The notes beneath the pieces are model-generated. The model ran no database searches. It was not told where the DNA came from and saw only the letters and a program-made list of their open reading frames with translations. Source: Poseidonia sp. (GTDB lineage: Archaea; Thermoplasmatota; Poseidoniia; Poseidoniales; Poseidoniaceae). From it: a DNA stretch of 64,000 nucleotides. Made by a program: the position numbers and the translations under genes. Shown here piece after piece: positions 1 through 64,000 of the stretch (its first letter is position 1; each line of letters starts with the position of its first letter). The stretch lies in the NCBI GenBank assembly GCA_965661285.1, contig CBFIDD010000002.1, positions 96,001 to 160,000 of the forward strand, in the 5' to 3' direction.

Positions 1-29
1 ACCAAGGCCGATTATAGGTATTGGCATTG

Positions 30-464
30 TCATGGACTGGACCGCTCACACAATTCAACAAGGACACCGCCGGTGGATGCGGGATGAACAAAGGCGATCA
101 TTTTTCCACCAGCTCCTTTTCGAGGGACCTCATCGATAAGCCGCACCCCGTGACTTGACAGGTGAGCCAGCAAACCGGTCAGGTCTCCAACCGAAAAACA
201 GACCTGCTGCACACCAGGGCCTCGCTTGTCCAGAAATTTTCCAATGGGCGTGTCGGGCCCGGTTGGCTCAAGCAATTCCACCTTTGGAACGGGTGCGTGG
301 TCATCCATTTCGGATGTTGAGAAAAAACGGGTGATGACGCCTTGGTCGGCCACTTCTTCATCATCACCCTGCTTCAAACCGATAAGACGCCAAAAGTCGC
401 TGTTGTCGTCCAGATGATTGGCGGCAATGCCGATGTGGTCGATGTATACGGGTCCAAAACTCAT
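30..464 (-). CDS. mce: Methylmalonyl-CoA epimerase (VOC/glyoxalase fold)
   Basis: IDHIGIA, KVELLEP, IGKFLDKRGPG and FVHPASTGGVLVEL motifs; directly downstream of the mutase gene. Confidence 0.9.
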   Translation of the reverse strand: MSFGPVYIDHIGIAANHLDDNSDFWRLIGLKQGDDEEVADQGVITRFFSTSEMDDHAPVPKVELLEPTGPDTPIGKFLDKRGPGVQQVCFSVGDLTGLLAHLSSHGVRLIDEVPRKGAGGKMIAFVHPASTGGVLVELCERSSP

Positions 465-473
465 TATTTCACC

Positions 474-2057
474 TCAAAATCCACTTGGTGCCATGTACGT
501 GCCGAACTCATCTTTCATTGCATTCATGATCTCACCAAGCGTGGCGCGAGAACGAACGGCATTGATGACATGTGGGAAGAGATTTTCACCACTTGCGGCG
601 GCTGACTTGACCGACAGAAGTATCGCCGATACAGCATCATTGTCTCGTGTCGAACGCAACTCGTTGAGCCGTTCTGTCTGTCGCTCACCCAGGGATGCGT
701 CGGTCTTCATGATGGGGATGCCTTCGGTTTCATCCATTTCCCCGTAGTTAACACCGACAATGTTACGCTTCTTGTGCTCAATTTCATTGAGATACTGATA
801 GGCCGAGAGATGAATTTCTTGTTGCTGCCATCCTTGTTCAATGGCGGCGAGTGCGCCGCCTTTTTGTTCAATGGCCTCAATGAGCGCCATGGATTCGTCG
901 TAGATGGACTTCGTCAGGTGCTCGACATGCCAAGAACCCGCCATTGGATCGACCGAATCAGCGACGCCCGACTCCTCCGCAATGATTTGTTGCGTTCGTA
1001 GTGCAACCGTCGCTGATGCTTCTGTTGGCAGGCCGAGGGCTTCGTCGAAGGAATTTGTGTGCAGACTTTGTGTGCCACCGAGCACCGCGGCCAACGCTTG
1101 GATGGTGACTCGGGCAACATTGTTGAGAGGTTGTTGGGCGGTGAGGCTCACACCGGCGACCTGTGTGTGGAAGCGGAGCATGGTGGATTTTGGGTTCTGT
1201 GGGCTATATCGCGACGTCATCAAATCGTGCCAAAGGGTTCTCGCTGCTCTAAATTTGGCTATTTCTTCGAAAAAATCATTATGGCAGTTAAAGAAAAACG
1301 ACAGCCGAGGAGCAAACGTGTCGACTTCGAGTCCTGTTTTAACCGCTGCTTCAACATAAGCCAAGGCGTTAGCAAGGGTGAACGCCAATTCCTGAATTGC
1401 GGTTGAACCGGCTTCCCGTATATGGTAGCCTGAAATGGAGATGGTGTTCCATTTTGGAACATGTTGGGCGCAGTATTCGAAAATATCCGTGATCAGGCGC
1501 ATGCTCTGTTTTGGGGGGAAAACATAGGTGCCCCTCGCAATGTATTCTTTGAGAATGTCGTTTTGAATGGTCCCTTTGAGATCACGCATTGACGCCCCTT
1601 GCTCTTCTGCTGCGACGATGTACATGGCCAAGAGGATCATGGCAGGTGCGTTGATGGTCATGGATGTACTGACAGCGTCCAAAGGAATCCCATCAAACAA
1701 AATTTTCATGTCTTCAACTGAGGAGATGGATACCCCCACCTTGCCGACCTCCCCGTACGACAATTCATCATCGGCATCGAGTCCAAGTTGGGTGGGCAAA
1801 TCAAACGCAACCGAGAGACCCATTTGGCCACGTTCAAGCAGCAACTTGAACCGTTCATTGGTGGCTTCGGCACTGGAGAACCCAGCGTATTGACGCATGG
1901 TCCACAATCGTGAACGGTACATCGTCTCATGGATGCCTCGCGTGTACGGCGGTTGTCCTGCCGGCGAGAGATTTGCACCGTCGGTCTTTCCTGTGTGCGT
2001 GAGAGGTAGCGGCAAACCACTCAGCGTGCGCCAATCCGGTTTGCGCTCTTTGGCCAT
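474..2057 (-). CDS. Methylmalonyl-CoA mutase, substrate-binding (large) subunit
   Basis: WTMRQYAGF, GLSVAFDLPTQ, GTIQNDILKEY, ISISGYHIREAG, SLHTNSFDEAL; no B12-binding domain in this ORF; start trimmed to ATG 2057. Confidence 0.93.
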   Translation of the reverse strand: MAKERKPDWRTLSGLPLPLTHTGKTDGANLSPAGQPPYTRGIHETMYRSRLWTMRQYAGFSSAEATNERFKLLLERGQMGLSVAFDLPTQLGLDADDELSYGEVGKVGVSISSVEDMKILFDGIPLDAVSTSMTINAPAMILLAMYIVAAEEQGASMRDLKGTIQNDILKEYIARGTYVFPPKQSMRLITDIFEYCAQHVPKWNTISISGYHIREAGSTAIQELAFTLANALAYVEAAVKTGLEVDTFAPRLSFFFNCHNDFFEEIAKFRAARTLWHDLMTSRYSPQNPKSTMLRFHTQVAGVSLTAQQPLNNVARVTIQALAAVLGGTQSLHTNSFDEALGLPTEASATVALRTQQIIAEESGVADSVDPMAGSWHVEHLTKSIYDESMALIEAIEQKGGALAAIEQGWQQQEIHLSAYQYLNEIEHKKRNIVGVNYGEMDETEGIPIMKTDASLGERQTERLNELRSTRDNDAVSAILLSVKSAAASGENLFPHVINAVRSRATLGEIMNAMKDEFGTYMAPSGF

Positions 2058-2099
2058 GTCAACGACATGGCAAGCCACTTCATCAAGACTCGCCTTGAG

Positions 2100-2618
2100 T
2101 CAGTGGTGATGTCCGCCTGGACCGTGTGCATGGCCGTGAGCCAACTCTTCTTCCGATGCTTCACGAACATCGACCACTTCAACTGAAAATTTCAGTGTCT
2201 TCCCAGCCATTGGTGGATTGAAATCGGCGGTTACGGTTTCATCGGTGAGCGCGACCACGATGAATTGCGAAGGACCATGAGGCATCTGAGCAACCAAGGG
2301 CATGCCAACCTCTAGCGAAGCCCCTTCCATTGCCTCCAATTGAGCAAAATTTGCCCGAGGAATCTCAAGCACGGCTTCTTCATCTCGTGGTCCGTATGCG
2401 CGGTCGGGTTCAAGGGTGAACTCACGTCGCTCGCCCTTGGTGGCTCCCATCAATTCTTCCTCAAATCCGGGGATCATTTGGCGGTGACCGACCAAGAATG
2501 TGAGGGGGTCTCGTCCTTCGCTGCTGTCAAAGACCTCCCCGTTATCAGGCAATGTTCCCGTGTAGTGGACGCTGGCTACGATATTCTCTGCAATGGTAAG
2601 TTCTGTCATGGTGTTCAT
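2100..2618 (-). CDS. slyD: FKBP-type peptidyl-prolyl isomerase, SlyD family
   Basis: VHYTGTL..GEVFDSS, MIPGFEEEL, DFNPPMAGKTLKF and His-rich tail HGHAHGPGGHHH. Confidence 0.92.
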   Translation of the reverse strand: MNTMTELTIAENIVASVHYTGTLPDNGEVFDSSEGRDPLTFLVGHRQMIPGFEEELMGATKGERREFTLEPDRAYGPRDEEAVLEIPRANFAQLEAMEGASLEVGMPLVAQMPHGPSQFIVVALTDETVTADFNPPMAGKTLKFSVEVVDVREASEEELAHGHAHGPGGHHH

Positions 2619-3472
2619 CTCCTTGTTGTCATTCGTTTGACTAGATTTTTGAGTTCAGACCCAACATCCTCTGGAAGGATGAGTTCTGCCTCTTTTTGTT
2701 CGATGTAGGCAAGGCAATCCTCAATGCCGAGGCGTTCTCCTTTGGCCCAAACCTGGCCCAGCACATTCGAACGGTGTTCCTCGGGCACGTTGGGATTGTC
2801 AAGAATATCCTTTGCTGCGTATTTGTATTCCAAATACTTCTGGCGGTTCAGCTTTTTCTCTTGCTTTTGGCGACCGCCACCCTTCTTGTCCCACCGACGA
2901 CGACTTCGCCGACGATCCTTCTTTGCCTCAATTTTCGTTTCAATGGTAGCGAATACATTTTTTGCCTTCTTCATCGATATTGATGCGGCGCCGTCTGACT
3001 CGACGAAATCGGCGGCGGGCTGAACGTGCTGTGTTTGAGCCTCAGATACAATGGTGTCCGGTTCCTGAACTGCAGAGGTGAGTTCGGGTGCTGCTTCAAT
3101 TCTCGACGCACTCATTTTGGCTGCCTCGGACTTTCGTCGAAGTTCAGCGAGGCGGTCTTCGTGAGATTGTACGAGCGGTTTTTCCTCCTTCACTTTTGGA
3201 GTCTCGACCGGCACGGGTGCGGGGGCGACGGCGGGGGCGGAGACGTCACCTTTTTGCTCAAGTTTTTCCATCGCTTCACGCTGTTTGCGCTCAAATTCAG
3301 CCTTGATGTCTCGTGGCTGAGGTGTGGGTACCTCTGGGGGAGGTGTCGGTCGACGTGGATTTTGCCGCTCTCGGTCTTCACGACGTCGACGATGCTGCTG
3401 TGAAGCATCTTTGGCGAAGGGATTGAACTCTTCTTTTCTGCCTCTGCGTCGATTGATTTCTAAGGCCCCCAA
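2615..3472 (-). CDS. Hypothetical protein: long low-complexity N-terminus, basic patch, small helical C-terminal domain
   Basis: 285-aa ORF with TTG start; its stop overlaps the slyD start (ATGA); fills the gap between kae1 and slyD. Confidence 0.7.
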   Translation of the reverse strand: MGALEINRRRGRKEEFNPFAKDASQQHRRRREDRERQNPRRPTPPPEVPTPQPRDIKAEFERKQREAMEKLEQKGDVSAPAVAPAPVPVETPKVKEEKPLVQSHEDRLAELRRKSEAAKMSASRIEAAPELTSAVQEPDTIVSEAQTQHVQPAADFVESDGAASISMKKAKNVFATIETKIEAKKDRRRSRRRWDKKGGGRQKQEKKLNRQKYLEYKYAAKDILDNPNVPEEHRSNVLGQVWAKGERLGIEDCLAYIEQKEAELILPEDVGSELKNLVKRMTTRR

Positions 3473-3518
3473 ATTGATTCTGCTCGCTACCCTTTAAAAA
3501 CCGTATTCATTGAATTGT

Positions 3519-4526
3519 CTACGACCAGACGATTGGCGTTTGGTCGGTTCTGAGATATTGGTCAATGCCGCTCTGTTCCAATGAGGTGGTTCGCTTCTTC
3601 AATTCGAGCCACCCCAACAGTGCAATCATGGTGCCGTTGTCAATGCAATACATCCGCGGCGGGGCAAACGAAGCACCTTCTCGGTCGCTGGACATTTCTT
3701 CACACATGGTACGAATACGTTGATTGCAAGCAACACCTCCTCCCAGGAGCAACTCAGATTTTCCTGTGTGGGCCATGGCCCTCTCCGCAACTTCTACGCA
3801 GGAAGCAAAGGCGTGTTCCTGAAGTGACCAGCACACAGCGTTCAGGGGTGCACCGTTGTCAATCAATCGCTGCGCTGCGGTGAGCAATCCGGAGAAGGCC
3901 AAGTCCATGCCGCGAACGGCGTAGGGGAGCTGAAGTCCTTCCATATCGGGATTGGGATTCTCTCGCAGATATTCCTGTGCCAACTGTTCAATTTTTGGCC
4001 CGCCGGGAAATGGGATGCCTTGGTTTCGGGCGAATTTATCGAGCATGTTTCCGATGCCGATGTCAAGGGTTTCGCCCAGTACACGGTACCGGCCGTTGAG
4101 TCGGGCGATCACCTGCGTGTTCCCTCCAGAAACATAGAGCAAGACAGGGTCATCACATCCGCATTGTTGCCGGCCAATTTCAATGTGCGCGACGCAGTGG
4201 TTGACGCCGATAAGGGGGACATCTATTCGAGTCGCAAGGCCACGGGCAATGGCAGCGCCAACCCTCAGGCATGGACCGAGTCCGGGGCCTTGGGAGTACG
4301 CCACGGCACCGATATCGTCGATGGAAAGTTTGTGTTGGTCAAGGACCTTGGTAAAGAGGTCTGCCGCCACGTCTTTGTGGTGGTCGGCGGCTTCACGTGG
4401 GTGAATTCCACCTTCATCGGGTCGTAGCGTATCGCTTGCTGCTGGATATGGAATGCCGTCGGCATCAACCAATCCAAACGATAGCGTGTGGGCCGTCGTC
4501 TCGATGCCCAGCGTCCATGCTCCCAT
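3519..4526 (-). CDS. kae1: tRNA N6-threonylcarbamoyladenosine transferase Kae1 (KEOPS), not fused to Bud32
   Basis: LGIETTAHT, GGIHPREAADHH, GPGLGPCL, NHCVAHIEIG, LYVSGGNTQ, IDNGTMIA. Confidence 0.95.
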   Translation of the reverse strand: MGAWTLGIETTAHTLSFGLVDADGIPYPAASDTLRPDEGGIHPREAADHHKDVAADLFTKVLDQHKLSIDDIGAVAYSQGPGLGPCLRVGAAIARGLATRIDVPLIGVNHCVAHIEIGRQQCGCDDPVLLYVSGGNTQVIARLNGRYRVLGETLDIGIGNMLDKFARNQGIPFPGGPKIEQLAQEYLRENPNPDMEGLQLPYAVRGMDLAFSGLLTAAQRLIDNGAPLNAVCWSLQEHAFASCVEVAERAMAHTGKSELLLGGGVACNQRIRTMCEEMSSDREGASFAPPRMYCIDNGTMIALLGWLELKKRTTSLEQSGIDQYLRTDQTPIVWS

Positions 4527-4577
4527 GGCGTTTCCACAAACCTATTGTTCTTCAACCCTCTTCTCAGTCATATGCCC

Positions 4578-5834
4578 ATGAGGAGCGTCTACGTCAATCT
4601 CGGACCGCTGGTTTCGTTTCGCAATACGCGCTCTCTCAAAAATGAATCTCCAGTAGAAGTTGCTGGGAAGGGATTTGTTGTAGTCGATGGTATAATCGAA
4701 TCAATCCAAGATTCAGCGTCCTTGATTGAGGAATATTCGATTTCTGGAGACGTCTCACCGAGCAATGGCGAAACCACATTTGTTGACCTTCAACACCAAG
4801 CCGTAGTTCCAGGACTCATTGATACACATACGCATCTCCTATGGGCAGGCGATCGCTCTCGAGAAATATCTTGGCGTCGCGAAGGGAAAACATATGCAGA
4901 GATTGCAAAATTGGGCGGTGGCATTCAGTATACGGTCAAACATACGAGGAACGCCTCGGCCGAACAGTTGCACCTTCTTGGTTGCAAGCGCTTGCGGGAG
5001 GCACTCTCTACGGGAACAACGCATCTTGAAGCCAAAAGCGGATACGGACTGAACGTCGAATCGGAGTTGCGACTTCTTGAGGTTGCTGACCGTCTGAACA
5101 ACATCGAACACACGCCGACCATTGATAGCACTTGGATGGGTGCTCATGACATCCCTAAGGGTGTACATCCCGAGGCGTATGTTGAGGAACTTATTTGCGA
5201 ACAACTACCGGCGGTTCGAGAGCAGGCGATCGCTCGTTCCGCTGATGTCTTCTGTGAACCTGGCTGGTTTTCCATTGAGCAGAGCGAACGAATTCTGTGT
5301 GCCTCTTCGGAGGCAGGGTTGGCGTTGCGCATGCATGTCGACGAGTTCGCGAATGGTGGGGGTGGAGCGTTAGCTGCCGACCTTGGTGTTGAGACCGCCG
5401 ACCATGCTTACCACACACCGCATGAGGTTCGTCTTCGAATGAAGGGCGCAGGCGTGAACACAGGCTTTCTGCCCGGCACACCGTATGCCATGGGCGATGC
5501 ATGGCCAAACATGGATGAAATTGTGGATGCCGACATCCCGTTCACCCTTGCAACAGATTTCAACCCCAACTGCCGAACACTCAGTCTTCCGTTCATGTGC
5601 TCGCTCATGGTGCAACGGTGCGGCATGCATCCGCTGCATGCTCTTGCCGCCGTCACTGTTCATGCTGCTGAGACCACGCCCCACCCTCTGGGAGTTCCAC
5701 ACGGCGTGCTTTGCGAAGGTGCCGCTGCAAATTTCAACGTCGTTGATGGCCCCCACTGGGAGTCGATGGTGCTCCGGCCTTCGTCCTCACCGTTTTCTTC
5801 GACCGTGCTCAACGGACATTTCATCGCTCATTGA
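4578..5834 (+). CDS. hutI: Imidazolonepropionase
   Basis: PGLIDTHTHL, EAKSGYGL, DVFCE, MHVDE, ATDFNP motifs; start uncertain (ATG 4572 or 4578). Confidence 0.88.
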   Translation: MRSVYVNLGPLVSFRNTRSLKNESPVEVAGKGFVVVDGIIESIQDSASLIEEYSISGDVSPSNGETTFVDLQHQAVVPGLIDTHTHLLWAGDRSREISWRREGKTYAEIAKLGGGIQYTVKHTRNASAEQLHLLGCKRLREALSTGTTHLEAKSGYGLNVESELRLLEVADRLNNIEHTPTIDSTWMGAHDIPKGVHPEAYVEELICEQLPAVREQAIARSADVFCEPGWFSIEQSERILCASSEAGLALRMHVDEFANGGGGALAADLGVETADHAYHTPHEVRLRMKGAGVNTGFLPGTPYAMGDAWPNMDEIVDADIPFTLATDFNPNCRTLSLPFMCSLMVQRCGMHPLHALAAVTVHAAETTPHPLGVPHGVLCEGAAANFNVVDGPHWESMVLRPSSSPFSSTVLNGHFIAH

Positions 5835-5903
5835 AATATTGAATTGACTGCATTAAATGCTGATTAAACTAAATCTTATTCAGGTGGCATCTAAGGTGAT
5901 TTC

Positions 5904-6236
5904 ATGGCATGGGTAGAAACGATCGTGTGTTCCGGAAAAAAGAACGTGAATGCGAGGGTTCGCCGAATGCTCAAAGCACGCCAGGAATACAAACGACGCC
6001 AACCGGGCTGCATTGGTGCATGGCTTGGTCTGGCAGCCGAAGACCCTTCGATGATGCTGGTTCAGTCCGCCTATGCATCCAAGGAAGATTGGCAACGAAT
6101 TTCGTCAGAGATTCAATCCACGCTTGACCGCGATGATGGCGGGATTGAGGGGCTTTTGCTCGGTCCTCCTCTGGTCGGTGTCTTTGAAATTCCCGATGAT
6201 GAACTCCAACATCTCACGTTTGGAGACTCTGATTGA
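5904..6236 (+). CDS. Small protein, possibly ABM (dimeric alpha/beta barrel) family
   Basis: 110 aa with RRQPGCIG...MLVQSAYASKEDW pattern resembling ABM domains; GGTGA ribosome-binding site upstream. Confidence 0.55.
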   Translation: MAWVETIVCSGKKNVNARVRRMLKARQEYKRRQPGCIGAWLGLAAEDPSMMLVQSAYASKEDWQRISSEIQSTLDRDDGGIEGLLLGPPLVGVFEIPDDELQHLTFGDSD

Positions 6237-6254
6237 TTTCTCGTGCTACGTAGC

Positions 6255-6278
6255 GTCGCATAATGTGAGTTATGCGAC
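6255..6278. repeat. Perfect 9-bp inverted repeat (hairpin or operator)
   Basis: GTCGCATAA (6255-6263), 6-nt spacer, TTATGCGAC (6270-6278); immediately preceded by the palindrome GCTACGTAGC (6245-6254). Confidence 0.7.
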
Positions 6279-6488
6279 ATTGGATTGGAATGCCGAGGGG
6301 GTCGGGGAATTTGGGGTATGAAAATTGTCTTGCAGTGAAGCGTTTTCATCACAGAAGTTTTCCATGAAACCCAATAAATCCAGAATATCGGCCTTTGACC
6401 CCCCACTTGAAGCGTGAAAACGACGGATTTTCGCGAATAGCCATGGAAAGGATTCAATATCCCCCTAGGCTCGCCAAGGATGAGTATC

Positions 6489-6641
6489 ATGTCAGCTGTC
6501 GAGGGCTACTGTATGAAGTGCAAAACCTACGGCCCGATAAGGGATGGAAAAAAGATTGTCATGTCAAACGGACGCACGCGTATGGCAGGCTTCTGTTCCC
6601 AGCCAGGTTGTATTGGCAAGATCTCAAAGATCATCGGTTGA
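6489..6641 (+). CDS. 50-aa zinc-ribbon microprotein, DUF5679-like (not in the ORF track)
   Basis: Hand translation MSAVEGYCMKCKTYGPIRDGKKIVMSNGRTRMAGFCSQPGCIGKISKIIG*; YCxKC...MxNGR...GxC pattern; alternative ATG at 6480. Confidence 0.75.
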   Translation: MSAVEGYCMKCKTYGPIRDGKKIVMSNGRTRMAGFCSQPGCIGKISKIIG

Positions 6642-6702
6642 TTGTTGGACGAGAACTCACCGAATTGGTTTAATAGAAATGGCCGGTGGGTCAGTCTACC
6701 TA

Positions 6703-6779
6703 GGGCTCGTGGTCTAGGGGTTTATGACGTTGCCTTGACATGGCAAAGATCGAGAGTTCGATTCTCTCCGAGCCCACCA
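6703..6779 (+). tRNA. tRNA-Val(GAC), CCA encoded, no intron
   Basis: Acceptor GGGCTCG/CGAGCCC, anticodon arm TTGCC-TTGACAT-GGCAA, T-arm GAGAG-TTCGATT-CTCTC, 3' ACCA. Confidence 0.96.
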
Positions 6780-6862
6780 ATCCATTTCATGGACACTAGT
6801 GAATAGCGTTCAATTATTTCTCAAAAAAGAAATAGTGTTAATTCCCTTGAAATGAGAATTGC

Positions 6863-7231
6863 TTAATTTTCATCATCTTCCAAGATTTCGGGTTCAGGCA
6901 ATTCAAGTGTGGTCACGGGAGGTTCATCCTCCTCGTCAAAACTGAAATCCGTGGATCCGCCATCCCAGGTCCGAACGTCCTCGGATTCGTCAAATTTCTC
7001 ATCGGGAATGGTCGCGTTCGGGCCAACTGAGTATATCCTGGGATCAATGGATTGCGTGGTGATGGTTTCCTGGATTTCCGCAGGCGTTGGCGCCTCTCGT
7101 TCTTCCATGATGCCGCCGGCGTGAAACGTTCCACACTCCGAGCACCTGTACATCCCCTTCCTGTCAAAACAGCCACATACGGGGCAAACGGCATAGCCGA
7201 ACAACTGTTCGAGAGGATCCTTCGTTGTCAT
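6863..7231 (-). CDS. Acidic hypothetical protein with an N-terminal Zn ribbon
   Basis: CPVCG...CSECGTFH followed by an acidic tail; starts next to the stop of the EF-hand gene (alternative TTG 7243). Confidence 0.7.
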   Translation of the reverse strand: MTTKDPLEQLFGYAVCPVCGCFDRKGMYRCSECGTFHAGGIMEEREAPTPAEIQETITTQSIDPRIYSVGPNATIPDEKFDESEDVRTWDGGSTDFSFDEEDEPPVTTLELPEPEILEDDEN

Positions 7232-7235
7232 GGAC

Positions 7236-9062
7236 TCACTCAACGAACATGTCCTCTTGATATCCGGTGACCAAGTCGCCAGTGCCGTCTTCCTCGATGG
7301 TCACCGTGCCTTCGTCATCATCAAATTCAACAATCGTCCCAAAGACTTCCTCGTCATCAAACACAATGCCAATGTGCGAACCGATGTCGATTTCGTCATC
7401 ATCGTCTTGTTCGTCTTCCTCGTCTTCGTCCCCGTAGTCCTCTTCGCTGTCTTCGTCATCGTACATGTCATCGTCATCAGCAGCCTCTTCCGTTGATCCG
7501 TCCTCATCGTCGTCAACGGATTCCTCATCATCTTCGGCATCATCCTTGGTGTGAGCAGAGCCCGCTGCTTCAGATTTGTCTTCTTCAAATTCTTTCATGG
7601 CCTTAGCCCTTGCCCTCCACCCCGGTGCTTTCACCAAGTGCAGGAACAAGGTCGTCCCTAAACCTATGACGGATATGAGAATGAAGAGGATGCCATCCCA
7701 GTAGAATCCAGTTGGCATGGACAAAGAACCATTGTCGCCCGAAAGTGGTGTCAGTGAGTTCTGGCAACCATCTTTCTGGAACTTTTCATCACAAGGATAG
7801 ATGTCACCTTCTGCGATGTTGCCGCTGGGAATGAGGCCGGAATCGTTTGGTTCATAGGCAATGTTTCCGCCAGAACCGTCCACAAACCCGAACATTCCGT
7901 TGGCGATGAAAATGACCATGAGGATGCCGAAGCCAACATGAAGAATTGGCCAAACTGAATCGTTCCATGTCTTCGACATCATTCGCTTTTGCCAAGGGGA
8001 CGGGAAGACCTTTTCCTCAACCAATTCCTCGATGGTTTCGTAATCCTCCATGGATGCGATGAATTCGGTGACATCAATCATGTCATCGCCATCGACGTCA
8101 ATGCTTCGCATGATCGCATCAACCTCGTCTCCATCAAGCGTTTCTCCGTATTTCTCTGCGAGCTCATTTCGTAGTTCTGCCAAGGAAATCATGCCGTTTC
8201 CATCAGCATCAAGTTCGTTGAAAAGCCGCTGAGCTGATATGTCGTGGTCGTCCATGAGGTTCGCAAGGGCCGAAAGTGGGTGGTACGCGTTTGGAGCATC
8301 AACTTCATTGGAGGTTTCTTCTGTCGATTCTTCATCCGCGAGGTCGATTTCCTCATCTTCATCAATTTCAAACGTTTCGCCCTCAATGTCATGTTCATCT
8401 TCGTCGGATACATCGTCAACATGCTCGTGAACTTCTGCATCCTCGTGAACGTCAGCATCGCTCAGGTCTCCCAAAACCACGCTTTCAGACGCTGCTTCTT
8501 CCTCATCAGGGGCGTCCACGGATTCTTCTTCTGCTTCTGGTTCTTCGGTATCCACCGATGCCGTTTCATCGCCCTCGTTCTCTGAATCATCGGCTGCAGG
8601 AGGTACATCATCACCCATCAAAATCTGGTCAAATTCGTCAAGGTCGATCAAGCCGTTTCCGTCAGCGTCAATCTCGGAGACCAGACGGTCGACTTGTGAT
8701 GGCGGCAAATCGGCAAGATTGAGGCTAAGAAGGCCGGCTCGCAATTCATCAGAATCAATGGTGCCGTCACTGTTATCGTCAAATTTATCGAACAGTTTCC
8801 GGATGTTTATGCCCGTTTCAGCAACCCATTTACGGAGGATATCAACAACATCGTCTGCGACGAAGAGAACGCCACACTCGGGGCATTGCGTCGAGTCCAA
8901 CGGAACCAATGAATTGCATGCGCCACACTCTCCGAGAGCTTCATCTGAAAGGCCTGAAAAATTGGTGCCACATTCTGGACATTCGGTTGAATCGATTGGG
9001 ATGACCGCTCGACATGCACCACATTCAGCCATGGAGGCTGCATCGTTTTCTTCGTCCGCCAT
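7236..9062 (-). CDS. Membrane protein with double zinc ribbon and four EF-hands
   Basis: Four CxxC pairs; EF loops DDNSDGTIDSDE, DADGNGLIDLDE, DADGNGMISLAE, DVDGDDMIDVTE; two hydrophobic segments; Asp/Glu-rich linkers. Confidence 0.85.
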   Translation of the reverse strand: MADEENDAASMAECGACRAVIPIDSTECPECGTNFSGLSDEALGECGACNSLVPLDSTQCPECGVLFVADDVVDILRKWVAETGINIRKLFDKFDDNSDGTIDSDELRAGLLSLNLADLPPSQVDRLVSEIDADGNGLIDLDEFDQILMGDDVPPAADDSENEGDETASVDTEEPEAEEESVDAPDEEEAASESVVLGDLSDADVHEDAEVHEHVDDVSDEDEHDIEGETFEIDEDEEIDLADEESTEETSNEVDAPNAYHPLSALANLMDDHDISAQRLFNELDADGNGMISLAELRNELAEKYGETLDGDEVDAIMRSIDVDGDDMIDVTEFIASMEDYETIEELVEEKVFPSPWQKRMMSKTWNDSVWPILHVGFGILMVIFIANGMFGFVDGSGGNIAYEPNDSGLIPSGNIAEGDIYPCDEKFQKDGCQNSLTPLSGDNGSLSMPTGFYWDGILFILISVIGLGTTLFLHLVKAPGWRARAKAMKEFEEDKSEAAGSAHTKDDAEDDEESVDDDEDGSTEEAADDDDMYDDEDSEEDYGDEDEEDEQDDDDEIDIGSHIGIVFDDEEVFGTIVEFDDDEGTVTIEEDGTGDLVTGYQEDMFVE

Positions 9063-9177
9063 CTTTCCACCCATTCTCACCACGGGAAGTGGCAATATAA
9101 TAATTGATGGAGATTATCAAGGCCGAGCAGTAATTCCTTAGGACCCCTCATCCTCGTCAAGAACCGGGAGGCGTTGA

Positions 9178-10044
9178 ATGGCTGGTATGCAAACGTTTGA
9201 CGCCTCACGTCCAGAGGATGTCTATCTTCATCTTGACGATGAGATTGAGGATGCTGAACGCGCAGTGTATTGTTACAGTCGTTTGCCCATGCGCCAACTG
9301 CTTCGCTTCATCCCGACCAACCGCTCAGAAATGTGGTGGCTTTCCGACCATGACACGCCGCGTTCCATCCTGCCTCACCCGGATGTGGTGTACGAACACA
9401 TCAACGATAACACGCGAAATCCGACGTCTCTGGTGATCCTTGAGGGATTGGATTGGTTTGTGCGTCGGACAGACGAGGGTGCGACCTTGGCCATGCTTCA
9501 GGCCCTCGACGCCATTTCAAGGGAACGTGATTTTCGCCTCATACTTGCATGCGACTCACTCACACTGAACACAACGTTTTGGGCCAGAGTGTGCAGTTTA
9601 GCTCCGAGGATAGCCATTTCTCCGACCACGCCAGCATCCGGTGTGCCAAGCCCTGAGACCGTTGAGGCCGAGGATGAATCCGAATTATCTCATGCGCAGA
9701 ACCCTGCCCCCGAAGACACCGTGCTCGCTCATCTTGTCCAACTTCCGCGCCACGGGTTTACCCATGCTGTCCTGGCCCGACGAATGCTGCAGTGGAAGCG
9801 AATGGGATTTGATCTCGCCGCACTCGAGCCGGCCATGGCGGCAACAAACATGGACAAAGCACACATGATTTACGCCACTGTTGAGTCTGATATCACGACT
9901 GCCATCGATTCGGTTCGTTTAATTGAGGACCATCGTGCAGACCTCAGTGTAAGCGAACGCGAACGATTCAATTATCGGCTGATGGCACTTACTGACGTGG
10001 CGGAAACATCAGCGGAACTTACCAACTTGCTGTCATCGAGGTAA
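9178..10044 (+). CDS. Hypothetical protein, N-terminal region DUF835-like
   Basis: YCYSR.P..., MWWLS, LVILEGLDWFV pattern recalls DUF835 (inactive KaiC/RecA-like); GGGAGG upstream. Confidence 0.55.
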   Translation: MAGMQTFDASRPEDVYLHLDDEIEDAERAVYCYSRLPMRQLLRFIPTNRSEMWWLSDHDTPRSILPHPDVVYEHINDNTRNPTSLVILEGLDWFVRRTDEGATLAMLQALDAISRERDFRLILACDSLTLNTTFWARVCSLAPRIAISPTTPASGVPSPETVEAEDESELSHAQNPAPEDTVLAHLVQLPRHGFTHAVLARRMLQWKRMGFDLAALEPAMAATNMDKAHMIYATVESDITTAIDSVRLIEDHRADLSVSERERFNYRLMALTDVAETSAELTNLLSSR

Positions 10045-11586
10045 TCGACCGTGCTCTGCTTCAATCCGAGCGAGCCAGCCACCGGTTCGAAGGGCAGATG
10101 CGAGTTGTTGCAGTTCCGCAGAGGTCGAACGATCTGCTACCAGTGGGCCAGAGATTGTACGGACGCGTTCCACCAATCCTCGAACATGGGTCGATGTTGA
10201 CGCCGTAGCGTGCTCCAAGGCCTCCACGGCAATCAGAAGTTCGCAGGCGAGGACTTCTGACAAGCGAGTGACGGCACATCGAAGATTCCAAGCAGCTGTG
10301 GCCCCCATGCTGACGTGGTCTTCCTGTCCCGCCGATGTTGTTGTGGAAAATGCACTTCTCGGGGACGCATGTCCGTGAAGTTCAGCAAGGGACGAACCTG
10401 CGACGTATTGGACGATCATCAGGCCGGATTCAAGACCCGAATTTTTCGCAAGGAAAGCAGGAAGTCCACTTCGAGCGGGATCCAACATTTGGTCCATTCT
10501 CCGTTCAGAAATCGAACCCAATTCAAACGCTGCCAAACTCATGGCATCGCAGGTGAGGGCGATAATTTCTCCATGGAAATTCCCCTGAGATACAACTTCG
10601 TGGGCGCCGGGGTTCGCAGGCTCTGGGAAAATGAGTGGATTGTCTGTAGCGCTGTTCAGTTCAATGTTCAGCACCTCACCGAGGCGCTGGTAGGTTTCGT
10701 ACACGGCACCGTGGACTTGCGGGGCACAACGGAATGAATAGGCATCCTGAACCCGGTCACAATCTTTGTGTTCGTGCATAATTTGAGAATCCGACAACAT
10801 CGTTCGGAGGCGATTGGCGACGACTGTCTGTCCCGGGTGGGCTCTGGCATCGTGTACTTCTGGTCTTGACGGCGTGAGGCTGCATGACCGAGCATCCATC
10901 GACGTGCTGAGAATCAAATCAGACAGAATAAGGAGGTCGCTCAGTTCTTGATACGCCATCGTTGCATAGGCTGTCATTTGACTGGTTCCATTGATGAGGG
11001 AAAGACCATCTTTCGCTGTCAGTTCAACGGCGATCAGCCCGCTGTCAAACAACACCTGATCTGTTGGTACGGCCTTCCCTTCGACGAGGACCTCGCCTTC
11101 GCCGATAAGTGCAAGCGCAAGATGAGAAAGAGGGGCCAAATCACCGCTCGCTCCAAGACTACCGATGCGCGGCACGGCGGGGTGTATGTTGTTGTTGAGG
11201 TACAGGACGAGTTGTCGAATGCAGTCAGGGTGGATGCCTGAATGGCCCTTGCACAAACTGTTGAGGCGGACGACCATCATTGCACGAACGGCCTCAACGC
11301 TCATCAAATCGCCAAGAGCCGTGGCATGGGAGCGTACCAAATTAAGCTGCAACTCAGCCAGGTCCTCGTTTGAAATGCGCTGGTGGACAAGTGCACCAAA
11401 GCCTGTGTTGATCCCATAAACCGTTTCGCCCGTGGCAACAATCCGGTCGACAACACCACGTGCCGCATGTATTCTAGGCCATGCATCCTCAGACACCTCA
11501 ACCAAAGCCTGTTGTCGGGCCACCATCATGACTTCTTGCGTCGAGAGTGTGTTGCCGTCAGCGTAAATTACAGGGCGTTCAATCAT
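10033..11586 (-). CDS. hutH: Histidine ammonia-lyase
   Basis: VYGINTGFG, MIO motif GASGDLAPL, LINGT, VQDAYSFRC.PQVHG, GNFHG, QEDHVSMG; start trimmed to ATG 11586, overlapping the hutU end. Confidence 0.95.
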   Translation of the reverse strand: MIERPVIYADGNTLSTQEVMMVARQQALVEVSEDAWPRIHAARGVVDRIVATGETVYGINTGFGALVHQRISNEDLAELQLNLVRSHATALGDLMSVEAVRAMMVVRLNSLCKGHSGIHPDCIRQLVLYLNNNIHPAVPRIGSLGASGDLAPLSHLALALIGEGEVLVEGKAVPTDQVLFDSGLIAVELTAKDGLSLINGTSQMTAYATMAYQELSDLLILSDLILSTSMDARSCSLTPSRPEVHDARAHPGQTVVANRLRTMLSDSQIMHEHKDCDRVQDAYSFRCAPQVHGAVYETYQRLGEVLNIELNSATDNPLIFPEPANPGAHEVVSQGNFHGEIIALTCDAMSLAAFELGSISERRMDQMLDPARSGLPAFLAKNSGLESGLMIVQYVAGSSLAELHGHASPRSAFSTTTSAGQEDHVSMGATAAWNLRCAVTRLSEVLACELLIAVEALEHATASTSTHVRGLVERVRTISGPLVADRSTSAELQQLASALRTGGWLARIEAEHGRLPR

Positions 11587-13615
11587 TCTCCCAACCTCCG
11601 AGTGTATCGAGAACATCGGTTGAAACCTCATTGGGCAACGTGACCCGCAATTTTGGTTCGTCCTCCATCGCCCGTTGAATGGCAGATACAGCGCCGTGAT
11701 TTCGGGCCCAAGCTCTTCGAGCGACACCGTTGTTGACATCCCAATGAAGCATGCTTTCCAAGCGACGGCCGGCTTCCTTAGAACCGTCCAAGAGCATACC
11801 AAAACCACCGTTGATGACCTCGCCCCAACCAACGCCGCCGCCGTTATGCAAACTCACCCACGTGGCGCCGCGAAACGCATCTCCAATGGCATTTTGGACG
11901 GCCATGTCGGCGGTAAACATGGAACCGTCCCGTATGTTCGCCGTTTCACGATAGGGGCTGTCCGTACCCGATACGTCGTGATGGTCTCGTCCGAGAACGA
12001 CAGGTGCGGAAAGAATACCACTGGCAATGGCCTCGTTCATGGCCATGGCGATTCTTCGCCGGCCGACGTCGTCTGCGTAGAGAATGCGTGCTTGACTGCC
12101 GACGACCAGATTATTTTCTTCGGCTTGTTCAATCCAACGTATGTTGTCGTTGATTTGTTGTCGAACGTCATCGGTGGCATGCGGAAGCATCGACCGAAGG
12201 ACATCGGCAGCGATCTCATCGGTCATGGCAAGGTCGCGTGGGTCACCGCTCGTGCACACCCAACGGTAGGGGCCAAAGCCGTAATCAAAACACATTGGTC
12301 CCATGATATCTTCAACATACGAAGGATAAACGAACGATCCGTCCGGCTTCAGTACATCTGCACCTACACGGGAGGCTTCGAGCAAAAATGCATTACCGTA
12401 GTCCCAGAAATACATGCCGCGCTCAGCCATGGTGTTGATGGCAGCCGCATGACGGCGAAGCGTGGCTTGAACTTCGGATTTGAACCGTTCTGGCTCTTCT
12501 GAGAGCATGGTTGAACTTTCTTCATAGGTTCTGTCCGCTGGGAAATAACCGCCTTGGTAGGGGTTGTGGAGGCTCGTCTGATCGCTTCCAAGGTCGACGT
12601 TGATGTTTCGCTCCACACAACGTTCCCACAATTCTACGATGTTTCCGATGAGTCCGATGGATATCGTTTCCTTGGCTTCGGCAGCGCTCACCATTTGGTC
12701 AATGGCTTCATCAATGGAATCGGTGACCGAGGTCAGCCAACCTTGTTCGTGGCGTTTGTGTGCTGCATGGGCGTTGGTTTCTGCAATGATGCATGCAGCT
12801 CCTGCAATGGTGGCGGCTTTTGCCTGAGCACCCGACATGCCTCCTAGGCCACTCGTGACGAAGGTGATCCCTGAGAGGTCGGCATCTTCGTCAAGACCGA
12901 GATGCAAGCGCGCTGCGTTGAGCAACGTAATGGTCGTACCGTGGACAATACCTTGCGGTCCAATGTACATGTAAGACCCTGCCGTCATTTGTCCATATTG
13001 GGTGACGCCAAGAGCATTCATGCGTTCATATTCATCTTGGGATGAATAATTTGGTATGACCATACCGTTGGTGACCACGACTCGAGGTGCCTCGGAATTG
13101 GAGGGGAACAAGCCCAACGGATGGCCCGAATACATGACCAAGGTTTGGTCGTCCTCCATTTCACAGAGATACTTCATCACCAGCCGATATTGAGCCCAGT
13201 TCTGAAACACTGAGCCATTGCCGCCGTAGGTGATGAGTTCGTGCGGGAATTGCGCAACGGCCGGATCCAGGTTGTTGTGTATCATGAGCATAATTGCGGC
13301 AGCTTGTTTTGATTTGGCGGGATAAGCATCAAGCGGGTAGGCCTTCATCGCGTGAGATGTGGGTCGGTATCTACGCATCAGCACCCTTCCGTAGGTGTTG
13401 AGTTCTTCGAGGAATTCTTCTGCGAGCACACCGTGGTGTTGTGGTGGGATATATCTCAGTGCGTTTCGTATGGCTAATTTTTTATCAGTGGGCGTGAGGA
13501 TTTGTCGTCGGTTGGGTGCGTGGTCAACGTTGGAATCTAGCCCAGGGTGTGGAGGCAACTCGTCGGGAATCCCTTCCCGTACCGATGCTTGCATGCGAAG
13601 AACTTCTTCCTCCAT
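11579..13615 (-). CDS. hutU: Urocanate hydratase, long form
   Basis: NNLDPAVAQFPHELITYGG, YGQMTAGS, GPQGIVHGT, GLGGMSGAQ, GRDHHDVSGTDSP, HNGGGVGWG. Confidence 0.95.
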   Translation of the reverse strand: MEEEVLRMQASVREGIPDELPPHPGLDSNVDHAPNRRQILTPTDKKLAIRNALRYIPPQHHGVLAEEFLEELNTYGRVLMRRYRPTSHAMKAYPLDAYPAKSKQAAAIMLMIHNNLDPAVAQFPHELITYGGNGSVFQNWAQYRLVMKYLCEMEDDQTLVMYSGHPLGLFPSNSEAPRVVVTNGMVIPNYSSQDEYERMNALGVTQYGQMTAGSYMYIGPQGIVHGTTITLLNAARLHLGLDEDADLSGITFVTSGLGGMSGAQAKAATIAGAACIIAETNAHAAHKRHEQGWLTSVTDSIDEAIDQMVSAAEAKETISIGLIGNIVELWERCVERNINVDLGSDQTSLHNPYQGGYFPADRTYEESSTMLSEEPERFKSEVQATLRRHAAAINTMAERGMYFWDYGNAFLLEASRVGADVLKPDGSFVYPSYVEDIMGPMCFDYGFGPYRWVCTSGDPRDLAMTDEIAADVLRSMLPHATDDVRQQINDNIRWIEQAEENNLVVGSQARILYADDVGRRRIAMAMNEAIASGILSAPVVLGRDHHDVSGTDSPYRETANIRDGSMFTADMAVQNAIGDAFRGATWVSLHNGGGVGWGEVINGGFGMLLDGSKEAGRRLESMLHWDVNNGVARRAWARNHGAVSAIQRAMEDEPKLRVTLPNEVSTDVLDTLGGWEND

Positions 13616-13721
13616 GAACAACCTACGAGGAGGGATGTCCTTGAGGCTTGTTCTTTTTCTTGATGGAACGGCCCATGCATAACATCAAAAACAGGTTCCA
13701 ATGACCTTGTTTTGAGTCGCC

Positions 13722-15611
13722 ATGCCTTCGGAGGATGCCATTCCCGCCACGTTGGTTGAGTCCAGCCGCACATCCGTTTCGCGAGACTTCAATCTTGTCC
13801 TGGGTTCAACCCTTGCTGTCGCTTTGATTTTCCTATTTGTTTCCGCCGTTTTTGGCGATGCGCTGGTCAACATGGTTGTTGACGATGACGAGGCCACAGG
13901 GGTTCGTGTTCCGGTATGGGAGCGATACACATTACCCTACGAGACCAGTGGGGATTTCGGCGTTGCTCTTGAGGTAGGAGCTTACGAAATCCTCCCAACA
14001 GAAAACGCCTGGAATTCAACCCATCATTTTGTTGAGTACACGCTTCCAATCGAGGAGGGCGGCGCTGCACCAAACGGTCTCATCAGCCTCGCTGTATGGA
14101 GGCCGAATGTTCCCGATGGCGTCAAAGTCCCCGTTATCGCAGAAAGCGGCCCGTATTTCCAAGAGGCCAGTGTAGAAACGCCCTCTATTGAGGTCCCCGG
14201 AAGTTGGCTCGGCCAGATGTTCATTGACCAAATCCTGCCGCACGGCTATGCCTTCGCCCAAATATCGGTATCCGGAACTGGACGTAGCAACCACTGCATG
14301 GATTTGATGGGCAACGCAGAACAACTTGGGAACGATGCTGCAGTACGATGGCTTGGAGAGCAAAGTTGGTCAAACGGTGCCGTGGCTCTGATCGGAAAAT
14401 CCTACGACGGGAGCACGCCTTGGCAAGCCGCCATGTTTGGCTCCGAACACGATTATCTAAAGACCATCGTCCCTATTTCCGGCCTCATCGGTGTCAAGGA
14501 ATTGATGTGGAAAAACGGCTCGTCCGAAGCCAGAGCCCCCATCATGCACAACGGCGTGTACGGATCCTACGGCATCGATGGCGATGAGGAGGATTATCAG
14601 AACGCCTGTCCAGATTACATCATTGGGCCGGGCACCGGTGTCAGCGCCTACATGTTTGGCTCAGAAGTGGCAGGAACCTATTGGGAAGAGCGCTACTTCC
14701 TTGACCGCGTGCTTGAGAATTACAAGGGAAGCGTGTACCTCATTCAGGGCATGCACGACTGGAACGTCGACCCACACATGGCTGTTCCAACCATCAATCG
14801 GCTCATCGATGCTGGCATTGATGCGCGAGGATTGTTTGGCCAGTGGGACCACGATTATCCGGACCGTCCGGTTCAGCTTGACGACCGTTCCGACTTGGGC
14901 GGGAGAGGGGGCGAGGCTTTTCCTGAGATGATACGATTTGATTGGATGCAAGACATGCTCGAATGGTTTGACTACTACCTCAAGGGCGAAGGCGAACAAC
15001 CCGGGCAATGGATCGAGATTCAATCAAACCAGGGTTCTTGGCGTATTGAAGAGCGTTACCCCGCATCCGATGTTGTCGCTCAGTCCTTTGAATTGGGTGC
15101 AGATATGGCTAACATCGGTGGGTCGACCACGGTGTTGCCCGACGCATCATCCGGTCCAGTCTGGGAAACACCCCCGCTGGAAAACGACCTCTACTTTGGC
15201 GGCCTGCCCCGTCTCCACGTTGACGTCACGACGGCGACCGTTGGCGGTCAACTCTATGCTCTGTTGGAAGATTGCGACGACCAGAGCAATTGTATCCACC
15301 TCGGCCACGCCATCATGGACCTTCGATACCATGCAGGCGGTGATGAAATCCAAACGTGGACACCTGTCCTTGAAACCATCAACGCCAAGATGGAATTCTT
15401 TGCGATGGATGCCGAGGTGCAAGCGGGCCATACCCTGCGCCTTTCGCTTCGCTCAACGGGCGAGGACTACCTGCCAGCAAGCACCTCTTCGATGGTCTTT
15501 ATCCAAGAGGGTACCAGTTCGACGCTCCAAATCGACACGTTTGACCCTGCGGAACGACGTTATTTCACGCCCCCTGTTTGCACCCACGAACGCTGTCTTC
15601 AGGCAGCATAG
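13722..15611 (+). CDS. Membrane-anchored CocE/NonD (peptidase S15-like) hydrolase
   Basis: N-terminal hydrophobic helix, GTGRS, nucleophile GKSYDG, QGMHDWNV, GQWDH, C-terminal GHTLRL domain. Confidence 0.85.
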   Translation: MPSEDAIPATLVESSRTSVSRDFNLVLGSTLAVALIFLFVSAVFGDALVNMVVDDDEATGVRVPVWERYTLPYETSGDFGVALEVGAYEILPTENAWNSTHHFVEYTLPIEEGGAAPNGLISLAVWRPNVPDGVKVPVIAESGPYFQEASVETPSIEVPGSWLGQMFIDQILPHGYAFAQISVSGTGRSNHCMDLMGNAEQLGNDAAVRWLGEQSWSNGAVALIGKSYDGSTPWQAAMFGSEHDYLKTIVPISGLIGVKELMWKNGSSEARAPIMHNGVYGSYGIDGDEEDYQNACPDYIIGPGTGVSAYMFGSEVAGTYWEERYFLDRVLENYKGSVYLIQGMHDWNVDPHMAVPTINRLIDAGIDARGLFGQWDHDYPDRPVQLDDRSDLGGRGGEAFPEMIRFDWMQDMLEWFDYYLKGEGEQPGQWIEIQSNQGSWRIEERYPASDVVAQSFELGADMANIGGSTTVLPDASSGPVWETPPLENDLYFGGLPRLHVDVTTATVGGQLYALLEDCDDQSNCIHLGHAIMDLRYHAGGDEIQTWTPVLETINAKMEFFAMDAEVQAGHTLRLSLRSTGEDYLPASTSSMVFIQEGTSSTLQIDTFDPAERRYFTPPVCTHERCLQAA

Positions 15612-16855
15612 GGCATCAGTCGAGGGGTTTCTGGCTTCCAAAGTGAAAACATGAGGCCTGAAACCATCATGATGCTCGAAAAGAGCAAGATGCCGTTTCG
15701 AATGCCCAGGTCCGTATTTTCCATGAGGTAACCAGCCACGCTTGTCGACGTTGAAAACGCCACGGAGAGAATGAGCATGTCGACCGAAAAGACGCGGCCG
15801 CGGACTTCGTCTTCGACCCACTGCTGCATCATCACCGTTGACAGAACCCAGTTCGCTCCGCTTGCACAATGAGCGAGGACGACCAAAACAACCGTTATCC
15901 ATAATGCGTAGGGGACACTCAGTCCCACGCAGAAGTAGATGGCGCCAGAAAGCATGACGAGGTAGCCAACAAGGCTGGGCCATAAGGCTTCATTTTGGAA
16001 AAAGGCGCGAGCGGCAATGGGTCCAAGGCCGGTCCCCACGCCACGGGCGAAGAAAAACAAGCCAAACCCGAAAGCAGCTCCAAATCCTTGGACATCGGCT
16101 CCCATCAGCACCAAATACACGCCAGCGAGGCCGCCACCAGCGACATTCCACGATGCTTTGGCAAAGACAATCCGGAACAGGGAAGGTTGGCTTCTGATCC
16201 GTACCCAGCCTCGTTTGATGTTGGCGATGGCCGTGGAAAACCAGGGACCCTTCATCGATTCCTCAATGGTCTGGGGCAAATCGAGTTTGATGAGGAAGAG
16301 CGTGCCAAACAGGAACGTGATGGAATCAACGATGAACGCTGCATTAGTCCCCCAAATAGAAACAACAACGCCGCCCAGCATGGCGCCGATGCACAATGCG
16401 GTGGACCATGAAGCCGCATCAAGTGCATTGGCGGTCGCCAAATCTTCCTCGGACACCACGTTGGGAAGGGATGCTCGTTCGGCCGTCATGTAGACGCCAT
16501 GCAGGGCCATCATTACGCCCGACAGGCCAATCATCCAGACAATATCACTCGAATCGTTGACCAGAAGGAAGAGAAGGGCGAAGCCCGCTTGGAGAAGATT
16601 TGAGACGATCATCAGCATCTTTCGATTGAACCGGTCGGCCATCAAGCCGATGAAGGGTTGAAGAATAGCAAAACCGGCCATTCGCACAGTAAACAGGAGA
16701 CCGAGGAGAAATTCACTACCCGTATACTCCAGGATGAGAAAAAACAAGGCGATGGTGTTGAACCATTCACCCAACATCGAGATGACGGCGGCGATCCACA
16801 ACCGTCGAAATTCACGGTTCTCACGCACGAGTTGCACGTAGGTGCGCGAGGCCAT
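15599..16855 (-). CDS. MFS transporter
   Basis: Many TM segments, FRRLW..ISMLGEW, GLMADRFNRK, EVRGRVFS; start overlaps the upstream stop (TGATG). Confidence 0.88.
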   Translation of the reverse strand: MASRTYVQLVRENREFRRLWIAAVISMLGEWFNTIALFFLILEYTGSEFLLGLLFTVRMAGFAILQPFIGLMADRFNRKMLMIVSNLLQAGFALLFLLVNDSSDIVWMIGLSGVMMALHGVYMTAERASLPNVVSEEDLATANALDAASWSTALCIGAMLGGVVVSIWGTNAAFIVDSITFLFGTLFLIKLDLPQTIEESMKGPWFSTAIANIKRGWVRIRSQPSLFRIVFAKASWNVAGGGLAGVYLVLMGADVQGFGAAFGFGLFFFARGVGTGLGPIAARAFFQNEALWPSLVGYLVMLSGAIYFCVGLSVPYALWITVVLVVLAHCASGANWVLSTVMMQQWVEDEVRGRVFSVDMLILSVAFSTSTSVAGYLMENTDLGIRNGILLFSSIMMVSGLMFSLWKPETPRLMPYAA

Positions 16856-19161
16856 CACTCCTCCTCCGCGGTCGTTGATGTGTCGTGGAGTGTACAAACA
16901 ATCCACTTTGATGTTGGCGTGTTGGAGACCGCAGCGGTTGAGGTGAGAGGAACCAGGCTGTTGGCTTCCGGGAAGTATGCAGCAAGATTTCCTCGTGGAA
17001 TCTCATAGGGGACGAGAAGCCAATCCTCTGAATGGCGTTGTTCGCCGTTGAAATGACTGGTGATGGATACCGATTGCCTTGACTTCCAACCGCGTTCCAC
17101 CATGTCGTCTGCATTCATGAACAGAACACGACGGTGTCCCCGAACCCCACGATATCGGTCGTTGAGGCCGTAGATGGTGGTGTTGTACTGGTCATGACTT
17201 CGCAGGGTCATCAACACATACTGGTCGCTTCCAACGTGAACATCCGGCAGAAGATGGGTTGTGAACTGGGCTTTTCCACTTGGTGTATCGAAGGATTGCG
17301 TGTCTTTGGGAGGGTTCGGCAAGGCAAACCCACCCGGCACGCGGACACGTTCGTTGTAATCCTCAAATCCAATGAGAGACCGCTCCATCAAGGCACGAAT
17401 GTGGTCGTAGTTCTCAACCATCAGACTCCAATCCAAATGTTGGTCGCCAAGGGTTGCCATGGCGAGTTGTCCGACAATCCATGGTTCACTTCTCAAATGC
17501 GGGGATGCGGGCGTCAAACCGCCCCGAGAAAGGTGCACCTGGCCCATCGAATTTTCAACGCTCACAACTTGCTCACCCGATGATTGCATGTCCAACTCTG
17601 TTCTTCCAAGGCACGGTAGAATGAGGGCTTCTTTGCCGGTCACCAAGTGAGAACGGTTGAGTTTGGTGGATACCTGGACGGTGAGGTCCACGGATTCAAT
17701 GGCCTTCGCCGTTCGGTCAGTATCGGGAGTTGCGGATAGAAAATTACCTCCCATGCAGAAAAACACACGAACGTCACCTGCAAGCATCGCTTGGATAGCA
17801 TGCACCACATCATAGCCGTGTTGACGCGGCAATTCAAACCCAAGCCCGACCTCCATTTTGTCGAGGAAGCCTTTACTCGGGGCCTCCCAAATGCCAACGG
17901 TTCGGTCGCCTTGGACATTGGAATGGCCACGAACAGGACACAAACCTGCACCTTTTCGACCAATGTGGCCGTTAAGGAGCAGGAGATTGACGACCTCCTG
18001 AATGACCGCAACACCGTTTCGATGTTGGGTGAGTCCCATGGCCCAGCACGCAATCGTGGCCTTTGAGGATGCCAACATGTTAGCCGCTTGATGAATGTCA
18101 TCTTTTGATAGCCCAGAATCGCGCACAATGGCATCCCATGATACGCTTTGAGCTGCCTCTTTCATTGACTCAAACCCTTCGGTTTTCTCATCGATGAACG
18201 ACTTGTCAATGGCGCCGGCTTGAATTTGGAGTTTGATCAGGCCCTTCATGAGCGCCGCATCACCGCCAATGCGGACTGGAAGGTGAAGGTCGGCGAGTTT
18301 GGTCGTTTTGAGATTCGCTTTCATGTAATCCTGGGGATGTTTAAATCGATTGAGCCCAGCCTCTGGAAGGGGGTTCACGTGGATAATGCGGGCTCCCTTT
18401 TCCTTTGCATCTCGCAGCGCCGTCAGCATACGCGGGTGATTCGTACCCGGATTTTGACCAATGACAAGAATCACATCGGCGTGGTTGAAGTCCTCAAGAG
18501 ATACCGTGCCTTTCCCGATACCGATGGTTTGACCAAGGCCCTTACCGCTGGATTCATGGCACATGTTTGAACAATCAGGCAGATTATTCGTTCCAAATGC
18601 ACGAACAAACGCCTGGTAGAGGAAGGCGGCTTCATTGCTTGTGCGTCCGGACGTATAGAAGACAGCATCGTGGGGCGAATCGCATGCATGAAGAGCGGTT
18701 GCGATCCGTTCAAACGCCGCTTCCCAAGAAATGGACGTGTAGTTTGAAGCATGCGGTGCAAGATAGACTGGGTGAGATATTCTACCAAGGTTATTGAGTT
18801 GAAAATCACTCATCTCGGCAAGGTCTTGAACAGTATGTTGACGAAGAAATTCGGGTGTCACCCTCGCTTTCATGGCCTCATCGGCCACAGCCTTGGCACC
18901 GTTCTCGCAAAATTCGAAGGTCGTTCGGTGGGCCGGGTCTGGCCATGCACACCCAGGGCAATCAAATCCGGCCTTTTGATTCACCATCGTGAGGGTCTTC
19001 ACCGTTTTCACAGGCCCCATTTTTTTCAAACCGTGAAGGGCAGAAGATGTCACTGCGGGTAAGCCAGCCGCCTTTTTTTTCGGTTTTGACAGCTTCAAAG
19101 CAACCCGGTCGGGAGGCGTCCGTGCACGTGGGCTTGGCCGAATGATAACGCCTCCAACCAT
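16855..19161 (-). CDS. FdhF/YdeP-family molybdopterin oxidoreductase
   Basis: GFDCPGCAWPD, EFCENGAKA, YTSGRTSNEAA, NNLPDCSNMCHE, RGHSNVQG, LRSHDQYNTTIYG; start uncertain. Confidence 0.92.
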   Translation of the reverse strand: MVGGVIIRPSPRARTPPDRVALKLSKPKKKAAGLPAVTSSALHGLKKMGPVKTVKTLTMVNQKAGFDCPGCAWPDPAHRTTFEFCENGAKAVADEAMKARVTPEFLRQHTVQDLAEMSDFQLNNLGRISHPVYLAPHASNYTSISWEAAFERIATALHACDSPHDAVFYTSGRTSNEAAFLYQAFVRAFGTNNLPDCSNMCHESSGKGLGQTIGIGKGTVSLEDFNHADVILVIGQNPGTNHPRMLTALRDAKEKGARIIHVNPLPEAGLNRFKHPQDYMKANLKTTKLADLHLPVRIGGDAALMKGLIKLQIQAGAIDKSFIDEKTEGFESMKEAAQSVSWDAIVRDSGLSKDDIHQAANMLASSKATIACWAMGLTQHRNGVAVIQEVVNLLLLNGHIGRKGAGLCPVRGHSNVQGDRTVGIWEAPSKGFLDKMEVGLGFELPRQHGYDVVHAIQAMLAGDVRVFFCMGGNFLSATPDTDRTAKAIESVDLTVQVSTKLNRSHLVTGKEALILPCLGRTELDMQSSGEQVVSVENSMGQVHLSRGGLTPASPHLRSEPWIVGQLAMATLGDQHLDWSLMVENYDHIRALMERSLIGFEDYNERVRVPGGFALPNPPKDTQSFDTPSGKAQFTTHLLPDVHVGSDQYVLMTLRSHDQYNTTIYGLNDRYRGVRGHRRVLFMNADDMVERGWKSRQSVSITSHFNGEQRHSEDWLLVPYEIPRGNLAAYFPEANSLVPLTSTAAVSNTPTSKWIVCTLHDTSTTAEEE

Positions 19162-19180
19162 GTGGCGGGCACTGCCCTTC

Positions 19181-19975
19181 TCAATGGTTCCGATGCAATC
19201 GGCCGTCAACAGCACCAATTACGACCGCTCGACCGTCTTTGGCGAAGGCCACCAGCGTCATGTTCGATGCCCTTGCGGTGGTAGCAGCTAAACTCGATGC
19301 TGCACCGATTGAGGCGATGATTGGGATGTTCATGCTGGCAGCTTTTGCAACGATGTCCCAACCACATCGACCCGACAAAAGAAGTGCAGCAGGGCGCACA
19401 TCTGTGTCTGACATGAGCATGGAGCCAATCGTTTTGTCGACGGCGTTGTGGCGCCCAATATCCTCTTTGACCAAAAACAGGGATGAATCTGCAAAAAGAA
19501 GACCTGCAGCATGCATACCACCCGTGAGGCGAAAGCCAGGCTGTTGTTCGCGCATGCGCTCAAGCCCATCGATCAGTTCATCAACGGAGAGAGATGGCTC
19601 GCTTTTCGAAACGATGGGCGTTTGTTCGACGAGGGTACTGAGTTGATGTTGCTCACAGCCTCCGCAAGAGGTGGTGACGACGGTGTTCCGTGAGGATAAA
19701 TGATCGACATGTTCCAACTCCACATGAATCGTGAATTCCTCCCCTGCAGTTGAAATCTGGATTTGGTGGCCACCTTGAGGAGGATTGATGTTGTATTCTG
19801 TCCGCAAGTGGCCTGTAGCTAATTCGGAGAGATCTTCTGGTGATGCCAGTAAACTCGTCAGGTGTGCATCGTTGACGTGAATGTGGATGAGGCATTCGGA
19901 TGCGACGGTTTCTCCCGCAAGGTCGATGGCCCCGTTCTCAAACCGATGAACCGGCGCATTGGATGTATTGTTCAC
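19181..19975 (-). CDS. fdhD: Formate dehydrogenase accessory sulfurtransferase
   Basis: TSCGGC, TGGMHAAG, EDIGRHNAVDK, LSGR; directly upstream of the FdhF/YdeP gene. Confidence 0.92.
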   Translation of the reverse strand: MNNTSNAPVHRFENGAIDLAGETVASECLIHIHVNDAHLTSLLASPEDLSELATGHLRTEYNINPPQGGHQIQISTAGEEFTIHVELEHVDHLSSRNTVVTTSCGGCEQHQLSTLVEQTPIVSKSEPSLSVDELIDGLERMREQQPGFRLTGGMHAAGLLFADSSLFLVKEDIGRHNAVDKTIGSMLMSDTDVRPAALLLSGRCGWDIVAKAASMNIPIIASIGAASSLAATTARASNMTLVAFAKDGRAVVIGAVDGRLHRNH

Positions 19976-20532
19976 GCATCATCACCGTCCTCAAGAAGAT
20001 GGTCAAGGTCAAAAAATTCAAATTGCAGTCCAACCAACTCTCCGCTTGTCGACGCTCCAGCATAGGCGTCAAGCGGCTCCTGATTCAACTCCAAAAAACG
20101 CTGACCCCAGCGAAACGCTCCGAGCAGTTCTTTCGCCTGGTCTTGACGGCCCATCAGGTAGAGCACGGCCGCCAGCGCTTCAGCGGTGGTTAATTTACCA
20201 GGTTTCCCCCAATTGACGGGGTTTGCCGCAAGAAGTAAAGGAAGCATGCGAGGCTGGAGGCGAGTACGTTTCATCACCGTCTCAACCGAGGATTCAATCT
20301 GGGCCCAACTGCAGTCAAGGCCAACCAACGCACCGTGTTGTTCTTTGAGAAGAGCGTGGTCTTCCGGGCCAAACACTTTCCCGCAGAGCGGTTCGAGAAT
20401 GATGCCTTTTTTGGGCAGGGATTTTATGGATTTGTGCAGCCGTAAATCTCCGCGTTTTGAGGCGAGAACGGCCGTGTTTTTTTTCGGGTCGTCCTGAGCC
20501 AGCCAAAGGGCGTGTACGGCGATGGGGCGCAC
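19972..20532 (-). CDS. tsr3: 16S rRNA aminocarboxypropyltransferase (DUF367)
   Basis: QDDPKKNTA, LDCSW, RMLPLLLAANPVNWG, LTTAEALAA, FRWG..FLELN. Confidence 0.92.
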   Translation of the reverse strand: MRPIAVHALWLAQDDPKKNTAVLASKRGDLRLHKSIKSLPKKGIILEPLCGKVFGPEDHALLKEQHGALVGLDCSWAQIESSVETVMKRTRLQPRMLPLLLAANPVNWGKPGKLTTAEALAAVLYLMGRQDQAKELLGAFRWGQRFLELNQEPLDAYAGASTSGELVGLQFEFFDLDHLLEDGDDA

Positions 20533-20536
20533 GCCA

Positions 20537-21019
20537 TCACCTCAGGTCGTTGAAGTAATCACCAAAGGTCATGCCTCGGGAAGGGCCGGCATTCACGTGC
20601 CGGGATTCCTCGGCTGTTCGCTCAACCATGAGCTTGATATTGAGAACACGTTCAAATTTCTTTACGACGGCGTCTGTCGGTTGCTTCCCAGATTCTGCTG
20701 CTTTGACGACGTTGACCGTCTCAGCCATTTTCTTGGCCAGTTGTTGCTGCGACCATTGCCGGCTACTGCGGGCGTTGGCGATTCGCTTGTGAAAATCACC
20801 AGCCAGTTCCGTTTCACCACGGGCCATGATGCTGTTTTTTCTCTTGCGCACCGAGGGTGCTGAGGCAAAGGAGCGAGAGCGTTTGATGCCGGGTGCTTCC
20901 GTCTTTGGTGCGAGGTTCATTTTTTCAACACAGCGTGCGCAAGCAGCCACTTCTGTTTTGCCGGTTCGAACACGCTTGACACCGACTTTTACTGCGCCAC
21001 AGAGTTCACATTCGCCCAT
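20537..21019 (-). CDS. mbf1: Archaeal multiprotein bridging factor 1
   Basis: N-terminal CELCG...CARC ribbon, HTH (WSQQQLA...ESGK..P), TFGD tail; adjacent to pan. Confidence 0.9.
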   Translation of the reverse strand: MGECELCGAVKVGVKRVRTGKTEVAACARCVEKMNLAPKTEAPGIKRSRSFASAPSVRKRKNSIMARGETELAGDFHKRIANARSSRQWSQQQLAKKMAETVNVVKAAESGKQPTDAVVKKFERVLNIKLMVERTAEESRHVNAGPSRGMTFGDYFNDLR

Positions 21020-21126
21020 GATACCAAACCTCCGGTCACGCTAATTGAACCCTTTGTTGTGTGAAACAAAGACCTGTGGCCCACATAGACCTTATACACA
21101 GTCGCCTCTTGGTTAACGTGATACTC

Positions 21127-22347
21127 ATGGGGACAGAGGTTGAACGTAACGACACCGACCTGCCCAACACGACGGAGGATGAACTCCGTTCCCTTGAGGA
21201 AGCCTACACTGACCTTCGGGAAGAAACGCAACAACTCATCAATGAGCGCACGACGCTCGAGGCGGAAATGCGCCAATTAAGGAAGCGAATTGAGCGCCTC
21301 GACGAGAACGTCAATTTGCTCAAAATGCCTCCACTCATCGTCGGCCATATTCAGGATATTCTCGACCATGAACGAGCGATCGTCCGGTCGTCCAACGGGA
21401 CCGTGTTTCAGGTCTCACTCAACCAACGCCTCGAACCTGACAAACTCAAGCCGGGTACGCGTGTCGCCTTGAACCAAGACAGCCTTTCGGTCGTTGAGGT
21501 TCTCCACGAGGCATGGGACCCAATGGTCAGCGGTGCAGAAATGGTCGAGAAACCGACCATCACCTATGCCGATGTCGCAGGTCTTGACGAACAGGTTGAA
21601 TCTGTTCGCGAAGCGATTGAATTGCCCCTTGTCAAGCCCGAACTCTTCGAAAAAGTCGGCATTGTACCTCCAAAAGGGGTGCTCTTGGTCGGCCCACCGG
21701 GCTGTGGAAAGACCTTGCTTGCCAAAGCCGTGGCAAACCACACAGAGGCTACGTTCATTCGGATGGTCGGGAGTGAACTTGCCCAGAAATACATTGGCGA
21801 AGGCGGCAGAATGGTGAGGGAATTGTTTTCTCTGGCAAAAGAAAAGGCACCCAGTGTGATTTTCTTGGATGAAATTGATGCCATCGGTGCCAAACGGCTG
21901 GACGGGTCAACGAGCGGTGATAGGGAAGTTCAACGAACCCTGATGCAATTGCTCGCAGAACTTGACGGATTTGACGCGCTTCAAGATGTCAAAATCATTG
22001 CAGCCACCAATCGCCCAGACATTCTCGACGATGCCCTCCTGCGACCCGGTAGATTTGACCGGGTCATCGAAATTCCAATTCCTGACGATGCATCTCGAAA
22101 GGCCATATTGAAAGTCCACCTTGACAGCATGAGCACAAAGAAAGTCACCCTTGGACGTATCGTGGACCGCACCAAAGGTTACTCCGGAGCCGAACTCAAT
22201 GCAACATGTGTCGAGGCTGGTATGATTGCGATTCGGGACGGGCGCTCGGCCGTAACCCACCAAGATATGGTGGAAGCCATTTCACGACTTGACAAGAAGC
22301 GGTCGCAGGGCACACAGGTTCGGTCGCCCGAAGCCCTGTATTCATGA
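21127..22347 (+). CDS. pan: Proteasome-activating nucleotidase
   Basis: N-terminal coiled coil, GPPGCGKT, IFLDEID, DREVQRTLMQLL, LRPGRFDR, C-terminal HbYX (LYS). Confidence 0.95.
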   Translation: MGTEVERNDTDLPNTTEDELRSLEEAYTDLREETQQLINERTTLEAEMRQLRKRIERLDENVNLLKMPPLIVGHIQDILDHERAIVRSSNGTVFQVSLNQRLEPDKLKPGTRVALNQDSLSVVEVLHEAWDPMVSGAEMVEKPTITYADVAGLDEQVESVREAIELPLVKPELFEKVGIVPPKGVLLVGPPGCGKTLLAKAVANHTEATFIRMVGSELAQKYIGEGGRMVRELFSLAKEKAPSVIFLDEIDAIGAKRLDGSTSGDREVQRTLMQLLAELDGFDALQDVKIIAATNRPDILDDALLRPGRFDRVIEIPIPDDASRKAILKVHLDSMSTKKVTLGRIVDRTKGYSGAELNATCVEAGMIAIRDGRSAVTHQDMVEAISRLDKKRSQGTQVRSPEALYS

Positions 22348-22392
22348 TGTTAAACAAAGAACATTCAAAGACCCAATGCAAAGGCACTGGGC

Positions 22393-23439
22393 ATGGTTTC
22401 CAAACTTGTAGAATGTGTCCCGAATATCTCCGAGGGTCGAGACCAAGAAAAAATCGCCCTCATCGTCGACGCTGTTCGAAACACCCCCGGGTGCACCGTC
22501 TTGGGTGTTGAACCAGACCATGATTATCATCGAACCGTGATCACCTTTGCTGGCGCGCCTGATGATGTTGCTGCTGGTGCCGTGGCGCTCATCGAAGCAA
22601 GCATTGAACACCTCGACATGCAAAGGCACCATGGTGAACATCCTCGCCTCGGCGTCGTTGATGTGTGTCCTTTCGTCCCGCTACAAAATGTATCAATGGA
22701 AGAATGCGCGGATATTGCTCGAGACGTTGTGAACACGATTGCGCAGCGACACGATGTGCCTCTGTTCCTCTATGGAGCAGCTGCCGAAACAACGCAACGT
22801 CGAATGTTATCCGACCTGCGTCGAGGCGAGTACGAAGGTCTTGAGGCAAGACTTACAGATGGCGAAACAATGCACTTGGATGCCACCCGCTACCCCGATG
22901 CTGGGGGGCGACAGTGGACGCCTCTGGTGGCGCGGAGTGGAGGCATCACGGTTGGCGCACGACCCATTCTTGTGGCCTACAACGTGAATGTTGAGGAAAA
23001 GGACGCCACGGTTGCAAAGAAAATAGGTTCCATCGTACGCACAAGTGGACGTCTTCTCAAATCACCACAGGGCGGGAAAATTCGTTCCGGTGGGATGCTT
23101 CCCAAGGTCCAAGGCATGGGTGTGCCCGTAGAGGAACTCGGTATTTCTCAGGTGTCCATGAATCTCCTCGATGTTGACCTCTGCCCACTCCATTTGGCCT
23201 TCAAAACATGCGAGAGTTTGGCCTCAGACCACAACACCGCACTCTGCGGCAGTGAAATTGTCGGCCTTGTCCCCCTCTCCGCTATGCTCAACGCGGGTCA
23301 ATTCTTCATGCCGGATGAAGAGGACGAGGACGAGCTTGTCGCAGCAGCGGTCCAATCACTTGGTTTGAACGCACATCATGATTTTGACCCGCAGCGCCAT
23401 ATCATTGAATGGGCGCTTGCCAACGGGGTGAGCCAATGA
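22393..23439 (+). CDS. Glutamate formiminotransferase
   Basis: LVECVPNISEGR, HRTVIT, HHGEHPRLGVVDVCPFVP, VGAR..LVAYNVN, QVSMNL, SEIVGLVP. Confidence 0.92.
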   Translation: MVSKLVECVPNISEGRDQEKIALIVDAVRNTPGCTVLGVEPDHDYHRTVITFAGAPDDVAAGAVALIEASIEHLDMQRHHGEHPRLGVVDVCPFVPLQNVSMEECADIARDVVNTIAQRHDVPLFLYGAAAETTQRRMLSDLRRGEYEGLEARLTDGETMHLDATRYPDAGGRQWTPLVARSGGITVGARPILVAYNVNVEEKDATVAKKIGSIVRTSGRLLKSPQGGKIRSGGMLPKVQGMGVPVEELGISQVSMNLLDVDLCPLHLAFKTCESLASDHNTALCGSEIVGLVPLSAMLNAGQFFMPDEEDEDELVAAAVQSLGLNAHHDFDPQRHIIEWALANGVSQ

Positions 23440-24065
23440 ATTGGATGGACATGACATTGCGGGAATTTCAGGCGGCTTTGGCCTCATCTTCGCCCACGCC
23501 TGGCGGCGGAACCGCAGCGGCAGTGGCCTTGGGACAAGCAGCCTCCCTCGCCGTCATGGTATGTGATTTAACACTCGGTAAGGAAAAATGGTCGAGTGGA
23601 TGGGGCCATGCTCATGCAACCCAATCCGTAGCCATACCGATGTTGAACCGTGCTGGAGAACTTGCAACAGAGGACAGTGATGCCTTTGATGCGGTGATGG
23701 ATGGATTTGCGAGTCCCAAAGAAACGGAAGAAGAAAAAGCATCACGTCGAACAGCCATTCGTTCGGCAACCTTGCGAGCTGCTGAAGTACCGTTTGAGAC
23801 CGCCATGCTCGCACAATCCCTGCTCAACCATCTTCCTGAATTGGCTCGGACAGGAAATGCGAATGCTGTCTCCGATGTTGGCGTAGCGGGCTTGCTCGCA
23901 AGCGCCGCGGGGAAAGGAGCCATCTTCAACGTGGAAATCAACCTCAGCGCCCTACCGGACGATCACGGCGTTGAACTACGGGGTCAATTGGATGCTCTCA
24001 AGGAAAACATCCGGCTCGCATCCCGGGCGGTCATGGATGCCGTTCGCAACCGCATGGAAGCGTAA
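23436..24065 (+). CDS. Formiminotetrahydrofolate cyclodeaminase
   Basis: LASSSPTPGGG.AAA, D..AFDAVM, GNANAVSDVGVA, NVEINL; ATGA overlap with the transferase. Confidence 0.9.
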   Translation: MNWMDMTLREFQAALASSSPTPGGGTAAAVALGQAASLAVMVCDLTLGKEKWSSGWGHAHATQSVAIPMLNRAGELATEDSDAFDAVMDGFASPKETEEEKASRRTAIRSATLRAAEVPFETAMLAQSLLNHLPELARTGNANAVSDVGVAGLLASAAGKGAIFNVEINLSALPDDHGVELRGQLDALKENIRLASRAVMDAVRNRMEA

Positions 24066-26318
24066 TCACCGGACCCGACTTCCGGGCTCGATTTCACCGT
24101 CGATGGTGACCAATCGAACGACACCGTCCCCGTTATCGGCCGCCAGCATCATGCCTTCTGAGGTCACACCTCGAAGCGGTCGCGGTTTGAGATTCTTCAC
24201 AAACACCACCGACTTGCCTTCGATTTCTTCAGGAGTGTAGAATCCCTTCAAGCCAGCACATATGGTTCGGCCGTCATCCGTGCCGTCGTCAAGGCGAACA
24301 ACATACAATTTGTCAGCGTTGGGATGGTCTTCAACACTCAAGATTCGACCTACGCGCAAATTCACTTCCATGAATGTTTCAAAATCAAGGTATGCGATGC
24401 CTTCTGTTTCGTTCTTCATTTTCATTCCTCCTTTTGATTTCTTTCCACCTTTGATGCTTGAGGTCGTGGACGATTCCTCTCCTGATTCGGCCAATCCTTG
24501 TTCTGCTGTGAGGATTTCGTTGAGGTCGAGCCGTTCAAACAACGGTTCGGGCGTGCCATCGTTCCAAACGAGGTCAGCACTCCAATCAATCGCAGACGAC
24601 CAAGGTTCTTCTGCGACCTTTGACCCGTATCCGAGATTTTGCCATAGCCGTTGGGCGCTCGTGGGCATGAAGGGTTGGGTTGTGATACTCAAAAACCGGG
24701 CAATACGCCAACAAAAGGCAAGATGTGCGAAACTCTCTTCGTGGCCCTCCTGCGGTTCTTTGAGGTGTTTCCATGGTGCTGCATTCTGAATGGTTTGATT
24801 GCCGAATTGTGACACGCCCATGATGGCATTCAAGGCGTCTTTGTATCGGTGCTGTTTCAAGTGTTCAGTGATCTCAACAAAGGCTTCCTCAACAGCGGCT
24901 TGAAGGGCCGAAACAGAAGCGTGTTGGTCGTGGTCGAGGAAGGGCGAATGCCCTTGTTCGTGCGGAAGTCTTGCGCCGAGCGTGAGCACCCGGTGGACAA
25001 AATTTCCAAAGTTTGCATTCAACACATTGTTGACTTTGGCAACGAATTCATCCCACGTAAAGTCGGAGTCCTTTTCCTCGGGCATTTGTGCACTCAAGTA
25101 GTACCTCAGCGTGTCTGCAGGATATCGTTCGAGGAACGATGGGAGCCAAATAGCATGTTTTCTCGATTTCGAAAACTGACCCCCGGCGAGCATCAAGTAT
25201 TCCATAGCAGGTACGTTGTGTTCCAGTGCGAATTCTCCAGGCCCGGGGAGCGAGACGGGGGTATCGGCGGTGAGCCCCTTGTTGACATGATTGAGTCCAA
25301 GAATGAGCGCAGGCCAGATGACCGTGTGGAACGGGATGTTGTCTTTGCCCAAGAAATACAAGTGGCGTGGTGTTGTTCCGTCCTCTTCTATGTTCCACCA
25401 GCGCTTCCATGTGTCAGCTCCGTCTGGCAAAGATGTTGCATGATTCTGAGCCCAAATTCTCGCACATGTTGAGTATCCTTGGACGGCTTCAAACCAAACG
25501 TAAACGCATTTGCCCTCCCACGTATCGCCATCAAGGGGAACGGGAATGCCCCATTCAAGATCTCGAGTGACGGCTCTTGGTCGCAGGCCCATGTCAAGCC
25601 ATTGTTTTGTCATCGCCTTGACGTTCGATTTCCATCGGGATTGTTGATGCTGAGCATGTTGTTCGAGCGCATCCTGGAACAAATCAAGTCTGTAAAACAA
25701 ATGGTCGGTTTCTCGAATCTCAATCCGCGCTGAGGGATTCATCTTCGAGATTGGATTCTGAAGTTCAACGGCCTCGTAGGTGGCACCACACGCATCGCAC
25801 TGGTCACCGCGAGCACCGTCTTCACCGCAAGCAGGACACGATCCCTCAACATAACGGTCCGGCAAGAACCGTCCTGAACCATCGTCATGTACTTCGTAGT
25901 ATTGTTCTGTGGTTTTCCGTTCAAAGAATCCACCCGCTTCCAATGCTGCAAAGTTCTCTTGAACCATTCGCTTGTGCTCGGGATCGCTTGTCCGGTTGAA
26001 CAGAGCGCCACCGTATGACGGGCCACGGCTGTCCAAGTCCCCTGCCCAACTGCAACCCAGGTCAATGAGGGCTTTTTTGTTCAAAGCATGGAATTCGTCA
26101 ACAACCTTCTGCGGGGGGATACCTTGTGTTTCAGCCGTCACCGTGATGGGCGTCCCGTGTTCATCGGAACCGGACACCATCAGAACCTTGTTTCCTAATG
26201 CACGTTCAAATCGAAACTGGATGTCAGGGGGAAGGTAGCACCCAGCGACATGACCGAGGTGAAGTGGGCCGTTGGCATATGGCCAAGCAACACAAATCAG
26301 TACGTGTTCACCGGTCAA
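24066..26318 (-). CDS. metG: Methionine--tRNA ligase with C-terminal tRNA-binding domain
   Basis: AWPYANGPLHLGH, GSDEHG, Zn knuckle CPAC/CDAC, GKDNIPFH, FSKS, C-terminal OB fold (SEGMMLAA); TTG start. Confidence 0.96.
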   Translation of the reverse strand: MTGEHVLICVAWPYANGPLHLGHVAGCYLPPDIQFRFERALGNKVLMVSGSDEHGTPITVTAETQGIPPQKVVDEFHALNKKALIDLGCSWAGDLDSRGPSYGGALFNRTSDPEHKRMVQENFAALEAGGFFERKTTEQYYEVHDDGSGRFLPDRYVEGSCPACGEDGARGDQCDACGATYEAVELQNPISKMNPSARIEIRETDHLFYRLDLFQDALEQHAQHQQSRWKSNVKAMTKQWLDMGLRPRAVTRDLEWGIPVPLDGDTWEGKCVYVWFEAVQGYSTCARIWAQNHATSLPDGADTWKRWWNIEEDGTTPRHLYFLGKDNIPFHTVIWPALILGLNHVNKGLTADTPVSLPGPGEFALEHNVPAMEYLMLAGGQFSKSRKHAIWLPSFLERYPADTLRYYLSAQMPEEKDSDFTWDEFVAKVNNVLNANFGNFVHRVLTLGARLPHEQGHSPFLDHDQHASVSALQAAVEEAFVEITEHLKQHRYKDALNAIMGVSQFGNQTIQNAAPWKHLKEPQEGHEESFAHLAFCWRIARFLSITTQPFMPTSAQRLWQNLGYGSKVAEEPWSSAIDWSADLVWNDGTPEPLFERLDLNEILTAEQGLAESGEESSTTSSIKGGKKSKGGMKMKNETEGIAYLDFETFMEVNLRVGRILSVEDHPNADKLYVVRLDDGTDDGRTICAGLKGFYTPEEIEGKSVVFVKNLKPRPLRGVTSEGMMLAADNGDGVVRLVTIDGEIEPGSRVR

Positions 26319-26476
26319 AATGGCTCACCACAAACCACCGAGGGAATGATGCTTCTTGAGGTTCACCCATGTCTTTTCAAACACAGGTCCGTGTTCTGCA
26401 TATGAAGCGTCATTTTGAAGAACCCTACGCTCGTCGGTAGAACCACGCCCCAAGGGGCAGGAGTCTGCGAGACCTC

Positions 26477-27562
26477 ATGGCAAATGACATCATCGCTGCG
26501 GCCACCGTTGCCGTTAACGCCACAGGTGATGGCGACATGACGCTTCTCATATTCTACATTACGCTGGCCCTTGGCGTCTCGTTTTTATGTTCAATTCTCG
26601 AAGCCGTCGTGTTGTCAACGCCACAAACCTATGTCAACATCCTCGAGAATGAAGGAAAACGTACGGCGGAGATGTGGGCTCATCTCAAGGATGATGATTC
26701 GGTTCGCCCCCTCACAGCCATCCTGACCTTGAACACCATTGCGCACACGATGGGGGCGGCCGGTGTCGGTTCACAAGTTCAGCAAATATGGGGCGTAGAG
26801 GTTCTCACCGCAGCCTCTGCCATTCTTACGCTTGCTGTGCTCTTCCTCTCTGAAATCATCCCGAAAACGCTTGGAGCCGCCTACTGGAAACGTCTTTCCA
26901 CACCTTCCGCATATCTCTTGACGTGGTTTACAAAGTCCCTGTTTTTCCTGATCGGCCCCATTCAAGCCATCAAGAACATCCTCCCGAAATCGAGCAGCTC
27001 AAACGTAACACGGGACGATGTTGCAGCCATGGCTGACCTCGGTGAGATTGAGGGCGCACTTGCGGAGGCTGAAGAGACCATCATCCACAACCTGCTTGAA
27101 TTGCGCAACGTCATGGTTGAGGATGAGATGACGCCTCGTACCGTCGTTTCTGCCTTTGATATGAATCAGACCATCGCTGAAGTGCTTGACAACAACACCA
27201 TTCTGCGGTTTTCACGCATCCCTGTTTACGAAGACAACATCGACCACATCCGAGGTCTTGTTATCCGTTCAGATATTCTCATGGCAGCCAGTAGAGATGA
27301 GTGGGAAGTACAACTCAAAGATCTCATGAAACCCATTCTGAAAATTGAACTCGGTTCGACCATCGAGCAGGCTCTCGACGTCTTTTTGAGCAACCGGCAA
27401 CAATTTGCCCTCGTACGCGATGAATTTGGCGGGACATCTGGTATTTTGACGATGGAAGACGTCATGGAGAATCTGCTTGGTAAGGAAATCGTTGATGAAC
27501 TGGACCCTGTTGAAGACATGCGTGAACTTGCCCGGGAACAAGCCGCTCAAGAAGACGAATGA
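26477..27562 (+). CDS. CNNM/DUF21 plus CBS-domain protein (CorB/hemolysin-like)
   Basis: SFLCSILEA, ILTLNTIAH, SEIIPKT, MTPR, FSRIPVY, DEFGG..GI.TMED. Confidence 0.9.
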   Translation: MANDIIAAATVAVNATGDGDMTLLIFYITLALGVSFLCSILEAVVLSTPQTYVNILENEGKRTAEMWAHLKDDDSVRPLTAILTLNTIAHTMGAAGVGSQVQQIWGVEVLTAASAILTLAVLFLSEIIPKTLGAAYWKRLSTPSAYLLTWFTKSLFFLIGPIQAIKNILPKSSSSNVTRDDVAAMADLGEIEGALAEAEETIIHNLLELRNVMVEDEMTPRTVVSAFDMNQTIAEVLDNNTILRFSRIPVYEDNIDHIRGLVIRSDILMAASRDEWEVQLKDLMKPILKIELGSTIEQALDVFLSNRQQFALVRDEFGGTSGILTMEDVMENLLGKEIVDELDPVEDMRELAREQAAQEDE

Positions 27563-28554
27563 GTCGGAAACAACTCGTCCAACCAAGCATCGACCACGGC
27601 CTTTCTCGATGAAGAGTTGTGAGAGCCCGAATGGGTCAGGTCGTCAAGCAGCGCGGTGGTCAGGAGAGATTCATCATTTCCACCGGTCATCAGCGCAATG
27701 AGTCGTTCATGATGGACGGCGCCAAGGCGTTCATCGGGATTCGCTTGGACCAACAATGAGGATTCTTGCGGCATGCCCCATTTTGGAACGTCCGCTTCAT
27801 CGAGATGCAAAAAATTGGCCGTATTTTGATTGATGGCATTGAAATGGCGTAGTGTTTTTTTGAGCACTGTAGGGCGGAAAATCTTCGGAATTTTGAGAAG
27901 AGTGCACGTCTCATCAAAAATTTCGGTATACCCAGTCATGGGTGATTCCAAGATCCAACCGAGCATGGAGACAGCTTCGTGAAGTTCATCTCTGCGGTGG
28001 CTGATTCGCAATCCGATGAATGCGCCGATGCTGTGGCCGTAATGAACCACGCCGGAAGTGAACAACTCCGGCTTTTGTTGAACGAGTTGATTCACGGACT
28101 GAATCAACAACGTGCAGGATTCCTCCGCAGACCATTTGGTCAATGAATCCGAGACACCATGACCGGGGAGGTCAACAAGCACAACGCTCCAACCGCGTTC
28201 AAGGAATGATTCCGCCCTGTATGTCATGCGACAGGCCCCGCCTGTCCAGCCGTGAAAAATCCAAGCAAGAGGGGCGCCTTCCCTCCCTTTTGCGATATAG
28301 TGTGCAACCTCCTGGCCGTTGACAGCCTGCATCGACCTCGAAAAACGTTCATCCTCAACTGGAGGCTTTCGCTTCGGTGGCGCACGGAATGACAGTTGCG
28401 TGACGATCTCGAGATAGACCAACACGACCGAGAAGAAGGCAACGATGGTGCCCCACCAAGGGTGGAGAGACAACGCAAGTGATGTTGAAAGGATGCCAAG
28501 GAACAGAACCAAAGCCGGAAGGATATGGTTTTCTCGCCGTAGAGCGTTTAGCAA
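27547..28554 (-). CDS. Membrane-anchored alpha/beta hydrolase
   Basis: Two N-terminal TM helices, FHGW, DLPGHG, GHSIG nucleophile elbow; start uncertain. Confidence 0.8.
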   Translation of the reverse strand: MLNALRRENHILPALVLFLGILSTSLALSLHPWWGTIVAFFSVVLVYLEIVTQLSFRAPPKRKPPVEDERFSRSMQAVNGQEVAHYIAKGREGAPLAWIFHGWTGGACRMTYRAESFLERGWSVVLVDLPGHGVSDSLTKWSAEESCTLLIQSVNQLVQQKPELFTSGVVHYGHSIGAFIGLRISHRRDELHEAVSMLGWILESPMTGYTEIFDETCTLLKIPKIFRPTVLKKTLRHFNAINQNTANFLHLDEADVPKWGMPQESSLLVQANPDERLGAVHHERLIALMTGGNDESLLTTALLDDLTHSGSHNSSSRKAVVDAWLDELFPTHSSS

Positions 28555-28581
28555 ACGAGGCCCTCACGGAAACGGAACCGC

Positions 28582-29430
28582 TTAATCCTCTTTAGCGTTG
28601 GTTTCGTCTGAAGCCTCTTTGGCCTTGTCGGATTCCGCGTCTTTTTGCTCCTTCTTGGCCTTGCGCTCTTCCTGGCGCTTGAGAAGTTGGTCGCCGAAGT
28701 TGCCCATGTTCTCAAGCCGTGCCCAAATACCGGTAGCCTTCTCCTCCTCAGAGGGTACATACTTCACGAGGTAAGCGCCAAAGAGCAAATCGTACAATCC
28801 CTGTCCCATCTCGCTTCCATTGCGAAGGAAGCGGTCAACGAACCAGACGATGATGAAGATCGTGCCGAGGGAGAAGATGATGATGGCACCGGTGTTATCG
28901 GCCTCCGACAGCTTCTGGAATTGGGTAGCGACCGAGATCACACCAATGAGTGCACCAAGTCCTTTCGTGTTCTCGAGGATTCCGTGCAGAAACAGCGGGT
29001 TGGCACCGTTGCCTCGGATAAATTTCGTGCGAGATACAAATTGACCGAGGTTTCGGCTGAACTTCATCGGAATGAAGATGGCATTCAGGATGATGATGCC
29101 GCCGCTGGTCGCGAAGAGGATGGTGGTGATGATGCCTGTGTCGGATGACGCGATGAAGAGCGCAGCAAAGAGGACACCGAAGTTGATGATGAAATTCACG
29201 AGCCATGAAATCCGGCGGTTCATGTTGGTCGCCAGTTCGTAATCATCCGCAAGACCAACGGGGCGTGCTCGAGGCGTACGCACCTTCTTGGTCTTGGCCG
29301 CCTTTTGAGCTTTCACGGGTTTGGCTTTAGCCGCCTTGGCTACCGGCTTGGCTTTGGCAACTGGTTTTGCCTTCGCTACCGGTTTTTTATCGTCCCCGCC
29401 AGATGCTGCTGCCTTGTCAAGTAGTCCCAT
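28582..29430 (-). CDS. Membrane protein (possibly RDD-like) with Lys/Ala-rich N-terminus
   Basis: KPVAKA repeats, RRISWLVNFII, about 4 TM helices, GQGLYDLLFGAYLV resembling the RDD C-terminal motif. Confidence 0.65.
   Translation of the reverse strand: MGLLDKAAASGGDDKKPVAKAKPVAKAKPVAKAAKAKPVKAQKAAKTKKVRTPRARPVGLADDYELATNMNRRISWLVNFIINFGVLFAALFIASSDTGIITTILFATSGGIIILNAIFIPMKFSRNLGQFVSRTKFIRGNGANPLFLHGILENTKGLGALIGVISVATQFQKLSEADNTGAIIIFSLGTIFIIVWFVDRFLRNGSEMGQGLYDLLFGAYLVKYVPSEEEKATGIWARLENMGNFGDQLLKRQEERKAKKEQKDAESDKAKEASDETNAKED
29284..29388 (-). repeat. Coding low-complexity repeat (KPVAKA)x3 plus Lys/Ala tract
   Basis: Translation KKPVAKAKPVAKAKPVAKAAKAKPVKAQKAAKTKK with synonymous codon variation between units. 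Confidence 0.7.
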
Positions 29431-29435
29431 GTTGT

Positions 29436-30443
29436 TCACGCTTCCTTGTAGAGTTCACCGATTTGGCGATAGATTTCAAAGTCAGGGGATGCCACGAAGG
29501 TCTCGATTGAGGCAGCAGCCATGTTCCCAAGTTGGTCATCAACCATCATGTAGAATTCAGCCCGTGTATCTTCATCAGTGGTCTCGGGTGAACCCAGCAC
29601 GGCCCGATAGGTTTCGAAGTCCGGGCTCGCAACGAATGCATTGACGATGGCTTCCGGGAGATGTTCACCCAGGAGGTCGTCCACGATGGCAACGAACTGA
29701 CTGAACAATTCCTGTTCGCCTTCATCTGCAGCCTCTGCCGTTGATGGGGTTTCTTGCACAGGCGCATCGCCTTGCTTGAGCGCCTTACGTCGTGCCATCA
29801 ATTCTTGAAGGAGAGGGGTGAGTTCAGCAAGTGCCTCTTTGTCGCCCACCGCCTTAGCGTCTTGATAGAGCGGTTTGAGCGAACGCAGTTCATCTTCAAC
29901 TCGTTTGAGTTCATCTTCGGGAAGAGCAGGTTCGTCTTCAATGAGTTCAACGACGGGTGCATCCCGAATCTCTGCGACCTTTTCCTCGACCGCAGCCTTT
30001 CGCATCACGATGATTTCTCGGTCAAGGGAATGACCGAATCGGTCGGCATACCGGTCAAGAAGAGAGCCGGCTTCTTTGTTGCTGATTCGGTCGATGTGCC
30101 CGTAAATCTGCTGGAGAGGTTTCTCCGACCGCTTGGCCCAGAGATCGTTGTAGCCTTTTTCTTCAGTGATTCCCGAAAGGGTCGTCTCGGGGTTGTTCAC
30201 GGCCGGAGGCAACGGCGTGGAGTTGGAAATAGGGACAGGAGCGGGTGCCGCAGGTGCTGCTGGCGCAGGAGCAGGAACGGGTGCAGGCAAAGGTGCAGGC
30301 ACCCCGGGAAGAGGAGGAAGTTCACCGCCAGGAGGGAGCGGGAGGGGTGCCGGCAATCCAGCAGGCGGAGGCAAATCAGATGTTGGTGGTGTTGCCTCCT
30401 TTTTCTTGGATTTCTTTCCTCTGCGCAGACCCAACAGACTCAC
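29436..30443 (-). CDS. Hypothetical protein: Pro-rich N-terminus, coiled coil, duplicated C-terminal motif
   Basis: 335-aa ORF; two copies of VDDxLG...FVASPDFExYR; abuts the downstream membrane gene. Confidence 0.75.
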   Translation of the reverse strand: MSLLGLRRGKKSKKKEATPPTSDLPPPAGLPAPLPLPPGGELPPLPGVPAPLPAPVPAPAPAAPAAPAPVPISNSTPLPPAVNNPETTLSGITEEKGYNDLWAKRSEKPLQQIYGHIDRISNKEAGSLLDRYADRFGHSLDREIIVMRKAAVEEKVAEIRDAPVVELIEDEPALPEDELKRVEDELRSLKPLYQDAKAVGDKEALAELTPLLQELMARRKALKQGDAPVQETPSTAEAADEGEQELFSQFVAIVDDLLGEHLPEAIVNAFVASPDFETYRAVLGSPETTDEDTRAEFYMMVDDQLGNMAAASIETFVASPDFEIYRQIGELYKEA

Positions 30444-30530
30444 CTCGTCCCAAGGGATGGGAAACCACCCTTGAACCTTACCGCATGTTGAACCATGGAT
30501 AACGCCGTTATCGGCGCCATCATTTTTCCT

Positions 30531-31730
30531 TCATACGAGCTTCGCCCAGCCTTTGAGCACAAGGAAGGTGGCTCCGGATTCATGAATTTGAAATCGCTCA
30601 CCAGCGGTGCTTTCTATGCGACGCTCACCAAACTGGGCTACAGCGTCATCAACAAGCCACTCCACCTCATGTGTTTCATCTATGCCGAAAACAAAGGCCT
30701 CCATCAGCGGATTGTAGCTTTGACTGCCGTCAGGGTCAAGCCGTGAAAGCGGAAATTCAGTCACCCGCATGCCCGATTTCCCATGAAGCGAGGTCGGCCA
30801 TCGAATCTGCCTGCGCACATCGATGGTCACCACCTCATCGGTTTCACCAGCAGAGCCCAATACGACGGAAGCATCGGCTTTGAGAAGGTTGAGAAACAGA
30901 GCCTGATAGTTCCCCAAGAGTTCAAATTTGCCTTCTTTGAGACGCTGTACCCTGCTCTCGTGGTCCATGAGTTCAGCAAGGCGCTTAATCGCGGCAGAAG
31001 ATCGTTGGGAGGTGTTTCCTTCACGGTCCTGGAGCGACTGGAGGGCAGCCTCCAAACGTCGAAGTTCAATGTTGCTGTTTTCGACCCCTCGATGGATGCC
31101 TTGGAGGGTCTGAATCATCGAATCCATGCCTTGGCGAATTCGTTGCGTCCAGCCCTTTGCCTCGTGGTCGTGGTATCGAGCGAGGCCACCCTGAACATCC
31201 ACGCCTTCGCCCCGGATGTGCGACACCAACTCTCGCCTTGCTTCAGAATCCAGATGAAATAATCGAGGATCGCGATAGTGCAAATGAAATCCCCGATGGC
31301 CTGAAAAGGTGACTTGGAGGTGTTCTTCGGAAAAACCGAACTCGGGTTCAAGAAAGTCGTTCCAAAGCGACCACGCCTGTTCTTGGATCACAGCCAACAT
31401 ACCGGGAAAGTCTCGGTCCGTTACACCCGGAAGGTGGTCGCCGTCCAAGTCAAAAATGAGGTCGGCCCCCTGCCAGAGTTTGTCAGCCATTTTCAACTCG
31501 TACGGACGGCGCCAGTATGCAGTTGAGTAAAAACAGGAATGCATGGCACGTTGGGAGAGGAAGGATTGGACCTGGCCGACGTCTGAGAAGGATTTGTGCC
31601 GCAACGGCGGTGCTCCTCCGAATGGAATGAACATCCACTCCCGCGTTTTTATTCGTGGAGGCGACCACAACGCAGCGTTTTGATAGTATTGACCAAAACG
31701 GTGTGCAAACCTCGCCCAACCGTCTGACAT
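30531..31730 (-). CDS. priS: DNA primase small (catalytic) subunit
   Basis: REWMF, YSTAYW, GADLIFDLDGDHL, FSGHRGFHLH, DEVVTIDVRRQIRWPTSLHGK. Confidence 0.93.
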   Translation of the reverse strand: MSDGWARFAHRFGQYYQNAALWSPPRIKTREWMFIPFGGAPPLRHKSFSDVGQVQSFLSQRAMHSCFYSTAYWRRPYELKMADKLWQGADLIFDLDGDHLPGVTDRDFPGMLAVIQEQAWSLWNDFLEPEFGFSEEHLQVTFSGHRGFHLHYRDPRLFHLDSEARRELVSHIRGEGVDVQGGLARYHDHEAKGWTQRIRQGMDSMIQTLQGIHRGVENSNIELRRLEAALQSLQDREGNTSQRSSAAIKRLAELMDHESRVQRLKEGKFELLGNYQALFLNLLKADASVVLGSAGETDEVVTIDVRRQIRWPTSLHGKSGMRVTEFPLSRLDPDGSQSYNPLMEAFVFGIDETHEVEWLVDDAVAQFGERRIESTAGERFQIHESGATFLVLKGWAKLV

Positions 31731-31780
31731 GGTCTCCCTCGTTCACCACGAAAGGTTGAGGGTTCTTGAAGAACGCCGTT

Positions 31781-31990
31781 TCAATCCTGCTTCATCCAGA
31801 AACGCTCGTCAGCGTCGCTGACCTCGGTCGCCGTATCAGCGCCGGTGGCTTCGACATAATGTTCCCAGCACATGTAGTACTTGTCCACAACCATGGCGTT
31901 TCCGAACGTCAGTCTCATGCCACAGGAATGGCAGCGCGGGCCGAGTTCACCGTTGGGTGCTTGAGCGAGTTGAATGTGGTCGTGAGGCAT
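31781..31990 (-). CDS. Small Zn-finger protein (C-x2-C-x17-C-x2-H)
   Basis: CHSCG...YYMCWEHY; GGAG upstream; co-oriented with both neighbours. Confidence 0.7.
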   Translation of the reverse strand: MPHDHIQLAQAPNGELGPRCHSCGMRLTFGNAMVVDKYYMCWEHYVEATGADTATEVSDADERFWMKQD

Positions 31991-32044
31991 GATGCTCCTT
32001 CCTGTTTTTGGGGTAGGCGGTCTAGTCTTTGAACTTGAGGGAGG

Positions 32045-32533
32045 CTACCATTCGGTTTGCTCAAACTCAGACCCTTCAACCCAAGCCAGCAAATCAAGGG
32101 CAACAACACACGACTCTGCCACTTCCGGCAAGGGGTCATTGACGAATTTTTGTAGCGTCGGCACCACACTTCGGTCGCCAATGGCTCCCATGGCTTCTGC
32201 AGCTTCGTGTCGAACCATCACGTGTTCCTCATCGTCTTCAAGGCGGTCAACGAGCGTGGGCAGCGCTGCAGGGTTTTGCATCTGGCCAAGTACGTAGGCG
32301 ATTTCGTGTCGTAAGAGCGCACTTTGACTCGAGAAGCCCTGACAGAGCGCTAAGCAAGCCTCTTCGGTTCGTTGATTCCGAAGTGCAAAGACAGCTCGCA
32401 TGCGCTGAAACATCGGTTGGCTTTCATCGCACAACTGTTCGGTGAGCGTGTCCAAGACAGCAATTTGGGATGGGGGCGCTGGATCAACCGAGCCGTACTG
32501 GCTCACTTGTGGTTTTCGTTCACTTGGCGTCAT
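32045..32533 (-). CDS. HEAT-repeat protein matching one half of deoxyhypusine hydroxylase
   Basis: SVDPAPP, RMRAVFALRN, SALLRHEIAYVLGQMQ, MVRHEAAEAMGAIG, EVAESC.VAL. Confidence 0.8.
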   Translation of the reverse strand: MTPSERKPQVSQYGSVDPAPPSQIAVLDTLTEQLCDESQPMFQRMRAVFALRNQRTEEACLALCQGFSSQSALLRHEIAYVLGQMQNPAALPTLVDRLEDDEEHVMVRHEAAEAMGAIGDRSVVPTLQKFVNDPLPEVAESCVVALDLLAWVEGSEFEQTEW

Positions 32534-33423
32534 GGTTCATCCTCTGGCGCGCCGATGAATTTCATGGTGCTTGTGTCAAAATCACCTCGGATTAAGCCGA
32601 GGTCTTGACCTTCTTTGATGAAACGTCGGATGGAGGCTCTTCCTTCCTCACGATAGTCAATGGTACGGTCGTTGACGTACATGCCAACAAATTCCTTGTT
32701 CGTGTCGTCATCGATGCCTCGGCCCCATGCCTTTGCAAATTCCAAGGCCTCATCGGGTGATTTGAGTGCGTATTCAATGCTCATTTTGGTGTACATCGTG
32801 ATGTCCTCCATCACCTTGTCGCCAAGATCACGCCGGACAACGTTTCCGCCGAGTGGCATCGGCCAGTTTGGTGTCCTGGCATTCCACCATTTTCCGAGGT
32901 CTATGAGAACATCAAGGTCATGGTCAACATAGGTCAACTGACCCTCGTGAATGATGAGGCCGCTGAGGTATGTACCGTCAAGAATTCGCGGGATAATCTC
33001 ATCAAAAGGAACGACCGCAACCTCGCAGTCTCCCCAAGCCAGACGCAGGCCGAGATATGCACTTGTTTTCATGCCGGGGACGGCGATGGTGTGGCTTCTC
33101 GCTTCATCCTCTGTGACGCCGCTTTTGCAAACGATCATCGGACCGTATCCCTCGCCCATCGAAGCGCCGCAGTTCATCAGAGCATAATGTTCAGCGATGT
33201 CGGGAAAAGCATGAATAGAAACAGCCGAGACCTCGAGGTCTTGGTTCATGGCCCGGTGATTCAATGTCTCAATGTCTTGGAGTTCGTGAACAAAGTTGTA
33301 TCCCGGTGTAGGAAATGCGCCGGTGGTCATGGCGTGAAACATGAAGGCATCATCGGGGTCGGGACTGTGGCCGATTCGCACGATTTTATTGCCCGCTTCG
33401 TCGAGAGGAAGTTCAGCCACCAT
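32530..33423 (-). CDS. mqnD: 1,4-dihydroxy-6-naphthoate synthase (MqnD family)
   Basis: GHSPDPDDAFMF, DIETLN, GASMGEGYGP, IIHEGQLTY, DLGKWW, PLGGN, MYVN; start trimmed to ATG 33423. Confidence 0.9.
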   Translation of the reverse strand: MVAELPLDEAGNKIVRIGHSPDPDDAFMFHAMTTGAFPTPGYNFVHELQDIETLNHRAMNQDLEVSAVSIHAFPDIAEHYALMNCGASMGEGYGPMIVCKSGVTEDEARSHTIAVPGMKTSAYLGLRLAWGDCEVAVVPFDEIIPRILDGTYLSGLIIHEGQLTYVDHDLDVLIDLGKWWNARTPNWPMPLGGNVVRRDLGDKVMEDITMYTKMSIEYALKSPDEALEFAKAWGRGIDDDTNKEFVGMYVNDRTIDYREEGRASIRRFIKEGQDLGLIRGDFDTSTMKFIGAPEDEP

Positions 33424-33484
33424 GATTCCAACCACCGGTATGCCCTTCAAGAACATTCGTTTGGTCAGGCCATCAATGACTGTA

Positions 33485-34291
33485 TCAGTTCCACGCGAAT
33501 TGCGGCGTTGAATCCATGCCACATGCTGATTTCAAAAACCGGAACAAACCGTCCAGATGATGTTGATTGAGACGGTTAAACACCTCGCCATAATACTGGT
33601 CCAATCGTTCGTAGGTAAGACCTGATTTTTCCATGGACCACTGAATCACAGCCTCGCGCTTTGCGGCTTGAGATTCAAAGCCCTCAAGATTCGAAAGAAG
33701 GGCTGCATGTGCACGCTGAAGGGCCTCGATTGGCGTGTCTTTTCGGGCGACAAAAACGCCGAAAATCATCGGCAATCCCTCTTGTTGCATCCATGCAGTG
33801 CCAAGGTCCATTTGAACCATCTCGGGAAACTCGCGGGCGGCTTCAAGTGCGCGATCTCCGATGAGCAACGCACCATCGGCGATCTTCATCATGGAGTCGT
33901 AATCCGGACCCATGGAGACATAGTTCATCGCCCTCCCTTGTTGTGAGATGAGATGTTTCAGCAACGCCACCGATGTGGCTGAATCGCTGGGTAGCGCAAT
34001 GGTCTGCATCTTTGAGAGCGGGACGGCGCCGAAGAGGAGCACGCTCCCGACTTCGCCTTGGCTCCCGATGCCGATATCAGGCAAGAGGACCAATTCATTG
34101 GCGTGCTTGGCGTAGTCTGCTGCGGGTATGGGTGCCAGAATGCAATCTCTGCGAAGAACGTGGCCGGTGAGCCAAGACGGTGGGGCGGACAAGACCTTCC
34201 AACGTGTGTCGAGTTTGTGATACAACGGGTCGCAATTGATGAACGCCACCCGTCCGAGCGTGTTCGTCCAAGTATCAGCCATGCGTATCAT
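33485..34291 (-). CDS. mqnA: Chorismate dehydratase (MqnA family)
   Basis: GRVAFINCDPL, GEVGSVLL, SATSVALL, LLIGDRAL, DLG..W...GLPMIFGVF. Confidence 0.88.
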   Translation of the reverse strand: MIRMADTWTNTLGRVAFINCDPLYHKLDTRWKVLSAPPSWLTGHVLRRDCILAPIPAADYAKHANELVLLPDIGIGSQGEVGSVLLFGAVPLSKMQTIALPSDSATSVALLKHLISQQGRAMNYVSMGPDYDSMMKIADGALLIGDRALEAAREFPEMVQMDLGTAWMQQEGLPMIFGVFVARKDTPIEALQRAHAALLSNLEGFESQAAKREAVIQWSMEKSGLTYERLDQYYGEVFNRLNQHHLDGLFRFLKSACGMDSTPQFAWN

Positions 34292-35499
34292 CCTTGGGCC
34301 ATTGGCAGGGTGCGTCGTGTAGGCGGTGGTGGTGGCGTGTATTCCTCAAATTGTGAATACGTGGTGTTTCGCTGAATGGGTGAGCATCCAGCATCGTAAA
34401 TCAGGCGTGAAAGTTTGGTGCGGTCGTGGTCAAGGGGGGCTGTCGAACCTGCCAAATGCATGATGGATTCCTTCTGAACCGTACCGTCGATATCATCCGC
34501 CCCAAATTGGAGGGCCAACTCGGCAAGATGATCGCCGATGTTCATGCGATAAGCCTTGATGTGCGGTATGTTGTTCAACATCAAGCGAGAAACGGCGATG
34601 GTGCGGAGCACTTCTGTTCCGGTCGCTAACTGCGCTTCGGGGAGTCGCGTATGGTCGGGCAGGAACGGGTAGGGCACGAAACATTGGAATCCACGGGTTT
34701 CTTCATTGAGAGAGCGCAGGGAAATCATGTGTTGGAGGCGCTGTTCAAGATGTTCGATTGTGCCAAAAAGCATGGTGCAATTTGATGGCAGTCCGACCTC
34801 GTGAGCCTCTCGATGAATCTGGAGGTATTCATTAGAACTTTCTTTTCCGTTACAGATGTGTGCCCGCACCTCGTCATCGAGAATCTCTGCACCGCCACCC
34901 GGCAAAGACGTCAAACCTGCTGCTTTGAGACGGGTGAGAACTTCCTTTGTTGAAATGGAGGATTTCTGTGAGAGATGTTTGATTTCAACAGCGGTAAGGG
35001 CTTTGATGGAAATGTGCGGAAATTTCTCTTTGGTTGCTGCAAAAAGCCCTTCGTAGTGTTCCACACCCCAATCGGGGTGAAGGCCTCCCACAGAGTGAAC
35101 TTCGTCAACAGCGTGAGCGTATTGGTCCAAGTCGGCAAGGTATTGCTCAACCGACATGGCGTAGGCATCATCGGCTTTTGGACCGCGGCGAAACGCGCAG
35201 AACTTACACGCTAAGACACAGATGTTCGTCTGGTTGACGTGGACGTTGGAGTTGAAAAATGCGCGCAAGCCAAATCGAGCTTTGCGGACACAGTGAGCAA
35301 GCGCACCGAGTTCATGGAGGTCTGGATGTGTGTAGAGTATCATACCATCAGCAAGGCTAAGCGGCTCATTTCGGACCAATTTCTCAACGATGGGTTGGAG
35401 CGCAGGCGACCATGATGTTGATGCGATGTTTTCGGCAAGGTTGTCAAGCCAGTGCGCGGCTTCACCAGCAAGCGGTGCAGGCTGGAGAGAAGGAGCCAT
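34288..35499 (-). CDS. mqnE: Radical SAM CofH/MqnE-family enzyme, probably aminofutalosine synthase
   Basis: TNICVLACKFCAF, VGGLHP, IKALTAVEI, PGGGAEI, IPHIKAY, GADDIDGT..ESI.H.AG; in operon with mqnA. Confidence 0.85.
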   Translation of the reverse strand: MAPSLQPAPLAGEAAHWLDNLAENIASTSWSPALQPIVEKLVRNEPLSLADGMILYTHPDLHELGALAHCVRKARFGLRAFFNSNVHVNQTNICVLACKFCAFRRGPKADDAYAMSVEQYLADLDQYAHAVDEVHSVGGLHPDWGVEHYEGLFAATKEKFPHISIKALTAVEIKHLSQKSSISTKEVLTRLKAAGLTSLPGGGAEILDDEVRAHICNGKESSNEYLQIHREAHEVGLPSNCTMLFGTIEHLEQRLQHMISLRSLNEETRGFQCFVPYPFLPDHTRLPEAQLATGTEVLRTIAVSRLMLNNIPHIKAYRMNIGDHLAELALQFGADDIDGTVQKESIMHLAGSTAPLDHDRTKLSRLIYDAGCSPIQRNTTYSQFEEYTPPPPPTRRTLPMAQG

Positions 35500-35544
35500 G
35501 ATAGCGCCTCGGGGAATTCATTCAAGAAGATGTGCTTTCATCCG

Positions 35545-38439
35545 TCAACGACGGCGAACGGCAAAGAAACCTGATTTCGCGATAAATTTCCTGAACTCCT
35601 CGATGATGAACACGCTTGACGCCATGAGCACGATGATGCCCCAATCGCTTTGCGATAATGGATTGGTACGCAGGAGCGATCCGACTTCAATGCCCAGCAC
35701 AGGGATGGTCATCTCGGCAAGCTGCACAAAGAACAGGAGGAGGCCAGTGGAAATCAGCAGGGCATATGTGATGGCAGGATTTGAAAAGACGCCGAGTTCA
35801 AAGACGCTCTCTTCGTTGGACCGGCAGTTCATCACATTGAACAACTGATACACGATGAACACCGCGAACGTCATGGTCTGGGCGTGCTGGAAATGACCAT
35901 CGGCGTAGTTCTGCCAATCTTCAATCGCTGCTGGGTTCCCGTTTTCACACGCTGCAACATCAAACGCCGTCGTCGTGGTCTGGGATGGGAGCAATTCGCA
36001 CTGTGCATCCGGATTGGCCAGCCCCCCGCCACCGAGCCAGAAGATCATCAAGGACCCGATGACCATGACGATACCGAGGTAGAAAATCAACGAAATGTCT
36101 CGACCGTTGGGTAAACCCTCGTCCACGGGTCGTGGGGGTCGTTCCATCACGTTCCCGTGTTTCTTTTCCACCCCAAGCGCTACAGCCGGTGGGCCGTCCA
36201 TGAGGATGTTGATAACCAAAATTTGCGTTGCCGTAAGGGGTAATGCTTCGGGACCGAAAAACAAAGTTGCCAATACGAGAAGCGAGACCGCCGCCACATT
36301 GGTCGAAACCTGGTATCTAACAAAGTTTCGAATGTTTTGGTAAATTTTCCGGCCTTCCTCCACAGCGTGAACGATGTTGGCGAAGTTATCGTCTTGAAGC
36401 ACCATGTCGGCGGCATCTTTCGCCACATCAGTACCGGCAATCCCCATCGCAATGCCGATGTTCGCTCCGGATAGAGCGGGAGCATCGTTCACGCCATCGC
36501 CGGTCATGGCGACGATCTCACCTTGTTCTTGCAACGAGGAAACAATCCGCATTTTCTGGTCGGGCGTGACACGAGAGTAAACGGAAACGCCACCAGAGAC
36601 GGACACGAGTTCCTCATCACTCAACGCTGCGAGCTTCTTTCCGTCGAGGGAGGACGTTGATGCAATGTTCAATTCGGATGCAATGGCCGCCGCCGTCATC
36701 TTTTGGTCGCCCGTGATCATCTTTACCTTGATACCCGCTCGCTGACAGGTTTCAATGGCCGCTTTGACCTCTGGCCGTGGAGGGTCCATGATACCAACGA
36801 GGCCGAGGAAAATAAGATTCGATTCCATGGCGTTGATGTCCGTGATGTCCTCCCCGTCTTCGACCTTCCGCGCAAAGAGAGCGATGATACGCATCGCTTG
36901 GGAGCCCATTTCTTTGTTCATCGAGGATATCTGCTTCTTGTCTTCCTCGGTGAGGGGTACAACGGTATTGTCGACGATTTTGGATGTTGCCATCGACTTA
37001 AACCCACCAGCACTCCCCTTTGCAAAGACCCACTGAGCGCCCTCGTACTCGTGGACGACACTCATCCGCTTTCGTACAGAATCAAAGAAGAATTCATGTA
37101 GACGAGGGTGGCGATAACTGAATTTCTTCACATCCCCGTTAATTTTCCATCCTGCCACGGCGCATGCAGAATCGGTTGGGTCGCCAATGGCCTGCCATTG
37201 GCCCTCGGATTTGACGATGTTCGAATTGTGGCAAAGCGCAAGGCAAGACCCTAACAATCGGAAATTAAGGTCTGCTTGCCGGGATTGGAGGTCCTCATCC
37301 GTGAGGATAACCCCGTTTCGAATGAGGGTCCCTTCGGGATCGAATCCCTCGCCGGTGATGCCAAAGTTTCGCTGAAGGGTCTGAATCTCCCGCACCGTCA
37401 TCTGATTTTTCGTCAACGTACCGGTTTTATCCGAACAAATCACCGTGGTTGAACCCAACGTTTCAACCGCTTTCATGCGCCGAATGATGGCTTTATGTCG
37501 GGCCATGTTGCGCATTCCCAGGGAGAGCGTGATGACCAAAATGATGGGCAGGCCTTCGGGGACGATGGCGACAAAAATCGAAATCGCAATGATGAATTGT
37601 TGCACGAGCACTTCTTTGAGATCAACACCCGGTTTGCCATAGGACACGATAACATAGAGCGAGACGATGAGAACGGCGACGACCAGCGCGATGACACCGA
37701 GAAACTTTCCGAGGCTCTCGAGTTTCAACTCCAGCGGCGTCTTCGGTGTTTGCGCTTCCGCGATGTTGCTTGCGATTTTACCGAGTTCGGTTTTCATACC
37801 TGTGGCAACCACCAAACCAAGGCCTCTTCCGGAGGAGACCGTCGTTCCCATGAACGCCATGTTGCTTCGTTCAGCAAGGAGGGTTTCTGCCGGCAAAGCC
37901 TCGGTCGATTTTCGAATGGTCAGCGACTCACCGGTCAAGGCCGATTCATCGATTTTACACTGTTGAGACTGAAGGAGGCGAACGTCCGCAGGAACATTGA
38001 GTCCGGGTTCAAGACGAACGACGTCGCCGGGGACGAGTTCTGAAGTTGGAATTTCGTTTTCGTAATCGCCACGAATAACGACGCAATTTGAAACCGACAT
38101 TTGTTTGAGCGAATCCATGGCTTGTTCGGCTTGATTCTCCTGCCAGTATCCAAAAAATGCGTTGGCCGTCAGCACGATAAAGATGAAAATTGCATCACCG
38201 GGATGGTCTGGATTGATGATCAAAGCGATGAGGGCAGCCCCCATCAGAAGATAGTTCAGCGGGTCGTTGTACTGAGAGAGAAATCGAAGAAAAGCGGATG
38301 TTTTCTCCGCCTCGTCCAGTTTGTTATCGCCAAAACGTCGGCGTCGCTTTGAGATCTCATCGGGAGCTAGCCCGTTCTTTGTTGACGCTTGAGCGACAAG
38401 GCTGTCCTCAACAGAGAGGTTATGCCAGTAATCCTCCAT
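35545..38439 (-). CDS. P-type ATPase, type IIA (Ca2+-transporting-like)
   Basis: TGES, IVPEGLP, CSDKTGT, MITGD, TGDGVNDAPAL, QILVINILMDG; start trimmed to ATG 38439. Confidence 0.93.
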   Translation of the reverse strand: MEDYWHNLSVEDSLVAQASTKNGLAPDEISKRRRRFGDNKLDEAEKTSAFLRFLSQYNDPLNYLLMGAALIALIINPDHPGDAIFIFIVLTANAFFGYWQENQAEQAMDSLKQMSVSNCVVIRGDYENEIPTSELVPGDVVRLEPGLNVPADVRLLQSQQCKIDESALTGESLTIRKSTEALPAETLLAERSNMAFMGTTVSSGRGLGLVVATGMKTELGKIASNIAEAQTPKTPLELKLESLGKFLGVIALVVAVLIVSLYVIVSYGKPGVDLKEVLVQQFIIAISIFVAIVPEGLPIILVITLSLGMRNMARHKAIIRRMKAVETLGSTTVICSDKTGTLTKNQMTVREIQTLQRNFGITGEGFDPEGTLIRNGVILTDEDLQSRQADLNFRLLGSCLALCHNSNIVKSEGQWQAIGDPTDSACAVAGWKINGDVKKFSYRHPRLHEFFFDSVRKRMSVVHEYEGAQWVFAKGSAGGFKSMATSKIVDNTVVPLTEEDKKQISSMNKEMGSQAMRIIALFARKVEDGEDITDINAMESNLIFLGLVGIMDPPRPEVKAAIETCQRAGIKVKMITGDQKMTAAAIASELNIASTSSLDGKKLAALSDEELVSVSGGVSVYSRVTPDQKMRIVSSLQEQGEIVAMTGDGVNDAPALSGANIGIAMGIAGTDVAKDAADMVLQDDNFANIVHAVEEGRKIYQNIRNFVRYQVSTNVAAVSLLVLATLFFGPEALPLTATQILVINILMDGPPAVALGVEKKHGNVMERPPRPVDEGLPNGRDISLIFYLGIVMVIGSLMIFWLGGGGLANPDAQCELLPSQTTTTAFDVAACENGNPAAIEDWQNYADGHFQHAQTMTFAVFIVYQLFNVMNCRSNEESVFELGVFSNPAITYALLISTGLLLFFVQLAEMTIPVLGIEVGSLLRTNPLSQSDWGIIVLMASSVFIIEEFRKFIAKSGFFAVRRR

Positions 38440-38594
38440 CAAAACCAATCCACCCCTCAATAGAGTATTGAGGCAAAACGAAGCAGAAATATGCCGCATA
38501 TTAGTTTGATGGACAAAATCCCATGGATAATAAGTGCCAGACGAAGTGAAACACACATCGTAGGCTATACCTACTGGGACGAATTGGAGCGAGC

Positions 38595-40640
38595 ATGAGC
38601 GGGAGTCAAGAGCCTTACATCCCCGCTCATGAATCGCCCAAGGAATTGACCGTTCGTGTAATCGTGGTGGGCATTGTCCTTGGCGTATTGATGACAGCAG
38701 CCAATGCCTACCTCGGACTCTATGCTGGCATGACCGTTTCTGCGAGCATACCCGCTGCGGTGATGTCGATGATCGTCCTTCGCACGATGTTCAAAGATGT
38801 CTCAATTTTAGAAAATAACGCCGTCCAAACGATGGCATCGGCCGGTGAATCCCTTGCAGCTGGCGTCATCTTCACCGTACCGGCTCTTCTCGTGATGAAT
38901 ATTTGGACATCAATTCAGTGGATGGAGACGCTCATCATCGCCACCTTGGGTGGTTTGCTTGGCACGATGTTCACCATTGCGCTGCGTCGCCTTTTCATCG
39001 TCGAGGAGGCGTTGCCCTACCCCGAAGGCGTGGCTTGCCGAGAGGTGCTGGTTGCCGGTGAAGAGGGCGGCGACGGCGCGCTGGCCATTTTGTATGCGCT
39101 GGCCATCGGTGGGATTTACGGGCTCATGGTCAAGGGTTTCGAGGTCACCCATCACACGGTTGAAGGCGCCTTCTCTTTTGTCTCCACTCGCCTTTATGCG
39201 GGCATGGATTTATCGGTCGCCTTGCTTTCAGTGGGCTACATTGTCGGCATTCGCATCGCCTCGTTCATCTTTTTTGGCGGCGTCTTGGGGTTCGGTATTC
39301 TCGTCCCTATGTACGGACTGATTTACGGTTGGCCTGCTACGGATTCGCTCGTCGATGGCTTCTACAGCATATGGTCAACCCAAATCCGCTACGTCGGTGT
39401 AGGAGCGATGGTGGTCGGTGGCATCTACACCCTCTGGTCCATGAGAAAAACCATCATCACGGGATTATCCAAAGCCTTCGTCAAATCCGATGAAGGGGCA
39501 GGCCTGCTACCTAGAACAGAGCAGGACATACCCATGAACCGTGTTTTCACGGTGTGCGGTGTGTTGGTCGTGCTGACCTTCTTCTTCTACTGGTGGGCCA
39601 CCGAATCCTTTGTCCTCGCCATGGCCGGTGCGCTGTTCCTCGCCTTTGTGGCCTTCTTTTTCGCAGCCGTTGCGGGCTACATCGCCGGTGTTGTTGGCTC
39701 ATCCAATTCTCCTGTTTCCGGAATGACCATCGCCACGCTTCTGTTTACGGTCGGCCTGGTGTACATCGTCGGTGATGTCTTCCTTGGGATGGCCAAGGAG
39801 GAACTCATGTTTGCCACCCTCCTCATCGCTGCCATCGTCGCCTCGAGCGCGGCGATTGCCGGCGACGTCATGCAGGACCTCAAGACCGGTCACATGCTGG
39901 GTGCCACACCAAGAAGGCAACAGGTTGCTGAAATCGTAGGTGTCCTGACAGGTGCGGTGGTGATTGGTCCAGTTCTGTCCTTGCTTCACGACGCTTTTCG
40001 CATCTCCCAGACGGCCTGCCAACTGAACCCGCTACCCGGCGACCCGACCTGCTCCAAGGCGCTCTTCGCACCGCAAGCTGAATTGATCGGTGCGATTGTT
40101 CAGGGTGCATTTGGTGGGGACTTGAACCTCCAGATGGTGGTGCTCGGTGCGGCCATTGCTGTCGCCCTCATTCGATTGCAAATGCCGGTGATGAGCGTGG
40201 CGATTGGGATCTATCTGCCGCTCGGACTCTCGGTCCCCATCATGACGGGCGGCATCATTTCGCACGTCCTCTTGCGAAGCGCTCACCTGCGAGTCGATGG
40301 GGTCCTGCGCAAGGAACCCTCTGAAAAAGCGATCGAAGCCGCCAAAGAGGTCGAGAGTCGGGGCGTGCTCATCGGTGCCGGCTTCATCGCAGGAGAGTCC
40401 ATCATGGGCGTGCTCATCGCGGTCCTCATCGTTGCAAAAATTGACCTCCCCGGTATCTTTGGGATTGATACGCTAAACAATCTCTTCTCCTTGGTGTTCT
40501 TCGCTTGGTTTGTCGGCGTCTTCATTTGGCTGGCGACACGCGCACTGCCGAAGGGTGGAAGTCTCGCTGGCGATACCGTGATGGTCGTGGCGGATGCATT
40601 CCGAAATATGTTGGATGCATTGACGCCGAAAAAGCGCTAA
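38595..40640 (+). CDS. OPT-family oligopeptide transporter
   Basis: ANAYLGL..GMTVSASIPAAV, ENNAVQT.ASAGE, LPYPEG.AC, GSSNSPVSG, MQDLKTG. Confidence 0.93.
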   Translation: MSGSQEPYIPAHESPKELTVRVIVVGIVLGVLMTAANAYLGLYAGMTVSASIPAAVMSMIVLRTMFKDVSILENNAVQTMASAGESLAAGVIFTVPALLVMNIWTSIQWMETLIIATLGGLLGTMFTIALRRLFIVEEALPYPEGVACREVLVAGEEGGDGALAILYALAIGGIYGLMVKGFEVTHHTVEGAFSFVSTRLYAGMDLSVALLSVGYIVGIRIASFIFFGGVLGFGILVPMYGLIYGWPATDSLVDGFYSIWSTQIRYVGVGAMVVGGIYTLWSMRKTIITGLSKAFVKSDEGAGLLPRTEQDIPMNRVFTVCGVLVVLTFFFYWWATESFVLAMAGALFLAFVAFFFAAVAGYIAGVVGSSNSPVSGMTIATLLFTVGLVYIVGDVFLGMAKEELMFATLLIAAIVASSAAIAGDVMQDLKTGHMLGATPRRQQVAEIVGVLTGAVVIGPVLSLLHDAFRISQTACQLNPLPGDPTCSKALFAPQAELIGAIVQGAFGGDLNLQMVVLGAAIAVALIRLQMPVMSVAIGIYLPLGLSVPIMTGGIISHVLLRSAHLRVDGVLRKEPSEKAIEAAKEVESRGVLIGAGFIAGESIMGVLIAVLIVAKIDLPGIFGIDTLNNLFSLVFFAWFVGVFIWLATRALPKGGSLAGDTVMVVADAFRNMLDALTPKKR

Positions 40641-40718
40641 CTGCGACCCACACCCACAGGAATAGCCTGCACAACCATCAAAGGCCATCCATGCGAGCCT
40701 CGGTGTGCTGGTGAACCG

Positions 40719-41543
40719 ATGACAACCATAACCGAACTTGAAGAACTTGCGCGAAGATGTCGCGTCCACATCGTCAACATGGTCCACCGTGCCCAAGCTG
40801 GCCACCCCGGTGGTTCACTCTCCGAAATCGACCTCTTGGCGGCGCTCTACAAAACCACGCTACGCGCCAAACCAGACCAGCCTGATTGGGAGGACCGAGA
40901 CCGATTCATTCTCTCCAAAGGCCATGCCTCACCCGGCATGTATGCCATCCTCGCCGAGATGGGGTTCATCAGCGTTGAGGACCTCGAATCGTACAGGGTA
41001 CTCGGTGGCGTGTGTCAGGGTCATGTGGACATGAAATGGTGCCCAGGCGTGGATTTCTCTGCAGGTTCACTCGGCATGGGCCTCTCGTTTGGCATGGGCT
41101 CGGCCATCGCAGGCCGCCTTGAAGGCAGCGAGCGTCAAGTCTACGTCATGCTCGGCGATGGGGAAATCCAAGAGGGAAGCGTTTGGGAAGCGGCCATGGC
41201 CGCAAGGCACCATGAACTTGGCAACTTGAACGTGATTCTTGACCGAAACCGAATTCAAAACGATGACTTTTGTGAAGCCCAAATGCGCATGTTTGACATC
41301 CCAGCAAAATGGAAGGCCTTCGGATGGAATGTGAAGGAAATTGACGGCCACAACATGGAGGAAATCGTCGACGGATTGAACTTCCTGCAACATTCAAACG
41401 ACGGCCCCTCCATCCTGATCGCTCATACCGTAAAGGGGCACGGCGTTTCCTTCATGGCCGACAATCCAGCCTTCCACGGTGCCGCACCCAATGACGAACA
41501 ATACGCTCAAGCCATGGCTGAACTCGGCGAGGTGGTCGCATGA
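40719..41543 (+). CDS. Transketolase, N-terminal (TPP-binding) subunit
   Basis: GHPGGSLS, DRFILSKGHA, GSLGMG, GDGEIQEG. Confidence 0.93.
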   Translation: MTTITELEELARRCRVHIVNMVHRAQAGHPGGSLSEIDLLAALYKTTLRAKPDQPDWEDRDRFILSKGHASPGMYAILAEMGFISVEDLESYRVLGGVCQGHVDMKWCPGVDFSAGSLGMGLSFGMGSAIAGRLEGSERQVYVMLGDGEIQEGSVWEAAMAARHHELGNLNVILDRNRIQNDDFCEAQMRMFDIPAKWKAFGWNVKEIDGHNMEEIVDGLNFLQHSNDGPSILIAHTVKGHGVSFMADNPAFHGAAPNDEQYAQAMAELGEVVA

Positions 41544-42478
41544 GTAAGATGGCCGCCACCCGAGACGGGTACGGCGAGGCGCTCCTCGAACTTGCTTCCA
41601 ACCCCAAGGTTGTTGTCCTTGAAGCCGACCTCGGCAAGTCCACCAAGTCGCTTCACTTTCGCAAAGCCCATCCCGAACGAACCGTATCCTGCGGCATTGG
41701 TGAGCAAAACATGCTCCTCGTGGGCGCAGGCCTTGCGGCTTCGGGCTACATTCCATTTGCCAGCACCTTCGCCATCTTTACCGAGCGTGCCTTTGAACAG
41801 ATGCGAAACGGTGTTGCCAGGCCGAATCTTGCTGTCCATGTCTGTGGAAGCCACGGAGGAACGCATACGGGGACCGACGGGTCATCTGCACAATCCATTG
41901 AGGATCTCGCCATTTACCGCACCCTGCCCAACGTCATTGTCCTGCACCCAAGCGATATTGTTTCCACCAAAGTACTGACGATGCAACTGGCCGAAACCGG
42001 ATCACCCTCCTACACGCGCACAGCACGAAACAAGACGCCCGTCTTGTACGAAGGTCGCGAAACTGAAATTGAAATCGGCAAAGGCGTGATTCTGAAAGAA
42101 GGTACGGACGTTGCCATCATCGCCTGCGGCGTCATGGTTTCCCAGTCTCTTGAGGCAGCAGAGGCACTCGCTTCAGAAGGCATCAACGCCACGATTGTTG
42201 ACATGCACACCTTGAAGCCGCTCGACGGAGACCTCGTCAACCGCCTGGTGGAATCCTGCGGTGCGATCGTTACCGCAGAGGACCACAGCGTTATCGGGGG
42301 CCTTGGTGGAGCTGTCGCCGAACACTTGACGGCGAACACGTACGCCCCACTGGAGCGCGTGGGCGTTCAGGACCGATTCGGCGAGTCCGGTCAAGCCGAC
42401 GAGATGCTCGAAGTCATGCAAATTTCTGCACCCTACATCGCAGAGGCTGCGAAGCGAGCCATCGCTCGTAAGGGCTGA
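41540..42478 (+). CDS. Transketolase, C-terminal subunit
   Basis: ATRDGYG, GIGEQNM, EQMRN, DMHTLKPLD, EDHSVIGGLG, DRFGESG; ATGA overlap. Confidence 0.92.
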   Translation: MSKMAATRDGYGEALLELASNPKVVVLEADLGKSTKSLHFRKAHPERTVSCGIGEQNMLLVGAGLAASGYIPFASTFAIFTERAFEQMRNGVARPNLAVHVCGSHGGTHTGTDGSSAQSIEDLAIYRTLPNVIVLHPSDIVSTKVLTMQLAETGSPSYTRTARNKTPVLYEGRETEIEIGKGVILKEGTDVAIIACGVMVSQSLEAAEALASEGINATIVDMHTLKPLDGDLVNRLVESCGAIVTAEDHSVIGGLGGAVAEHLTANTYAPLERVGVQDRFGESGQADEMLEVMQISAPYIAEAAKRAIARKG

Positions 42479-42535
42479 GAACACCGCAACGTCCTCGGGG
42501 GAGAGTTCATAGAACCTCTTCATTGAACAGGGCTC

Positions 42536-43195
42536 ATGGAGTTCTTCCTTGACACCGCAGACGTTGACGAAATCAGAGAAATCGCCGCATGGGGCATCCT
42601 CGACGGCGTGACAACCAACCCGTCCCTCATCAAAAAATCCGGAAGGGATTTCAAGGAAGTTGTACGCGAAATCGCCGGCATTTGCTCAGGCCCAATTTCC
42701 GCCGAAGTCACCGCCATGGACACGCCTGGAATGGTGGAACAAGGGCGCGCACTCAAGGCAGAGCTGCCTGACAATGTCATCATCAAGATTCCATGCACGC
42801 CAGAAGGACTCGCAGCAACCAAAATTTTGACCGAAGACGGCATTGACACCAATGTCACGCTCATCTTCTCCGCATCACAAGCCCTGATGGCGGCCAAAGC
42901 CGGTGCTACCTACGTCTCCCCGTTCATCGGACGCATCGACGACACCGGCCACGACGGCATGGAACTCATCGCTGAGATCATGAACACCTGGGCCAATTAC
43001 AACCTCGACACGAAAGTGCTTGCTGCCTCTGTGCGTCACCCAACTCACGTGCTCCAGTGCATCCAACTGGGCGCACACACGGCGACCATGCCCGCCAAGA
43101 CCTTCCGCCAACTCATGAGCCATCCGCTGACCGACCGTGGACTCGAAGGCTTCATGCGCGATTGGGCCGAAGTCGAAAAGGCTGGCAAAGCGTGA
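42536..43195 (+). CDS. tal: Transaldolase (short TalC/FSA family)
   Basis: [31 protein letters not shown] (Glu/Phe residues typical of transaldolase rather than FSA). Confidence 0.92.
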
Positions 43196-43227
43196 CACCG
43201 GCCGATCTCTGACATCCAACAACGGCC

Positions 43228-43770
43228 TTATTTGCCGTGAGAAAACGCCACCAAATCATCGATAGGGAGATGATCGGCTGTGTCCCTACAATAGTGGGCC
43301 TTCACCACCGTACCGGATTCGTCAATCAGTATGTCAGCTGGAATGGTCGAAAGTTTGGAGACAGAGAGGGTCAAGGGAACATAACCTCGCATGGTTGCTT
43401 GAAGGAGGGTTAACGGGGACTTTGCAGCACCAAAAACGAATTTCCCAAAGGATTTCCGGATGCCGTTGTTGAGGAAGTGCTCGTAGGTTTCATCGGCTAC
43501 GATGGTGAACGGAGCGCTGTGCTTCTTCATACGCTTGGCCAATTCGTCAACACCCGCATCAAAAACACCCACCATCACGGCGTCCTTGCTAAACTCGTCC
43601 CACCGCTGAACAATTCTTCTGATTCTCATGTTGCACAATGGACAAGATGAAAATCGAAAGAAGGTGAGAATCACGCGCTTCCCTTTAACCTTGGACAGGT
43701 CAAAGACGGAACCGTCGATAGCGGGCAGGACAAGGTTTGGTGCAGAAGTGCCAGCAACAAGTCGTGTCAT
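43228..43770 (-). CDS. AhpC/TSA-family redoxin
   Basis: AP...LPAIDG, FFRFSSCPLCN (CxxC), PADILIDESG. Confidence 0.82.
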   Translation of the reverse strand: MTRLVAGTSAPNLVLPAIDGSVFDLSKVKGKRVILTFFRFSSCPLCNMRIRRIVQRWDEFSKDAVMVGVFDAGVDELAKRMKKHSAPFTIVADETYEHFLNNGIRKSFGKFVFGAAKSPLTLLQATMRGYVPLTLSVSKLSTIPADILIDESGTVVKAHYCRDTADHLPIDDLVAFSHGK

Positions 43771-43859
43771 GTAGTGAGCATCCTTGGCTCTTTAATCACC
43801 CTTCCTATTGTTGCGACCATCAGCCCCGGGGCCGGTGCACGAAGCCATGTTCTTTTTCC

Positions 43860-44885
43860 CTAGCGAGAAGCGAGCGTGAGGTTCTTCCACATCTCTTCTG
43901 GAACCTCCATGGCGAGTCGAAGACCGCCCATGGCGCCCAAACGGACGGGGTCGTCAACCACGTGAACGTTCACGTCGCCCATGTCGGAAAGGCGTCGCTC
44001 AATGAGGGCTCCAAGGCCCTTGATGGAGGAACCGCCGCCGGCGAGGACCATGTTCTTGCGGAACTCGTCGTGGTATTCGGGGTTGGACTCGGCGATGAGC
44101 TTCTTGACGTTCTCCACGATAGGGTCAACGATGGATTCGCAGGCGCGCTGCATGCAATCGGTGATGTCGAGGGTCATGGCCTTGCCTTCGATGGAAAAGT
44201 CAACCAGCACAGGCTCGTCAGGAGCGGCGGTGGACACGAAGGAGAACTGCTCTTTCCAGCGTCGGGCCATGTCCTTGGTGATTTGAGCACCGTTGTACTT
44301 GGACTGGATTTCCTTGATGAGTTGGTTGTCGACGAAGTCGCCAGCGTGTCCGGTGTGCATCTGGTCGCCAGGTCCGGGGATGGTTCCGTAGACACGGCAA
44401 AGGTCAGTAGTACCAGCGCCGATGTCAATGACGAGGGTGTGGGTGATCATATCAAGCGCGTAAGCGACAGCAAACGGCTCGGAGATGATCATGGCGGAGT
44501 TCACAGAGCCTGCGGCTGCGTCAAAAATGGCCGTTTTGTCAACGTGGCTGGCTTCAGCGGGCGCACCGATGACGGCGACCACACGGTCGTATTCCTCTGG
44601 GTCGGAAAGACCGATGAGGTGTGTGATGAAGTGAGCGATGAATTCGCGGTCTTCAAGAGTATCCTTGATGACGCCGAGTTCGAGCGGACGGAAGAGATTC
44701 AGTGCGAGGCGGTTCTTCAGCGCTTCATTGCCAAAAAGCACATCTCGCTTCAAGAAGTTGCGTGCAATAGGGTCCTTTGGCGTACCGATGACCGTCAATT
44801 CTTCCACTTCGTGGCTGTCGGAGGAGACCATCACCGAGCGGAAGGTTCCCAAGTCGATTCCAATATACAACACGTCGTTTGCCAT
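43860..44885 (-). CDS. Actin-like ATPase, MamK/Salactin-like
   Basis: GIDLGT, ISEPFAVAY, DIGAGTTD, LAGGGSSIKGL actin motifs, plus G.PKD, GT.PGP.DQ, KEQFSFV and LRLA.E.P...W segments recalled from MamK. Confidence 0.88.
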   Translation of the reverse strand: MANDVLYIGIDLGTFRSVMVSSDSHEVEELTVIGTPKDPIARNFLKRDVLFGNEALKNRLALNLFRPLELGVIKDTLEDREFIAHFITHLIGLSDPEEYDRVVAVIGAPAEASHVDKTAIFDAAAGSVNSAMIISEPFAVAYALDMITHTLVIDIGAGTTDLCRVYGTIPGPGDQMHTGHAGDFVDNQLIKEIQSKYNGAQITKDMARRWKEQFSFVSTAAPDEPVLVDFSIEGKAMTLDITDCMQRACESIVDPIVENVKKLIAESNPEYHDEFRKNMVLAGGGSSIKGLGALIERRLSDMGDVNVHVVDDPVRLGAMGGLRLAMEVPEEMWKNLTLASR

Positions 44886-45007
44886 AGGCGTAACCGTCTT
44901 TCGGATACCGCTTCACTTTATGAAGAGTCCCCACCATCATGATTGGCAAGGGTGTACGAACGCCATCCCCGGCCTTCTATAGAACACTGAATGAGGGGCG
45001 CAAATAC

Positions 45008-46024
45008 TCAACACCAGGCCTCGCAAGCATGGCAATACCATGCGGCATGCTCCACATACATCTCGGCCATACCACCGCAATCTGTGCATTCCTTCAGGGT
45101 ATTTTCCCCGCAGATATCCACCACCATTTGGACGTGATAGGCTTCGTCGATCTTAAGTTGTTCCCGCATGGCCCAAAGCAGTTGATCTTCGCTTGGAGAA
45201 ATGATGCCGTCTTCAAGCACCATCTCAACCACGTTGCGGTAGTCTTGGATGGTTGAGAAGTCACGGTGGTCAAGGACCACACCGCCTTTTTCGGCCACGA
45301 TGTCCGTGCCACCGGGGTCGTCTACAAAGATCACGAAGGACGCTGGTTTGAGACTGTCATCTCGCAACTCAAAGGAAATCCGTGCACCGTCCAGGTTGGC
45401 GTAGACGAGTTTGGATGAGCGGTTGATGACGTTGGTGATCGAACGTGCGGTGGTTTCAGCGTTTGGTCCACGCTTCCAACCGGTTGGGCTTCGTTCGTTG
45501 TAGGCATAGAACTCCGTCCCTTTCCCGGGATATTCAAGACGAATTTCTTCTCCACCGTCAAAACCGTTGGAGACGATGGTGATGGCGGCGACTTCGGTTG
45601 AAAGGATGTTATCGTCGTCATCAAAGCTGATCATCAGCGGCTTGCGTTCCTCGGCCGCAGCGTTGTAGTGACCCTGCATGCCGCTCATCCATTTGTCTTC
45701 AAGCCGCTTGAGGGTTTGCTCTTGTTCTCCCGTGAGGTTCTTATCGATGCCGAGCACATTCGCGAGTTCACCTGCGGCCATCTCTTGTTTGAATTGCTCA
45801 ATTTTCTCAGCGTCTCTCCTGTGTGTCGGGGGCTGGATGCGCTTGCGTTCTTCTTTGTAGTTCGGGTCAGCCCACTCGTGGCCACATGAACCGCATTGAA
45901 GGTACCCCTTCATCGTCGAATCTTGAGCATCGCCACCGCATCGCGGACAATCACCATCTTCGTTGTAACCAAGGTTGGATTTGGCTTCCTCACGCCCTTT
46001 CCTCATGCCACCAAAGCCTGCCAT
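45008..46024 (-). CDS. Hypothetical protein with N- and C-terminal Zn ribbons and a TerB-like helical segment
   Basis: CPRCG...CGSCGHEW; LEDGIISPSEDQLL...REQLKID; CTDCG...WYCHAC. Confidence 0.75.
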   Translation of the reverse strand: MAGFGGMRKGREEAKSNLGYNEDGDCPRCGGDAQDSTMKGYLQCGSCGHEWADPNYKEERKRIQPPTHRRDAEKIEQFKQEMAAGELANVLGIDKNLTGEQEQTLKRLEDKWMSGMQGHYNAAAEERKPLMISFDDDDNILSTEVAAITIVSNGFDGGEEIRLEYPGKGTEFYAYNERSPTGWKRGPNAETTARSITNVINRSSKLVYANLDGARISFELRDDSLKPASFVIFVDDPGGTDIVAEKGGVVLDHRDFSTIQDYRNVVEMVLEDGIISPSEDQLLWAMREQLKIDEAYHVQMVVDICGENTLKECTDCGGMAEMYVEHAAWYCHACEAWC

Positions 46025-46061
46025 GTCGGTTTGGTAGACTTTGCTTTCTATGAATGCTTTG

Positions 46062-46892
46062 TTAGTCGTGAATGGTTCGTGCTTTGAGCCCGTACCTCAC
46101 CAAACCCTCTTGGCCGTAGAGTCGGCGGAACACCAACTCCATTTGGGCATCCATTTCGAACGTCGTGTCCTCATCATCAACGGTCAAGAAGACACCACTG
46201 GGGCCGTCTTCGAGGCTGAGGAGCACCGTGCTCATACCACCAAGAATCGGGGCACGTAGAGAAAATTCTGACGGCGCACCTGCAGCAGACAGGGTGGTCC
46301 ATGTTTGAATCGAACCGCGTCGCTGAAGGTTAACGCTGGCGGTGTTGGTTCCGTTCACCATGTGGGAAAATCGGGGCGGCCAAATGATGTCATCGTCGGC
46401 TGACTGTGCGTGAAGTTGCAGCCGTGATGATGCGGCCTCCTCGTATTGTGCCCGAGAGACATAGGCCCCTTGACTCACGTGAGCCTCGGAGAGTTCCTGA
46501 GTCCATGCGGCTTCAATGGCTTCATTGAAGGCTGGATCGACTTCAACCTCCAGGGCAACCTGAGCGATTTCAACGTCAGCACCTTTCTTCGCAACGACGA
46601 TGATCGCTTGGTCGCTCATCAAGACCTCCCAAGGTGATTCACCTTCGCTGTCATCATCGTGAATCGATACCCCCGTCGCAGCGCTAAGGCTGAGGTCGTC
46701 TATTCCATCAGGGACGGAAATGGAGGCGATCTCATCGTGATTTATTCGGTGGAGCAAACCGGCGACAGCAAGCGTGGTCGCATCGCTATCGGCACCAAAC
46801 ACCCGCACACCGTTGAGAACAAACGGAGATTGAACCACGGTGTAGGTCGACTCGTGATGAAGCACATAGCCCATCCACACTTCTGTTGACAT
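46062..46892 (-). CDS. Thiolase-associated DUF35/OB-fold protein with extended N-terminus
   Basis: GAYVS, WPPR, G.IQTWT....GAPSEF, MELVFRRLY...VRYG.K; start overlaps the thiolase stop. Confidence 0.8.
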   Translation of the reverse strand: MSTEVWMGYVLHHESTYTVVQSPFVLNGVRVFGADSDATTLAVAGLLHRINHDEIASISVPDGIDDLSLSAATGVSIHDDDSEGESPWEVLMSDQAIIVVAKKGADVEIAQVALEVEVDPAFNEAIEAAWTQELSEAHVSQGAYVSRAQYEEAASSRLQLHAQSADDDIIWPPRFSHMVNGTNTASVNLQRRGSIQTWTTLSAAGAPSEFSLRAPILGGMSTVLLSLEDGPSGVFLTVDDEDTTFEMDAQMELVFRRLYGQEGLVRYGLKARTIHD

Positions 46893-48061
46893 CAGCGTTC
46901 CCTCCCGAACACGTGTACAGAACATGTGGCGCCGGAGCCGCCAACGTTGTGCGTCAGTGCATGCTCCGCATCTCGAACTTGACGGTTGGTGTCTGCTTGG
47001 CCGCGAAGTTGTTTGAACACCTCGACCACTTGCCCGGTCCCGGTTGCACCGAGGGGATGTCCTTTGGATTTCAGGCCTCCACTTGAGTTCACCGTGGTGG
47101 TTCCTTGGTTGAGGCGGCCTTCACCCTCTCGCGCAAAGCGCCCGCCCTCTCCACGTTGAGCAAACCCGAGGTCCTCTGTCGCAAGGACTTCAGCGATGGT
47201 GAAGCAGTCATGGACCTCTGCGACATCGATTTGGCGCGGCGTGAGTCCTGCCATGGCGTAGGCCTTGGAGGAGGCGGTTTGGGTGGCTTTGAGTTGGGTG
47301 ATGCTCGGGCGGTCATGGAGGGCAAGGTTATCCGAAGCGGCACCAGCTCCTTTGACCCAAACGGGTGTATCGGTGAACTTCTGAGCGATGTGGTCGGCGG
47401 CCAAGACCACGCATGAAGCACCATCTGAGGTCGGACAGCAATCGTACAGCGTCAGCGGGTCGGCCACCATGAACCCACCGGCTGCCTTTTCGAAACTGAC
47501 TTCTTTTTGGATGTGGGCGTCCTTGTTCATGGACCCGTGGAGGTGGTTCTTCACGCTGACATGGACCAAGTCATCGTGGGTTGCGTCAAATTCGTGAAAG
47601 TAACGACGGGCCATAAGCGCGTAGGTGCCTGGAAACGTCAACCCGGCCAAACGCTCCCATTCTGTGTCGCCCGATACGCCAAGCCAGTAGCGTTTTCGTT
47701 CGGGCGTGAGGTCGTTCATTTTCTCAATCCCACCGGCGACGACAACATCCGCTTGACCGCTCTTGATGGCCATCCAGGCGTCCCGGAACGCAAAACCAGA
47801 GGAAGCACATGCGTTCTCGACCCTACGGACCGCCACCCCTTCCATGCCCGAATGTTCGGTGAGCAAGGCGGCGGTGTTGCCAAGTTGCGACCCACCAAAG
47901 GCGATGCTACCAATGAACGCTTCATCAACGGTCGCAGGGTCAAAATCGCCATCAATGCTGGCGAAGGCCTTGGAGGCCGCTTCAGCCCACATGCCTTTGA
48001 GACCGAGCGGGTGATTTCCGAACTTTGTTTGGCCAGCACCGACGACGGCGACATCCACCAT
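46892..48061 (-). CDS. Archaeal-type thiolase (acetyl-CoA acetyltransferase)
   Basis: VENACASSG, GIEKM, CCPTSDGA, EVHDCFT, GHPLGATG, HNVGG. Confidence 0.92.
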   Translation of the reverse strand: MVDVAVVGAGQTKFGNHPLGLKGMWAEAASKAFASIDGDFDPATVDEAFIGSIAFGGSQLGNTAALLTEHSGMEGVAVRRVENACASSGFAFRDAWMAIKSGQADVVVAGGIEKMNDLTPERKRYWLGVSGDTEWERLAGLTFPGTYALMARRYFHEFDATHDDLVHVSVKNHLHGSMNKDAHIQKEVSFEKAAGGFMVADPLTLYDCCPTSDGASCVVLAADHIAQKFTDTPVWVKGAGAASDNLALHDRPSITQLKATQTASSKAYAMAGLTPRQIDVAEVHDCFTIAEVLATEDLGFAQRGEGGRFAREGEGRLNQGTTTVNSSGGLKSKGHPLGATGTGQVVEVFKQLRGQADTNRQVRDAEHALTHNVGGSGATCSVHVFGRER

Positions 48062-48168
48062 GAAGAGACGAGGAGGACGAGGCATTTCATACCCCCGCAT
48101 CGTTTGCCATCAAGACCGAAGGATTCACGCAACCCAGCCCGTAGGGTTCTTGAACAGGTCGCACCCGC

Positions 48169-48867
48169 ATGGATATCATGCTACGCCAATGTCGAGCCCA
48201 CGGACACTTCTCCGGGACCAACTGCCCGGTTTGTAATGACGAAGGTAAATTCATCATGAGCGACAGAGAAGCCAATTCACTCGGCCGTATCTTGGCCCTC
48301 GTGCTGCGCCACGCTCCTGAAAAATTCAACGTTGACATGGACATCAACGGATGGGTGAACACTCGAGAACTCTCAGAGGCCATTGGAAACCAGCGACGCC
48401 ACTACCATTGGCTTCGAGGATGGCACTTCGAGGCGATTGCCAACGCCGACGAAAAGGGACGATACCAAGTCGAAAACGGAATGATTCGTGCAACGTACGG
48501 CCACTCCATTGAACTGGACCTTGACCTCCCAACCGACGACATCCCCGAAGTTCTCTACTTCCCCTGCGAAGGTGAAGAGGTTGAAACACACCTCGAATTC
48601 GGATTGACGGGTGGCGACCGAAAGAACGTCCACCTTTCACGCTCCATCCACAACGCCATGGAAGCCGGCCACGTGCGTATCGACCGTCCAACGATTCTTG
48701 AGATCGACACCGTTCGTGCCATCGCAGACGGCCACACCATCTACCGTGCTGGAACCACGGTGTTCCTGACCGATGAGGTGCCGGGAGAATACCTCTACAA
48801 GGTTGATGAAGACGACCCCATGATCCAAGAAATGGTTGAACAGTGGGAACGTGAAGAAGAAGAGTAA
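48169..48867 (+). CDS. kptA: RNA 2'-phosphotransferase Tpt1/KptA with N-terminal Zn finger
   Basis: LVLRHAP, KGRY, IRATYGHS, VHLS; N-terminal CRAHG...CPVC. Confidence 0.92.
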   Translation: MDIMLRQCRAHGHFSGTNCPVCNDEGKFIMSDREANSLGRILALVLRHAPEKFNVDMDINGWVNTRELSEAIGNQRRHYHWLRGWHFEAIANADEKGRYQVENGMIRATYGHSIELDLDLPTDDIPEVLYFPCEGEEVETHLEFGLTGGDRKNVHLSRSIHNAMEAGHVRIDRPTILEIDTVRAIADGHTIYRAGTTVFLTDEVPGEYLYKVDEDDPMIQEMVEQWEREEEE

Positions 48868-48871
48868 TCGC

Positions 48872-49207
48872 TTACTTTTCGACACCGCACGCTGGACAAA
48901 ATGCCAAATCAGGTTCAAACACAGCTTTGCAAACAGAACAGTGGTCCGTCCCTGTCATCAGCGCTTCGACCTTTTTCGGAGCAGGTGCGGGCGTGATGCC
49001 GGATTCGGATTCAACCAATCGAATCGGGTCGATGCCATGGCGTTGAAGTTCCTCAATACGATTCTTGTAAATGATGGCTTCTTGGAGCGCACACTCGAGT
49101 TGCCACAGCCGTTGCTCTCGCTCCTTACCATCTGCAATGGTCTGTGCTTCCTCAACACAGACTTGCAAATGACGCATGAAGGCATCAACAGTTGGTTCCT
49201 CGGCCAT
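48872..49207 (-). CDS. Small protein with C-terminal Zn ribbon
   Basis: Helical N-terminus, CSVC...FCPACG; start trimmed to ATG 49207. Confidence 0.7.
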   Translation of the reverse strand: MAEEPTVDAFMRHLQVCVEEAQTIADGKEREQRLWQLECALQEAIIYKNRIEELQRHGIDPIRLVESESGITPAPAPKKVEALMTGTDHCSVCKAVFEPDLAFCPACGVEK

Positions 49208-49318
49208 GAGGTGCACTCCCATACCGTTCTTCATCAAACCTTGCCCGAGACTGTGCCCACCTCTCAGCTTTGCTCAACCGTGCGGTAGCCTCATGACACG
49301 CTGCGGTGTGGGGGCATC

Positions 49319-50134
49319 ATGCGTAAACGCGTCGTCGTCAAATGGGGCGGGGGCCTCATCACGCAGAAAGATACCATGAAAACCGTACGACACGATGTGC
49401 TCGATGGTTTGGCGGAACAGTTGGAGGCGTGTCTCCTGGACGGCATGGATGTTGTGTTGGTTCACGGTGCTGGCTCATTTGGCCATCTCAAGGCGAAGCG
49501 GTACAAACTCGCCGAAGGAAAAGTGGACGATGAACATCTTCCAAGTGACCGCTCGCAAGAAGAGGCCGTGGTCGATGTTCGCAACGACATGCTCGAACTC
49601 AACCAGCACGTCTTAGCGGCGTTGACCAAACGAGATGTATCGGCGGTGTCACTCCCTCCACACCAGTGGGCACGCAATACGGGCCCGTCGTTCGAGGGAG
49701 ATTTGGCCCTCTTTGAATCAGCCCCTCAAGGCATCGTCGTGGTCACCCACGGCGATGTCGTCGATTGCGATGAGCCGATGCAGTTTGGTATTCTCTCTGG
49801 CGATGATCTGGTCTACCGTTTGGCTACCGAACTGAGTGGCGTGAAGCGCCTTGTCTTTGCCATGGGAGGTGTTGAAGGTGTACTTTCACAGCCGCCAAAC
49901 GGAGATAACGATGAGGAGAAACTCATCGCATCACTTCACCAACACGACGGATTCGAAGGCCTCCACATGAGTGGCATGGACGTCACTGGAGGTATTGGGC
50001 TCAAAGTTGAGCGTGGATTCCAAACCGCACAAAAAGGCATTGAGGTCCACCTCGTCAGTGGAGAACTTGAGCATCGTGTGCGAGATGCATGCCTCGGAAA
50101 GGATGTGCGTGGCACAGTTCTCCGTCCGTCATGA
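49319..50134 (+). CDS. Isopentenyl phosphate kinase
   Basis: VKWGGGLITQK, VHGAGSFGH, HGDVV, ILSGDDL, DVTGGI..K; upstream of the IDI fusion. Confidence 0.92.
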   Translation: MRKRVVVKWGGGLITQKDTMKTVRHDVLDGLAEQLEACLLDGMDVVLVHGAGSFGHLKAKRYKLAEGKVDDEHLPSDRSQEEAVVDVRNDMLELNQHVLAALTKRDVSAVSLPPHQWARNTGPSFEGDLALFESAPQGIVVVTHGDVVDCDEPMQFGILSGDDLVYRLATELSGVKRLVFAMGGVEGVLSQPPNGDNDEEKLIASLHQHDGFEGLHMSGMDVTGGIGLKVERGFQTAQKGIEVHLVSGELEHRVRDACLGKDVRGTVLRPS

Positions 50135-50185
50135 CGCAGAGAACTCTTCATGTAGCCTCCGCGACTCCACAAAGACGGTGAAACC

Positions 50186-51937
50186 ATGTCAGGGTACGGA
50201 ATTGAGGATGTACCGCACATGGAGCTGGATGACGACGGTGTTGCGTCGCTGACACAAAACAACCCGGACCAAGCGGCACTGATGGCCGAAGCCGTGATTC
50301 GAGTATCCGAGCAGGATATAGTCCTCGGCCCGGTCTCCAAGCTCGCGGCTCACCAACACGCCGGTGCATACCATCGGGCGTTCAGTGTCCTCCTGTTCAA
50401 CACCAAGGGAGAAATGCTTCTCCAACAACGTTCAGCCGACAAGGTCACCTTCCCGAACGTCTGGGCCAATGCGTGTTGCTCCCACCCCCTTCACAGTGAA
50501 GAGGAATTGGAGGAGGATGACGCCATGGGCGTGAAGCGAGCCGCCATTCGTAAGTTGGAGCAAGAATTGGGCATTGACCCGTCTTCCGTTTCAACCGACG
50601 GCATGACCTTCATGACCAAAATGCGCTACAGCGCTCGAATGAACCCTGAGTGGATCGAGCGAGAAGTTGACCACATCCTGGTGATGTGTGCTGATGTTGA
50701 CATTCAGCCAAACCCCAACGAAGTGGCCAACATCATGTGGGTCAGCCGCGACGCCTTGGAGGCGATGTTGATTGAAGAGCGTGAGGCGGACCAGGCCGTT
50801 GCCCCGTGGTTCAGGTGCATCGCTGCTCGTGTCATGACAGAAGCATGGTGGCAGCATTATGCCGACGGTGACAAACTCGCCGAACTCTCCGACGACCTCA
50901 TCCACGACATGGGCGACGTCACCTACATGCTACCAAACGCCGAAGGTGCGGATTTGTTGACATCCATTATGGAAGTCAAACCGTTGATTGAAGAACGAAT
51001 CTCCTTGAGTCTGCGAGCCTCACGCCACGAGCGCCTCGGCGACGCCATGATGCACCTCATCGAAGGCGGCGGAAAGCGGATGCGAGCGACCCTGCCGTGG
51101 CTGGTGGCGAAAGCAGTTGGTGATGCCCACGCAGGCCTTCTCGACATTGGTGCTGCCATTGAAACCGTTCACAATTTTACACTCGTCCACGATGACATCA
51201 TGGACAACGATGAGGTCAGGCGGGGGCGAAACGCCGTTCACGTCGAATACGGCATGCCCACGGCCATCAACGCTGGCGATGCCATGCTGGCCATTGCGTT
51301 TGAACGGCTTGTTCAAGCGGAAAATCTCGAGCCCGAAGATGTTGCACCCCTTGTCAATCGAATCGCTTGGATGGTTCGCCGGGTCAGCGAAGGGCAACAG
51401 TTGGATATAGAATTCGAAGACAGGCTTGAGGTCTCCGAGGACGACTACCTCGAGATGATCGAAGGCAAGACGGCCGTGATGTTTTGGATTTGTGCAGAAA
51501 TCGGAGCGCGGATTTCCGGTGCCGATGAGGAAACCATTCAGCTCATGGCTGAATGGGGCAAAGCCCTCGGTCTTTGTTTCCAATTGATGGACGACGTGAT
51601 CGACGTCCTGTCAGATTCGGAGACGCTCGGAAAGCCCGCTGGCTCCGACATTGCTCAAGGAAAACGCACGCTGATGATCATCCACGCATTACGCCAACCC
51701 GACAGCGATGTCAAACAACGGCTCCTGAAGGTGCTCGGCAAAGGGGAGGACGTTGCTCCCGAGGACTTGGAAGATGGTCTGGCCGCACTTGCAGAGCTGG
51801 GTTCGGTTGGCTACGCTCGCACGATGGCTGAGGATTTCCACGCTCAGGCGCACGCCTGTTTGGACCGACTTGTTGACAACCCGGCCATGGTGGCGTTGAG
51901 AGAACTCACGGATTTCCAACTTGCACGCCTTCATTGA
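50186..51937 (+). CDS. Fusion of type-1 IPP isomerase (Nudix) and polyprenyl (GGPP-type) diphosphate synthase
   Basis: N-half HRAFSV, WANACCSHP, RKLEQELG, EREVDH; C-half GGKRMR, FTLVHDDIMD, GKTA, FQLMDDVID. Confidence 0.92.
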   Translation: MSGYGIEDVPHMELDDDGVASLTQNNPDQAALMAEAVIRVSEQDIVLGPVSKLAAHQHAGAYHRAFSVLLFNTKGEMLLQQRSADKVTFPNVWANACCSHPLHSEEELEEDDAMGVKRAAIRKLEQELGIDPSSVSTDGMTFMTKMRYSARMNPEWIEREVDHILVMCADVDIQPNPNEVANIMWVSRDALEAMLIEEREADQAVAPWFRCIAARVMTEAWWQHYADGDKLAELSDDLIHDMGDVTYMLPNAEGADLLTSIMEVKPLIEERISLSLRASRHERLGDAMMHLIEGGGKRMRATLPWLVAKAVGDAHAGLLDIGAAIETVHNFTLVHDDIMDNDEVRRGRNAVHVEYGMPTAINAGDAMLAIAFERLVQAENLEPEDVAPLVNRIAWMVRRVSEGQQLDIEFEDRLEVSEDDYLEMIEGKTAVMFWICAEIGARISGADEETIQLMAEWGKALGLCFQLMDDVIDVLSDSETLGKPAGSDIAQGKRTLMIIHALRQPDSDVKQRLLKVLGKGEDVAPEDLEDGLAALAELGSVGYARTMAEDFHAQAHACLDRLVDNPAMVALRELTDFQLARLH

Positions 51938-52394
51938 TGATGCGAACCGCATCACCAAGGCGTATGGAACCCGTTTGCTGAACACTGGCATACCAACGTG
52001 TTTGGCCTTCTGTTTTTTGATGACTCAGCGCTTTGAAATGTCCATTTTGAAATGATGCCCGAATCGTTTTGCACGGTGGAGCATCAGCGGTGATGGTCAA
52101 ACGGACTTCGCCGGCTTGCAATTGAACGCCTGGCTGCAACAGGCCCTCATCAAGTCCTTCGACGAGAACATTTTCTCCCGTCGTTCCCGGTGCGATTGGA
52201 TGACCGCTCGCTTGTAGACGCTCCATGACGCGAACCTCCATCAAGCACACGGCTCTGTTTGGACCGCCATGGTGCTTGGTATCGTTCTGCTTATCGCCAA
52301 CACATCCGGTTTTGTGAACCTTGAGGGTCTCAACGGGATGTTTTGGAACGCCACCCTCTGGGTTAACATGCAGGCCTCGTACGATGCCTGCCAT
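51906..52394 (-). CDS. MOSC-domain protein
   Basis: GGVPK, GDKQ...HHGGPNRAV, PGTTGEN, PPC, G.IRLGD. Confidence 0.88.
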   Translation of the reverse strand: MAGIVRGLHVNPEGGVPKHPVETLKVHKTGCVGDKQNDTKHHGGPNRAVCLMEVRVMERLQASGHPIAPGTTGENVLVEGLDEGLLQPGVQLQAGEVRLTITADAPPCKTIRASFQNGHFKALSHQKTEGQTRWYASVQQTGSIRLGDAVRIINEGVQVGNP

Positions 52395-52403
52395 GCAACG
52401 GCC

Positions 52404-54611
52404 TCAATCTGCGTAGTAGGATTCGGGGTTTGGTTCGGGCTTGAGACCCTTGCGTTGACGGATTTCACCGACCACCGTGTCAAACAGTTGAGGTGGCAAA
52501 ATCTCGAAGCCGAGGTTCTCGGTGTTCCAAACGGCGCGTCCCTGAGAGGCGGCACGGATGTCGTTGGAGAACCCGAAGGTCTCGGCGATTGGGATAATAC
52601 CGACCACGGTGGTCACGGCACCCTCGGATGGCATGTCTTCTATGATACCACGACGGGTGGTGACTTCACGGGTGACTTGACCGAGCCAATCGTTTGGTAC
52701 GGAGATAAACGCTTTCTGCATGGGTTCGAGAAGTACCGTCTTGGCTCGCATCATGGCACCCTTGATGCCGTTTCGAACGGCTGGGATGGTCTGAGCGGGG
52801 CCACGGTGAATGGCGTCTTCGTGGAGTTTGGCGTCAACCAGTCGAACGAACATCCCTTGAACGGGTTCGTCGGCAACCGGGCCCTTGACACAAACTTCGT
52901 TGAACGCTTCGATGATGAGTTCACGAGTTTCGTGAAGGTTCTGGATACCTTTGGTGTCGTTGACGAGAACGTTGGTGCCGTTGATGGCGTAGATCTTGCG
53001 CATCACGTCTTTGTCCATGCCGTATTCTCCGAACTTGCTGCCGACTTCCTTCGCATCTTTGTTTCGGACCGGGCCATCTCCGAGTTCACCTGCTCGCAAC
53101 GCAGCGACGACGTCGTCGGGAAGGGCTTCAATCTCAAAGAAGAAGCGGTTGTGGCGGTTGGGCGATTTTCCTTCAAAGGAATTCCCTCGGTTCGAACCCT
53201 GAATACCTTCTCGGTAAACGACGATCGGTGGGCTGACCTTGACCTTGATGTTCTGCTCTTCTTCAATGCGGTAAACGGTGATTTCAAGGTGGAGTTCGCC
53301 CATACCGGCCAGGAGAGCCTCTCCGGTTTCCTGGTTGGTCGTGACTTGCAACGAGGCGTCGGCCTTAGCCAACGAACGGAGTGCGTCGATGAACTTGGGC
53401 AAGTCCTTCATGCTCTTCGGCTCAACCGCAACGGTGACCACAGGGTCGGAGTAGTGGCGAATCGCTTCAAACGGCGTGAAGTCCTTGTCTCGAGAGAGGG
53501 TGACACCAGCAGCAGCCGAGCGAATACCGGTCACAGCTGCGATGTTGCCGGCCACGACTTTGGGCACGGTGATGCGGTCGCCCCCGACCATCATGGCCAC
53601 TTGCTGGACACGCTCGGGCTTTGCAGCACCGATGGCGTAAACGGATTCACCTTGGTTGATGGCCCCTGAGTACACACGACCAACAGCCACTTCACCGGCG
53701 TGAGGGTCCATCCAAATCTTGGTGACCATCATGGCGAGTTCTGCTTCGGGGTCGCAGTTCATCATAGCCTGACCGACCTCAGAGTCCAAATCGCCCGTCC
53801 AAATGTTGGGAATACGGTATTTTTGAGCCTCAATGGGGCCAGGGAGTTTGGTGACCGCCATGTCGAGCAAGACTTCGTGAACGGGTGCTTTCTGAGCCAG
53901 CGTCTTTTGGTCTTCGTTGTTACAGTACTCAAAGATCTCCTTGAACGAGATGCCAGACTTGGCCATGTAGGGCACGGTGATACCCCAGTTGTGGTAGGCC
54001 GAACCAAACGCCACCGTTCCGTCTTGAACAGAAACTTGCCAGGCCTTTTCCATTCCCTGCGGAGCAAACTGCTTGATGAGTTTGTTGACTTTCTTGATGG
54101 TCTCCGTAAATCGAGCCATCATGTCTTCGGGCGTGACCTGCAATTCGTTGATGAGGCGGTCCACCTTGTTGATGAACAACACGGGTTTCACCTTCTCTTT
54201 CAGAGCCTGGCGAACCACGGTTTCGGTTTGCGGCATCGGTCCTTCAACTGCACAAGCGAGGATAAAGCAGCCGTCAACAGCACGCATGGCACGGGTAACG
54301 TCGCCACCAAAGTCAACGTGGCCAGGGGTGTCGATGAGGTTGATGAGGTAGTCCGTCCCTTCAACGGCGTGGACCATGGAGGCGGATGCTGCGTTGATGG
54401 TGATTCCACGAGCGGATTCCTGTTCGTCAAAGTCAAGCACACGGGCAGCACCGGCGAGGTCGTTGGACATCATTCCTGCACCTGCGATGAGGTTGTCGGA
54501 CAGGGTGGTCTTTCCGTGGTCGATGTGAGCTGCGATGCACAAGTTCCTGATTTGAGGAAGAACGTGCATGACTTCTGTGGCCTTCTTGATGTTGTCTTCT
54601 TTGCGTCCCAT
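52404..54611 (-). CDS. fusA: Translation elongation factor EF-2
   Basis: AHIDHGKTT, RGITI, DTPGHVDF, NKVD, GMGELHLE, diphthamide loop HEDAIHRG. Confidence 0.97.
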   Translation of the reverse strand: MGRKEDNIKKATEVMHVLPQIRNLCIAAHIDHGKTTLSDNLIAGAGMMSNDLAGAARVLDFDEQESARGITINAASASMVHAVEGTDYLINLIDTPGHVDFGGDVTRAMRAVDGCFILACAVEGPMPQTETVVRQALKEKVKPVLFINKVDRLINELQVTPEDMMARFTETIKKVNKLIKQFAPQGMEKAWQVSVQDGTVAFGSAYHNWGITVPYMAKSGISFKEIFEYCNNEDQKTLAQKAPVHEVLLDMAVTKLPGPIEAQKYRIPNIWTGDLDSEVGQAMMNCDPEAELAMMVTKIWMDPHAGEVAVGRVYSGAINQGESVYAIGAAKPERVQQVAMMVGGDRITVPKVVAGNIAAVTGIRSAAAGVTLSRDKDFTPFEAIRHYSDPVVTVAVEPKSMKDLPKFIDALRSLAKADASLQVTTNQETGEALLAGMGELHLEITVYRIEEEQNIKVKVSPPIVVYREGIQGSNRGNSFEGKSPNRHNRFFFEIEALPDDVVAALRAGELGDGPVRNKDAKEVGSKFGEYGMDKDVMRKIYAINGTNVLVNDTKGIQNLHETRELIIEAFNEVCVKGPVADEPVQGMFVRLVDAKLHEDAIHRGPAQTIPAVRNGIKGAMMRAKTVLLEPMQKAFISVPNDWLGQVTREVTTRRGIIEDMPSEGAVTTVVGIIPIAETFGFSNDIRAASQGRAVWNTENLGFEILPPQLFDTVVGEIRQRKGLKPEPNPESYYAD

Positions 54612-54683
54612 GGTTACCACCGTGTTCTCGTTGCTTCGCCCACTGAAAAGGGGTTCTTAAGTGCCTCGCAGAAAGGCGAAGGG

Positions 54684-55073
54684 TCAGTATACGAGTTGGG
54701 CATCTGAGGTCGCCGTCAAGGCGATGACACCGGGTGGCCCACTCCACGCAATTTTGTCGTCCGGGAAATAGAGCGCCCCGTCGCCCTCCTCATGACCGAG
54801 GGTGGCCTTGACAGAGGCAAAGGAGCAATACAGATCTGCACCGGAAAGGAGTTTGTCCATGAATCCGTGAACCATGGACGACCCTTGCCCCATCTCAGCC
54901 TCCAATGTTTGCAGGAAACTCGGATCGAGAAGTCGGGTTCCGGCTGCTGCAAAGAACACTCGGACCTCATGCCCGTCATCAACGGCTTGTGCGGCGCATG
55001 CCAAGCCAACAATTGATTTCAATTTGTCATGTGAGGGGTCGGAGACGAACTTGACGAACACGGTGGAGGTCAT
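54684..55073 (-). CDS. DsrE/F-like small protein
   Basis: A..AVDDGHEVRVFF...G, LYCS.AS, short C-terminal strand; 129 aa after trimming to ATG 55073. Confidence 0.7.
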   Translation of the reverse strand: MTSTVFVKFVSDPSHDKLKSIVGLACAAQAVDDGHEVRVFFAAAGTRLLDPSFLQTLEAEMGQGSSMVHGFMDKLLSGADLYCSFASVKATLGHEEGDGALYFPDDKIAWSGPPGVIALTATSDAQLVY

Positions 55074-55134
55074 GGTGTAAGCAACGCAAACCAACCAATG
55101 AACGTTTGGAGGCCAAACGGATGCAAGGATGACT

Positions 55135-55749
55135 TCAACGGGCAGAGGCTGCAATGCGCTCCAATTCTTCCTTCTTGCCAACGGCGTAGGAAGTGACGTC
55201 GCCTTCGCTGGCCTTCGTCAGTTCGTTGATGATGCAGTTTTTGAGCGTCCGCTTGGATTTGTGGGTGCCCTGCTGTGCGCCCTTGGCAAGATTAGCCAGG
55301 GCAACGTCAAGGCGTCGAGATGGAGAAGAGTCAACGGCTTTGGGCTGAGAGACGGCGCCAAACTTGATTCGGGTGATCTCTTCCATGGGTGCAGCAGAGC
55401 AAATAGCGTCAACAAACACCTGCAGCGGGTTGTTGCCAGAGCGCTCTGCGATTTGGTCAAGCGCATCTTCAAAGGCTTTCATGGCGCCCATTTTCTTGCC
55501 GGTGTAGGCACCGGTGCGCATGAGTTTGTTGATGTAGCGCTCAACGACAGAGAGCTTGGATTTTCCAAACCAAGCATTGGCGTGGCGACCACCGGTGTGT
55601 GGCACACCTACGGTGGTGAGGTTGACGTAAGGAGCGAGACCTGGGTCTCGGCAAACGACTTCTGAGGCGTCCCACTTTCCGAACACATTGGTTCCGATAC
55701 CGGCGATGGGTTTGTTCTCAACAACAGGGGATTCTTCGTCGCTCATCAT
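55135..55749 (-). CDS. rps7: 30S ribosomal protein S7 (uS7)
   Basis: FGKW, PHTGGRHA, VERYINKLM, NPLQVFVDAI, KKEELERIAASAR. Confidence 0.96.
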   Translation of the reverse strand: MMSDEESPVVENKPIAGIGTNVFGKWDASEVVCRDPGLAPYVNLTTVGVPHTGGRHANAWFGKSKLSVVERYINKLMRTGAYTGKKMGAMKAFEDALDQIAERSGNNPLQVFVDAICSAAPMEEITRIKFGAVSQPKAVDSSPSRRLDVALANLAKGAQQGTHKSKRTLKNCIINELTKASEGDVTSYAVGKKEELERIAASAR

Positions 55750-55756
55750 CAACACC

Positions 55757-56185
55757 TCAGCGGACTGGCTTCTCCTTTCGACCTCGAACCATTTCGTCGA
55801 GGGACACGCCGTTCACTTGAATGACTTTGTAGCGAACACCGGGAATGTCTCCGTACGAACGGCCCATGCGGCCGCCGATACCTTCGACCATGACCTCGTC
55901 GTGCTCGTCAATGAAGTTGATGGCGCCATCGCCGGGTGCGAAGGCCGTGAGTTTGTTTCCGTTTTTGATGAGGGAAATCTTGACGGCTTTGCGGATGCCG
56001 GAGTTGGGTTGTTTGGCCTCAATACCGACTTTTTCAACCACGATACCCTTGGCTTGGGTCGACCCTGCGAGTGGGTCGTGCTTGGCACGCGACTTGAGCA
56101 TGCGCTTCTTGTAGCGGCGGTCTGACCAACGGAATTTTTGTCGGTCCTTTGCCATCTTGGCACCTGCGAAGAGTCCTCTGCCCAT
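55757..56185 (-). CDS. rps12: 30S ribosomal protein S12 (uS12)
   Basis: [30 protein letters not shown]; GAGGTGA upstream. Confidence 0.97.
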
Positions 56186-56347
56186 CATCATCACCTCATT
56201 GAAGCATTTCGCCGACTTGCCGCCCCTATTTAATCAAATCCCTTTGGCCTACCGAATCAGAGGCGGCGTCGTTTGATTTGCAACAATCCACAAACCCTCT
56301 CACCATCCATGAACAACATTCAAACAACGGGTCTCTGTGGCAGGGCC

Positions 56348-57619
56348 ATGGCCTTCCGAGACCACTTGGCTGCAGCAACGGTGGAAACCTCCCCGGTGAG
56401 TCTCGTTCACGGGATGCTTCACCACTCACGGGGTACAGGCCACGCGATGACCGTCTTTGAAAACATCCCCGAATGCCCCGGGCACCGTGCAGCGGTGAAC
56501 ATGCTCACTCGAGACCGCCTTTGTGCAGCCATTGGCATTGAGCCGGAGGCGTACATTGACACGCTGGGTTGGGCGATGAGCCACCCGTCGACGCCGGTTG
56601 TTGTTGAAAAGGATGAAGCCGCTTGCTTCGAAAACACCGTGACCGACGTTGACCTCGGTACCATCCCCATCCCGCACCACTGGCCCCAAGACCGTGGACG
56701 CTACTCCTCTGCAAGCATCATCATCGCCCAGGACAGCGGCATACGAAACGTCTCCTTCCACCGTCAGTTCCTCCGCGATGAAAACCACCTCGTGGTCCGG
56801 TTGGTCCCCCGTCATTTGCGCACCATGGTCACCAACGCCCGAAAAGAAGGACGTGAGGTCAACGTGGCCGTCGTGAACGCCCCCGACCCTGTGGTGCTTC
56901 TCGCTGCGGCTATGTCGTTCAACGAAAACATCGACGAGTTAACCATTGCAGCCGCACTTCACGAGAAACTCTACGGCCGCCAACTGAAATTGGTTGAACT
57001 CCCAAACGGCGTTCACGTCCCAGCCGATGCAGAATATGTCTGGTGGGGCAGAATCACTCTCGACGATGACGATGAGGGCCCGTATGTTGACATCACGGGT
57101 ACCGTTGACGATGTTCGTCAGGAGCCAGTGATTGAAATCGACGGTTTAATTCATAGAGACAACCCCATCTTCCACGCCCTGATTCCGGGCGAAGCCGAAC
57201 ACAAGACCCTCATGGGACTGCCCCGTGCCCCCACCATCAAAGCGGCCGTCAACGACGTGGTGGAGTGTTTGGATGTTCACATGACCGAAGGCGGTTGTGG
57301 CTGGTTGGGTGCTGTCCTCAAGATACGGAAGCGCCACCAAGACGACGGCATGAAGGCGATCAAGGCGGCCTTTGACGGCCACAAAAGCATGAAGATCGTG
57401 ACCGTCGTTGACGAGGACATTGACATCACCGACCCCGTTCGAGTGGAGTGGGCGATGATGACGCGATGGCAGCCGGACAAAGACACCTTGATTTTGAGCG
57501 ACCAGCGAGGAAGTTCCCTTGACCCGTCGAGGTACGACGACGGCCGAACGTCAAAAATCGGCTACGACGCCACCATTGACTTTGGTGTTGATCGCGAGGG
57601 CTTCATGTCCGTGCAGTGA
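56348..57619 (+). CDS. UbiD-family (prFMN) decarboxylase, candidate anhydromevalonate phosphate decarboxylase
   Basis: RNVSFHR, RLVPRHL, EGPYVDITG, EHKTLMGLP, VVDEDID, RGSSLDPS, KIGYDAT. Confidence 0.85.
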   Translation: MAFRDHLAAATVETSPVSLVHGMLHHSRGTGHAMTVFENIPECPGHRAAVNMLTRDRLCAAIGIEPEAYIDTLGWAMSHPSTPVVVEKDEAACFENTVTDVDLGTIPIPHHWPQDRGRYSSASIIIAQDSGIRNVSFHRQFLRDENHLVVRLVPRHLRTMVTNARKEGREVNVAVVNAPDPVVLLAAAMSFNENIDELTIAAALHEKLYGRQLKLVELPNGVHVPADAEYVWWGRITLDDDDEGPYVDITGTVDDVRQEPVIEIDGLIHRDNPIFHALIPGEAEHKTLMGLPRAPTIKAAVNDVVECLDVHMTEGGCGWLGAVLKIRKRHQDDGMKAIKAAFDGHKSMKIVTVVDEDIDITDPVRVEWAMMTRWQPDKDTLILSDQRGSSLDPSRYDDGRTSKIGYDATIDFGVDREGFMSVQ

Positions 57620-57628
57620 GGTCGTTTC

Positions 57629-58630
57629 ATGTCTGAAAGCCAAGACCTTCTGCAGCACCCCCGCAGAAACTTGGGTAACCGGTACAGGTCAACGGCCCAA
57701 AAATTTGCTAGATTGGCCAAAACCGACCCTGACAGAGCGGCTGAAAACATGGCCTGGGCGGAACAGAATGCTCGACAAGCCATCCTGCACGACTTTACCG
57801 ATGAACGCAATTGGCGGTACCTCGCTGAACTCAAGGTCATCAACAAGGACGCCGAAGGCTTGCATGCACTTCTGGAGGACGTGTTCGTCATTCTCGGACG
57901 CGACCCTGACAACCTTGACCAGCTCAGTGGCATTGACTACCTCGGTGTTGGCAGGGAATTGCTCGAAGCCGCCTTCGCTCGCGACGCACTTGACCCCGAT
58001 GCGTGGTGGGAGCGGATCACAGCCATTGAAGGACAATCTGCCATTGAGGAATTTGCCGAACGGTGCCGCCGACTCGATTTTCGAGACCAACGGGCCAACA
58101 TCGTTTTCGGTCGTCGCCTTGAACGACTTCGGTCGGCCGGCCATGAAGACATTTTCATTGACCTTGCAAAACATCTCCTCGCCCACCGACCCATCAACCA
58201 CGAATTATGGATGGAGATGGGGCGCCTTCATGAACGTAGAAACGAGGTGAACGAAGCATGGTCATGTTACGATCAAGTGCAACAATTGCGACCGCATCTC
58301 AACGAACGGGACCGCTTCCTCGAACGCTTGAAAGGTGAGATGGACGGCAAGGAACGTCAACCTTGGTCCGGACCTTCCATTGACCATCGCCAAGCCTTCC
58401 TCAAAGGCATGCAATCGCTGACTGACCGTATTTCCACGCCAGATGCACAAGCCCCATCGACAGAACCGCCCGAAGAGGACACGTCGGCCCATCCCGATGA
58501 AGCAAAACTGAGCGCTCTCCTTGCGCAGGGCGACGTCCAAGCTGCGTTCTTTTTGGCTCGACGTTTGTTGGCATCGGGAGAGGAATGGGCCGAGTCATGG
58601 CTTGACGAGATTCAATCCAAAATGGTGTGA
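57629..58630 (+). CDS. TPR-like helical repeat protein
   Basis: 333-aa helical ORF with LAHRP.NHELWMEMGRL....NEAWSCYDQV TPR-like unit. Confidence 0.65.
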   Translation: MSESQDLLQHPRRNLGNRYRSTAQKFARLAKTDPDRAAENMAWAEQNARQAILHDFTDERNWRYLAELKVINKDAEGLHALLEDVFVILGRDPDNLDQLSGIDYLGVGRELLEAAFARDALDPDAWWERITAIEGQSAIEEFAERCRRLDFRDQRANIVFGRRLERLRSAGHEDIFIDLAKHLLAHRPINHELWMEMGRLHERRNEVNEAWSCYDQVQQLRPHLNERDRFLERLKGEMDGKERQPWSGPSIDHRQAFLKGMQSLTDRISTPDAQAPSTEPPEEDTSAHPDEAKLSALLAQGDVQAAFFLARRLLASGEEWAESWLDEIQSKMV

Positions 58631-58633
58631 GCC

Positions 58634-59029
58634 ATGCCGTCAACACCGCTCTTCGTCTTGGCGTGGATCACGCGCAAAGGCGAGACGCCAACCGAAATGG
58701 GAGATGGGCGTGAAGTGCTCTTTGTTGAGCATCCCGAACGAGGCTGGGAAATACCCGGCGGGCATCTCGAGGAGAACGAAACAGCAGAGGAAGCCCTTCA
58801 CCGAGAAATCAAGGAGGAGACGGGACTGGCCGGAACCCTCGTATCTTGGAACAAAACCTACTATCCCAAGGGATGGGTTGCCCATGTTGAAGTGGACACA
58901 ACGACACCCGCTGACTGGCACGTAGAGGACAGGAACGTGAGCGCCGTCAAATGGTGGAAGGACGTCCCGCCTGTCAAAACATGGACCGTGGAAGAATTTG
59001 AAGACCTTGCTCGCCATTTCTCAGCCTGA
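58634..59029 (+). CDS. NUDIX hydrolase
   Basis: Nudix box GGHLEENETAEEALHREIKEETG. Confidence 0.9.
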   Translation: MPSTPLFVLAWITRKGETPTEMGDGREVLFVEHPERGWEIPGGHLEENETAEEALHREIKEETGLAGTLVSWNKTYYPKGWVAHVEVDTTTPADWHVEDRNVSAVKWWKDVPPVKTWTVEEFEDLARHFSA

Positions 59030-59030
59030 A

Positions 59031-60095
59031 TCAAGGCATGGCCAACTCGGAGAGGCGTTGGCCCCAAGCCGCCGTTTCTTCAGGTGTTGACGCGCAAGCT
59101 TGTGCAACAGCAGCCAGCATCGGGTCTTCCACCGCCGCGGGTTGAGCCATCAGCGATGCGAACCGTTCCATCTTGTCGAGACGGTGGGCAAGCGTGAGCA
59201 TGGCCCGAACGGCTGGACGTTCGCCCCCGCCCCAACCCGGCTCAAGATGGTCGCAACACCATGCGAAGACGCCGTTAATGTCGTCCGGGTGCACTGCGAG
59301 AACGGGAGGCTCTTCTTCAAGGTCGAGAGGTTTCGCTTCCTCAACTTGCACGTGCATGGGTGCTGCATCCATCGATTGATGCTCGATAGCCAAATCCAAG
59401 AATAACGAGCCTGCTTCAATCGCCATTTGCGTTTGTGAGGCCAGCATGGCGTGTATATGGGCATTCCATGCGTGCCTTCCGGCATCAAAGAGATGACCGA
59501 GCGCCTGTCGAATGCGACTTGCACCCAATCTTGAAATCGCGATGGTCTCGTGTGCGTGGCCCGCCTTTCTCGAAATATCGCCGTACACTTGGAGGGCCAT
59601 CAACGCCTCGCCTTGCGCCATGTGATAGGCTGCTTTATTGAGCAGAGAAAGGTCATGGTCTCGGCTTGCTTTGGCCACTGATTTTAGGCGTGTTTCAGCC
59701 CACGTCAAGTCTTCTTCTGCTCCCTCAGCGTCTCCAGCCTCAAAACGAGAAAGACCACGCTCCATGCGCAATCGTCCCTCCAGCGCCAAGTCCCTGGTTT
59801 CAGGCGTTCTCACAACCTCGAGGGCCGCCTCGAGGGCTTCGTCAAGATGCGTGTCTCCAAGCCAACGTCGGCGAACCAATCCAAGTACCGCATGTTCCCC
59901 TTTCGAGAGATGCGGCCCCATCGCCTCCAACAATTCGGGTGCATCCATGAAGAGGGCAGCCTCGGCCAGCGAGAGCCACGAGGGCCATGCAAGTTCTTCT
60001 TTCCATGCCACGAGCACCTCGCTGTCCACCGGACCTTCGGTACGCCATCTCGAAACAAACATGCCTGGTCCGTGGGGGGTTTTGATGGTCGTCAT
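59031..60095 (-). CDS. Hypothetical helical (TPR-like) protein
   Basis: 354-aa Ala/Leu-rich ORF; ATGA overlap with the DHH gene. Confidence 0.65.
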   Translation of the reverse strand: MTTIKTPHGPGMFVSRWRTEGPVDSEVLVAWKEELAWPSWLSLAEAALFMDAPELLEAMGPHLSKGEHAVLGLVRRRWLGDTHLDEALEAALEVVRTPETRDLALEGRLRMERGLSRFEAGDAEGAEEDLTWAETRLKSVAKASRDHDLSLLNKAAYHMAQGEALMALQVYGDISRKAGHAHETIAISRLGASRIRQALGHLFDAGRHAWNAHIHAMLASQTQMAIEAGSLFLDLAIEHQSMDAAPMHVQVEEAKPLDLEEEPPVLAVHPDDINGVFAWCCDHLEPGWGGGERPAVRAMLTLAHRLDKMERFASLMAQPAAVEDPMLAAVAQACASTPEETAAWGQRLSELAMP

Positions 60096-61102
60096 GAGTT
60101 CACCTCTCGCCTTGGTGTGCGGGCAACGGCATCGATAAAGGCGGTTTCTGCTTCAATCGGATCGCAATCTCCCGACCATCCCGCTGCACCGTCATGTCCA
60201 CCACCCTCACCGCCAATGGATTGTGCTATGATTTCCATGATTTCACCCATGTGCAAACCGGCGACGACACTGGAACGAGGCGCCCGTACGGTCAGCCGAG
60301 TTGAGCCGTTGCGGTGACGGGAAACGACCACCGCATCTGCACCCAATCCGTTGAGGAGAGAAGCAACCTTGCCCTCAAGCGTTCCCGCCGTTGTGCGTAA
60401 GACCGTCCAGGGTCCAGCTTCCGTTGTATCGGCCCGTTGAAGTCCGCGTAGGACGGCCCCCCGTTCGCTGGGTGTCATGGTGGCATCTTCCATCTCTTGG
60501 ATGAACTGCTGGTAGTCAAGCGCACCACGTTCAATGAGCATGGAGGCCGTGGAGAACGAGGTTGCGTCAGCGTGTCGAAAACGACCGGTATCGGTCACCA
60601 ACCCTGCCAAAAGGAACTCACACACTTGAGGCGTGAGACATTGAGGGGCGTGGTGCTCAAGGTAGCGACCCACCACCTCGGTGGTGGACCGAACATTCCA
60701 CTTGATGCGCACATCGTCATCGTTGAGTGTCCATCCATCCGTGGCGTGGTGGTCAATGATGCAAAGAGGCACGCTTGGAAGAGACAGACCGGTCTGGTCA
60801 GGTGCAGCAGCATCAACAACAACGAGGCCTGCGAGTTGTTTGGGCCAACCTGTGTTTGAGGCCTTCAGTGTGCGAAAGGGCGCCCGGTGACGTTCGATAA
60901 GCCGCTGAGCGACGCGACCCACATGAACACCTGCTGCCAGCAAGCTTGGGTGGCTTGCGGCAAGGGCGATGGCTGAGCCGACCGTATCCATGTCCCCGTT
61001 TTTTCCCGTAATCACGGCAACAGGACCATGTTTGGTGGCATTTGTGAGCCATTGATGCAGCCGAAGAAGGTCTTCGGCCTGGGCCTTGCTTGAGGCCGTC
61101 AT
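60092..61102 (-). CDS. DHH/DHHA1 phosphoesterase (NrnA-like)
   Basis: DMDTVGSA, VVVD, IIDHH, GLVTDTGRF, GGGHDGAAG. Confidence 0.88.
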   Translation of the reverse strand: MTASSKAQAEDLLRLHQWLTNATKHGPVAVITGKNGDMDTVGSAIALAASHPSLLAAGVHVGRVAQRLIERHRAPFRTLKASNTGWPKQLAGLVVVDAAAPDQTGLSLPSVPLCIIDHHATDGWTLNDDDVRIKWNVRSTTEVVGRYLEHHAPQCLTPQVCEFLLAGLVTDTGRFRHADATSFSTASMLIERGALDYQQFIQEMEDATMTPSERGAVLRGLQRADTTEAGPWTVLRTTAGTLEGKVASLLNGLGADAVVVSRHRNGSTRLTVRAPRSSVVAGLHMGEIMEIIAQSIGGEGGGHDGAAGWSGDCDPIEAETAFIDAVARTPRREVNS

Positions 61103-61416
61103 TCCTGCGCACCCTGCAAGGATTGCTTCAATTCGTCATAGGTTTGAATGAGTTGCTTTTCACGGTCTGTGAAGCGCTCGAGATGTGCGGTCAAGGATTC
61201 AAGCGTCTCCCGCAATTCACCCAACAAGGCTGCTTTATCGGAGACTTCGATGAGGACACCGCCCATTTGTCGGTGAAGTCTCAAACCTTCGGGCTGGGCC
61301 TCAACCGCAGCAATCGTTCCCTCAAGTTCCTGCACCTGTGCGCGCACACTGCTGACTTGTTGACGTGCTGATTGAACTTCCGCTACCACGAGTTGGAGTT
61401 GGTCGAGTTGTTCCAT
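61099..61416 (-). CDS. pfdB: Prefoldin beta subunit
   Basis: Two coiled coils flanking HRQMGGVLIEV; typical position in the exosome superoperon. Confidence 0.85.
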   Translation of the reverse strand: MEQLDQLQLVVAEVQSARQQVSSVRAQVQELEGTIAAVEAQPEGLRLHRQMGGVLIEVSDKAALLGELRETLESLTAHLERFTDREKQLIQTYDELKQSLQGAQE

Positions 61417-61448
61417 GGACTCACCTGTGCACAGCACCATGCCGAGGT

Positions 61449-61673
61449 TCAAGAATGCTTTCCGAAGACCTTCAGCACCGAATCGGTGGCGATAAGCCCA
61501 CGAAGCCTGGTGTTCCACATAGCTCGCAGGTCCTTGCAGGATGATTCTTCCAAGGTGATGGAAAATTGATGCTCATCCAGCCACGTGGTCTCGCAATCGG
61601 TGGCCAAGCAAGCGGCCAAGGAACGAGTGTCCTGCGTCGTTCGCGATTGGAGGGTGAGTGACAAATGCCACAT
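61449..61673 (-). CDS. Probable KEOPS subunit Pcc1 (divergent)
   Basis: ITLEESSCKDLRAMWNTRLRGL resembles the Pcc1 LRA..N..LR motif; lies between rpl37ae and pfdB. Confidence 0.65.
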   Translation of the reverse strand: MWHLSLTLQSRTTQDTRSLAACLATDCETTWLDEHQFSITLEESSCKDLRAMWNTRLRGLIATDSVLKVFGKHS

Positions 61674-61692
61674 CGCCAACACCGATGTTTGT

Positions 61693-62055
61693 TCACTCTT
61701 CCTCTTCAAGGGAGGGGCGGTTAGCCAACTCGCGCTCGTAGTTCATGGCGGCTTCCTGTGCGATGAAGGCCATGTCGGCGGTGGTTGCGCCGTCGACACT
61801 TCGGCGGAGAATACGGTTGTTGGCATCAGATGCTCGGGTAAAAGGTTCCCAAGCGCCGCCGGCAAAGGTGTGATCACACTTCTTGCACGACCAAATGCCG
61901 ACGGATTGCCGTTCAACTTTTTGGTATTGACAAACGGGGCACGTGTATTTGCGAGATCGCTTGGCCATGGCCGAGGCTGCATTACGACGGACGGATACAC
62001 CGTAGCGTGCTCCGAATCGTGCTGTTGCTCCTGCTTTCTGGGTTCGCTTTGCCAA
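61693..62055 (-). CDS. rpl37ae: 50S ribosomal protein L37Ae (eL43)
   Basis: RFGARYG, CPVC, GIWSCKKC, FAGGAW; TTG start; C-terminal extension. Confidence 0.95.
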   Translation of the reverse strand: MAKRTQKAGATARFGARYGVSVRRNAASAMAKRSRKYTCPVCQYQKVERQSVGIWSCKKCDHTFAGGAWEPFTRASDANNRILRRSVDGATTADMAFIAQEAAMNYERELANRPSLEEEE

Positions 62056-62841
62056 TCAGTTCCCCTCCTTTTCTGCTACGAGTTTTCGAAGTTCCACGCA
62101 TCGCTTTTGTGCCACATCGAAGATCTCGGCAAACTCGGCGGGAGTGAACACCCCTTTTAGCCCCTTCTGTAGGGAGTGGAGGTGGCCCTCGTCTCCAAGC
62201 GTGATGTGAATGCGCTCGTCGCCGCCGAGTTCTTCTTGCTCGTTGGCGTCAAGAACAAAGCGTCCGCCGACACGGGTGAACGATGCCATGATCGGCGTGC
62301 CGTTCACCTGTAGCGTGTGATCTTCACCGATGTCAAAGCGCTCGGCGGGAACAACGGCTGTGCGCAGGGCAGCGATGGCCGCCAAGCCGCAAGCATCGAA
62401 AATGTTCCCTTGGTCGGAGAGGACGTGAATATCGATCATGACACCCCAAACCTTCTCGCCGGGAACAATGCACAAACTCTCCATGTCGATGCAACCGGAC
62501 TCACGGATGCCTCGGTCAACCACACGGCCCAGTTCAATGGATTGGGGCGAAGGAGGACCTGGCTCGTATTTTCGGCCGGCGACAGGACGAAGTTCTGCGC
62601 CACACATCAAGGAGCCTTGGGTCGGTCGGTCCGGCCAAGGGGTACGGAGTTCAAACTTGACGCCTGCGTAAACGACGGTACCGCCCATGACGACCTTAGC
62701 GGACCCCTCAGCGTTGTACAAACAATCTGTCTCGAGTGTGACATCGCGTGCATCCCAGCGTCCACGACCATCGATTCGGTTGTCCTCTTCAGCCAGTCGG
62801 GCGAGTTCTTGGCGCAGCAAGGCAGGCACGAGTTCAACCAT
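62056..62841 (-). CDS. rrp42: Exosome complex component Rrp42
   Basis: RIDGR, AEGSA.V, EPGPP....IELGRVVDRGIRES, GNIFDA. Confidence 0.94.
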   Translation of the reverse strand: MVELVPALLRQELARLAEEDNRIDGRGRWDARDVTLETDCLYNAEGSAKVVMGGTVVYAGVKFELRTPWPDRPTQGSLMCGAELRPVAGRKYEPGPPSPQSIELGRVVDRGIRESGCIDMESLCIVPGEKVWGVMIDIHVLSDQGNIFDACGLAAIAALRTAVVPAERFDIGEDHTLQVNGTPIMASFTRVGGRFVLDANEQEELGGDERIHITLGDEGHLHSLQKGLKGVFTPAEFAEIFDVAQKRCVELRKLVAEKEGN

Positions 62842-63572
62842 CAGGCCTCACCTCCCTCGTATCGGCGCTTCAAGGCATCAACCATGATTTCGTGAATCTC
62901 CTTGGCGGCTTTGAAGTTGTATTCCATGGCGAGGTTGTATTCATCTGCCGAGAGGTCGCCGTCCATTTGCAGGAAGGCGATTTCTCCGGTATTTGGGAGG
63001 ATGCCGACCGGCAAGTCGGCTTGACCGTAGTTGTCTTCTGCCTTGTCGAGGTCAAGAACAACGGTGTCCTCAATCTTTCCAGAGGCAACACCGACAATCA
63101 TGTCTCGCATTGGAATACCGGCATCGGCAAGCGCAACGGCAGCGGCGGTGATACCCACACAGCGTGTACCTGCTTCAGCGGCGAGGATCTCGATTTCAAC
63201 GCGAATCTTAGAACGAGGGTAGCGTTCAACGAGGACAACGGATTCAAGCGCTTCGGAGGTTACCTTGGAAATCTCTCGTGAACGGCGATTGAAACCGGGG
63301 CGAATACGGTCGGAGGTTGAGAACGGGGCCATGTTGTAGCGCACATCGATGACTGCGCGGTCTTGGCGCTGAATCTTGCGAGGGTGCGCTTCCATTGGGC
63401 CGTACACGGCAGCCACAGCAACGTTGAGTCCGTGCGAGACCATGGCCGAGCCATCAGCGGCTGGCAAAACCCCAGCTTCAATTGAAACCGGACGCATTTC
63501 ATCCACTTTGCGGCCGTCCAACCGGCTGCCGTCGTCGTTGAGCAATCGTACATCTCCATATCCACCCATCAT
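62841..63572 (-). CDS. rrp41: Exosome complex exonuclease Rrp41
   Basis: RLDGR..DEMRP, ADGSA, YNMAPFST, RRSREISKV, AGTR, EDNYGQAD. Confidence 0.95.
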   Translation of the reverse strand: MMGGYGDVRLLNDDGSRLDGRKVDEMRPVSIEAGVLPAADGSAMVSHGLNVAVAAVYGPMEAHPRKIQRQDRAVIDVRYNMAPFSTSDRIRPGFNRRSREISKVTSEALESVVLVERYPRSKIRVEIEILAAEAGTRCVGITAAAVALADAGIPMRDMIVGVASGKIEDTVVLDLDKAEDNYGQADLPVGILPNTGEIAFLQMDGDLSADEYNLAMEYNFKAAKEIHEIMVDALKRRYEGGEA

Positions 63573-64000
63573 GCATCACCTTTCGTTTTCTTTTCCATTT
63601 CGTTGAGAATCGATTCAAATTCTTTGGAATGTCCCTCGTTCACGAGTTTCTGAATCACTCCTCGGGCCCATGCGGTCCCTTCTGAAGAGCCTTCAATCCA
63701 AACACGGCCGTTTTCGCCGACCATAATTCGGCAGTCACAAGCATCTCGCATGCGCTGAAGCAGCGAGTTGCCTTCACCTCGAACCCGGTCAACATGTTGA
63801 ACCGGAATGGATTCAACGGCGCCTTGGTTCAGGCGTCGTAGACCAACGCCCTTCATGGTCAAGACCACGTTGTGGCACTCGTCCACCTCTTGCACACGTG
63901 CGAGGACGACATCTCCAACATCCATGTGTTGGCGGGCAGCGCCGAATTCCACTTTCCACGGGGCAAGGGACATCGGGAGCAAGCCTTGGAACGAACCGTT
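63569..64000 (-). CDS. rrp4: Exosome RNA-binding protein Rrp4 (5' part lies outside the window)
   Basis: S1-domain end (VGDVVLARV) and KH domain with VGENGRVWI; frame open to the window edge; directly upstream of rrp41. Confidence 0.88.
   Translation of the reverse strand, partial: NGSFQGLLPMSLAPWKVEFGAARQHMDVGDVVLARVQEVDECHNVVLTMKGVGLRRLNQGAVESIPVQHVDRVRGEGNSLLQRMRDACDCRIMVGENGRVWIEGSSEGTAWARGVIQKLVNEGHSKEFESILNEMEKKTKGDA

What the first reader, a model, noticed from the sequence alone, without database searches (positions are those of the whole stretch)
32045..32533. Half-length deoxyhypusine hydroxylase (DOHH) homologue in an archaeon
Seen: a complete 162-aa ORF whose ATG overlaps the mqnD stop, so no N-terminal half has been lost to a frameshift. 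It contains YGSVDPAPP, RMRAVFALRN, SALLRHEIAYVLGQMQ, MVRHEAAEAMGAIG and EVAESCVVALD. Established: eukaryotic DOHH is an internally duplicated HEAT-repeat di-iron enzyme with four His-Glu motifs. As I recall it, the inter-half linker contains SVDPAPP and each half has segments like these. DOHH is generally considered eukaryote-specific, and the archaeal aIF5A hydroxylase is unidentified. Inference: this protein is one DOHH half with two HE motifs and could homodimerise to rebuild the di-iron site. That would be an archaeal hypusination enzyme and either a pre-duplication form or a transfer from a eukaryote.
Basis: partly seen in the sequence, partly recalled or inferred. Interest (0 to 1): 0.88.

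Follow-up and report, generated by a model that had tools for sequence, protein, structure and literature searches.

The report
Half-size deoxyhypusine hydroxylase in marine archaea
A marine Group II archaeon encodes a conserved protein equal to one half of the eukaryotic enzyme that completes the hypusine modification of translation factor 5A, which probably pairs with itself to work, although the literature says archaea have no such enzyme.

Summary
Window 32045-32533 (-) is a complete 162-aa ORF whose ATG overlaps the stop of the upstream PF02621 gene (ATGA).

- **Identity.** It aligns to both halves of human deoxyhypusine hydroxylase (DOHH, 4D4Z; E 2.3e-70, about 50% identity). It keeps both His-Glu motifs, the substrate-binding Glu and Gly, and the SVDPAPP linker motif as an N-terminal arm.
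- **Half length is real.** It is the only copy in a 93%-complete Poseidonia genome. It occurs as a 154-176 aa gene in 155 of 201 Poseidoniales genomes and in other aerobic Thermoplasmatota. Longer relatives found were named as eukaryotic DOHH or unnamed.
- **Dimer.** A homodimer model scores 0.90 against 0.00 for controls and places the His-Glu helices and the arm at the interface.
- **Pathway.** The genome has aIF5A with the GKHG loop and a bona fide deoxyhypusine synthase.

Best reading (0.62): a homodimeric di-iron aIF5A deoxyhypusine hydroxylase. The origin is unresolved: trees place the archaeal halves outside both eukaryotic half-clades, but AU tests reject no scenario.

A conserved pairing with the MqnA/MqnD-family gene, fused in one genome, is unexplained. 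Nothing has been tested at the bench.

The parts
32045..32533 (-). Complete ORF (162 aa plus stop) for a single-half DOHH homologue with four HEAT hairpins.
   Evidence: ORF; 4d4z_A at E 2.3e-70. AF2 model, pLDDT 87.8, 8 helices. Foldseek 4d4z_A at E 8e-11, TM 0.80.
32471..32491 (-). N-terminal arm motif S15-V-D-P-A-P-P21. It equals the inter-half linker motif of eukaryotic DOHH.
   Evidence: D17 and P18 are invariant in 61 archaeal sequences. The motif aligns to human linker SVDPAPP. A DPAP-type motif is in the linker of 193 of 212 eukaryotic DOHHs and in the N-terminal arm of 1 of 212. Residues 6-21 lie in the predicted dimer interface.
32303..32308 (-). First His-Glu motif, H76-E77. It corresponds to human H56-E57 and H207-E208.
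   Evidence: Invariant in alignments A1 and A3. The mapping follows the gapless alignment. Human residue roles come from passages of PMC9117371. The codons CAC GAA were read.
32204..32209 (-). Second His-Glu motif, H109-E110. It corresponds to human H89-E90 and H240-E241.
   Evidence: Invariant in A1 and A3. Mapping. H109 is in the predicted interface.
32530..33522 (-). Upstream MqnA/MqnD-family gene (PF02621). Its stop overlaps the DOHH-half start, so the two are probably co-transcribed and translationally coupled.
   Evidence: The pair is conserved in all 98 Poseidoniaceae-type loci and in 17 of 17 loci of the second large family. It is fused in frame in one genome.

Best explanation
The gene encodes a half-size deoxyhypusine hydroxylase: four HEAT hairpins carrying two His-Glu motifs. 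Two copies are proposed to associate about a two-fold axis, as the N and C halves of the eukaryotic enzyme do within one chain. H76, H109 and E110 from each copy would then build one di-iron centre, and E77, E110 and G83 would line the pocket for the deoxyhypusine side chain. The N-terminal VDPAPP arm of each copy clasps the partner. Using O2, the dimer would hydroxylate the deoxyhypusine that deoxyhypusine synthase places on the GKHG-loop lysine of aIF5A, giving hypusine. Shown here: the homology, residue conservation, single-copy half length, wide conservation in aerobic Thermoplasmatota, and the presence of substrate protein and synthase. Inferred: the dimer (model only), iron binding, the substrate and the activity.
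For: 1) The protein is about 50% identical to both halves of human DOHH, at E 2.3e-70, far above any generic HEAT protein. The fold match to 4D4Z has E 8e-11.
2) All residues that passages of PMC9117371 name as iron ligands or deoxyhypusine binders have invariant counterparts in 61 archaeal sequences: H76, E77, G83, H109, E110. Generic HEAT proteins from the same phylum lack them.
3) There is one copy only in a 93%-complete genome. One half supplies only half of the six ligands, so activity requires a dimer. ESMFold2 gives a homodimer ipSAE of 0.90 (three runs: 0.91, 0.90, 0.90) against a best control of 0.00. Partner pLDDT is at least 92 and at least 96% of contacts are shared between runs. 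In the tool's calibration this mark was reached by 20 of 30 solved homodimers and 1 of 23 monomers. The interface holds H76, H109, residues 104-106 and the arm 6-21.
4) The half length is conserved: 155 of 201 Poseidoniales genomes and 34 further Thermoplasmatota genomes in 8 families. ORFs are 154-176 aa, and public gene calls agree for 9 of 10 sequences looked up.
5) Pathway partners are present: aIF5A (TIGR00037, 100.8 bits, cut-off 75.45) with an SKPGKHG loop, and a deoxyhypusine synthase above the NCBIfam equivalog cut-off (361.2 against 350).
6) The distribution fits an O2-dependent enzyme. A strong DOHH-half match occurs in 104 of 175 genomes with a haem-copper oxidase subunit I match, against 5 of 226 without. 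All 5 belong to families whose other members have the oxidase. Related genomes are not independent, so this is descriptive only.
Against: - No measurement of hypusine against deoxyhypusine exists for this uncultured group. A passage of PMC5178350 reports mostly deoxyhypusine in the Euryarchaeota that were examined, Thermoplasmales among them.
- The gene was not found in 46 of 201 Poseidoniales genomes, including whole genera that keep the oxidase. It is therefore dispensable.
- It is never next to DHS or aIF5A in the 118 loci checked.
- In Poseidoniales it is instead locked to a menaquinone-pathway-family gene, and fused to it in one genome. That could point to another role.
- The dimer model may be recalled from the solved human structure, whose two halves pack the same way. 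The tool itself warns of this.
Confidence: 0.62

Rival explanations
1. It is a homodimeric di-iron HEAT oxygenase with a different substrate. In Poseidoniales it might be tied to the MqnA/MqnD-family protein encoded immediately upstream, for example by modifying a quinone precursor or another amine.
For: The mqnD-like gene and the DOHH-half gene form a pair in all 98 Poseidoniaceae-type loci (some genomes were fetched twice). The pair is also present in 17 of 17 loci of the second large family, although the flanking genes are rearranged there. The genes overlap as ATGA in the window. In one genome they form a single 460-aa in-frame ORF. The DOHH-half is never next to DHS or aIF5A.
Against: The pairing is confined to Poseidoniales. 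18 loci from 8 other Thermoplasmatota families, and one locus from the third Poseidoniales family, lack it. Their neighbours are unrelated genes: alanine racemase, M28 peptidase, PurH, SfsA, a kinase and a CLC channel. Overlapping genes are hard to separate, so the adjacency may be inherited rather than selected. The fusion was seen in 1 of 17 loci of that family and could be a MAG error. The residues that bind the deoxyhypusine chain in the human enzyme are invariant here. From my own knowledge, no oxygen-dependent hydroxylation is known in the futalosine pathway.
Confidence: 0.2
2. It is a generic PBS-lyase-type HEAT scaffold with no catalytic role, and it resembles DOHH only through repeat composition.
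For: Pfam sees only HEAT_2, HEAT_PBS, HEAT_EZ and HEAT. NCBI names it 'HEAT repeat domain-containing protein'.
Against: DOHH scores 238.9 bits, while the best designed HEAT repeat protein scores 115.5 bits spread over six repeats. Both His-Glu motifs are invariant, whereas generic HEAT proteins from the phylum carry other residues at those columns. NblB, CpeY and CpcE models score 24-31 bits against cut-offs of 300-600.
Confidence: 0.04
3. On origin only: the archaeal gene is the C-terminal half, with its linker, of a eukaryotic DOHH. It was acquired once by horizontal transfer into an aerobic Thermoplasmatota ancestor and then worked as a homodimer.
For: The archaeal profile scores the C half above the N half in 209 of 212 eukaryotic DOHHs, with means of 176.4 and 143.5 bits. 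The VDPAPP arm equals the linker that precedes the C half. The column of S141 is Ser in 28 of 28 archaeal rows and 49 of 49 C halves, but Thr in 48 of 49 N halves. A tree constrained to archaea plus C halves is not rejected (AU p 0.39).
Against: Without the arm, identity is nearly equal: 46% to C halves and 44% to N halves for the Poseidoniales-type group. Both values exceed the 38.5% between the two eukaryotic halves. No tree nests the archaeal sequences inside the C-half clade, which is monophyletic at 94 and 91 SH-aLRT and in the LG tree. All three trees make the archaeal sequences paraphyletic. Archaeal monophyly, which a single transfer requires, is the worst-fitting constraint (delta lnL 9.4, AU p 0.084, excluded by RELL 0.020 and ELW 0.027).
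Confidence: 0.35

Closest known systems
Eukaryotic deoxyhypusine hydroxylase (human DOHH, yeast Lia1; PDB 4D4Z)
   Same: It has the same HEAT-hairpin fold and about 50% identity to each half. The same His-Glu motifs and substrate-binding Glu and Gly are present, and so is the same VDPAPP motif. The same pathway partners, IF5A and DHS, are encoded in the genome.
   Different: It has one half (162 aa, 4 hairpins, 2 His-Glu motifs) instead of an internally duplicated chain of about 300 aa with 8 hairpins and 4 motifs. The di-iron site can arise only between two chains. The linker motif is a free N-terminal arm. The host is an archaeon.
PBS-lyase HEAT-like repeat proteins (CpcE/CpcF, NblB, YibA, MTH187 and the designed alphaRep proteins)
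   Same: They share the repeat type recognised by Pfam HEAT_PBS and HEAT_2 and a similar solenoid fold.
   Different: They have no His-Glu motifs. Scores to these are much lower. None is known to hold a di-iron site (from my own knowledge).

Membership tests
Deoxyhypusine hydroxylase (DOHH, EC 1.14.99.29) | Closest sequence relatives are DOHHs rather than generic HEAT proteins. | tested here: met
   4d4z_A at 238.9 bits against 115.5 for the next hit; named non-archaeal relatives are eukaryotic DOHHs at 42-58% identity; unnamed metagenome rows were not classified.
Deoxyhypusine hydroxylase (DOHH, EC 1.14.99.29) | HEAT-hairpin solenoid fold. | tested here: met
   AF2 model with pLDDT 87.8 and 8 helices; 4d4z_A at E 8e-11, TM 0.80, 51% identity.
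Deoxyhypusine hydroxylase (DOHH, EC 1.14.99.29) | Conserved His-Glu motifs that supply the iron ligands, plus the Glu and Gly that bind deoxyhypusine. | tested here: met
   H76, E77, G83, H109 and E110 are invariant in 61 sequences. They map to human H56/H207, E57/E208, H89/H240 and E90/E241. There are two motifs per chain, not four.
Deoxyhypusine hydroxylase (DOHH, EC 1.14.99.29) | Eight HEAT repeats as a symmetrical dyad within one polypeptide. | tested here: not met
   The ORF is 162 aa with four hairpins. The genome has no second copy. All archaeal relatives read are 154-176 aa. The dyad could form only through a homodimer (a model).
Deoxyhypusine hydroxylase (DOHH, EC 1.14.99.29) | Binds two Fe per active unit and forms a peroxo-di-iron(III) species. 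| not testable with these tools
   This needs purified protein, with metal analysis and UV-vis or Moessbauer spectroscopy.
Deoxyhypusine hydroxylase (DOHH, EC 1.14.99.29) | Hydroxylates deoxyhypusine on IF5A. | not testable with these tools
   Only the substrate protein and DHS were shown to be encoded.
PBS lyase HEAT-like proteins (CpcE, CpeY, NblB) | Reaches the curated score of an NCBIfam lyase or NblB equivalog. | tested here: not met
   30.9, 24.9 and 23.8 bits against cut-offs of 300, 600 and 330.

The most novel reading that the evidence does not exclude
The archaeal half-size protein represents the pre-duplication form of DOHH. On this reading a homodimeric di-iron hydroxylase arose in aerobic archaea. 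The eukaryotic enzyme descends from it by tandem duplication and fusion, with the partner-clasping N-terminal arm surviving as the inter-half linker. Complete hypusination would then be an archaeal invention rather than a eukaryotic one. The most abundant planktonic archaea of the surface ocean would carry fully hypusinated aIF5A.
Probability: 0.3. Interest if true: 0.88.

Novelty: new variant of a known kind. Interest (0 to 1): 0.76.

Why it matters
Papers on hypusine from 2016 to 2021 state that no DOHH orthologue or homologue has been found in archaea (passages read). How, and whether, archaea hydroxylate deoxyhypusine is therefore treated as an open question.

This finding supplies a concrete, widely conserved candidate in a globally abundant group. 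It comes with a simple, testable mechanism, a homodimer that rebuilds the di-iron site. It is also a natural single-half version of an internally duplicated enzyme, which suits study of how the eukaryotic dyad arose.

It predicts that Poseidoniales aIF5A carries hypusine, which existing ocean metaproteomes could check. It does not explain hypusine in Crenarchaea, including hypusine formed without oxygen.

Automatic annotation (JGI and the ESM Atlas) already labels these proteins 'deoxyhypusine monooxygenase'. The homology is therefore in databases. The half length and its consequences do not appear in the literature I could search.

Tried and rejected
**Reach beyond Thermoplasmatota failed.**
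- The one scan of genome contigs found 402 relatives but showed only the best 80. All 80 were Poseidoniales-type loci, two of them in bins labelled as bacteria.
- The representative search listed mostly two-half eukaryotic proteins and giant HEAT proteins, because a half earns half the score. Only one half-size row appeared among the 150 listed.
- The third homologue search, using a profile of the divergent archaeal group, was swamped by short eukaryotic DOHHs.
- I therefore cannot say whether Asgard, Nitrososphaerota, Bathyarchaeota, Halobacteriota or Crenarchaeota have the gene.
- The ESM Atlas lists 164-170 aa HEAT clusters from Bathyarchaeota and Nitrososphaerota at score 0.96. It gives no sequences, so this is an untested lead.

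**Unfinished or empty runs.**
- The treekit AU test on 132 rows and the careful tree on 66 rows did not finish in time. I replaced them with IQ-TREE LG+F+G4 free and constrained searches and an AU test.
- PF01287 found no aIF5A, but that control also missed Haloferax. TIGR00037 found it.
- Expression: no RNA holder was listed for the locus.
- There is no NCBIfam model for DOHH, so the named control genomes could not be searched for this family.

**Considered and rejected.**
- A frameshifted or truncated gene: rejected by the conserved length in more than 100 genomes.
- Eukaryotic contamination: rejected by conserved archaeal synteny.
- A heterodimer with a second half: rejected because the genome has a single copy.

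**Rows left out.**
- One search kept 212 of 219 eukaryotic proteins, those with exactly two matched stretches.
- The large tree used 34 of 82 eligible representatives, drawn at random, plus 15 named or EukProt proteins.
- The small set used 20 of those 49, 23 of 28 archaeal rows and 3 of 6 outgroup segments. The three longest-branched outgroups were dropped.

Supplementary files of papers were not consulted.

Full report
**Observation.** Window 32045..32533 on the minus strand is an uninterrupted 162-aa ORF that begins with ATG. The start codon (32533-32531) and the TGA of the upstream ORF 32530..33522 (32532-32530) share two bases, forming an ATGA junction. The upstream protein belongs to PF02621, the MqnA/MqnD family, at 209.9 bits. 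No NCBIfam model says which of the two it is.

**What it resembles.** Pfam sees only generic HEAT families. Against all PDB sequences, however, the best hit by far is human deoxyhypusine hydroxylase 4d4z_A (E 2.3e-70, 238.9 bits), and the query aligns to it twice. Residues 27-153 match the N half (110.4 bits). Residues 7-157 match the linker plus the C half (130.7 bits), with SVDPAPP aligned to the human linker SVDPAPP. The next hit is a designed alphaRep at 115.5 bits summed over six repeats. An AlphaFold2 model (pLDDT 87.8, eight helices; residues 1-26 and 158-162 of low confidence) finds 4d4z_A first by Foldseek, at E 8e-11, TM 0.80 and 51% identity. Designed HEAT proteins follow at E 4e-5 and weaker.

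**The half length is real.**
- The window's genome (1.98 Mb, 8 contigs, 93% complete) has one match only.
- The near-length search returned 2527 proteins, of which 120 were listed. Of those, 106 are 150-180 aa. All 106 have at least two His-Glu pairs and a DPAP motif within the first 45 residues.
- Source names are Poseidonia or Poseidoniales. JGI calls several 'deoxyhypusine monooxygenase', and NCBI calls them 'HEAT repeat domain-containing protein'.
- The search for longer proteins listed 120 proteins. All that carry a source name are eukaryotic DOHHs.
- In 38 loci read, the ORF is 154-176 aa. For 9 of 10 exact sequences looked up, public gene calls have the same half-size protein.
- Contig titles identify the organism as Poseidonia sp., a Marine Group II archaeon.

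**Distribution.**
- 155 of 201 Poseidoniales genomes have it. Among genomes at least 90% complete the count is 43 of 61. By family the counts are 84/99, 2/2 and 68/99.
- Some genera mostly lack it (0/2, 0/3, 1/9, 1/8).
- Across 401 Thermoplasmatota genomes, 109 have a strong match (E at most 1e-17). Of these, 34 lie outside Poseidoniales, in 8 families (18/19, 7/9, 3/3, 2/6 and four single genomes).
- 13 further matches at E 1e-8 to 1e-5 are generic HEAT proteins without His-Glu motifs.

**Catalytic residues.** In 61 archaeal sequences the invariant columns include D17, P18, H76, E77, G83, Q84, M106, V107, R108, H109, E110, E113 and G116. By the gapless alignment, H76-E77 corresponds to human H56-E57 and H207-E208. 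H109-E110 corresponds to H89-E90 and H240-E241. Passages of PMC9117371 name H56, H89, E90, H207, H240 and E241 as the di-iron anchors. They name E57, E90, E208, E241 and a glycine seven residues after the first His as binders of the deoxyhypusine chain. Each archaeal chain therefore carries exactly half of the ligand set.

**Dimer.** ESMFold2, given two copies (alignment of 61 rows) and two Fe, scored ipSAE 0.91, 0.90 and 0.90. Three controls with unrelated proteins scored 0.00. Partner pLDDT was at least 92 and at least 96% of contacts were shared between runs. In the tool's calibration, 20 of 30 solved homodimers and 1 of 23 monomers reached this mark. The interface contains H76, residues 104-106, H109, E113, 136-148 and the N-terminal arm 6-21. 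That explains why the arm is disordered in the monomer model yet invariant in sequence. Because the human structure shows the same packing between its two halves, this pass may reflect memory of that structure. It supports the likeness. It does not show binding.

**Pathway and physiology.**
- The genome encodes aIF5A (TIGR00037, 100.8 bits, cut-off 75.45) with an SKPGKHGSAKA loop.
- It has two PF01916 proteins. One passes the deoxyhypusine synthase equivalog NF002294 (361.2 against 350). The other passes no cut-off; its best hit is 'homospermidine biosynthesis protein'.
- Haem-copper oxidase subunit I was found in 175 of the same 401 genomes.
- The strong DOHH-half match occurs in 104 of those 175 genomes, and in 5 of the 226 without the oxidase. 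All 5 are in families whose other members have it.
- Families with no oxidase match (0/14, 0/53, 0/24) have no strong DOHH-half match.
- Several oxidase-bearing families also lack the DOHH-half. One has 20 oxidase-positive genomes of 1.3-2.0 Mb at 94-99% completeness.
- The pattern fits an O2-dependent, dispensable enzyme. Related genomes are not independent, so it is descriptive only.

**Gene context.**
- No DHS or aIF5A lies within the 118 DOHH-half loci held.
- In all 98 Poseidoniaceae-type loci the order is mqnD-like, DOHH-half, a conserved 69-aa ORF, then the primase small subunit. Some genomes were fetched twice.
- In 17 of 17 loci of the second large family, the mqnD-like gene is still immediately upstream on the same strand. 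The other mqn genes and the primase sit elsewhere on the opposite strand.
- In one of those loci the two genes form a single 460-aa ORF.
- In the one locus from the third Poseidoniales family, and in 18 loci from other Thermoplasmatota, the pairing is absent. Neighbours there are unrelated.
- I read the pairing as an inherited overlap that is hard to break. A functional link cannot be excluded.

**Origin.**
- The archaeal profile scores the C half higher than the N half in 209 of 212 eukaryotic DOHHs. Much of this comes from the arm and linker.
- On the 130-column core, the Poseidoniales-type group is 46.4% identical to C halves and 44.4% to N halves. The two eukaryotic halves are only 38.5% identical to each other.
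- A DPAP-type motif is in the linker of 193 of 212 eukaryotic proteins and in the N-terminal arm of 1 of 212.
- In the 132-row tree (PMSF, quick search), N halves (96) and C halves (94) are each one side of a branch. The archaeal rows are paraphyletic, with the generic-HEAT outgroup attaching among the non-Poseidoniales archaeal group.
- In the 66-row quick tree the outgroup moved, and C halves grouped with that archaeal group at 87.
- The full LG+F+G4 search gave (outgroup, (archaeal group B, (C halves, (N halves, archaeal group A)))), with internal branches of 0.06-0.21.
- AU tests rejected none of four constraints: archaea monophyletic (delta lnL 9.4, p 0.084, though excluded by RELL 0.020 and ELW 0.027), N plus C monophyletic (p 0.45), archaea plus C (p 0.39), and archaea plus N (p 0.45).
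- No tree placed the archaeal halves inside crown N or C clades. A single transfer from a eukaryote is the least-favoured scenario. Even so, pre-duplication ancestry and an ancient C-half transfer both remain open.

**Literature.**
- They say homologues have not been identified, and that some archaea form hypusine without oxygen (PMC7432094, 2020).
- They say a DOHH orthologue has not been found in archaea (PMC8153317, 2021).
- The search for DOHH with Poseidoniales returned no paper.
- The searches combining DOHH terms with Marine Group II or with Asgard, Heimdallarchaeota or Thermoplasmatota listed 25 papers each, none of which combines the two kinds of term. Those listings were capped and not exhaustive.
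- The 13 papers holding DOHH, archaeal and HEAT are about eukaryotic enzymes or DHS, judging by their titles and abstracts.

Noticed in passing
L040:1483-2865 (-), genome G015: A single 460-aa ORF joins the MqnA/MqnD-family protein in frame to the DOHH half. It is either a natural fusion or a lost stop in a MAG. It was seen in 1 of 17 loci of that family.
   Followed up: partly
window 31781-31990 (-): A 69-aa Cys- and His-containing ORF lies between the DOHH half and the primase small subunit. It is conserved (39-100% identity) beside priS in 115 of the 116 Poseidoniales loci compared by tblastn. It has no Pfam or NCBIfam name.
   Followed up: partly
G000:C1:364697-366004 (outside the window): A second DHS-like paralogue, below all NCBIfam cut-offs and nearest to 'homospermidine biosynthesis protein', sits next to a PF02675 (AdoMet-decarboxylase family) gene. 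No PF01564 spermidine synthase was found in the 93%-complete genome. The polyamine donor for deoxyhypusine in this organism is unclear.
   Followed up: partly
window 34288-35499 (-): This radical-SAM gene of the mqn cluster scores higher for aminofutalosine synthase MqnE (417.1 bits, cut-off 434.55) than for MqnC (338.7 bits).
   Followed up: no
L048 and L121: Two MAGs labelled Verrucomicrobiales bacterium and Rhodobiaceae bacterium carry the complete Poseidoniales mqn, DOHH-half and priS locus at 65-85% protein identity. These are probably mis-binned archaeal contigs.
   Followed up: no
G068:C122:4341-4766: One Poseidoniaceae genome has a DOHH-half match with two in-frame stops (TAG and TAA) at 46% identity. 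It may be a decaying copy.
   Followed up: no
window 28582-30443 (-): Two adjacent ORFs carry low-complexity regions: Lys/Ala/Pro repeats (285 aa) and a Pro/Ala-rich N-terminus (335 aa).
   Followed up: no
ESM Atlas (no coordinates): Clusters of 164-170 aa HEAT proteins from Bathyarchaeota and Nitrososphaerota rank as near look-alikes at score 0.96. They may be half-size DOHHs in other archaeal phyla. No sequences were available to test this.
   Followed up: no

What the first reader, a model, noticed from the sequence alone, without database searches (positions are those of the whole stretch)
43860..44885. MamK/Salactin-like actin with no magnetosome, mreCD or plasmid-partition context
Seen: intact actin-fold motifs (GIDLGT, SEP with the catalytic Glu, DIGAGTTD, AGGGS). 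It also has segments I recall from magnetosome MamK rather than MreB: GTPKD, VIGAPAEAS, GTIPGPGDQ, KEQFSFV, ACESIVDPIVE and a C-terminal LRLAMEVPEEMW. There are no mam, mreC/mreD or parR genes nearby. The opposite strand is open across the whole gene, as over most of EF-2, hinting at the codon bias of a native, highly expressed gene. Established: haloarchaeal Salactin is a MamK-related dynamic filament linked to DNA partitioning. Inference: an uncharacterised cytomotive filament for chromosome or organelle positioning in a wall-less marine archaeon.
Basis: partly seen in the sequence, partly recalled or inferred. Interest (0 to 1): 0.78.

Follow-up and report, generated by a model that had tools for sequence, protein, structure and literature searches.

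The report
MamK-type actin in ocean archaea
This gene of an abundant, uncultured ocean archaeon (Marine Group II) encodes an actin-like filament protein most like the bacterial magnetosome actin MamK; it always sits beside an orphan zinc-ribbon gene and has a sister copy elsewhere, so it points to an unstudied internal skeleton whose job is unknown.

Summary
ORF 43860-44885(-) encodes a 341-aa actin-fold ATPase, and every quoted motif is present. Its closest solved structure is MamK (258 bits; model TM 0.88-0.92). BeeR, MreB and salactin are much more distant. It misses NCBI's MamK cut-off (364 vs 400 bits). In a quick tree it falls outside the clade of magnetosome MamKs.

- A conserved orphan double-zinc-ribbon gene (45008-46024) lies directly upstream in 20 of 20 loci. 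It has the same presence/absence pattern as the actin.
- A 47%-identical paralog (ActB) sits on another contig, between a surface-anchored subtilase and a coiled-coil protein, also in 20 of 20 loci.
- The system is not universal. It was found in 98 of 151 Poseidoniales genomes and not in the small-genome MGIIb genera sampled.
- The nearest outside clade is bacterial; one member comes from candidate division KSB1.

Codon bias like that of EF-2 is confirmed. Expression, polymerisation and binding are untested. Asp273 aligns with MamK's non-polymerising A278D change.

Best reading: a polymerising MamK-family actin that works with the zinc-ribbon partner on an unknown cargo. I found no paper on it. 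This scan has already noted both modules on other genomes.

The parts
43860..44885 (-). ActA: 341-aa MamK-family actin-like ATPase
   Evidence: ORF. NCBIfam MamK 363.8 bits, cut-off 400. PDB MamK 258 bits, E 8.9e-76. AF2 model pLDDT 88.6 with best fold match the MamK filament 5LJV, TM 0.88/0.92. Nucleotide-binding motifs and Glu136 are invariant in 27 A and B sequences.
44916..44924 (-). TATA-like element (TTCATAAAG), about 35 nt upstream of the ActA start codon; inferred to be ActA's own promoter
   Evidence: Read. An A/T-rich TTCATAA/TTGATAT/TTGAAAT element aligns at this place in 19 of the 20 spacers compared; L031 has TCTAAAT there. Promoter function is inferred, not shown.
45008..46024 (-). 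ZnR: 338-aa orphan protein with an N-terminal and a C-terminal four-Cys zinc ribbon; candidate partner of ActA
   Evidence: Directly upstream of ActA on the same strand in 20 of 20 loci from three families. All 8 Cys are invariant in 21 sequences. Found in 95 of 151 genomes of the order, in the same genera as ActA. 309 relatives in the protein search; the named ones among the 120 listed are from MGII/Thermoplasmatota or unclassified Euryarchaeota. Atlas clusters are Thermoplasmatota only. Binding is not shown.
46044..46055 (-). TATA-like element (ATTCATAGAAAG) in the 37-bp gap upstream of ZnR; inferred promoter
   Evidence: Read. Its conservation was not examined.
43737..44942 (+). 401-aa antisense shadow ORF over ActA; not a gene
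   Evidence: Listed. It is explained by the absence of TTA/CTA/TCA codons in ActA. All homology is on the minus strand.

Best explanation
ActA is a resident gene of Poseidoniales (Marine Group II archaea). It is one of two sister paralogs of the MamK family of prokaryotic actins.

Proposed mechanism:
- It binds and hydrolyses ATP through the conserved actin-fold motifs and polymerises into filaments. This is inferred from family membership.
- It acts together with the double-zinc-ribbon protein ZnR encoded directly upstream. ZnR would be a low-abundance adaptor or regulator that ties the filament to a cargo. This is inferred from strict adjacency and co-inheritance.
- The cargo is unknown. It is not a magnetosome and not a peptidoglycan elongasome. 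DNA or the nucleoid is the leading single candidate, by analogy with salactin and ParM.

The sister paralog ActB forms a second module with a membrane-anchored subtilase and an acidic-tailed coiled-coil protein.
For: Family:
- The MamK profile gives 363.8 bits, against BeeR 212.7, MreB 95 and salactin 60.
- Against PDB sequences, MamK gives 258 bits, BeeR 151 and MreB 57.
- The predicted fold fits the MamK filament best: TM 0.88/0.92, 39% identity.
- The phosphate-1, connect-1 (Glu136), phosphate-2 and adenosine motifs are invariant in 27 sequences.

Tree of 103 rows:
- ActA and ActB are sisters (SH-aLRT 99).
- They nest among sequences of which 18 of 77 reach the MamK cut-off.
- They lie apart from the BeeR-like clade (98) and from E. 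coli MreB.

Native, selected gene:
- 98 of 151 genomes of the order carry it, at 67-98% identity.
- Its codon score ranks 37th of 760, and ActB's 11th.

Partner:
- ZnR is adjacent in 20 of 20 loci.
- It is present in the same genera as ActA and was not found in three genomes that have only ActB (G144, G135, G141).
- It is an orphan family.
- ActA has its own promoter-like element, shared by 19 of 20 spacers. ZnR's codon rank is only 353 of 760. Both fit an abundant subunit with a scarce partner.

Second module: S8 protease, ActB and coiled-coil protein in 20 of 20 loci. The coiled-coil protein's presence pattern matches ActB's.
Against: - No experiment or RNA data supports any of this.
- The score is under NCBI's MamK cut-off.
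- Asp273 aligns with the Asp of MamK's non-polymerising A278D crystal mutant. That column reads D in 12 of 16 ActA sequences, otherwise A, K, N or E. The longitudinal contact therefore cannot be identical to MamK's.
- ZnR has no recognised DNA-binding or filament-binding domain.
- No centromere-like repeats lie near the genes.
- Whole genera do without the system, so it is not essential to the order.
- ZnR, the coiled-coil protein and the subtilase were not found beside the actin homologues of other Thermoplasmatota or of KSB1.
Confidence: 0.58

Rival explanations
1. It is a cell-shape or envelope scaffold. ActA, and especially ActB, would work like MreB, volactin or crenactin, as membrane-proximal filaments that organise the envelope or S-layer and set cell form.
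For: ActB sits between a 1014-aa subtilase and a coiled-coil protein in 20 of 20 loci, with the lipid-synthesis gene PcrB next door. The subtilase has a signal peptide and a C-terminal membrane anchor. In the MGIIb loci the protease ORF overlaps the ActB start. Public records label these genes 'rod shape-determining protein'.
Against: No MreC or MreD was found. The MreB profiles score far below their cut-offs. ActA, ActB, ZnR and the coiled-coil protein have no hydrophobic segment. The 'MreB' label is an automatic name. The envelope link concerns ActB, not the gene in this finding.
Confidence: 0.2
2. It is specifically a chromosome or plasmid segregation machine of the ParM/ParR or salactin kind. 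ZnR would be the DNA-binding adaptor that couples DNA to a dynamically unstable ActA filament.
For: Salactin's nearest subfamily is MamK, and its loss disturbs DNA distribution at low ploidy (PMC10746226, passages). The arrangement is a two-gene actin-plus-small-partner unit. ZnR carries two zinc ribbons with weak likeness to TFIIB and IS1595 ribbons.
Against: No repeat array like parC lies near the genes. The zinc-ribbon matches are below Pfam cut-offs. ZnR is upstream, not downstream as in parMR. No DNA-binding fold was recognised. ParM profiles did not match ActA at E 0.01.
Confidence: 0.15
3. It is a non-polymerising ASKHA ATPase that has kept the MamK fold but lost filament formation.
For: Asp273 lies at the position of MamK's A278D non-polymerising mutation. 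The score is below the MamK cut-off.
Against: That column varies among orthologues (D, A, K, N, E) while the rest of the protein is 68-92% conserved. Every studied member named in the papers read here polymerises: MamK, BeeR and Mad28 (PMC11929497, PMC10653835, PMC5597319, passages). The model fits the filament-state MamK chain best.
Confidence: 0.06

Closest known systems
MamK, the magnetosome actin of Magnetospirillum (PDB 5LJV, 5LJW, 5JYG; NCBIfam NF040964)
   Same: Same length and fold. 39-40% identity by Foldseek, 258 bits by phmmer. All nucleotide-binding motifs and the catalytic Glu are shared, and the C-terminal helix is similar.
   Different: No magnetosome genes nearby. 363.8 bits is under the 400 cut-off. 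It branches outside the 13-row clade (SH-aLRT 98) that holds the two named magnetosome proteins. Asp273 sits at the MamK A278 position. The partner is a zinc-ribbon orphan, not MamJ or McaA/B. The host is an archaeon.
MamK-like, the islet paralog of Paramagnetospirillum magneticum AMB-1 (P0190, MAMKL_PARM1)
   Same: It is a second MamK-family paralog in one genome. [quoted passage not shown] It suggests that paralog pairs can work together.
   Different: 32% identity to ActA. It lies in a different clade. ActA and ActB each have their own partner genes and are unlinked.
BeeR, the three-stranded tubular actin of Verrucomicrobiota (PDB 8R2N; NF053558)
   Same: It is a MamK relative in non-magnetotactic organisms, so it sets a precedent for MamK-type actins with other jobs (PMC11929497, passages). 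TM 0.83.
   Different: 212.7 bits against a cut-off of 530. 30% identity. ActA lacks BeeR's hallmark 30-50-aa N-terminal extension. The clades are separate.
Salactin (Halobacterium; NF053533, PF25229)
   Same: It is an archaeal actin whose nearest subfamily is MamK (PMC10746226), so it is a possible functional analogue in DNA partitioning.
   Different: 60 bits against a cut-off of 400. ActA has no long charged N-terminal tail. Salactin belongs to Methanotecta, not Thermoplasmatota. The salactin paper reports poor synteny, whereas ActA has a fixed neighbour.
MreB with MreC and MreD
   Same: Actin fold. The broad Pfam model PF06723 matches at 94 bits. Public records use this name.
   Different: 95 bits against 293, and 87 against 366, on the NCBI MreB models. 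23-25% identity. No MreC or MreD in the genome. PF06723 also hits the genome's DnaK.
N-terminally extended MamK-type actins of uncultured bacteria (P0124-P0139; one locus in a candidate division KSB1 genome, L077)
   Same: These are the nearest outside relatives, at 44-48% identity. They form the sister clade in the quick tree, with SH-aLRT 93, below the tool's mark of 95. The KSB1 locus also has two actin paralogs.
   Different: They carry 190-900-aa N-terminal regions with no Pfam match; the three sequences I read are charged and low in complexity, two with a heptad-like start (my reading). The KSB1 paralogs are in tandem. No ZnR, coiled-coil or subtilase homologue was found beside them.

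Membership tests
MamK family (NCBIfam NF040964) | Full-length profile score at or above the curated cut-off of 400 bits | tested here: not met
   363.8 bits for ActA and 341.8 for ActB. Of 77 full-length relatives, 18 reach 400.
MamK family (NCBIfam NF040964) | MamK is the closest solved structure and best profile, matched over the full length | tested here: met
   258 bits over residues 2-336. TM 0.88/0.92 to 5LJV. MamK is the top NCBIfam hit.
MamK family (NCBIfam NF040964) | Actin-fold ATP-binding motifs and the catalytic Glu are intact | tested here: met
   D11, G13, E136, D154, G156, G158 and G283-S286 are invariant in 27 sequences.
Magnetosome MamK in the strict sense | Branches within the clade of MamKs from magnetotactic bacteria | tested here: not met
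   P0167 (named magnetosome MamK) and P0190 (AMB-1 MamK-like) lie in a separate 13-row clade, SH-aLRT 98. This is a quick tree without bootstraps.
Magnetosome MamK in the strict sense | Encoded in a magnetosome gene cluster | tested here: not met
   The neighbours are pentose-phosphate, peroxiredoxin, thiolase and orphan genes. The whole genome was not searched for mam genes.
Magnetosome MamK in the strict sense | ATP-dependent assembly into two-stranded, non-staggered filaments | not testable with these tools
   Asp273 at the position of MamK A278D warns that the contact differs.
MreB | MreB profile at or above the cut-off, with mreC and mreD present | tested here: not met
   95 bits against 293, and 86.9 against 365.75. 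MreC and MreD gave 0 matches in the genome, while the controls matched in 7 and 5 of 14 genomes.
Salactin (NF053533) | Equivalog profile at or above 400 bits | tested here: not met
   60.1 bits. Pfam Salactin gives 51.4 bits, above its gathering score of 27.1 but below MreB_Mbl on the same stretch.
BeeR (NF053558) | Equivalog profile at or above 530 bits, plus a disordered N-terminal extension | tested here: not met
   212.7 bits. The first strand begins at residue 5. The BeeR-like clade is separate.
ParM / Alp plasmid actins | Profile match, with a downstream adaptor gene and centromere repeats | tested here: not met
   No ParM model matched ActA at E 0.01. No repeat array was found in 43000-47500. 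The gene is chromosomal and conserved across the order.

The most novel reading that the evidence does not exclude
Poseidoniales run a two-filament actin cytoskeleton of MamK type. One module is ActA with the zinc-ribbon adaptor ZnR. The other is ActB with a coiled-coil protein and a surface-anchored protease. The system may have been acquired from bacteria; its nearest outside clade includes a KSB1 bacterium. It would organise the nucleoid and/or the envelope of these tiny planktonic cells. Its loss would mark the genome-streamlined MGIIb lineages. ActA and ActB may even co-assemble, as MamK and MamK-like are reported to do.
Probability: 0.25. Interest if true: 0.75.

Novelty: new variant of a known kind. 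Interest (0 to 1): 0.55.

Why it matters
Marine Group II archaea are described in the papers read here as globally abundant but uncultured (PMC6336850, abstract and passages). Nothing is known of their cell biology.

A strongly conserved, codon-optimised pair of MamK-type actins, each with its own lineage-specific partner, would be their first candidate cytoskeleton. It would also be a second archaeal branch of the MamK/salactin group. The natural presence/absence contrast, in all sampled MGIIa genomes but not in the small-genome MGIIb genera, offers a comparison that can be used without cultures.

All four proteins are small and soluble enough for heterologous tests. Public annotation as 'rod shape-determining protein MreB' is misleading.

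Tried and rejected
- **Complex prediction of ActA with ZnR:** no verdict, score 0.00 in two runs. This is not evidence either way.
- **RNA runs:** no RNA holder listed. Read laying was not used, so expression is untested.
- **ZnR fold:**
  - Foldseek gave no convincing match.
  - VIA-align matched residues 140-250 to a small insertion domain of phage sheath, nozzle and FliD proteins (Z 8-11). It matched the C-terminal helices weakly to ENT (Z 5).
  - TerB matched weakly in 10 of 21 members.
  - None of this suggests a function.
- **Link to motility:** rejected. Genera g10, g11 and g19 have the actins (11 of 11 genomes) but no archaellin match. Genera g17 and g22 have archaellin (11 of 12 genomes) but no actin.
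- **Centromere-like repeats around the genes:** only short chance repeats.
- **ZnR, coiled-coil or subtilase homologues beside actin homologues in 9 other Thermoplasmatota loci and the KSB1 locus:** none at E 1e-3.
- **Finding the Magnetospirillum MamK cluster among the representatives by short motifs:** failed. P0150 proved no closer to it than ActA is. P0190 and P0167 served as labelled magnetosome proteins instead.
- **AhpC downstream as a partner:** rejected, 0 of 20 loci.
- **Not in the tree:** salactin, volactin, crenactin, Ta0583 and ParM sequences. Their exclusion rests on profile scores only.
- **Contaminant or recent transfer:** rejected on order-wide synteny and native codon use.

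Full report
**The gene.** The window has an ATG-initiated ORF of 341 aa at 43860-44885 on the minus strand. The names that sources give to its close relatives place the window in Poseidoniales, the Marine Group II archaea. The assembly is 1.98 Mb in 8 contigs and 93% complete.

**Family assignment.**
- In Pfam the best match is the broad MreB_Mbl model (94 bits), followed by Salactin (51 bits).
- NCBIfam separates the families better:

| Model | Score (bits) | Cut-off |
|---|---|---|
| MamK | 363.8 | 400 |
| BeeR | 212.7 | 530 |
| MreB | 95 and 87 | 293 and 366 |
| salactin | 60 | 400 |

- Against PDB sequences, MamK scores 258 bits (E 8.9e-76, residues 2-336), BeeR 151 bits and MreB about 57 bits.
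- An AlphaFold model built from 27 sequences has mean pLDDT 88.6. It superposes best on a chain of the MamK filament 5LJV (TM 0.88/0.92, 39% identity). BeeR follows (TM 0.83, 30%), then MreB (TM about 0.78, 23-25%).
- The phosphate-1, connect-1 (Glu136), phosphate-2 and adenosine motifs are invariant across 27 ActA and ActB sequences.
- The genome has no MreC or MreD match.
- Its only other PF06723 hit is a 642-aa open frame whose translation carries the Hsp70 signature motifs as I recall them, so I read it as DnaK.

**A caveat on polymerisation.** The PDB alignment shows that ActA Asp273 (PEYHD) aligns with the Asp of the MamK A278D mutant. Entry 5LJW is titled 'non-polymerising' for that mutant. 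The column reads D in 12 of 16 ActA orthologues, with A, K, N and E once each. In the 11 ActB sequences it reads Q, P, N, S or A. The longitudinal contact therefore cannot be the same as in MamK. Polymerisation remains an inference from the family.

**Codon bias.**
- ActA has none of the codons TTA, CTA or TCA. That is why the antisense frame is open for 401 codons.
- The genome mean for these codons is 1.35%, so the chance of zero in 341 codons is about 0.01.
- Only 28 of 760 coding-like ORFs of 250 aa or more share the property.
- By a codon log-odds score ActA ranks 37th of 760, ActB 11th and ZnR 353rd.
- EF-2 (52404-54611 -) has 1 such codon in 735. The seven other ORFs of 600 aa or more in the window have 10-17.
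- This fits a native, probably well-expressed gene. No RNA run was available to test expression.

**A second paralog and two conserved modules.**
- The genome holds a 47%-identical paralog, ActB, on contig C4. It scores 341.8 bits on the MamK model.
- I fetched 20 ActA loci and 20 ActB loci from three families of the order and compared the neighbours by tblastn.
- A 338-aa protein, ZnR (window 45008-46024 -), lies directly upstream of ActA on the same strand in 20 of 20 loci, at 49-75% identity.
- The AhpC gene downstream of ActA is conserved in 0 of 20 loci.
- ActB is preceded by a subtilase of about 1000 aa and followed by a coiled-coil protein of about 430 aa in 20 of 20 loci. PcrB is close by in all 20.
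- The subtilase has a signal peptide and a C-terminal membrane anchor at residues 984-1003. The coiled-coil protein ends in an acidic tail. None of the other proteins has a hydrophobic segment.
- In the MGIIb loci the subtilase ORF overlaps the ActB start.

**ZnR.**
- It has two four-Cys zinc ribbons, with all 8 Cys invariant, and a well-conserved middle region.
- Only sub-threshold zinc-ribbon and TerB matches were found.
- A model of mean pLDDT 74.5 gave no convincing fold match. The only hit was a common insertion domain of phage sheath and FliD proteins.
- A profile search found 309 relatives. Those of the 120 listed that carry a name are from MGII/Thermoplasmatota or unclassified Euryarchaeota, and all are 'hypothetical' or mislabelled L37ae. 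The protein atlas returns Thermoplasmatota clusters only.
- The ZnR-ActA spacer (about 70-160 nt) carries a TATA-like element about 35 nt before the ActA start in 19 of 20 aligned spacers; L031 reads TCTAAAT there. ActA therefore probably has its own promoter.

**Distribution.**
- In 151 genomes of the order, 98 have a match to ActA at E 1e-20 or better. By family this is 74 of 74 plus the window's own genome in f1, 2 of 2 in f2, and 21 of 74 in f3.
- Among genomes at least 90% complete the count is 41 of 58.
- No match was found in genera g12, g13, g14, g15, g17 and g22 (0 of 45 genomes). The listed members of those genera are 1.3-1.6 Mb and 86-97% complete.
- Of the 98 positives, 94 have two or more matches. 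Where listed, one is at 67-100% identity and one at 44-49%. The other four (G024, G144, G135, G141) show only the ActB type.
- ZnR was found in 95 of 151 genomes, in the same genera as ActA. It was not found in G144, G135 or G141.
- The coiled-coil protein was found in 96 of 151 genomes, in the same genera as ActB, including those three.
- Archaellin (PF01917) does not track the actins. Genera g10, g11 and g19 have actins but no archaellin. Genera g17 and g22 show the reverse. A link to motility is rejected.
- Across the phylum, only 7 of about 237 non-Poseidoniales genomes had a match at E 1e-30, at 39-47% identity.

**Wider relatives and tree.**
- A search of 1.84 billion cluster representatives gave 1346 hits at E 0.001 or better and 151 at 1e-30 or better.
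- The nearest sequences outside MGII are 43-48% identical. Many have N-terminal extensions of 190-900 aa with no Pfam match; the three I read are charged and low in complexity.
- Named clusters include ANME-2/Methanosarcinales, Nitrospira ('MamK family'), Acidobacteriota, Gemmatimonadota, Verrucomicrobiota and Nitrospinota. They also include the AMB-1 MamK-like protein and an FtsZ-MamK fusion named 'Magnetosome protein MamK'.
- I built a quick IQ-TREE tree: 103 rows, 337 columns, LG+C20, SH-aLRT support only, E. coli MreB as outgroup. It contained:
  - the 77 full-length representatives minus the MGII-B representative,
  - 17 MGII sequences,
  - 9 other Thermoplasmatota sequences,
  - the MreB outgroup.
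- The tree shows the following.
  - ActA and ActB are each monophyletic (support 100) and are sisters (99).
  - Their sister group is the 14 N-extended sequences (support 93, below the tool's mark of 95, so tentative).
  - The two named magnetosome proteins lie in a separate 13-row clade (98).
  - The BeeR-like sequences form an outer clade (98).
- The one GTDB genome with an N-extended form is a candidate division KSB1 bacterium. It has an extended and a short actin gene in tandem.

**Reading.**
- Shown here: family placement, conservation, synteny, co-inheritance and codon bias.
- Inferred: ATP-dependent polymerisation, ZnR as partner, and the cargo.
- The complex prediction gave no verdict and is not used.
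- I rate as most likely a polymerising MamK-family actin that works with ZnR on an unknown cargo (0.58). The rivals are an envelope or shape scaffold (0.2), a specifically ParM- or salactin-like DNA machine (0.15) and a non-polymerising ATPase (0.06).

**Literature.**
- I saw passages of the following papers.
  - PMC10746226 (salactin): MamK is its nearest subfamily, and the DNA-partition phenotype is 'not definitive'.
  - PMC11929497 (BeeR): a MamK relative in non-magnetotactic bacteria.
  - PMC10653835 (MamK and Mad28 of magnetotactic bacteria).
  - PMC2651865: the MamK branch is 'primarily bacterial but also some archaeal'.
  - PMC5597319 (filament architectures).
  - PMC6336850 (MGII genomics): motility is discussed and MreB is not mentioned.
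- Searches for MGII or Poseidoniales together with MreB, MamK or actin found no paper on this gene.
  - 'MGII' with 'MreB' returned 0 papers.
  - 'Poseidoniales' with 'actin' returned 9 papers. I read one, where actin appears only in the reference list. For the others I saw only titles and abstract openings, none of which concerns this gene.
- Subscription journals and supplements were not covered.

**Earlier notes of this scan.** Notes on other genomes already describe both the ActA-ZnR pair and the ActB-coiled-coil pair. My results agree with them, with one exception. Several say that MGII 'all carry' the gene, which the order scan contradicts.

Noticed in passing
G000 contig C4, L022:6631-12222 (outside the window): Second module: a 1014-aa S8 subtilase with a signal peptide and a C-terminal membrane anchor, then ActB (L022:7992-8996 -), then a 436-aa coiled-coil protein with an acidic tail. 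It is conserved in 20 of 20 loci, and PcrB and a rhodopsin lie nearby.
   Followed up: yes
L077:5341-10065 (candidate division KSB1 MAG contig): Two MamK-type actin genes lie in tandem, the first with an N-terminal extension of about 370 aa. They are followed by a protein with DUF4388 and Roadblock/LC7 domains.
   Followed up: partly
P0167 (768 aa; named 'Magnetosome protein MamK', uncultured bacterium): A single protein fuses a full FtsZ (Tubulin and FtsZ_C domains; TIGR00065 351 bits) to a MamK-family actin domain (446 bits).
   Followed up: no
L072:4459-7999 and L073:6995-8560 (other Thermoplasmatota, family f19): The MamK-type actin homologue sits next to chemotaxis genes: CheA upstream in L072 and CheD adjacent in L073.
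   Followed up: no
G003:C1:1175435-1176456: In a one-contig genome of the same family the ActA match is split into two pieces that meet at base 1176001 (residues 1-152 and 153-341). This is a frameshift or an assembly error.
   Followed up: no
window 46062-46925 (-): A 287-aa ORF with no Pfam or NCBIfam match overlaps the end of the thiolase gene (46892-48100). tblastn found it in 12 of the 20 loci compared (32-46% identity), none of them an MGIIb locus. It is not part of the actin unit.
   Followed up: partly
window about 44975-44984 (-), just after the ZnR stop: The palindrome TTCTATAGAA is conserved after the ZnR stop codon in most Poseidoniaceae spacers but is missing from the MGIIb ones. 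It could be a terminator or a regulatory site.
   Followed up: no
window 43737-44942 (+): The antisense shadow ORF (401 aa) is longer than the real gene (341 aa). A naive longest-ORF caller would pick the wrong strand here.
   Followed up: yes
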